DNA of 64,000 nt, taken from the NCBI GenBank assembly GCA_002269645.1, contig NIVC01000575.1, positions 434,001-498,000 on the forward strand. Direction: 5' to 3'. The position numbers and the translations under genes were made by a program. Positions 1 through 64,000 of the stretch are shown here, one piece after another; positions within the stretch are counted from its first letter, which is position 1, and each line of letters starts with the position of its first letter. This DNA comes from Macrostomum lignano (Eukaryota). The notes beneath the pieces were generated by a model that saw only the letters and a list, made by a program, of their open reading frames with translations, was not told the DNA's origin and ran no database searches.

Positions 1-160
1 ATCAGTTTATGAGTGAGATCATGAATGAGTTTATGAGTGATTTCATCAGTTTATGAGCGAGATCATCAGTTTATGAGTGAGATCATGAGTGAGTTTATGA
101 GTGATTTCATGAGTTTATGAGTGAGTTCATCAGTTTATGCGTGAGTTCATGAGAAGGTTC
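1..160. repeat. Degenerate about 17-bp minisatellite (ATCAGTTTATGAGTGAG)
   Basis: Visible tandem units upstream of the acceptor at 233. Confidence 0.85.
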
Positions 161-233
161 ATTAAATGCACGAGTGCGCTCCTATGAGCTGATTAGTGAG
201 CATTTCTAAACTCAACTTCTCCACAATTTCCAG

Positions 234-18198
<17,965 letters not shown>

Positions 18199-18506
18199 CC
18201 AAAACAGATCTGCTGGAGCTTCAACTGCAGCCGAGAGCGCCTCGTGAAGAATTGAATTGCGTTTTTTTCATATTTCATATTTTGGTTATGCTTATGCAAT
18301 TTTATACATTAATTAATATTCCTACTGATGAAGACTGCTTCTGCTAGTTTATGAATTTAAGAACCCTCTGTTCAGTAGCAATTCATGTTTAGTCCATATG
18401 TTAGTCTTGAATATTAAGCTTAACGAATGTCCATGTTCCATATTTATGAATTTATGAATTTCAACATTTGTTGCATGTACTGCTCTCAATAACTCTTCAC
18501 GCATAG

Positions 18507-18726
18507 TACACCTTTTCAAGTTCAATTTCGATCGGGGTCCAGTTCTAAAACAACTGGCGGAAATTCAATTCAGACTGAGGATAATTTTGTCTATGGCTAA
18601 ACCTTACTTCGGTCAGAATGTTTTGAGCTGGGGTTAGACTGGGCCCAGTCTAAATTGTCTGAATTGAATTTCCGCTAGTTTTTTTTGGAACTGGACTTTG
18701 ATCGAAATTGAACGTGAAAAGGTGTA
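18507..18726. mobile_element. MITE-like element with about 70-bp terminal inverted repeats and TA flanks (copy at 28609-28827)
   Basis: TA|CACCTTTTCA...CAGAC (18507-18575) is the reverse complement of GTCTG...TGAAAAGGTG|TA (18657-18726). An internal perfect 20-bp palindrome TTAGACTGGGCCCAGTCTAA lies at 18634-18653. Confidence 0.65.
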
Positions 18727-18747
18727 GAAACTTATTAATCTCTCGGC

Positions 18748-19765
18748 ACACCGGAAATGCCGCTAATCCATCTCCCAACAAACGGAAATGCCACTTATCC
18801 ATCTCCCAAAACACCGGAAATGACGCTAATCCATCCCAAAACACACCGGAAATGCCGCTAATCCATCTTCAAACACACCGGAAATGCGGCTAATCCATCC
18901 CAAAACACACCGGAAATGCCGCTTATCCATCTCCAAAAACACCGTAAGTGCCGCTAATCCATCTTCCAAAACACTGGAAGTGCCGCTAATCCATCTTCAA
19001 ACACACCGGAAATGCGGCTAATCCATCCCAAAACACTCCGGAAATGCCGCTTATCCATCTCCCAAAACACCGGAAGTGCCGCTAATCCATCTCCCAAAAC
19101 ATCGGAAGTGCCGCTAATCCATCTCCCAAAACACCGGAAGTGCCGCTAATCCATCCCAAAACACATCGGAAATGCCGCTAATCCATCTTCAAACACCGGA
19201 AATGCGGCTAATCCATCCCAAAACACACCGGAAATGCCGCTAATCCATCTTCAAACACCGGAAATGCGGCTAATCCATCCCAAAACACACCGGAAATGCT
19301 GCTAATCCATCTCCCAAAACACCGGAAGTGCCGCTAATCCATCCCAAAACACACCGGAAATGCCGCTAATCCATCTTCAAACACCGGAAATGCGGCTAAT
19401 CCATCCCAAAACACATCGGAAATGCCGCTAATCCATCTTCAAACACCGGAAATGCGGCTAATCCATCCCAAAACACATCGGAAATGCCGCTAATCCATCT
19501 TCAAACACCGGAAATGCGGCTAATCCATCCCAAAACACACCGGAAATGCCGCTAATCCATCTTCAAACACCGGAAATGCGGCTAATCCATCCCAAAACAC
19601 ACCGGAAATGCCGCTAATCCATCTTCAAACACCGGAAATGCGGCTAATCCATCCCAAAACACACCGGAAATGCCGCTAATCCATCTTCAAACACCGGAAA
19701 TGCGGCTAATCCATCCCAAAACACACCGGAAATGCCGCTAATCCATCTCCCAAAACACCGGAAAC
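18748..19765. repeat. 30-32-bp minisatellite CCGGAAATGCCGCTAATCCATCCCAAAACACA (copy at about 28849-29866)
   Basis: About 32 units with alternating variants. Confidence 0.95.
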
Positions 19766-20484
19766 GCAGCGGCATATGATTTGCATATTAATAAAAAATT
19801 GCATACGAATACAGCGCCAAGTCACTAAATTAACATTTGTCTTTCATTTTTGCCGCAAAAAGCAGTTGTTTGCCGCTGCATCACTAATAATACGCGTACT
19901 CTGTTATAAGCATAATTATGATTAATCTCGTATAAACCACTACTTGTGCTGCTATTTGCATGTGGAAAGGATCAAAAACTTATTATTTCACAGGTACAGT
20001 ATGATGAGCATTGTGCATGCATGAGTACAATTATAAATTAATAAACGCATAGGAATTAAGCGCCGAAGTTAAAATATTGAAGAATATGGGCAATAACAAA
20101 TTGCCACGTTTCTCCATTTTTATTTGACAGCAATTTATGACAGTATATATATGTTTACTCAAGTTACATATATACTGATATATCTGCATTAGTTTACGCC
20201 AATATTTATTAGTGCATGTGCACTTTTGAGACAAATAAATTATAGGAAGCCGCGACCACCTGCCCGCCTCCAATAAATACATAATCGAGGGCAAAAATCA
20301 GAGTTAATGACAACTGGAATAAAAAGTTAATAGAAGACCAAAATAACTAATTTGTTTGAATAAGCGATGTCGCTGGACATTTGTTATAACCAGCAGGGGT
20401 AAATAAGTTGAAAATTATAAAAGAAAACAAATCCTTTGTTACTGAAACTGCATAAATTTATTGTCATAAATATATATAAGAGTA

Positions 20485-21020
20485 CCATATCTTTCACACC
20501 TGTCCCCTTATCTTTGACACCTGTCCCCTTATCTTTGACACCTGTCCCCTTATCTTTGACACCTGTCCCCTTATCTTTGATACCTATCCCCTTATCTTTG
20601 ACACCTGTCCCCTTATCTTTCACACCTGTCCCCTTATCTTTGACACTTGTCCCCTTATCTTTGACACCTGTCCCCTTATCTTTGACACCTGTCCCCTTAT
20701 CTTTGACACCTGTCCCCTTATCTTTGACACTTGTCCCCTTATCTTTGATACCTGTCCCCTTATCTTTGACACCTGTCCCCTTGTCTTTGACACCTGTCCC
20801 CTTATCTTTGACACCTGTCCCCTTATCTTTGACACCTGTCCCCTTATCTTTGACACCTGTCCCCTTATCTTTGACACCTGTCCCCTTATCTTTGACACTT
20901 GTCCCCTTATCTTTGATACCTGTCCCTATATCTTTCACACCTGTCCCTATATCTTTCACAGCTGTCCCTATATCTTTCACAGCTGTCCCTATATCTTTCA
21001 CAGCTGTCCCCTTATCTTTC
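20485..21020. repeat. 21-bp minisatellite GACACCTGTCCCCTTATCTTT (copy at about 30586-31121)
   Basis: About 25 units. Confidence 0.95.
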
Positions 21021-21217
21021 CCGCATTTTCAATGACGGACTAATCGTTTACAGTAGATAGGAAGCTAACCTATAATATAGTATTTAGAAAGCATTACTAA
21101 TAGTAATTAAGAATTGACTGAATAAAAACATAGCCAATAACAAGGCGGAGAGCTGAAGTATTACACTGTTAATTTAATTAATCGGTATGATTAATATTAT
21201 TGAATCAACCAGAAGTG

Positions 21218-31305
<10,088 letters not shown>

Positions 31306-31319
<14 letters not shown>

Positions 31320-31791
31320 CGGCCGCGGTCCCGCTAGCACTAGCCGCCGACGGCTTAGCCTCCAGCCGGATGTGCAAAGCAGATTTCAGTCGCTGCCGCT
31401 GCTGCTGCCCCTGGGCGTCCTCATTCAGCTCGTGCAGCAGTCGGTCTGTACAAGCTACGGTGGAGGTGTACACAGCCGGCTGGCTGGTCAGCTCATCGGC
31501 CAGCTGCAGGGCCAGATTGGCCGCTCTGGGCACAGCGGCGCCGAGCCCGTGCACCCAGCACAGGTGAGGCGGCCGGCGGAGCAGCCTGCGGCAGCGCAGC
31601 AGCTGGGCTGGGAAGTTGGTTCGCTTAGTCACGTAGACATCGAATCCGCGCTGCGGCAGGCGGGGAGGCAGGCAGGAGATCAGGCGGGACTCCTCGGCGT
31701 CCATTAGGTCGGCTAGGGGATTCTCTTTGGCCGCGGCGGCTGCGGCGTCGGGAGTCGGCGAGGTGGCGACGGGCTTGGCTGATGAGCTCAT
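31306..31791 (-). CDS. POP7: Ribonuclease P/MRP subunit Rpp20 (Alba-like), intronless
   Basis: LPPRLPQRGFDVYVTKRTNFPAQLLRCRRLL...WVHGLGAAVPRAANLALQL...TSTV...RLKSALHIRL matches the Rpp20 pattern. The first ATG (MSSSAKP) is at 31791. Confidence 0.9.
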
Positions 31792-31898
31792 GCCGAGTGC
31801 AACGATTCTAAGAGTTGATGGATTGATTATCACTGGGGATCAATGGAGATTATTTGGAACTGTTTATGATTTTCGGTAGACACTCGGGACACCAGAAT

Positions 31899-32899
31899 TC
31901 ACAGGGTGCCTCTTGGAAGACTGAACGATAGGCGATCGCCAAGCTCGCCCCAGGTGGGCCGGTACACCTGCGGGGGTTGCGACGGAGAGTGCGGGTGGTT
32001 TAAGAAATTCTGCAATAGATCAGAGAGCAAGAGATTAGATTAGGGGGAGAGATCAGAGAGCAAGAGATTAGATTAAGGCGAGAGATCAGAGAGCAAGAGA
32101 TTATATTAAGGCGAGAGATCAGAGAGCAAGAGATTATATTAAGGCGAGAGATCAGAGAGCAAGAGATTATATTAAGGCGAGAGATCAGAGAGCAAGAGAT
32201 TAGATTAAGGCGAGAGATCAGAGAGCAAGAGATTAGATTAAGGCGAGAGATCAGAGAGCAAGAGATTAGATTAAGGCGAGAGATCAGAGAGCAAGAGATT
32301 ATATTAAGGCGAGAGATCAGAGAGCAAGAGATTATATTAAGGCGAGAGATCAGAGAGCAAGAGATTAGATTAAGGCGAGAGATCAGAGAGCAAGAGATTA
32401 GATTAGCGAGAGAGATCAGAGATCAGAGAGCACGAGATTAGATTAGCGAGAGAGATCAGAGATAACGAGATTAGATTAGCGAGAGAGATCAGAGATCAGA
32501 GAGCACGAGATTAGATTAGCGAGAGAGATTAAACCAAGGGAGAGATCAGACATCAAGCTATAGACTGGGCAGTGGTTACTAAAGGAAAGATCAAATAGAA
32601 TAAGAGACCAATGGTATATATAAAGTTAAAAACTATAAAGACTAAAAAAGCATTGCACACACCTGATACACGCAGAACCAGGTAAGCAGTGCCACAGTCC
32701 AGATGGCGCTGCCAATGCCGCTAATAATAACCAGACGCCGGATCTGCGCCTGTTCCGGATAGGCCGGCGCTAGGAAGGCCTCGCGAAAAAACCAAGCAAA
32801 GTTGGTTAGCCAAAGGAATGGCAATAGGAATGCGCCGCCGATAGTGTATTTGCGACAGATGTTGAGCTTGTCAGCACCGCTAGCCTTAGATAGATCCAT
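31899..32899 (-). CDS. PSENEN: Gamma-secretase subunit PEN-2; exons 32899-32663 and 31967-31899
   Basis: MDLSK...KLNICRKYTIGGAFLLPFLWLTNFAWFFREAF...YPEQAQIRR is joined by a phase-0 GT/AG intron to VYRPTWGELGDRLSFSLPRGTL*. Confidence 0.93.
32015..32530. repeat. About 33-bp minisatellite in the PEN-2 intron
   Basis: GAGAGATCAGAGAGCAAGAGATTAGATTAAGGC units. Confidence 0.93.
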
Positions 32900-32929
32900 G
32901 CGCCTGCGGGAGTGGCGGCGCCGGCGGCT

Positions 32930-33740
32930 TAGGGGCGATGCTCATGGATGTTTCGGGGCGATGCTCATGGATGCTTAGGGGCGATGCTCATGGATGCTTA
33001 GGGGCGATGCTCATGGATGCTTAGGGGCGATGCTCATGGGTGTTTAGGTGGACGATTCTCATGGATGCTTAGGGGCGATGCTCATGGATGTTTAGGAGGA
33101 CGATTCTCATGGATGCTTAGGGGCGATGCTCATGGATGCTTAGGGGCGATGCTCATGGATGTTTAGGAGGACGATTCTCATGGATGCTTAGGGGCGATGC
33201 TCATGGATGCTTAGGGGCGATGCTCATGGATGTTTAGGTGGACGATTCTCATGGATGCTTAGGGGCGATGCTCATGGATGTTTAGGTGGACGATTCTCAT
33301 GGATGCTTAGGGGCGCTGCTCATGGGTGTTTAGGTGGACGATTCTCATGGATGCTTAGGGGCGATGCTCATGGATGTTTTGGGGCGATGCTCATGGATGC
33401 TTAGGGGCGATGCTCATGGATGCTTAGGGGCGATGCTCATGGATGCTTAGGGGCGATGCTCATGGGTGTTTAGGTGGACGATTCTCATGGATGCTTAGGG
33501 GCGCTGCTCATGGGTGTTTAGGTGGACGATTCTCATGGATGCTTAGGGGCGATGCTCATGGGTGTTTAGGTGGACGATTCTCATGGATGCTTAGGGGCGC
33601 TGCTCATGGGTGTTTAGGTGGACGATTCTCATGGATGCTTAGGGGCGATGCTCATGGGTGTTTAGGTGGACGATTCTCATGGATGCTTAGGGTGATTCTC
33701 ATGGATGTTTAGGGTGATTTTCATGGATGTTTAGGGGCGA
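32930..33740. repeat. 23/25-bp two-unit minisatellite between RPL13A and PEN-2
   Basis: TTAGGGGCGATGCTCATGGATGC and TTAGGTGGACGATTCTCATGGATGC units. Confidence 0.95.
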
Positions 33741-33956
33741 TCCTACTAAGCCTAAATACTAAAAAGGAAACAAAAAAGAAGAAACACAAAAGACGACAAA
33801 CTGTTCAGCGTATTTTGTAATTTTTTTACTCCAACACGAGCGGCACAGACACTTGTCTCTATCGACACACAGAAGTTTCAGTCTGCGAGTCTGTCAGCAA
33901 TCATGACGCACTGTCACAATTCGAATCTCTAAGAATCCATTCACAAATCCAGCCGT

Positions 33957-35369
33957 TCACTTGTGCCCGTAGGACTCGATAATCTTCTGATACTTGGCCA
34001 CCCGATCCTTGACCTTCTCGACGGCCTTGGAGCGAAGCTGGCGGTCGCGCAGCTGGCGCTTGTGAAAGTGAGCCGATTTCACCTTGCGCCTGCGCTCCAG
34101 GGTGCCAATTACGCCCTGGTATTTCCAGCCGACCTCGTGCGACAGGCGGCCGAGGACGCAGAACTTGCGGCGGGTCTTCAGCCGGAGGCACTTGAGCGCC
34201 GACGGCACCACCTGACGCTTGGCCTTGTCGTAAGGGCTGGGGATGCCCTCGAACACCTGGATGTGTGTGACGGCGGGTGTTGCGAAGCGATGGTGATACA
34301 ATTTCGGAGGAATCCGGGAGGGGATGCTAAGGATGGAGAATCGGGGAATTAAGAGATGCTGAAGATGGAGAACAGGGGAGGGGAATCTGAGGATGGAGAA
34401 TCGGAGAGGGGATGTAGGTGTTGGAGAGCCGGGGAGGGGAATCTGACGATGGAGAATAAGAGAGGGGATGCAGGTGATGGAGAGCCGGGGAGGGGAATCT
34501 GAGGATGGAGAATCGGAGAGAGGATGCAGCTGATGGAGAACAGAAGAGGGGAATATAACGATGGAGAATAAGAGAGGGGATGCAGGTGATGGAGAGCCGG
34601 GGAGGGGAATCTGATGATGGAGAATCGGAGAGGGGATGCAGGTGATGGAGAGCCGGGGAGGGGAATCTGACGATGGAGAATCGGAGAGGGATGCAGGTGA
34701 TGGAGAGCCGGGGAGGGGAATCTGATGATGAATCTGACGATGGAGAATAAGAGAGGGGATGCAGGTGATGGAGAGCCGGGGAGGGGAATCTGAGGATGAG
34801 AATAAGAGAGGGGATGCAGGTGATGGAGAGCCGGGGAGGGGAATCTGAAGATGGATAATCGGAGAGAGAAGGCAGCTTATGCAGCTGATGGAGAACCGGG
34901 GAGGGGAATCTGAGGATGGAGAATCCATGAGGATGGAGGATGGGGATGGAGGGGATCATGGATGGAGGGATGAGGATGGAGGGGATGATGCGGATGCAGA
35001 ATCGGAGAGGGGATGCAGCGGATAGAGAATGGGGCCAGACATGGAACAGCTGCTCACCTTCAAACGGTCAAGAGCCTCGGCGCCCCTGGCGAGCTTGTGC
35101 GGCAGCATGCCCCGCACGGTGCGCCAGAAGATCTTAGACGGGGCGCGGAAGTGGTACGGTCCCCGACTGGGTTTAGTGTTAAGCCGCTTGCGCAGAAACT
35201 CGTGGTAGCGAGTCTTGTTGCGAAAGAAGGAGCCGGATATGTTGATGCCCTCGCAGCGGACAACTACAACCCGCTGGCCGAGGAGCAGCGTCTTGGCGAC
35301 CACGGCAGCCAGACGGCCGAGAAGGTGGCCGCGAGCGTCGATAATCAACGGGCTGGATTTGAATCCCAT
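33957..35369 (-). CDS. RPL13A: 60S ribosomal protein L13a (uL13); exons 35369-35058 and 34256-33957
   Basis: [18 protein letters not shown]...[23 protein letters not shown] is followed by a phase-0 intron and [11 protein letters not shown]...[12 protein letters not shown]. Confidence 0.96.
34330..35030. repeat. Purine-rich minisatellite in the RPL13A intron
   Basis: GATGGAGAGCCGGGGAGGGGAATCTGA and GATGGAGAATCGGAGAGGGGATGCAGGT units. Confidence 0.9.
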
Positions 35370-35529
35370 TGCGGCATGCAGTTGGGAGTTTTTTTAGGTT
35401 GGATTTGTATAGGAATCAAAGTTAGTGAGCTGTGCGGCAGTGGCTGCCTTTAGCAGATAAGCTCTATTTCTACTAACTATAAAAAAGCACATCAGATAAA
35501 CCAAAGGCTGAGTAGACAAAACTAAAAGA

Positions 35530-38120
35530 CCAGAGGATAAGCCACAGGACCAATAGGAGAAGGCGGGTAAGCCACAGGGCCAATAGGAGAAGGCGGGTAA
35601 GCCACAGGACTAATAGAAGGCGGGTAAGCCACAGGACCAATAGGAGAAGGCGGGTAAGCCATAGGACCAATAGGAGAAGGCGGGTAAGCCACAGGAACAA
35701 TAGTAGAAGGCGGGTAAGCCACAGGACCAATAGAAGGCGGGTAAGCCACAGGACCAATAGGAGAAGGCGGGTATGCCACAGGACCAATAGAAGAAGGCGG
35801 GTAAGCCACAGGACCAATAGAAGAAGGCGGGTAAGCCACAGGACCAATAGGAGAAGGCGGGTAAGCCACAGGACCAATATGAGAAGGCGGGTAAGCCACA
35901 GGACCAATAGGAGAAGGCGGGTAAGCCACAGGACTAATAGGAGAAGGCGGGTAAGCCACAGGACCAATAGGAGAAGGCGGGTATGCCACAGGACCAATAG
36001 GAGAAGGCGGGTAAGCCACAGGACCAATAGAAGGCGGGTAAGCCACAGGACCAATAGAAGAAGGCGGGTAAGCCACAGGACCAATAGGAGAAGGCGGGTA
36101 AGCCACAGGACCAATAGGAGAAGGCGGGTAAGCCACAGGACCAATAGGAGAAGGCGGGTAAGCCACAGGACCAATAGAAGGCGGGTAAGCCACAGGACCA
36201 ATAGAAGAAGGCGGGTAAGCCACAGGACCAATAGGAGAAGGCGGGTAAGCCACAGGACCAATAGGAGAAGGCGGGTATGCCACAGGACCAATAGGAGAAG
36301 GCGGGTAAGCCACAGGACCAATAGAAGGCGGGTAAGCCACAGGACCAATAGAAGAAGGCGGGTAAGCCACAGGACCAATAGGAGAAGGCGGGTAAGCCAC
36401 AGGACCAATAGGAGAAGGCGGGTATGCCACAGGACCAATAGGAGAAGGCGGGTAAGCCACAGGACTAATAGGAGAAGGCGGGTAAGCCACAGGACCAATA
36501 GGAGAAGGCGGGTATGCCACAGGACCAATAGGAGAAGGCGGGTAAGCCACAGGACCAATAGAAGGCGGGTAAGCCACAGGACCAATAGAAGAAGGCGGGT
36601 AAGCCACAGGACCAATAGAAGAAGGCGGGTAAGCCACAGGACCAATAGGAGAAGGCGGGTAAGCCACAGGACCAATATGAGAAGGCGGGTAAGCCACAGG
36701 ACCAATAGGAGAAGGCGGGTAAGCCACAGGACTAATAGGAGAAGGCGGGTAAGCCACAGGACCAATAGGAGAAGGCGGGTATGCCACAGGACCAATAGGA
36801 GAAGGCGGGTAAGCCACAGGACCAATAGAAGGCGGGTAAGCCACAGGACCAATAGAAGAAGGCGGGTAAGCCACAGGACCAATAGGAGAAGGCGGGTAAG
36901 CCACAGGACCAATAGGAGAAGGCGGGTAAGCCACAGGACCAATAGGAGAAGGCGGGTAAGCCACAGGACCAATAGAAGGCGGGTAAGCCACAGGACCAAT
37001 AGAAGAAGGCGGGTAAGCCACAGGACCAATAGGAGAAGGCGGGTAAGCCACAGGACCAATAGAAGGCGGGTAAGCCACAGGACCAATAGAAGGCGGGTAA
37101 GCCACAGGACCAATAGGAGAAGGCGGGTAAGCCACAGGACCAATAGGAGAAGGCGGGTGGGTAAGCCACATGGCCAATAGGTGAAGGTGGGTAAGCCACA
37201 GGACCAATAGAAGGCGGGTAAGCCACAGGACCAATAGGAGAAGGCGGATAAGCCACAGGACCAATAGGAGAAGGCGGGTAAGCCACAGGACCAATAGGAG
37301 AAGGCGGGTAAGCCACAGGACCAATAGAAGGCGGGTAAGCCACAGGACCAATAGGAGAAGGCGGGTAAGCCACAGGACCAATAGGAGAAGGCGGGTAAGC
37401 CACAACACCAATAGGAGAAGGCGGGTAAGCCACAGGACCAATAGAAGGCGGGTAAGCCACAGGACTAATAGGAGAAGGCGGATAAGCCACAGGACCAATA
37501 GGAGAAGGCGGGTAAGCCACAGGACCAATAGAAGGCGGGTAAGCCACAGGACCAATAGGAGAAGGCGGGTAAGCCACAGGACCAATAGGAGAAGGCGGGT
37601 GGGTAAGCCACAGGGCCAATAGGAGAAGGTGGGTAAGCCACAGGACCAATAGAAGGCGGGTAAGCCACAGGACCAATAGGAGAAGGTGGATAAGCCACAG
37701 GACCAATAGGAGAAGGCGGGTGGGTAAGCCACAGGGCCAATAGGAGAAGGTGGGTAAGCCACAGGACCAATAGAAGGCGGGTAAGCCACAGGACCAATAG
37801 AAGGCGGGTAAGCCACAGGACCAATAGGAGAAGGCGGGTGGGTAAGCCACAAGACTAATAGGAGAAGGCGGATAAGCCACAGGACCAATAGGAGAAGGGG
37901 GTGGGTAAGCCGCAGGACCAATAGGAGAAGGCGGGTAAGCCACAGGACCAATAGGAGAAGGGGGTAAGCCACAGGACCAATAGGAGAAGGCGGATAAGCC
38001 ACAGGACCAATAGGAGAAGGCGGGTGGGTAAGCCACAGGACCAATAGGAGAAGGCGGGTGGGTAAGCCACAGGACCAATAGGAGAAGGCGGGTAAGCCAC
38101 AGGACCAATAGGAGAAGGCG
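35530..38120. repeat. 2.6-kb 27/30/34-bp minisatellite GTAAGCCACAGGACCAATAGGAGAAGGCGG
   Basis: Roughly 85 units between KARS and RPL13A. Confidence 0.98.
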
Positions 38121-39106
38121 CATATGCCAAATGATTGTAACACCTATCTGTAAACTTTCTTTGCCAGCTCTAGTAGTTAAATTAATGAAAATGCAGTTAA
38201 AATCCATAGAAATAACAGTAAGTCAAAGTCAACAATGGTTTCCTACGCCAGACAACAGGTCAGAGAGTCCGTTGCATTGCTTTCATACTTGGACAACTCA
38301 GTCAGCAACAATCAAACCTGACAAGTGATTTTTTTCATCCAATCAAATAGGAGCACACGCACAAAAATGGCCATAGATTCTGGCCCAGAAGAGAAAAACA
38401 ATAGGCATTAATATATTATAATTATGAATATCGAATTGCAGGAGAAGTGTGTGTAAATTCATGGCGGCTCGAATATATGATAGATTAATAAACTCACTCA
38501 ATTAATTATGTTAAAGTGAACGCAAACAAACCGGTGATAACTAAGGGAAGCAAAATGGTTAAAATTAGATTCTATATATGGAGAAAGAGCAGGCAACAAA
38601 GGAAGCTAACACACAAGCACACATTCTAGACAATAAATTTAATAGTGTAAGCAATTCAGCTAAGGGGAAGAAGTGCGCAACTTCTCAAATTTTGATTTCT
38701 TATGTCTAGAAATAACAGTTTATTTTTTTCCATTGCATTCCTAGTGCGCAGAGAGAAACTTTGAATGTGTGAACCAAAAAGATAAACAAAATAAACAATA
38801 AGCAAGAAAAATAGCCGGACGAAAATCACAGAGTATTCACCCCAGAAACACGAGAAAACGCGGCTCAGGTAGGACGGGATGCTTTTGTTTCTTAGAAAAT
38901 GTTTACTCATCCTAGTTGGACACACATTGTGATTAAAAGTTTTTTATCTTAGAGACAAAACAGCCTTCAAAAGTATTTGGTTCTAAGAAACAAAGAATTC
39001 CGCCTGTCTACACCAGCCGTCTTTCATAGAACAAATAAAAGCGGTTAACGTGTTCAATTCAGCTACTGACAGTAGTTTCATTGCAAACAAATACGATAGT
39101 AGTTGT

Positions 39107-42100
39107 TCAACTTTCGTGATTAGCACTAGCGGCCGCCGCGGCCGAACCGGAGCTCTCAGTGTTGGCCTCCGGTTTCATCGCCGGGAAGAACAGCACCTCC
39201 TTGATGTTGTTGGTGTCGGTCAGGAACATAGCAAGCCGGTCCAGTCCCAGACCCCAGCCGGCAGTTGGCGGCAGGCCCATCTCTAATGCGCCGAGAAAAG
39301 TCTCGTCAACAAACATGGCCTCTTCGTCGCCTTGCGCTTTAGCAGCAGCCTGGGCTTCGAATAGCTGGCGTTGCACTATGGGGTCGTTCAATTCCGTATA
39401 GGCGTTGCAAATCTCGCGTCGGCAGGCGAACAGTTCGAAGCGTTCCGTCAGGCCTGGGATGGACCGGTGCCACTTAGCCAGGGGAGACATGATCTGGCAA
39501 TGGGGATGCGCGCGATTCTGTGCCGCAAGACTCAATTCACAGTACGTAAGACAGCATCTGAATTGCACGGTTCAAGCTAGCGCCTTCTTAACCATAAGTA
39601 CCTTGGGATGCCCGCTACCCCTCCCTCATCAGTACCTCTGATGCTTGAGAATGCCCGCTACCCCTAATCAGTCCCTCTGATGTTTGAGCTGCCTTCTAAC
39701 CCCCTCATCAGTCCCTCTGATGCTTGAGAATGCCTGCTAACCCCCTCATCAGTCCCTCTGATGCTTGAGAATGCCTGCTAACCTCCTCATCAGTCCCTCT
39801 GATGTTTGAGAATGCCTGCTAACCCCCTCATCAGTCCCTCTGATGTTTGAGAATGCCCGCTACCCCTAATCAGTCCCTCTGATGCTTGAGAATGCCCGCT
39901 ACCCCTAATCAGTCCCTCTGATGCTTGAGAATGCCCGCTACCCCTCATCAGTCCCTCTGATATTTGAGCTGCCTTCTAACCCCCTCATCAGTCCCTCTGA
40001 TGCTTGAGAATGCCTGCTAACCCCCTCATCAGTCCCTCTGATGTTTGAGAATGCCTGCTAACCCCCTTATCAGTCCCTCTGATGCTTGAGAATGCCTTCT
40101 AACCCCCTCATCAGTCCCTCTGATGTTTGAGATGCCTGCTAACCCCCTTATCAGTCCCTCTGATGCTTGAGAATGCCCGCTACCCCTCATCAGTCCCTCT
40201 GATGTTTGAGCTGCCTTCTAACCCCCTCATCAGTCCCTCTGATGCTTGAGAGGCCTGCTAACCCCCTCATCAGTCCCTCTGATGTTTGAGATGCCTGCTA
40301 ACCCCCTCATCAGTCCCTCTGATGCTTGAGAATGCCTGCTAACCCCCTCATCAGTCCCTCTGATGCTTGAGAATGCCTGCTAACCCCCTCATCAGTCCCT
40401 CTGATGCTTGAGAATGCCTGCTAACCCCCTCATCAGTCCCTCTGATGCTTGAGAATGCCTGCTAACCCCCTCATCAGTCCCTCTGATGCTTGAGAATGCC
40501 TGCTAACCCCCTCATCAGTCCCTCTGATGCTTGAGAATGCCTGCTAACCCCCTCATCAGTCCCTCTGATGTCTGAGATGCCCGCTAACCCCCTCATCAGT
40601 CCCTCTGATGTCTGAGATGCCCGCTAACCCCCTCCCTCATCAGTCCCTCTGATGTCTGAGATGCCCGCTACCCCTCAGGTATCAATCGCTAATAAAATGA
40701 ACTCACCTGCGGATGGTTAATCAGGAAAGTGGGATTAACACACTCAGTCTCTAAGAAGTCGCCAGCCAGTTTGTCCAACAAGCGGGGCACTGTCCTGGGC
40801 GGCTGGCATTCTACGTTGCGCTCAACACAAAGCCGGTCGAATAGAGCCCTGTTAATCGGGGTCAGGGAGACTGGCATACAGGTATGTTTAAGATTAAGAG
40901 ATTAGGGGATAAAAGGTGATCAGTAAAATGTAATAGAGACAATAAAGCATTGCTAATGAAGCAGTGTTAAAGGAAGGGTTAAGAGCTAGAGTGAATAATG
41001 GAAAAGTGAAGGGTCATGATGAGTGAGTGAAAGATCTGGATGAAGGGTGAGGGTGAAGGGTCTGGATAAAGGTAAAGGGTCTGGATGAAGGGTGAGTGTG
41101 AAGGGTCTGGATGAAGGGTGAAGGTGAGGGTGAAGGTGAGGGTGAAGGTGAGGGTGAAGGGTCTGGATGAAGAATGAGAGTGCAAGATCTGGATAAAGGG
41201 TGAGGGTGAAGGGTCTGGATGAAGGGTGAGAGTGCAAGGTCTGGATAAAGGGTGAGGGTGAAGGGTCTGGATGAAGGGTGAGAGTGCAAGGTCTAGATAA
41301 AGGGTGAGGGTGAAGGGTGAAGGGTCTGGATGAAGGGTGAGGGTGAATGGTCTGGATGAAGGGTGAGAGTGCAAGGTCTAGATAAAGGGTGAGGGTGAAG
41401 GGTGAAAGGTCTGGATGAAGGGTGAGGGTGAAGGGTCTGGATGAAGGGTGAGGGTGAATGGTCTGGATGAAGGGTGAGGGTCTGAATGAAGGGTGAGAGT
41501 GGCGGACAGAATATATGGTCAAAACCGCATGCATCAACCTGTCAGTCAAATAAGTAATACCTGGCTTCCTCCGTGCCCAGCGTATCCGGGGGAGGCAGCG
41601 CCACCCCAAGCCGTTTGCCCAGCTCGGCGTACAGATCCAACCGACGGAACGGCGGCGTGAAGTCCACCTCCCATTCCACACCTTCCTCCGGATGATAGAC
41701 GATCTTGTGAGATCCGGTGAGCTCCTTGACTAAGCCGGACAGAAGCTGCTCAGTGATGGCCATGAGATCATTGTAATCAGCGTAGGCCATGTAGAACTCG
41801 CACATGGTGAACTCGGGATTATGAGTCAGGTCGATGCCTTCATTGCGAAATTGTCGGCCAATTTCGTACACCCGATCGAAGCCGCCAACGATCAGCTGTT
41901 TGAGGAACAGCTCGGGAGCGACTCGAAGGTACAGATCTCGGTCAAGCTCGTTGTGATGCGTCACAAATGGCTTAGCAGTGGCGCCGCCAGGGATCACGTT
42001 CATGATGGGTGTCTCAACCTCCAGGAAGCCCATCTGGTCTAGGAACCTGCGCCAGATGAATGAGAGTTAGCACTGTCTTGAAACTGAGTAGCTTTGAGTG

Positions 42101-44073
42101 ATAATAATTCAAAATTCTACCCTAGAAGATAACATCGCAGGATTAAAGAGAGGCCTGCATCCTCAGGACTCTGAGTGAAGAATATTGAGCCCTTGAGAGT
42201 CACGGGATGAAGAATCTCACCCTTAGAGAGCAGCAGGATGAAGAATCTCACCCTTAGAGAGCAGCAGGATGAAGAATCTCACCCTTAGAGAGCAGCAGGA
42301 TGAAGAATCTCACCCTTAGAGAGCAGCAGGATGAAGAATCTCACCCTTAGAGAGCAGCAGGATGAAGAATCTCACCCTTAGAGAGCAGCAGGATTAAGAA
42401 TCTCACCCTTAGAGAGCAGCAGGATGAAGAATCTCACCCTTAAGGCCGCAGGATTAAGAATCTCACCCTTTAGAGAGCCGCAGGATGGAGAATCTCACCC
42501 TTAGAGAGCAGCAGGATTAAGAATCTCACCCTTAGAGAGCAGCAGGATGAAGAATCTCACCCTTAGAGAGCAGCAGGATGAAGAATCTCACCCTTAGAGA
42601 GCAGCAGGATTAAGAATCTCACCCTTAGAGAGCAGCAGGATGAAGAATCTCACCCTTAAGGCCGCAGGATTAAGAATCTCACCCTTTAGAGAGCCGCAGG
42701 ATGGAGAATCTCACTCTTAGAGAGCCGCAGGATGAAGAATCTCACCCTTAGAGAGCAGCAGGATGAAGAATCTCACCCTTAGAGAGCAGCAGGATTAAGA
42801 ATCTCACCCTTAGAGAGCAGCAGGATGAAGAATCTCACCCTTAAGGCCGCAGGATTAAGAATCTCACCCTTAGAGCCGCAGGATTAAGAATCTCACCCTT
42901 AGAGCCGCAGGATTAAGAATCTCACCCTTAGAGCCGCAGGATTAAGAATCTCACCCTTAGAGCCGCAGGATTAAGAATCTCACCCTTAGAGCCGCAGGAT
43001 AAGAATCTCACCATTAGAGAGCCGCAGGATTAAGAATCTCACCCTTTGAGAGGCACAGGATTAAGAATCTCACCCTTAGAGCCGCAGGATAAGAATCTCA
43101 CCCTTAGAGAGCAGCAGGATGAAGAATCTCACCCTTAAGGCCGCAGGATTAAGAATCTCACCCTTTAGAGAGCCGCAGGATGGAGAATCTCACCCTTAGA
43201 GAGCAGCAGGATGAAGAATCTCACCCTTAGAGAGCAGCAGGATGAAGAATCTCACCCTTAGAGCCGCAGGATTAAGAATCTCACCCTTAGAGCCGCAGGA
43301 TAAGAATCTCACCATTAGAGAGCCGCAGGATTAAGAATCTCACCCTTTGAGAGGCACAGGATTAAGAATCTCACCCTTAGAGCCGCAGGATAAGAATCTC
43401 ACCATTAGAGAGCCGCAGGATTAAGAATCTCACCCTTTGAGAGGCACAGGATTAAGAATCTCATTCTTAGAGAACCGCATGATTAAGAATCTCACCCTTA
43501 GAGAGCCACAATATTAAAGAATCTCACCCTTTGAGAGGCACAGGATTAAGAATCTCATTCTTAGAGAACCGCATGATTAAGAATCTCATCCTTAGAGAGC
43601 CGCAGGATTAAGAATCTCACCCTTAGAGCATATTCGATTCTGGGGGTCAAAGTTTTAGCTATAATATTGGCTATTTAAAAATTTACGAACCTGCGAACAT
43701 AGGTAATAATCCGAGCCCTCATGATGAACCGCTGTCGCACCTCAGAGTTAATGATCAGATCCAAATGTCGCTGTCTGAATCGAGTCTCCTTATCCTTGAG
43801 GCCATAGTGCAGATGCGGCAGCTGGCGAAGGCACGGTGCCAGCAGGCGCATCTCAGTAGGCAGGATACTCAGCTCGCCCTTAGCCGACCGAGTCGGCTTG
43901 CCAATCACGCCGACAATGTCGCCTCGCTTGAGCTCCTCGTTGGTCTTGTGAAAGTCCGGCCCAGTGTAATTGCCAGCGTTGGCTAGAATTTGCAGCTTAG
44001 TGCCCTCGCCGCGGATATCGTAGAAAATCAGCTTTGAGCCCTGGCGGTGTAAATTTGGTAGTAGTATTAATAT

Positions 44074-44105
<32 letters not shown>

Positions 44106-44123
44106 GCAGAAGCAGTAGTAATA

Positions 44124-44159
<36 letters not shown>

Positions 44160-44179
44160 GCAGAAGCAGTAGTAATAGA

Positions 44180-44213
<34 letters not shown>

Positions 44214-45928
44214 GCAGAAGCAGTAGTAATAGTAGTAGTACTGTAGTAGTGGTAGTACTAGTAGTAACAGTAGTAGTAAAAACTCAAGTTACTCATAAAG
44301 AACAAATAGCGGTTATTAATAACCGCTGACTACTATTCTACTGCTTATGTGCATGCACATTAAGTAGTATAATCTTCAGCAAGTATAACAGTTAAGCACA
44401 CAACACTACATGTAACTACGTAACTGCTATTTGGGCTACAGAATACAGATAGATAGATTATACTATTCAATGCGTGCCCCTTAGTAGTAGTAGTAGTAGT
44501 AGTCGCCCTTGATATTCAATACTAAAAATAAGGCACAAATCAACATACCTGCAATCGCTTAGAGTGTATCCGGCCAGCAATACTGACTGTCACGTCCTCA
44601 GTTTGGCCAGCCTGCAGATGCCCATATTTGGCGATAAAATCGGTCAACGATATTGACACGTGAAATTTGTGCGGATAAGGCGTGGCGCCGCTCTCCTTCA
44701 TGGCGCCAATTGCGGCGCTGCGCAACTCGAAGTACTTAGTGGGATCAATGTCGTCCATATCTATTGCTGCGGCTTTGGCGCCAGTCTTGTTGGCTGGGGC
44801 TGCCGCAGCTGCAGCGGCCTCCTTGGCGGCCTTCTCCTGCGCCTTCTGCTCGGCTTTGAGACGCCTCTTTTGCTCACTAAATGTTCAGTTAACAGATTGG
44901 AGTTTGTTAATTTACAGCTAATATTGTGAACTTCTGAGATGCCAATGCTTATGAGGGAATTTCTCAGTTTCCAATGCTCACCACAGATACTAAAAGGCCA
45001 CTTGGGCATATATACCTGGTAAAACAGCTGTCTACTTTCAGTTCAGTAACAAATAAGACTACATAAGCTATTTTATAAAAAGAAAAATTGGGTTGGGGGG
45101 GGGAAGTGTGGACAGGCGCAGTTGGAGGGTTTAGGCTGGGGGGGGTAAGAGCCAATAAATGTGCCTTGGCTTCATAAATACATTAAAATCCTTGTTTAAC
45201 TTACTACTGAACTGAAAGTAGCTTACACGCAAATGTGCTGAGTGGGTATCTGGTTATTCTAGTATCTGTGATGACAGTTTTTAATCAGTCTTAAGCTCAT
45301 GCAAGAATGTATATTCCTTAGTTATTCAATAAATTTCATATTTTTAGGTTCATTTTACAAATTTAGGACAAAATGCATAAACTTTGATCTCTATTGCACA
45401 ATTTCAGCCAATGGCCATAATTGTGGATAGCATCTAGTGTAGATTGTCCCCTGGCAATGTAAGTGTAGTCTGGTATACTGGCAAAGGGAAATACAGTGCA
45501 GTTCAGACCTTGGCTGCAATATTCCGTCAACTTTTCTGGCCATGTACTGAATGGATTGAAGGTGATATTTTTTCTGAGTATCCTTTGCAACTTTTCATGC
45601 ATGCTTGGATTGAGGATAAATAAAAAAGACACCTGCAGAAATTTCCAACATGAAATATGCTAGAGAATTTAAATGATATTTCTGCTTACTACTTATGTAT
45701 ATACTGTATACTTGTTCATTTGTATTGGCAATTGTACATGTACCATTTGTTTATTTGCATATATATGTTAAGTTGAGTAGAAATCACAAAATTGAAAATG
45801 GATAAAATGATAAACATGTACATGTATGTGCATATATGGTTTACATGTATATACTTGTACAAAAATAAAATAGCAGCAAAAATGAAAATATGATGTTAAG
45901 GATGCAAAATATGTAGCTCGTATTATTG

Positions 45929-45968
<40 letters not shown>

Positions 45969-48900
45969 GCATGTCTTATAATTACATGAGCATATTTAAT
46001 GAAAATATTGCATGTTGTCTATTCATATACAGTACAGTGTAGTCAATCTGTACATATATGTATATGAAATGCATAAAGATGATACATAAACACATGTACC
46101 AGTGGCATCTACCATGCATGGATTTAAATGTATATGGTAGGGAGGGACAAAGCCAAGAATTCTACATATGCAGTGTATATTATTTTCAGAATTAGTATTG
46201 TCAATGCTCATTATGGTGCCATAGGCACTATGTTTTGTCGCCTTAAAGCAAAATTATTGCAGATTACCATAACAGTTCAAAAGTTGAAGTTGGAAAGACA
46301 ATTAAAGTGCATTGTTGGCACATGGCACAGTTTTTCCTTGCCCCCCTCCCTAATGATGATGCCCCTGTGAATATATTTAAAAGCAAAAAAATCTGAGATA
46401 TAACTATATATTAAAGCAAAAATTAAGTCCCAATTGGGGGAACTAAGTCACAATTGAGAGGAACTAAATCACAATTGGGAGGAACTAAGTCGCAATTAGG
46501 AGAAACTAAGTCACAATTGGGAGGAACTAATTCACAATTGGGAGGAACTAAGTCATAATTGAGAGGAACTAAGTCATAATTGAGAGGAACTAAGTCACAA
46601 TTGGGAGGAACTAAGTCATAATTGAGAGGAACTAAGTCACAATTGGGAGGAACTAAGTCATAATTGAGAGGAACTAAGTCACAATTGGGAGGAACTAAGT
46701 CATAATTGAGAGGAACTAAGTCACAATTGGGAGGAACTAAGTCACAATTGGGAGAAACTAAGTCACAATTGGGAGGAACTAAGTCACAATTGGGAGGAAA
46801 TAAGTCACAATTGAGAGGAACTAAGTCACAATTGGGAGGAACTAAGTCGCAATTGGGAGAAACTAAGTCACAATTGGGAGGAACTAAGTCATAATTGAGA
46901 GGAACTAAGTCACAATTGGGAGGAACTAAGTCACAATTGGGAGGAAATAAGTCACAATTGAGAGGAAATAAGTCACAATTGAGAGGAACTAAGTCACAAT
47001 TGGGAGGAACTAAGTCACAATTGGGAGGAACTAAGTCACAATTGGGAGGAAATAAGTCACAATTGAGAGGAAATAAGTCACAATTGAGAGGAACTAAGTC
47101 ACAATTGGGAGGAACTAAGTCACAATTGGGAGGAACTAAGTCACAATTGGGAGGAACTAAGTTGCAATTGGGAGGAACTAAGTTGCAATTGGGAGGAACT
47201 AAGTCACAATTAGGAGGAACTAAATCACAATAAGGAGAAACTAAGTTGCAATTGGGAAGAACTAAGTTGCAAATCTAGACAAAACTAAGTTGTACCAGAT
47301 GGGTGAAATTTTGAGGTTGGGCATATATGCATATGAATATGCACTTAGAGTAAAGGTAATATTGCTAGCTTTGATTTGCAATGATTTTAGCAGAGTGCAT
47401 ATGTAGTGATTGTAAACTGAAGGTGAGAGGGGGAAGGGTGCAAAGGTAAAGGGGATTTTTGATGCTTTCAAACTGGAATGAGCAGTGGTTTTCTGCGTGT
47501 GACTATTTGTCATATTTGACACGCTTTCCTATAGCCAACTTTGGTTCACAAACATTTTAATGGGAAACAAATTTAGGTGATCGTAAACCAAAGGTGATAT
47601 ATAAGCTACTAGCTCAAACTTGCTACTTTACTTGACACATGGGACTATTTGATACCCTTTCCTATAGCCAGCTTTGGTTCACAATAATTTTAATGGGAAA
47701 CATATATTTGGATAATTGTAAACTGAAGATATACTTGTAAGCTACAATAATCTTAACCATCCTTTGAAATAGAGTTAGTTTGCCAACTTTTTATTGGTTA
47801 TTGGTTTTTATGTTTTACAACTATTTTAAGTGGTGATCGTCATTGTTTGAAATGATTGTAAACTAAAAGAATGCTAAAAAACCTATAGTGCGAAAGGATA
47901 GGTATATGATGGAAAGTTCTGTTGTATACTAGGATCACCTGTCATACATATTGTACATTTCTCTTTTTTGGGGGGGGGGTGCAAAGTACTATTTTTGGTC
48001 TTCTTGAACTTTAGGTATGTAAAATACTTCAATTTTCTGATTATTCTGAAACTTTCACCAGAGTCTTAGATAGAGGCTGTCCAAAATGATAATAAAGCAA
48101 AAAAACTGCAAAAATTATCCTCAGAGGTAACAGGAGCTTGATTTGTTAAACTCCTATATAACTACTAGTAATTTGATACAAGCAGTTTTGGAGAATTGTG
48201 TTTGAAAGTTGAACTTTTTTTAGAATCATAACTTTCTAATGTAATATTTTCCAAAACTTTATGAAATCATTCTTAAAAAACATTTAGAGGATTTGAATTT
48301 TATCTCTGAAAAAATAGTGTCTATTTTTATTATTTTCACTCAATTTGTTATAGTGTAGTGAGAGTGCCACATCAGTTTACTTTTTTTAAAAAATGCTGAC
48401 TAATGGTGCCACCTACCCCTCACCACCCACTTTTTGATTCACTGTTGTTCCCTCATTGTTGATTACTACTAGCTGTATATTCTTTACTTGTTTACCTATA
48501 CTAATTTCTACTAATCTGTGTTGTCTCAATTCTGAAGGTAACTACAGCTGCTAATATCAATTAGTTTTGATAGGATTATAATTTTTTTCCATGGTTATAT
48601 TTTTGATAAATTGTTGAATTTTTAATTTAAGCTTCATTTCAATTTTCTCCTTATTACCCCCCTCAGTCTCCAAATTTATCTACCTAATCTTCCATAGACC
48701 CCCATGCCTTTATTCAAGTTTAGGTATGTAAAATCAATCCCCATGAAAATTTTCCCCACCCTAAAATCCCACATTCCCCATGCCCCAGTTGTTGACAATT
48801 GTTAGCCCCTCCCGAGACCTTCCCTCAGTCCATGAGTTTATCTACCTAATCTTCAATAGACTTCTATGCCTCTATTGAAGTTTAGGTACATAAAATAAAT

Positions 48901-51034
48901 CCCCATGAAGATTCTTCCTGCTCTAACATCCCCATTCCCTATGCCTTGGTTGTTGGTAATTGTTAGCCCCCCCTTTGAGACTTGCCTCCCACCCCCTCAG
49001 TCTCTGAATTTATCTACCTAATCTTCAATAGACCCTTATACCTCTATTGAAGTTTAGGTACATAAAATCAATCCCCATAAAGAATCTCCCCACCCTAAAA
49101 CTCCCCATTCCCTATACCCTCGTAGTTGGCTTTAAGCTACAAAAAATGAAGCTCAAATTTGAAATCAGCATTATCAAAAACCCATATACACAAATATAAT
49201 GATCCTATTAAAACTGCAACTATTTTATCTACCTAAAGTTCAAGAAGGCCATTTTTCAATCCCTGTCATACTATTATACAATAAGCCAAAATTTAAATTC
49301 ACATCGTTGTACATAGACATCTTTCTGCACTATGGCAAAAAACTATAGAAAAAATTATGATCCTATCAAAGCTGCAACTACTTTTATTATCTACCTAAAG
49401 TTCAAAAAGTCCATAATGTTTAGCATATGCCACACTCCAGATCATGTAATATATGTCCAAAAATTTGGGCATGCATTGGCCTTGCATGCCAAAATTAGGC
49501 GTGCACAATTGGCATGCATCACTCTGAGAAAATAGTATGCATGCATACCTGGCGCGCACTTTATAGAATCACATGTAAAAATTATTGTGAAATAGAAAAA
49601 AGATGAAAAAAGTTCATTTTAAAGTGCAAATTTCAGCTTTCCAGTTTTTTCAAGGTCGTAAAATCATTTAAACAAATCTTTATGTGTATAAATTTTCCAC
49701 TATAAATTGTATAGCCAAAAAAGCATAAAAAACAACTAAATCATTTGGCAATAAGGGTCTATTAGGCAATTTAAAAAAGGTATTTTATTGTCACAATGTA
49801 AAAAAGGTCATTTATTGTTGCAATATTAGCGTATTTTTGAGAATGGGTGTGCACTATATTTTTTTCGGCATGCATTTATAAATATTCAATTTTTGTTTGG
49901 GTATGCACCCAGCATGATCGAGACTATGGAGCATATGGCAATTGTCAAGTTTGGTTTATTAAATTATTTTGACTCCAAAAAAGTAAGGTACAAACTATTT
50001 TAAGTACAAATAGCTATTTTATATATGGTACACTGGAAAAAGTGATATCCTTGCCATAAATTCAAGTTTATACCAGAAAAACAAATGTACTTATGATATA
50101 TATGTTATGTGCTAGCAATTGTTAAGTTTTGTTCAATAAATAATTTTGACTTAGAAAAGTAAACTATGAACTAGGCCTATTTCAAATACAAACAAATATT
50201 TTTAAGAGACTTAAGTCCAATTAAGCACTAATTCAATGCTTCAAAACTTGTTATAATGTATCTAACCCCAGAAAGCTACAATAGTCTATGGCCAAAACAT
50301 TTGAAATTTTTTTGACTTGAAAAAAGGTCTATGGTCAAGTCTAAGCATCAATGATTTTTAACAAGTTGACAAATAACAAATGACTAAAAGTAAAGTCCTA
50401 AATTTAGCAAGGCTATGCTGCGCGCCATGCATAGGACTTTACAAGCCCTATTCAAAATATACTTAGAGGAATTATAGCATCAACTGAAGCCAGTGAAGCC
50501 ATTTGGGAATGTTTAATTATAGATTTCACACTACTATAACATGTAAAGCTTTTGCTGTTCATTGGCAGTTTGACCATAGACAATAATATTTTTTATTTGT
50601 TTCTGTTAAGACTTATTCACTAGTTAACATTTTGACCATAGACTTTTGTAGCTTTTTGATGTCAGATGCATTATAACAAATTTTAAAACATAAAATTAGT
50701 GCCCGATTAAGCTTAAGCCTCTTAATTAATAGATTTGAGTGTAGAACCCAGTTTTTTATTATACAAAAATCTCTTAAATTTCTATAAACTTTACATCTAA
50801 ATCTTGACATCTTTATCAAGGTTATAAATATAAGGGGTAATAGAAGCACAATTTTTTGAGTAAAAAGATTCAATAGAAAAAGAAAACCTAAACTTGTTTA
50901 AAATTAAGTTTTCTATCATCTATCAACTATTACTGTTAGGCCTAAGCTTTAAATGCCTTAAAAATATAAAATAATACATAAAAATCTTTAAAAATATCTT
51001 ACTTCTTGCTTAGCTTTTCGCCTGGAGCAGACAT
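39107..51034 (-). CDS. KARS: Lysyl-tRNA synthetase; exons 51034-51003, 44876-44549, 44040-43691, 42046-41561, 40848-40707, 39493-39107
   Basis: [10 protein letters not shown]|NEQKRRLK...PYPHKF...[13 protein letters not shown]...FLEVETP...[12 protein letters not shown]...[15 protein letters not shown]...ERFELF...[12 protein letters not shown]...GWGLGLDRL. Splice phases are consistent throughout. Confidence 0.95.
39610..40680. repeat. About 41-bp minisatellite in a KARS intron
   Basis: CCCTCTGATGCTTGAGAATGCCTGCTAACCCCCTCATCAGT units. Confidence 0.95.
41035..41500. repeat. Degenerate GAAGGGTGAGGGT...CTGGAT minisatellite in a KARS intron
   Basis: Direct reading. Confidence 0.9.
42205..43630. 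repeat. 29-32-bp minisatellite in a KARS intron
   Basis: GAATCTCACCCTTAGAGAGCAGCAGGATGAA units and variants. Confidence 0.95.
44060..44280. repeat. (TAG)n microsatellite
   Basis: Direct reading. Confidence 0.95.
46425..47270. repeat. 21-bp minisatellite GGAACTAAGTCACAATTGGGA
   Basis: About 40 units in KARS intron 1. Confidence 0.96.
48655..49125. repeat. Three diverged tandem copies of an about 170-bp unit
   Basis: CCCTCAGTC...TTTATCTACCTAATCTTC.ATAGAC...AAGTTTAGGTA recurs near 48660, 48825 and 48995. Confidence 0.8.
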
Positions 51035-51629
51035 GTTTCTTGCTGAAAACTGAAGACACTTATGTAAACTTAATATGTGATTTTGTGTTGTTGAAATGGT
51101 AGTGAAAGTAATTTGGCTACAACGAATTATAGAAGACACTAGTCTTTGCATGCGATGATGCAACCAGTATAGTGTGTATTAGGGTGATCAGATGAGTCAA
51201 AATGACACGGACTTTGCACTCAATGGTTCAATTTTAAACGATTAGCGACGTTAGCGCCAGCTCACTAGATCTTGATTTACAATTAAACTACTGACGAAAC
51301 AGCACGAAAGTTGGTGCAAAAATTTTTTTTGAATATTTTTAAGTAAAATTTTCCCCAATTCGACTAGGTTTTTTTATAACACAACACTGTAACTTTACAG
51401 CCTATTTAAAGCAACAGCTAAAAATGCGTTCCATTAGTTTATAGTTTTTGATGTAATGCTTGATGTAATATTTGGTTAAAAGTCCGTCGAGCTTTATATT
51501 ATTTGGTAGAACGAACGAGAAGTAGAATATTCCGTGCTACTTTTAAAATTTTACGCGTGCAAGTTAACATCAAAGACTAAATGGATTTTGAATAAAAATT
51601 TCAGCTTCTAAAGAATTTATATGGATATT

Positions 51630-52200
51630 CGTGTTCCATGAAATACAGTACATTGTACCTGTATACGAGACAAAGAAAGTCCTAGGAATGCATTTTAATA
51701 TGGGCTCCAACAAGAAGAAGACTGAAATTAATGAGTATTGGAGCAAAGACAGCTCTTACATAACACCTTTTTTAAAGCAGCTGAAGCTCTCTCTAGGGAT
51801 TACTACTTCGAATAGCTACTGGCCGGGTCTGCTCCGTTTTTATGACTTTCATCTCAACAATTCCCCCGTAAGCCTTGACATCCCAGCAATTCCGCCAAAA
51901 ATTATCAACTATCTTTTTTAATGCTCTCTTAATTTATCCATTGTAGAATTAACTCTATCGAATGATTTTCAGCTAAAAGGCAAAAAATCCCAAAAATTAC
52001 TAAGTAAAGACTTCTACTATAAAATTCAACAGAAACGCTTTGAAGGTCTGGGTGAGGCTGAAAAATGCTCTTAGACAGTTTGCTCAAGTCATAGTACTGT
52101 AAAATCTGTCAGGGAAGCCTTGCTTATCATAGCCGGCTGGAACGGTTTGTGGTCAACCATTTACTTCTTTCTTTCGGGAAAGATCAGGCTTAGATTTGGG
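51630..52200 (+). mobile_element. Possible highly degraded LINE (L1/Tx1-like) remnant
   Basis: Fragments KVLGMHF...EYW and YCKICQGS...NHLLL, interrupted by stops. Resemblance only. Confidence 0.25.
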
Positions 52201-52604
52201 TGTCACTGTGGCAAGCAGCGCTATAATGCTTTAATAAGCATTGACGAATATCAACGGTTTGAGTCATTCTGGTGTGCGGTCTGACAATCAACGAATATTT
52301 ATGAGTTATAAATGTAGGTAAAGCAAACGGGCTATCGGATCTTAGCGCTTAATTGATCTCCAATTGGCGAGTTTTCGATTGCCTGCACATGTACATTCAT
52401 TTTCTGCTGGAAAACGAAAAAACTTACAATGTAAAAGATAAAATATGATTATCGATGCTTTTGCATGCTTTTGCTTTTGCTTTTGCTTTTACATGTACAT
52501 ATATAGCACGTCAGAATAATTTACAATAAATAGGAATCGGTTCATATCACCAAAACTACACTGTAGAGTTTATTAACTAACTGTTTGAGGTCATTAATTT
52601 GATC

Positions 52605-55600
52605 TTAATTGTACCTGGCCATATGGAGCAGTGCGTGCCAGTCGCTGCGACTGGAGCCGTACAGCTCGTGGCACACGGACTTGATGTGCTGACTGCGCCT
52701 CGTGTCCATGCCTGGCTGGTTGCCTCTGTGGTCGAGAATGTTCATCGACGATTCGAATGCGTCGCTGCCTCCGGCTCCGACGGCTTCCACTAAGTGCTGC
52801 TTGTGGTGCACGTCTCTGACGCGATCGTGTGCGAAATCGGCTAGAATGCCGATTGCGGCGGCGCGGTACTCGCGGAGCTGGCGTTTGCCTTCTTCCCCGA
52901 CGTTGTACGCGATGCGACAGGCGTCCAATGAGTAGTCTTCAAAGTTGTGCACCAGAAATCTGAAATGCCAGAAGAACGCTACACATCTACATGTACCCAT
53001 GTTCACTGTTCAGGGTCTCCCAGGGGATGAATTGGGATAAAATGGGAATTTCGTGTCAACGCATGGTTCATCAAATTCGCCTTGAAAGGTTGGAAAACAG
53101 CTCAATGCTCCTTGGATAATTTTTAAGAGAGGGGACACGATAGTGAGATGTCTCGGTCTTTTAATTGACGCATTTGATAAATCATTGATTGCAGATTTTT
53201 ATACATAATTTACTCTACTAAATTAGAAATAAACATTTTCCAACTTACCTCGGCAAATTGCAAGTTAAATCGGTATCGCCAACGTAAATCGGTACTGACT
53301 GGTAGCTGCTGATGTCTACTAAATTGTACATTGGAGCAGTAATCACCTTTTGAACCAGCAGGTGATAAAGAATCGCCTGGATCGGGCAGACAGTTCGAAT
53401 GTCGTACAGAAGCAACCGTCGAACCTCTTCGTAGTCGATATCGTCCTCGTTCACCTCGGCTTTCATCATGTCGACATAGTGCCGAATGATAGCTGACCCC
53501 GTTTTGTGCGCTTGTCGCAGGGCGTAAACGCGTTCTAGCGATCGGCGCAGGCCCGTCTCAACTTTGTAGCGACTCTCGTTCCTCCGACCGGTCGGGAACA
53601 GCGACCAATAATAGCTGCTGGCGATGCTGCTGTAGAACACTACGGATCTGTTAGCCAAAACTAGCTGCTTCTCGCGCAGCGTTGACAACAGGCTCGAGTT
53701 TAGCATCGATGGCGGCAAGTGCAAAAGACTTCGCTCGGTGACCTGCCTGCAGGTAGTAAGGTGATTATGTATGCGTACGAGTATCCACCGTATTAATACA
53801 CTTCTGCCTGAACTTCCTCCACCGAGGTTTTCCCACCGACAGTTTGGGAAATGCTTTCCTAGCTGGGGCAATGCTTTTTACTGAGGAGTTTTCCTAGCTG
53901 GGTGTTTTCCCAAAATATTTTCCCACAGACATTCCCACAGGGTTTTCCCACAGGGTTTTCCCACAGGGTTTTCCCACAGGGTTTTCCCACAGGGTTTTCC
54001 CACAGGGTTTTCCCACAGGGTTTTCCCACAGGGTTTTCCCACAGGGTTTTCCCACAGGGTTTTCCCACAGGGTTTTCCCACAGGGTTTTCCCACAGACTT
54101 TCCCACAGGGTTTTACCGCAGGGTTTTCCCACAGGGTTTTCCCACAGGGTTTTCCCACAGGGTTTTCCCACAGGGTTTTCCCACAGGGTTTTCCCCCAGA
54201 CTTTCCCACAGGGTTTTACCGCAGGGTTTTCCCACAGGGTTTTCCCACAGGGTTTTCCCACAGGGTTTTCCCACAGGGTTTTCCCACAGGGTTTTCCCAC
54301 AGGGTTTTCCCACAGGGTTTTCCCACAGGGTTTTCCCACAGACTTTCCCACAGGGTTTTACCGCAGGGTTTTACCGCAGGGTTTTCCCACAGGGTTTTCC
54401 CACAGGGTTTTCCCACAGACTTTCCCACAGGGTTTTCCCACAGGGTTTTCCCACAGGGTTTTCCCACAGACTTTCCCACAGGGTTTTACCGCAGGGTTTT
54501 ACCGCAGGGTTTTCCCACAGGGTTTTCCCACAGGGTTTTCCCACAGGGTTTTCCCACAGGGTTTTCCCACAGGGTTTTCCCACAGGGTTTTCCCACAGGG
54601 TTTTCCCACAGGGTTTTCCCACAGGGTTTTCCCACAGGGTTTTCCCACAGGGTTTTCCCACAGGGTTTTCCCTATTTTTCCTAAAAATTGTACCATCGTA
54701 CATTTGTCTGTTGATATTTATGATCATAACTCGAATTATTAATGCCAACAGTTTGTTCGCAGGAGGGGACTTTAGAGAGACTTTCTGTCTTAAATAAAGG
54801 AAGCTCAGCGTCTGACTCTCGCTCCAGAAGTACTTAGCTAGGTTCGATTCCGTGTGCGGCCGCATTAACTTGGGGCTTGTGCACAAAAACTGGCATGGGA
54901 CATGTGCAGTGAATTCTCGCCCTCAAAGCACAGAGAGTGTGCATCAACAGACGATGAAGGGGGACCGTAAACTAGTGGTCTGGCGCGGCACTTTTATGTG
55001 CCAGCGGCCTAGGCTCGATTCCAAGTGCAATCACATTAATTTGGGGCTAAATTGGAATCTCGGCTTGGCTCTGCTCGTGCATTGACGCCCGAGGGCCAAC
55101 CCCCCAAGGCGCAGTGAAGTGTACATGCCTAACGATAAATAAAGTTAGGGCCGCTGTACACTCCTGTGTGAGTGTGTGCCTGTGCGTATGACTGCGTACG
55201 TATCCGCGCGCTTGTGTCCCTGCTCAGGGGAGTCGGCGGAATGGGCAGTAATGCCTCTCCCCGGTTGTAACAATGCCGCTTGAAGTGCGCCTGTCTCCTT
55301 GCCGGCTGAGCGACAGATTCTGCAAGCAGCCGGGGCTACCCCGAGCAGAATAGATAACAAACAGCCAGCATGAGACTCACCTCGCCACCTTCTCAGGATA
55401 CTGGTCGAGATATTTGTGCACCTCCGTAAGCCATTGCGGTGTTAACCGAACAACATCTTTTATTGTGAGCTCGCTCAGGCACTTGGCTGGCTTCCTGTGC
55501 TTGAACAGCTTGTAGCAGTCGTCGATTTCTTCTTGGCTCAGATTCGCAGGGAATCGAGGTGGTTTTTCGAGGAAAATGTCCTCAACAATGGAGCCCATCT

Positions 55601-56274
55601 CCGATAGAACTGGTATCTCAACTGACATATCCATGAGCCAGAATTTCTTCACAAAAATTGCTTCTGGTGACAATAGCAACCTGCAGAAGATTTGAGTTTC
55701 AATTTTAGCTTCGCTCAAGTCTAACGCGTTTAAAGCAAAAGATATCGATAGTCCGCCAAATTGTGCATCAAAATGCACTGAATGTAGCATGATTGAAATT
55801 ATTCTGTTTTTGGTACAAAATTGGTAACTTCCTCAGCTTATGAACTTAAGTTTAACTCTGAGTTTATCGACTTGACTTTTTTTCGCAAAATACGACTGGA
55901 TAATGGAAAACAAATAAAATTTAACCGAAAATTTCGAAAAATAGTTAAATGCTTTTTTTAACAGACGCGCAGCTTTTCCTGTTTCCACTCGTCCAATATA
56001 TTCAATCAGTACTTTTATAAGTTGAATTGGCAGAGCTTTTAAATCAACCAATACGCTATGTACCAACTTTATGTTAGTGAGTTATCGAGAATTGGGATGG
56101 TGGAAGGCAGGGCCGCTGCATGTACACCCTGCGTGAGCGTGTGTACATGTATGAGTGCGTGCCCGCGTACAGAATTGGCGCGCTTGAATGTGCTCAGGCG
56201 TCACCGCAATGGGCAGAACTGCCGTCAGCGCTGGCTGTGGGACCAGAGTGCCCACAGCCCGTGCTGCAATTATG

Positions 56275-56335
<61 letters not shown>

Positions 56336-56393
56336 TTATCATTATTATTAATATTATTATTACTATTATTATTATTATTAATATTATTATTAC

Positions 56394-56427
<34 letters not shown>

Positions 56428-59333
56428 ACAAAGAATCACACTGTCTTTCATGTTGCCGAATTTACACATCATCACAATTACTAAGGATGTCTCTTCAACA
56501 CACACGGAAATTGGAATCTATAGCTTAGTATTATTACATGAATGACGATGGAAAATTTTCAACAAATGTGAAATTTAGACGATCTGAAAGCGACCTGAAT
56601 CTGGTGACAGTCCGCTTTCTCCGGCTGCGGTCAGTACAAATCACTAAAACTATGCAATGCGATACAACTATGCTATGTACGATAGCTAAAAGTAGAATCG
56701 AACCCAGTTTAGACGAATTCAAACGATGACTAGGCTATGTAGACTTTCTAATTACATGTACCGTATACCATGCGCTCTCGTATGGCAACATCTCTTTGCC
56801 TACCATGCAGGTTTTTTGCGCTACGCTCTATGCTGTCTACTTATCAGTAGTGCAACTCTGACAGCGATATAATACACACAATGGCTCACCAGAGTCCCAA
56901 AGTACCGCCGGAGCCCTCGCCAAAATAGATGACTCGCTTCGCGTCTCCACCAAAACTATCGATAGTGTGATTAATCCACAGCAGAGCCTGCGTGATGTCG
57001 CGGGCAAACAAATTTCCCATGTAGCTGTCGCGGTCCAGAATAGCCGCGCCGTCTAATCCGATTCGATAATTGACCGTGACAACAACGCAGTCCAGCCTCT
57101 CAACAATACTAGTTGGCGGCATCACCGGCTTGTTGAACACTAGGTCGTTCCCAGTCACTAGCACTAGCACGGGTCTGGTGCCGTTACTTAACTGCGGAGT
57201 GGCAACGCTCAACGACAGGCTCTCGCCGCTGCCAACCGTCTGGGAGCTGCCTGGTCGCCTCAGCTGATGCCGCCAAGCCGTTCTGGCCGAGCGAATCTTC
57301 AGCATAATATCGTAGTCCCAGTAGAATGCTCCGTTTTTAAACGAAACTAGCACTTTCTCTACGGCCAGGTAGTAATGCTTGTAGCATTCCATGAACGTCT
57401 CTATAAAGTTGCTGTCCTCGAAACGGTGAGAGAAGCTCGCGTAGGGAATGTCGTGAAACACCAAGTTCTTTTCCCTCTGTGGGGGTGGGGGTAAAAACAT
57501 TCTGTCTGCCGGGCAACTGCTTGCGAAGTTTAAACTTTGCGCTTAAGTTCAGTGAGAGACGGAAGCAACACTCCCACACCCTCTGGTTTGAAAGAAAACC
57601 TAAAAGCCTGGTTGTTATACAAAACAGACAGGTGTTGCCGAACCATGAGCCATGATCCGTGTAATGTACATTACCCCCTTCTCACACTAACCAACATCTT
57701 ACGATCAGTTGTTGGTTAAGATTTTAAAATGCAGCGATTCATATATAGTTTCGCCGTTTTTTTATTTACACCATTATTTCATTCAATGTGCGATAATAAT
57801 ATTTCAAGATCTGTTTATAATCGTGAAAGAACGAGCAGTGCATGTAGCAGTTCCGAGTGGCAAAGTCCTATAAAAAGGTCTAACCTGAAATTTGCTTTGA
57901 TATGGGTTACGCAGGATAGAAATTTTATTAGATTTTCAGCACTGTTTCAAGGGGATTTACTACTACCAAGACTGCTCAACAAAACAAATGAAAACATTAA
58001 GCTCTTCCTAGGATATCGTTGTGGCCTGGTGTCCGGATTACGTTGATCCTGTTGAGACCAACTCGCCAAACGAGGCATCGCTCGGTCAAGCTACCAACCC
58101 GAAATCCTCCTCCGTCAACAGCGCCAGTCATAAAGGTTGATCCACCAACACTAGCTGCACTAGAACAACTGCTCCGAATAACTGAATAGCTATCGGCAAA
58201 CACGAACGGCAATTATGCCTGTCACAAACCGGAAAGTATCCGAATACCTAGCTAATCTTCATAAGTAAAATTGACTTCAGGGAGAGGTGCATAGTCGTTA
58301 CCGCCATGGCTTCTTCCAGAGACATATTTCACTACAAAGTGGTTGCTCTCCCATTTGCCCCTTTTGTGATCTAGAGGAGGAAACTTCGACGCACCACGTC
58401 ACCTTCTGTCCGCACTTCAACGAAGCTCGGAGACTTCACCTCGCACTGGTTCTGCTGACATCCACTAAGGCTGGACGAACTCACCAACCCGGGACTCCGG
58501 ACTGTTGAAGATTGCAGACGCCACTCTCGCGGGCCTTTTTGCTGCTGGCGAGGGGTGAACGCAGCCCCAAGGCTAATGTCTCTCCTCGACATTGAGACAT
58601 TAAGCTTGTCTTTAGCTTGGATGTTTTTAGCTTGGGGTTGTGATAGTGGCCTCGCAGCCTAATCGCGGCGTTCTGCCCCCCGTGAGTAGTAAGTAGTAAA
58701 TAAGCTCTTTCTAACTCTATAATCTACTGTATTAAGTATACCGGTATATATAGTCAAAATCTGTCGCTAACTTACTGTATCCAGATTTTTTATTACGGCG
58801 CACGGAATGCTCAAATGTTGAAAATCGAAAGTCTGCAGCAGGCGCAGGGTACGATAGTGGCTCCATTGCTGCGTCAGTGACGCAATCAAACTGTGGCTAG
58901 CAATCCACACGGCCACTGTAACGACAACCAACAGGAAGCAGATCTTGCCTTTGAAGCTGTTGCTTTTGGCCAATCTGGTGTGGCAGGACTTCGACATCAG
59001 CAGCTCCCTGGCGCACATGGGCTGCAGCAGAATCGGCAGCGGGATTTTCTTTTTGTCAGTTTCTATATTCTTACTCGCTGAAGTCCCTGAGTCCTGCTGG
59101 GGACTCCGCGGGCTCGGCGTGGCGCTAGCGGTTGAAGCGTCTTTTTCATTCGGTTCATTCAGTTTAAAAGCCACTTTTGCTGTTCTCGATTTGTCAACTG
59201 GGTTTTCTGAACTAACCGGACTATTTTCTTTGGACTCCGAGCTGACACTTTTGAATTGCTGGTCAGAAATACTCTGAGTCGCTTGCTCTGGCTTTTCGTT
59301 TGCTGGTGTTTGGTTGTCTTGAGGTTCGGCCAT
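52605..59333 (-). CDS. Neurotactin-like type II membrane protein with inactive carboxylesterase/cholinesterase domain; exons 59333-58776, 57476-56890, 55680-55381, 53746-53249, 52959-52605 (3' end uncertain)
   Basis: Acidic/Ser-rich N-terminus, then one TM segment ([24 protein letters not shown]), then COesterase motifs [18 protein letters not shown] and [32 protein letters not shown]. The exons join in frame (766 codons). A possible donor at 52615 may lead to a further exon. Confidence 0.8.
53900..54670. repeat. 13-bp minisatellite CCACAGGGTTTTC
   Basis: About 55 units in an intron of the esterase-like gene. Confidence 0.97.
54960..55292 (+). mobile_element. SINE-like family B copy, preceded by a second diverged tRNA-like head (about 54795-54885)
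   Basis: TAGTGGTCTGGCG-GGCAC/GTGCC stem-GCGGCCTAGGCTCGATTCC. The body matches 17045-17350. Upstream is TAGGTTCGATTCC...CATTAACTTGGGGCT. Confidence 0.65.
56108..56427 (+). mobile_element. Diverged 3' half of SINE family B with (ATT)n tail
   Basis: AGGGCCGCTG...TACAC...GTGAG.GTGTG body and CACAGCCC 3' motif, followed by about 155 bp of (ATT)n. Confidence 0.5.
58270..58445 (+). mobile_element. Non-LTR retrotransposon 3' remnant (CCHC zinc knuckle)
   Basis: [29 protein letters not shown], a C-x2-C...H-x4-C motif typical of LINE ORF2 C-termini. It lies in an intron of the opposite-strand gene. Confidence 0.6.
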
Positions 59334-60499
59334 GTCAAAATAATGCACTAATATTAGAATTTGTAGCTAATGAATGTAAATTGAAATGACTGCAGATGAA
59401 TTCAGTTGAAATTCAGTTTTATATCTTTTGTTTTCTTCTCAGACAATCGCAATACTTGATTTATACTTTCTACATTTTGTAAAGCACGCTAATTATTTGG
59501 CCAGAGACGCTTAAAAGTAAGAGCATGGAGAAGCTGCAATAGTACTTCCACACTCAACTTCGTGGGCGAAAATCGGAGCCAAGAAGTCTGTGGACCAAAG
59601 TCTACACCCAACATGATGAATTTTATATCATTACTATTTTGTTGAATTTCATGGCGCCCTATAAGAATTTAAATATTTTTGGAAGCTTAAATGGTGGAGT
59701 CAAAAGTCCTGCTTGTTTGGTAAGTTTAAGCGTAGCAAACCTGTGAACTTAAATTTATCAATTGAGGATTTTCACGAAACGATTCCAGAACCAGAATAAT
59801 CGAAGAACAAAGTGCTATTTGGGTTCCGCTATCGTAATTCTACAATTCTGCAATTGGATTGTAATTGATAGCCATTATTCAAAATTTTAATGTTTGAGTT
59901 GTACCTTCGGCTTCAAGAAAAAAATAAACTCAAGAAAAAATAGAAATCGTATTTTTCCATCTCTTAAATTAGCAGCTCAAACTGTTTAGTCGAATTAGGC
60001 AAATTGTTCTGGTTTTGGAATCATGCAGAGTCGACGATATGGACAGCTCACAGGTTCTTTGTCGCATTTTTTGGATAATTGAATTGACCGAATGAATGCA
60101 TGCACTAATAGTTTAGAAAGCTAACTAGAGATATAAAAATTAACAAATTAATAAAAATACTGACTTGGTTTATCAGTTGCATTTTGTGCTGCATCGCGTC
60201 TCCTTGCTTTTTCAGCTTAAATAGCGCCAGTTTTCACTCAGGGAGTTAATTCCCTCCTTCGTTTTTCATTGGTGGTCCCGCGCATTTCCTCAGTCTGCAC
60301 TAACACTCTTCTTACACTGTGCCTGCCCTGTGTGCTGTGGGCGCTTCCATTATTCCCCCAATCTAATAGCTTTCTGCTACGCTAGTACAAATTGCGCTAC
60401 AAACAGCCCATCAGCTGAGATCGGACCGGCGGGGCCCCGCTTCCCGTGTTACAAGCAAACCTCCGTTTCTACTCTTGTCCAAAAAACATTTACCCCGCC

Positions 60500-60540
60500 G
60501 CGATTCTATTGGTTGAGCGAGGAAGTATATAAAGTCCTAA
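60500..60540 (+). promoter_or_regulatory. Putative CDC25 core promoter (inverted CCAAT plus TATATAAA)
   Basis: ATTGG at 60508-60512 and TATATAAA at 60526-60533. These lie upstream of a plausible 5'UTR intron (GTGAGC near 60624 to AACAG at 60801). Confidence 0.4.
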
Positions 60541-60829
60541 CGCCGGGCCTCTCACAGCCGCCCCGCTTCGTCTCTCTCCGGCTTGACCGCTGGTTGTCTG
60601 TCGGTGTTAAAACCATTCACCAAGTGAGCTGGCTGGCACTAGGTTAGGTAGGTTTAGGCAAGAAACTTCAGCCGTGAGTTTTCTATAGCTACGAGCTTAT
60701 TTTAATTTGCTTCTTGGTTTTTGTCAATTCGATTCCCACTATTCAACAAGAAGCAAGAACTGGCTATTTTAAATTCGAAACATTGATACTTCACTTAACA
60801 GACTGATTGAGCCAGTGCCAGCAAAAATA

Positions 60830-63558
60830 ATGTCTGCAAGCGAAAGTGGCACAGCTACAAAAACAGACCAGCTCCAACCTGGCATTCTATCAGTTGATAA
60901 ACTGCTTTCTACCAAGCGCTGCAGCAGCAGCAGCAGCAGCAGCAGCAGTGGCAGCGCCACATCTACTGGCCTCAACAATGGTCTACCATTGTCCCAGCCA
61001 CTTGGAAACGAGAATACTAGCAACTCAACACCACCAGCTGGGCTCTGTCTAGACTGTGACACATGCAACAGTGACGATAGTGTGCACCAGTTCATGATGA
61101 GTGGCAGCACAGCAATGCCCTCCTGTGCACCAAACCATAACTATGAAGACTTTCTTGACTGTCAGCTGCAGGATGAGGATGATGAAAATGAACTGGAGAT
61201 TCTGGGAACTGTCCGAACTGTGAGTTAATTCCTTATTCTTTATTCTAAACTGATATTTTTTGTTTTGCTTAGGCCTAGTTATTGATTATTTGTATAGCTA
61301 ACTAGGTCTTATAGTTATAAGAGCCTATCTAGATTTAAATTAAATCAATTAGACCAAGATGCCAATAGCCTATCAAAAGTGAATAAATAAATAGACTAAT
61401 GAATAAATACTTTTTTCAAAAGCAGTATTTCCTATTTTTATTGTTTTTATAGTTTTTCTATTTATAGCATTGCATTAAGCCTAGCATAGAAAAAAATGAG
61501 TTAGGTTTACTTCATCATTTGGCAAATTTGTTTAAACAGAAACTATTTTAGTTAGGAAAGATTGACCTATTTATTGAATTTTTACACTGTTGTAAAGGCA
61601 AAAGCAGGACTTATATTGTATTAGGAATATTACAAGAAGCTAAAAGCAAGGCAATTGTAAATTTAAGTATTTAATATTCCTTAAAATAAAAAAGCTGGGA
61701 ATCTGGCCATTGGCTACTAAACTCTTATTATCCCTAATAACTCTTAATGACCCCTTTCATTTTTTCTTGGTTCCTATTAAAAATAATAATTGGTTGAGAA
61801 AAGATAGAAACTTGAATATGCCTCATTAATCTCTTGTTTATCTTTAAAAAGTCTACTATAATTTCACTCTGAGTTGCAGTAAGATTGAATGAAACACTGA
61901 TTCCCAATTGCTAACATCCAACACCCACCACCCAGCGTCCGCCTTCGCCTCGCCGCCCAATCGCCGTCACAATTCCATTTCGAGCCGTTGCTTCTGAGCC
62001 AGCCACGGCTGCCTTGGCTGCCAAGATTCGGCAGAGCAAGAAGCGCCAGACTGAGGACAGCCGGTCGCCTGCAGCTTCCAGCCAGTCCAGCGCTGACTGC
62101 AGCGAAGACGAAGAGTCCAAGCGCAGACGAGTAGCTTTAACGCCTTTAGGAGATTCAACAAATATTTCTAGCCCGAGTGGTGCCAACCAGTCTAAGCTGG
62201 GCCGCTGCATGAGCGAGTGCACTAATTTGAACCGAGTTGCTGACAGCACAGCCCGTATTGATAAAGCTATCGCTTCCATTGATTCTTTGAACCTGATTGG
62301 CAACTCCGAGCAGACTCACTCGCTGCCCACTGTCAAGTCTCTAGACTATGGCATTCGGTCTGTGACCGCCGACACCTTAGCTGGGCTTTTGAATGGCCAA
62401 TTCGCCAACTCTGTAGCCAATTACATCATAGTTGACTGTCGCTACCCGTTCGAATTCCGTGGCGGCCATGTTCGCGGAGCGGTGAATCTCTACAGGCCGG
62501 AAGTGCTGCTTGACCGGCTGCTTCCGGCGGCTGGTGGTAGCTTGCCTGCAGCCGGGGACCGAGTAGTGATCATCTTCCACTGCGAGTTCAGCAGCCAGCG
62601 GGCTCCTAGGATGGCTCGATTGTTGAGACAGCGAGATCGGGAACTTAATGCTCATAATTATCCGCAGCTGCACTACCCGGAGCTCTACCTGCTGCAGGGC
62701 GGATACAAGGCGTTTTACGAGAGTCACCAGGTAGCCATTTTTTTGTTTTGATTCCGACAGCTTCAGTAGAATTAGTCGTCTTGGCAATTGGGGCGCTGTC
62801 GCAGGCCATTGAAAACCGGGATGCCAGCTGGCATCAGTAAAAAATCTCAGCATGTCTATCATACCTTTATGCTTCTGAGCCTCTCTGGCCCACAGAAGCT
62901 GCAGAAGTCTGCAAAATCCAATGTTAAAATGTTTACAGATCTTACTTACAGATTTGACATTATCAAGCATGGAATCAAATCAAGCCTTGCGAATTCCAGT
63001 TGTTGCTAAGGTGGGGAATTCCAGGAATCCAGGTATTCTCAGGATGGGGATTACAGGTGTTTATAGGTTGGGGAATTCCAGTTGTTGCTAAGGTGGGAAT
63101 TTCCAGTTGTTTGCTATTGGGGTGAATTCCAGGTGTTGCTAAGATGGAGAATTCCAGGTGTTCACACGGTGGGTATTACAGGTTTTTATAGGGTGGGGAA
63201 GTCCAAGTGGTCATATGATAGGGAATTCCAGTTGTTGCTAGGGTGGGGAATTCCAGTTGTTTGCTATTGATATTGTGGGGAATTCCAGTTGTTTGCTATT
63301 GATATTGTGGGAAATTCAATTTGTTGCTAAGCTGGGAAATTCCAGCTGTACATGTCGAAAAATGGAAACCCAAACCTGCTCAACATACAATCCGCACAGG
63401 GGCACTGCGAGCCGTGCGGCTACACAAAAATGTGCGACCCCAACTACTCGCAGCAGTTGGTCCACTTTGACAAGCTCGGCCGGGCCTGGGAGCGCCAGAA
63501 TTCCCGGTCGAAGCATTCTCGACTGCAGCGACTAGCGGGGTCGCCTCGACTCGAGTGA
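60830..63558 (+). CDS. CDC25: M-phase inducer phosphatase CDC25/string; exons 60830-61219, 61936-62730, 63400-63558
   Basis: IVDCRYPFEFRGGHVRGAVN and catalytic HCEFSSQR (HCX5R), plus YPELYLLQGGYKAF. Both introns are phase 0 with GT/AG ends. Confidence 0.93.
63005..63340. repeat. Degenerate GGGAATTCCAGTTGTTGCTA repeat in CDC25 intron 2
   Basis: About 10 imperfect units. Confidence 0.8.
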
Positions 63559-64000
63559 GATTCGATCGAGAGAGTTTTTTTAAGCGGCAGGATCGACCGT
63601 GAAATTTGGAAGCAGTTTAGCCTAACGAATAGACACTAATATACACATAGCAATATTATGAGATGACACAACTGTGACAATCATACTACTGCATACCGAG
63701 AGTAGTGTCATACAGTTCATATTTTGTTAGTAATTTTTCAATTAGATTGAAGTCGTAAGTATCTATATTAGTCTAGTTTATATATTATAAATTATAGCAA
63801 TATTTTATTATACACATTTCGAGCCCAATAATATTTGTTTTTATTAATCCCTTTATCATCAGAGGCTTTAATATAATCTTACTACTGCAATATCAATGTC
63901 CAAAGATGCAGGTCGCACTAATTAATATTAATTTTTAATTTTTTTTCTGTATTGTTTTATTTAGCTATTCTAACTGACTATTGTCCTGGTGTTGTTTTAT

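Follow-up and report, generated by a model that had tools for sequence, protein, structure and literature searches.

In published work on Macrostomum lignano a single 35-nt spliced leader (SL) is used, ∼30% of genes are trans-spliced and ∼15% lie in operons, with ∼10,000 genes assigned to operons. The species has both an SL RNA gene and SL trans-splicing, the gene and the leader sequence having been described (PMC8629364); the leader, CGGTCTCTTACTGCGAAGACTCAATTTATTGCATG, ends in AUG. The operon set was defined by SL reads together with poly(A) peaks (Wudarski et al. 2017, PMC5730564; Ustyantsev & Berezikov 2021, PMC8629364), and multi-gene precursors make up ∼7% of the assembled transcripts (PMC5730564). 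The repeat-adjusted distance between trans-spliced genes peaks at ∼100 bp, repeats inflate the operon gaps and a repeat-adjusted gap of <1 kb served as the operon criterion (PMC8629364). Most of the published operons are units of two to three genes, as is the locus described here, and operons that pair unrelated housekeeping genes are already among them.

The SL2-type operons of Caenorhabditis elegans are similar in that functionally unrelated housekeeping genes are grouped, the intercistronic region from the upstream poly(A) signal to the downstream trans-splice acceptor spans ∼100 nt and U-rich sequence comes after the upstream poly(A) signal (at the present locus, in the gap between RPL13A and PEN-2). 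They differ in having specialised SL1 and SL2 leaders, whereas M. lignano has a single SL with a terminal AUG, and nematode operons do not typically contain intergenic arrays as long as those found here, which span hundreds to thousands of nucleotides. In parasitic flatworms, operons such as Op8 (cytochrome b-c1 subunit 7 and enolase) have gaps of ≤300 bp, a spacing that the present locus resembles, and are often betrayed by chimeric gene models, which flatworm annotation work treats as marks of polycistronic precursors; some of the pairs are conserved across species (PMC12582326). The gene pair of Op8 is a different one, and conservation of the pair considered here is seen only within Macrostomum-like species.

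Dicistronic mRNAs also occur in eukaryotes without trans-splicing, for example Drosophila stoned and mammalian SNURF-SNRPN. These resemble the present locus in having two ORFs per transcript and a short ATG-free spacer, but they are not resolved to separate mRNAs, whereas the SL machinery of M. lignano normally resolves such pairs.

The window analysed here is a stretch of 64,000 nt of M. lignano DNA from contig NIVC01000575.1 of the Mlig_3_7 assembly (GCA_002269645.1). The features relevant to the argument are as follows, in window coordinates.

39107–42033, minus strand: KARS (lysyl-tRNA synthetase), 3' part; E = 2e-74 to human LysRS
35538–38120, no strand: 30-nt tandem array, ∼87 copies, between KARS and RPL13A
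33957–35369, minus strand: RPL13A (uL13) gene, 203 aa; Pfam Ribosomal_L13; same CDS in the GenBank record
35369–35058, 35057–34257 and 34256–33957, minus strand: exon 1, intron and exon 2 (including the stop) of RPL13A
33825–33830, minus strand: AGTAAA, poly(A)-signal-like hexamer of RPL13A
32927–33741, no strand: 23/48-nt tandem array, most of the RPL13A–PEN-2 gap
32900–32928, minus strand: last unique bases before the PEN-2 ATG, with two candidate SL acceptors
31899–32899, minus strand: PEN-2 (PSENEN) gene, 101 aa; Pfam PEN-2
32899–32663, 32662–31968 and 31967–31899, minus strand: exon 1, intron and exon 2 (including the stop) of PEN-2
31792–31898, minus strand: PEN-2/POP7 spacer, 107 nt, without any ATG
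31306–31791, minus strand: POP7/Rpp20 (RNase P/MRP subunit), single exon, 161 aa; Pfam Rpp20

RPL13A (35369–33957), PEN-2 (32899–31899) and POP7 (31791–31306) thus lie head-to-tail on the minus strand, as the earlier note had proposed, and all of its coordinates for them are correct to the base. The PEN-2 protein matches PF10251 (E = 8e-33 over residues 10–99 of 101 aa) and is 58% identical to vertebrate PEN-2, with 54–58% identity across vertebrate and cnidarian PEN-2; its TGA is at 31901–31899. POP7, with its ATG at 31791–31789 and its stop ending at 31306, matches PF12328 (Rpp20, Alba-like; E = 1.7e-11, exceeding the curated cut-off), and its homologues carry the name RNase P subunit p20. 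The RPL13A intron is filled by a 28/56-nt tandem array, and the PEN-2 intron holds a 33-nt array at 32017–32529. KARS has its stop at 39107 and extends upstream beyond 42033. The minus strand carries all four genes, no gene of the opposite strand intervenes, and long ORFs in the intergenic gaps occur only inside tandem arrays.

The same-strand orientation is by itself within chance (∼1 in 8 for four genes). The significant feature is the gap of 107 nt (31898–31792) between the PEN-2 stop and the POP7 ATG, a length that the earlier note had given correctly, because it falls on the published mode of ∼100 bp for trans-spliced gene pairs of M. lignano (PMC8629364). The RPL13A–PEN-2 gap is 1057 nt, of which 815 nt are array; the remaining 215 + 27 = 242 unique nt replace the 'about 260' non-repetitive nucleotides counted previously. 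With the arrays subtracted, both gaps fall below the 1 kb operon threshold, whereas the KARS–RPL13A gap (3737 nt, comprising a 2583-nt array and 986 and 168 unique nt) leaves 1154 nt, slightly above it. The locus therefore resembles the published M. lignano operons in its same-strand, conserved housekeeping genes, its ∼100-bp gap and a second gap that is inflated by tandem repeats; it differs in being known from sequence, with PEN-2 unannotated in GenBank.

The KARS-RPL13A-PEN-2-POP7 block is present in three copies in the assembly (the window, L002 and L008), with KARS preceding RPL13A in each. All three have a PEN-2/POP7 spacer of 107 nt, which differs from that of the window by one substitution in L002 and by none in L008. 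Array expansion has taken the RPL13A–PEN-2 gap to 4473 nt in L008, against 1057 nt in the other two copies, so its length is not constrained.

Within the 107-nt spacer, the CATAAA hexamer (31868–31863) and the CTCTTAG that ends at 31808, 16 nt before the POP7 ATG, are both present as the earlier note had described. A second candidate acceptor that it did not list, CCCCAG, ends at 31833, 41 nt before the ATG. Of the two, the CCCCAG/TGA junction at 31833/31832 is slightly favoured as the putative POP7 acceptor over CTCTTAG at 31808/31807, since the AUG at the end of the leader would be followed immediately by UGA at the former, whereas at the latter it would start an out-of-frame upstream ORF of 66 codons. 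No candidate acceptor, those upstream of PEN-2 included, is an exact match to the published [T/C]TNCAG motif, which counts against an SL operon.

The spacer also bears on whether these could be tightly packed independent genes with no functionally relevant shared precursor. POP7 would then have a compact promoter of its own that overlaps the 3' exon or the intron of PEN-2 or the spacer, and PEN-2 a promoter in the RPL13A–PEN-2 gap or its tandem array. This arrangement would require 107 nt to accommodate the PEN-2 3' UTR and poly(A) site together with the POP7 promoter and 5' UTR, at a spacing that is the operon mode published for M. lignano. The second gap is more accommodating, being long and variable, and its 215 unique nt plus the array could house a promoter.

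In that gap, the AGTAAA at 33830–33825 is followed on its 3' side by a GU/U-rich tract ending in TTTTTAG at 33759, both again as previously noted. The tract could act as the downstream element that directs cleavage and polyadenylation of RPL13A and may, in addition, provide a polypyrimidine tract with its AG. Two candidate SL acceptors lie closer to PEN-2, CCCCTAAG (ending at 32928) and CCCGCAG (ending at 32904), 28 and 4 nt before the ATG, respectively. The CAG before the ATG reads CTG in L008 and therefore cannot be the sole PEN-2 acceptor. Each unit of the 23/48-nt array carries one ATG and two AGs on the transcribed strand, and the nearest upstream ATG is 46 nt before the PEN-2 start codon. 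Because every array unit contributes an ATG, a translatable PEN-2 mRNA would need a 5' end within ∼45 nt of its own ATG; this end probably forms within 32900–32928, a proximity to the ATG that trans-splicing would give.

In keeping with the synteny that the earlier note had suggested examining in related species, PEN-2 lies directly upstream of POP7 in two other species (A and B), whose PEN-2 proteins are 96% and 91% and POP7 proteins 76% and 60% identical to those of M. lignano. The spacers are 120 and 101 nt and neither aligns with that of M. lignano, so that the length is conserved and the sequence not. A more distant POP7 locus (L007, 44% identity) gave no PEN-2 match by tblastn on its 5.6-kb contig, which includes 2.9 kb upstream. 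Logan contigs from both relatives (runs SRR28338165/6 and SRR30276804/12, whose RNA origin we infer) are continuous through PEN-2, spacer and POP7, with the spacer unspliced in all. Three of the contigs begin within the first 100 nt of the PEN-2 coding sequence, and L003 and L006 end 9 and 17 nt past the only AATAAA or TATAAA of their 3' regions, which makes these contigs look RNA-derived, as they probably are. As they run from PEN-2 to POP7, reads link both genes across the spacer. The PEN-2 intron is missing from the relatives' contigs, an absence that was rejected as proof of cDNA: the introns of Nematostella PEN-2 fall at codons ∼20/21 and 55/56 but not at 79/80, which makes the M. lignano intron lineage-specific, and the genomes of the relatives may simply lack it. 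A Logan RPL13A contig with an upstream ORF (L011) was uninformative, the upstream ORF having no Pfam match.

The continuity of two relatives' contigs from PEN-2 into POP7 argues against independent genes, as do spacers that cannot be aligned and show no conserved core-promoter motif while keeping a length of 101–120 nt. In favour of independence, contig L004 begins 27 nt upstream of the POP7 ATG and lacks PEN-2, and the SL and precursor status of the M. lignano locus is itself inferred. On balance, independent genes seem an unlikely explanation.

The same contigs raise the alternative of a mature dicistronic PEN-2/POP7 mRNA, capped and polyadenylated without SL resolution, from which POP7 would be translated through reinitiation or leaky scanning. 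L003 and L006 begin in the 5' region of PEN-2 and end at the poly(A) site of POP7, as such a message would, although assembled contigs may merge precursor reads with reads of separate mature mRNAs. The relatives' spacers have no clear PEN-2 poly(A) signal, and that of species B is purine-rich without a polypyrimidine tract; both observations count against an SL operon, and the first agrees with a dicistronic message, whereas the M. lignano spacer has CATAAA at a suitable distance as well as AG acceptors. All three species have ATG-free spacers (shuffling P = 0.23, 0.22 and 0.12; joint ∼0.006), again as expected of a dicistronic mRNA, but this statistic comes from only three short sequences. 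Ribosomes normally reinitiate poorly after an ORF of 101 codons, and closely spaced M. lignano pairs are, as a documented rule, resolved by the SL, which leaves a dicistronic mRNA improbable. We hold the same low expectation for the broader proposal that PEN-2/POP7 is a genus-wide conserved unit whose spacer is kept in the translated POP7 message, either as a dicistronic mRNA or through a far-upstream acceptor. If true, it would explain the lack of any ATG in the 101–120-nt spacers of three species whose spacer sequences have nothing in common.

The PEN-2 coding sequence is not among the called genes in any of the three copies in the GenBank assembly; that an intact ORF of 101 aa has no CDS record would be expected if PEN-2 is annotated on one transcript with the longer POP7 ORF, as in a dicistronic mRNA, and a single CDS is retained per transcript. 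UniProt A0A1I8IIK8 is a chimeric PEN-2::POP7 model that is reproduced exactly by an artificial intron at 31902–31808 and wrongly fuses the two proteins through the CTCTTAG acceptor. Taken at face value, it would represent a genuine fusion protein in which cis-splicing of this 95-nt intron (GTGAAT at 31902 to TTAG at 31808) drops the PEN-2 stop. The junction is in frame with GT..AG ends, and GTGA overlaps the stop codon in all three species (GTGAG in species B). In species A, however, none of the AG acceptors would produce a junction that is both in frame and open; just one in-frame acceptor, 58 nt before the ATG, lies at a distance from the donor that allows a real intron, and it leads into a stop codon. 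The spacer is also unspliced in all of the relatives' contigs. A scan of nine other POP7 homologues that have long N-terminal extensions revealed no PEN-2 in any of them, a result that also serves as a proxy for wider synteny. The PEN-2 C-terminus is, moreover, functionally important in γ-secretase. Flatworm operons are known to give rise to chimeric models as an annotation artefact (PMC12582326), and a fusion protein is very hard to credit.

In another UniProt entry, RPL13A residues are joined to a 175-residue N-terminal extension. The GenBank locus tags of RPL13A (Mlig027547) and POP7 (Mlig007866) have different transcriptional-unit prefixes, and therefore the published assembly did not join these two genes; the assignment to different clusters is as expected of independent genes. 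An M. lignano RPL13A transcript, RNA1509_2265, is flagged TRANSSPLICED, trans-spliced (eLife 2016 source data), and is not assignable to a paralogue; as the RPL13A transcript itself is flagged as trans-spliced, any shared promoter may be further upstream. In the M. lignano paper supplements searched, this flag was the only entry found, PSENEN, POP7, KARS and Mlig007866 being absent, and the RPL13A/PEN-2/POP7 trio was not found named in the M. lignano papers and supplements searched. An exact-protein look-up of M. lignano POP7 returned only genome contigs and no transcript-derived contig, and a PEN-2 homologue search returned no Macrostomum PEN-2. An Rfam scan of the whole window gave no match and no SL RNA gene, and comparison of the 35-nt SL with the window and loci gave only chance matches of 10–11 nt. 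SL-like remnants (TGCATG and CAATTT) upstream of two RPL13A paralogues were rejected as not significant (shuffle p ∼0.4–0.5).

Taken together, these observations make it likely that the locus is an SL-type operon of the kind described genome-wide in M. lignano. The earlier proposal of an SL-resolved polycistronic unit thus stands as the most likely mechanism, one documented in this species, while its inclusion of RPL13A depends only on the distance criterion. The pairing of PEN-2 with POP7 is supported indirectly by the conserved adjacency, the spanning contigs that are probably RNA-derived and the chimeric gene model; membership of RPL13A, suggested by distance, is weaker, and KARS is a possible further upstream member. 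In such an operon, RNA polymerase II would produce, from what would be a single promoter for the unit, one precursor containing PEN-2 and POP7 and probably starting at or upstream of RPL13A. Both PEN-2 and POP7 would be trans-spliced at the candidate acceptors. The PEN-2 3' end would form after CATAAA within the 107-nt spacer, and an AG acceptor shortly before the POP7 ATG would take up the 35-nt leader, so that POP7 would be released as a monocistronic mRNA with a cap. For PEN-2, leader addition would fall in the 28 nt that separate the array from the PEN-2 ATG.

The unusual interest that had been attached to the coupling of unrelated genes was overstated, as such operons have been described in M. 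lignano, where operons as a whole hold ∼15% of genes. If confirmed, the locus would be one more operon for this species, of little importance beyond annotation, where it exposes an unannotated PEN-2, a false PEN-2::POP7 fusion in UniProt and an extended RPL13A UniProt entry. The 100–120-nt spacing of PEN-2 and POP7 across Macrostomum species could provide a small test case for a constraint on intercistronic length in flatworm operons, and the availability of transgenesis in M. lignano makes a test of this spacing feasible.

Three genes lie on the minus strand, at the positions given in the earlier note and downstream of a lysyl-tRNA synthetase gene (KARS):

39107, minus strand, stop of KARS, upstream of RPL13A
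35369–35058 and 34256–33957, minus strand, exons of RPL13A/uL13 (203 aa)
32899–32663 and 31967–31899, minus strand, exons of PEN-2/PSENEN (101 aa; Pfam PEN-2, E = 8e-33)
31791–31306, minus strand, single exon of POP7/Rpp20 (161 aa)

The PEN-2 protein is 58% identical to vertebrate PEN-2, and the exact POP7 protein maps to contig NIVC01000575.1 of GCA_002269645.1, in the Mlig_3_7 assembly (NIVC00000000) of the free-living flatworm Macrostomum lignano. The KARS–RPL13A gap is 3737 nt, of which 2583 nt are a 30-nt tandem array, and the RPL13A–PEN-2 gap is 1057 nt, made up of an 815-nt array of 23/48-nt units and 242 unique nt; minisatellite arrays also fill both introns and the flanks. Two minus-strand ORFs, 56886–57500 (carboxylesterase-family match, E = 1e-24) and 54371–54886 (a weak, sub-threshold likeness to the Pcf11 RFEGP-repeat), probably represent exons of other genes on this strand, upstream of KARS.

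M. lignano has one 35-nt spliced leader (SL), CGGTCTCTTACTGCGAAGACTCAATTTATTGCATG, which ends in AUG; the repeat-subtracted distance between trans-spliced neighbours has a sharp mode near 100 bp, and the authors, who note explicitly that operon gaps are lengthened by repeats, set their threshold at 1 kb after repeat adjustment (PMC8629364). Multi-gene precursors represent ~7% of assembled M. lignano transcripts (PMC5730564). That the source is a species with documented SL operons changes the weight of the finding at this locus. Both gaps lie within the published distance (PEN-2/POP7, 107 nt; RPL13A–PEN-2, 242 nt after repeat adjustment), and the adjusted KARS–RPL13A gap of 1154 nt falls just beyond the threshold.

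The assembly has three copies of the KARS–RPL13A–PEN-2–POP7 block (the window; L002, NIVC01001745.1; L008, NIVC01000426.1), with ∼90–98% identity outside the arrays. Every copy has a PEN-2/POP7 spacer of 107 nt, with a single substitution among them, whereas array expansion has made the RPL13A–PEN-2 gap 1057, 1057 and 4473 nt, so that the former looks length-constrained and the latter does not. In L008 (11155–15627, against window 32900–33956) the 23/48-nt array has grown, giving 4.5 kb compared with 1.06 kb in the other two, and the array upstream of RPL13A also varies in length; minisatellite sequence changes far more rapidly than the unique sequence. The 101-aa PEN-2 ORF is intact in all three copies (window 31899–32899, L002 8929–9890 and L008 15628–16720).

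PEN-2 also lies directly upstream of POP7 in Logan-assembled contigs of two relatives, species A (runs SRR28338165/6; PEN-2 96% and POP7 76% identical; spacer 120 nt) and species B (SRR30276804/12; 91% and 60%; 101 nt). The spacers of the three species (L003 277–396 for A, L006 299–399 for B and window 31792–31898) share no alignable sequence, and that of species B is strikingly purine-rich, of GGAGG type. L003 and L006 stop 9 and 17 nt past an AATAAA or TATAAA that is the sole such hexamer of the 3′ region, and three relatives' contigs start no more than 100 nt into the PEN-2 coding sequence; these ends and starts make it quite likely that the contigs derive from RNA, in which case the two genes are linked by reads through the spacer in both species. 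The PEN-2 intron is missing from these contigs, but this was rejected as proof of cDNA, since Nematostella PEN-2 (L012 6001–7635) has introns at codons ∼20/21 and 55/56 but lacks one at 79/80. The M. lignano gene lacks both Nematostella introns and has a single one at codon 79/80 (31968–32662), about three quarters of which is a 33-nt tandem array; given its absence in Nematostella it is a lineage-specific gain, and from these gene structures PEN-2 introns appear to undergo lineage-specific turnover. No sign of the pairing was found outside Macrostomum-like species, which is weak negative evidence: on the whole 5.6-kb contig that carries the one more distant POP7 locus with flanking context (L007; POP7 44% identity) tblastn detected no PEN-2, and a scan of nine further POP7 homologues with N-terminal extensions, drawn from a search of 1.8 billion representatives, revealed no PEN-2 domain.

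The PEN-2/POP7 spacer, from the TGA ending at 31899 to the ATG beginning at 31791, is exactly as long as had been reported, and the poly(A)-like hexamer and acceptor described within it were both found, together with a further candidate:

31868–31863, minus strand, CATAAA
AG ending at 31833, minus strand, CCCCAG candidate acceptor, absent from the earlier note
AG ending at 31808, minus strand, CTCTTAG candidate acceptor

Independent compact promoters for tightly packed genes are disfavoured by the mere 107 nt available, by the lack of a conserved motif in the spacers and by the relatives' contigs running through them. A truly dicistronic mature PEN-2/POP7 mRNA stays in contention through one minor peculiarity: none of the three species has an ATG in its spacer (shuffle P = 0.23, 0.22 and 0.12; joint ∼0.006); the relatives' spacers also hold no obvious PEN-2 poly(A) signal. 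PEN-2 and POP7 are nevertheless probably an SL-type operon pair. The terminal AUG of a leader joined at 31832 would read AUG-UGA and be harmless, whereas at 31807 it would begin an out-of-frame ORF of 66 codons that runs over the POP7 start; on this reading of the sequence 31833/31832 is slightly preferred over 31808/31807. Upstream of PEN-2 every array unit carries a sense-strand ATG, the last 46 nt before the start codon, so a translatable PEN-2 mRNA must gain its 5′ end no more than ∼45 nt ahead of that codon, where two minus-strand candidate acceptors, CCCCTAAG (32928) and CCCGCAG (32904), could provide it. The CAG 4 bases before the PEN-2 ATG is CTG in L008.

UniProt lists under the name 'Gamma-secretase subunit PEN-2' a 265-aa chimera of PEN-2 and Rpp20 domains (A0A1I8IIK8), reproduced exactly by excising a 95-nt 'intron' from GTGAAT (31902) to TTAG (31808); this false fusion is the only M. 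lignano PEN-2 in UniProt. In flatworm annotation chimeric models count as hallmarks of polycistronic precursors (PMC12582326). A genuine PEN-2::POP7 fusion protein is unlikely and is not conserved, as the only usable in-frame acceptor of species A meets a stop codon. The GenBank record calls no PEN-2 gene in any of the three copies, which would be consistent with an annotated transcript common to PEN-2 and the longer POP7 ORF; POP7 is likewise uncalled in L008.

Directly downstream of POP7, a 10.1-kb segment is tandemly duplicated (11114–21218 and 21218–31319; 99.9% identity); the junction falls within the POP7 coding sequence, 13 nt before its 3′ end, and the last 14 nt of POP7 recur with the 3′ UTR at ∼21218, after a (CTAT)n microsatellite. 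The unit contains no annotated gene and its ORFs have no Pfam match; either a genuine recent duplication or an artefact of assembly could account for the repeat.

For RPL13A, membership of the operon is plausible but unproven. A GU/U-rich downstream polyadenylation element is a sufficient explanation of the U-rich tract that follows AGTAAA in its 3′ region. The published RPL13A transcript RNA1509_2265 (832 nt), flagged TRANSSPLICED, comes from either the window-type gene or an intronless paralogue; if from the window locus, RPL13A has its own outron and a promoter further upstream. An out-of-frame ATG (35377–35369, ATGCCGCAATGG) precedes the RPL13A start by 8 nt with no AG between and begins an upstream ORF of 10 codons, which overlaps the start codon; the intronless paralogue has an upstream ATG too, 27 nt before its start. 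Such ATGs are unusual in a ribosomal-protein mRNA leader. This paralogue (10025–10636 in both L009, NIVC01003273.1, and L010, NIVC01003334.1) is flanked by a Mat89Bb-domain gene and a protein-kinase gene and shares 87.3% nucleotide identity with the window gene, its UTRs being unrelated; 71 synonymous against only three non-synonymous codon differences indicate purifying selection on both. UniProt A0A1I8IJI0 (378 aa), in which its residues follow a 175-residue N-terminal extension, may be another chimeric, operon-like model.

The polycistronic unit proposed in the earlier note is thus probably right for PEN-2 and POP7, with RPL13A less secure. Unrelated housekeeping genes are what metazoan operons typically bring together, and the combination is therefore unsurprising in itself. 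With SL operons well documented in M. lignano, the locus is probably one further case of a phenomenon already established in this species.
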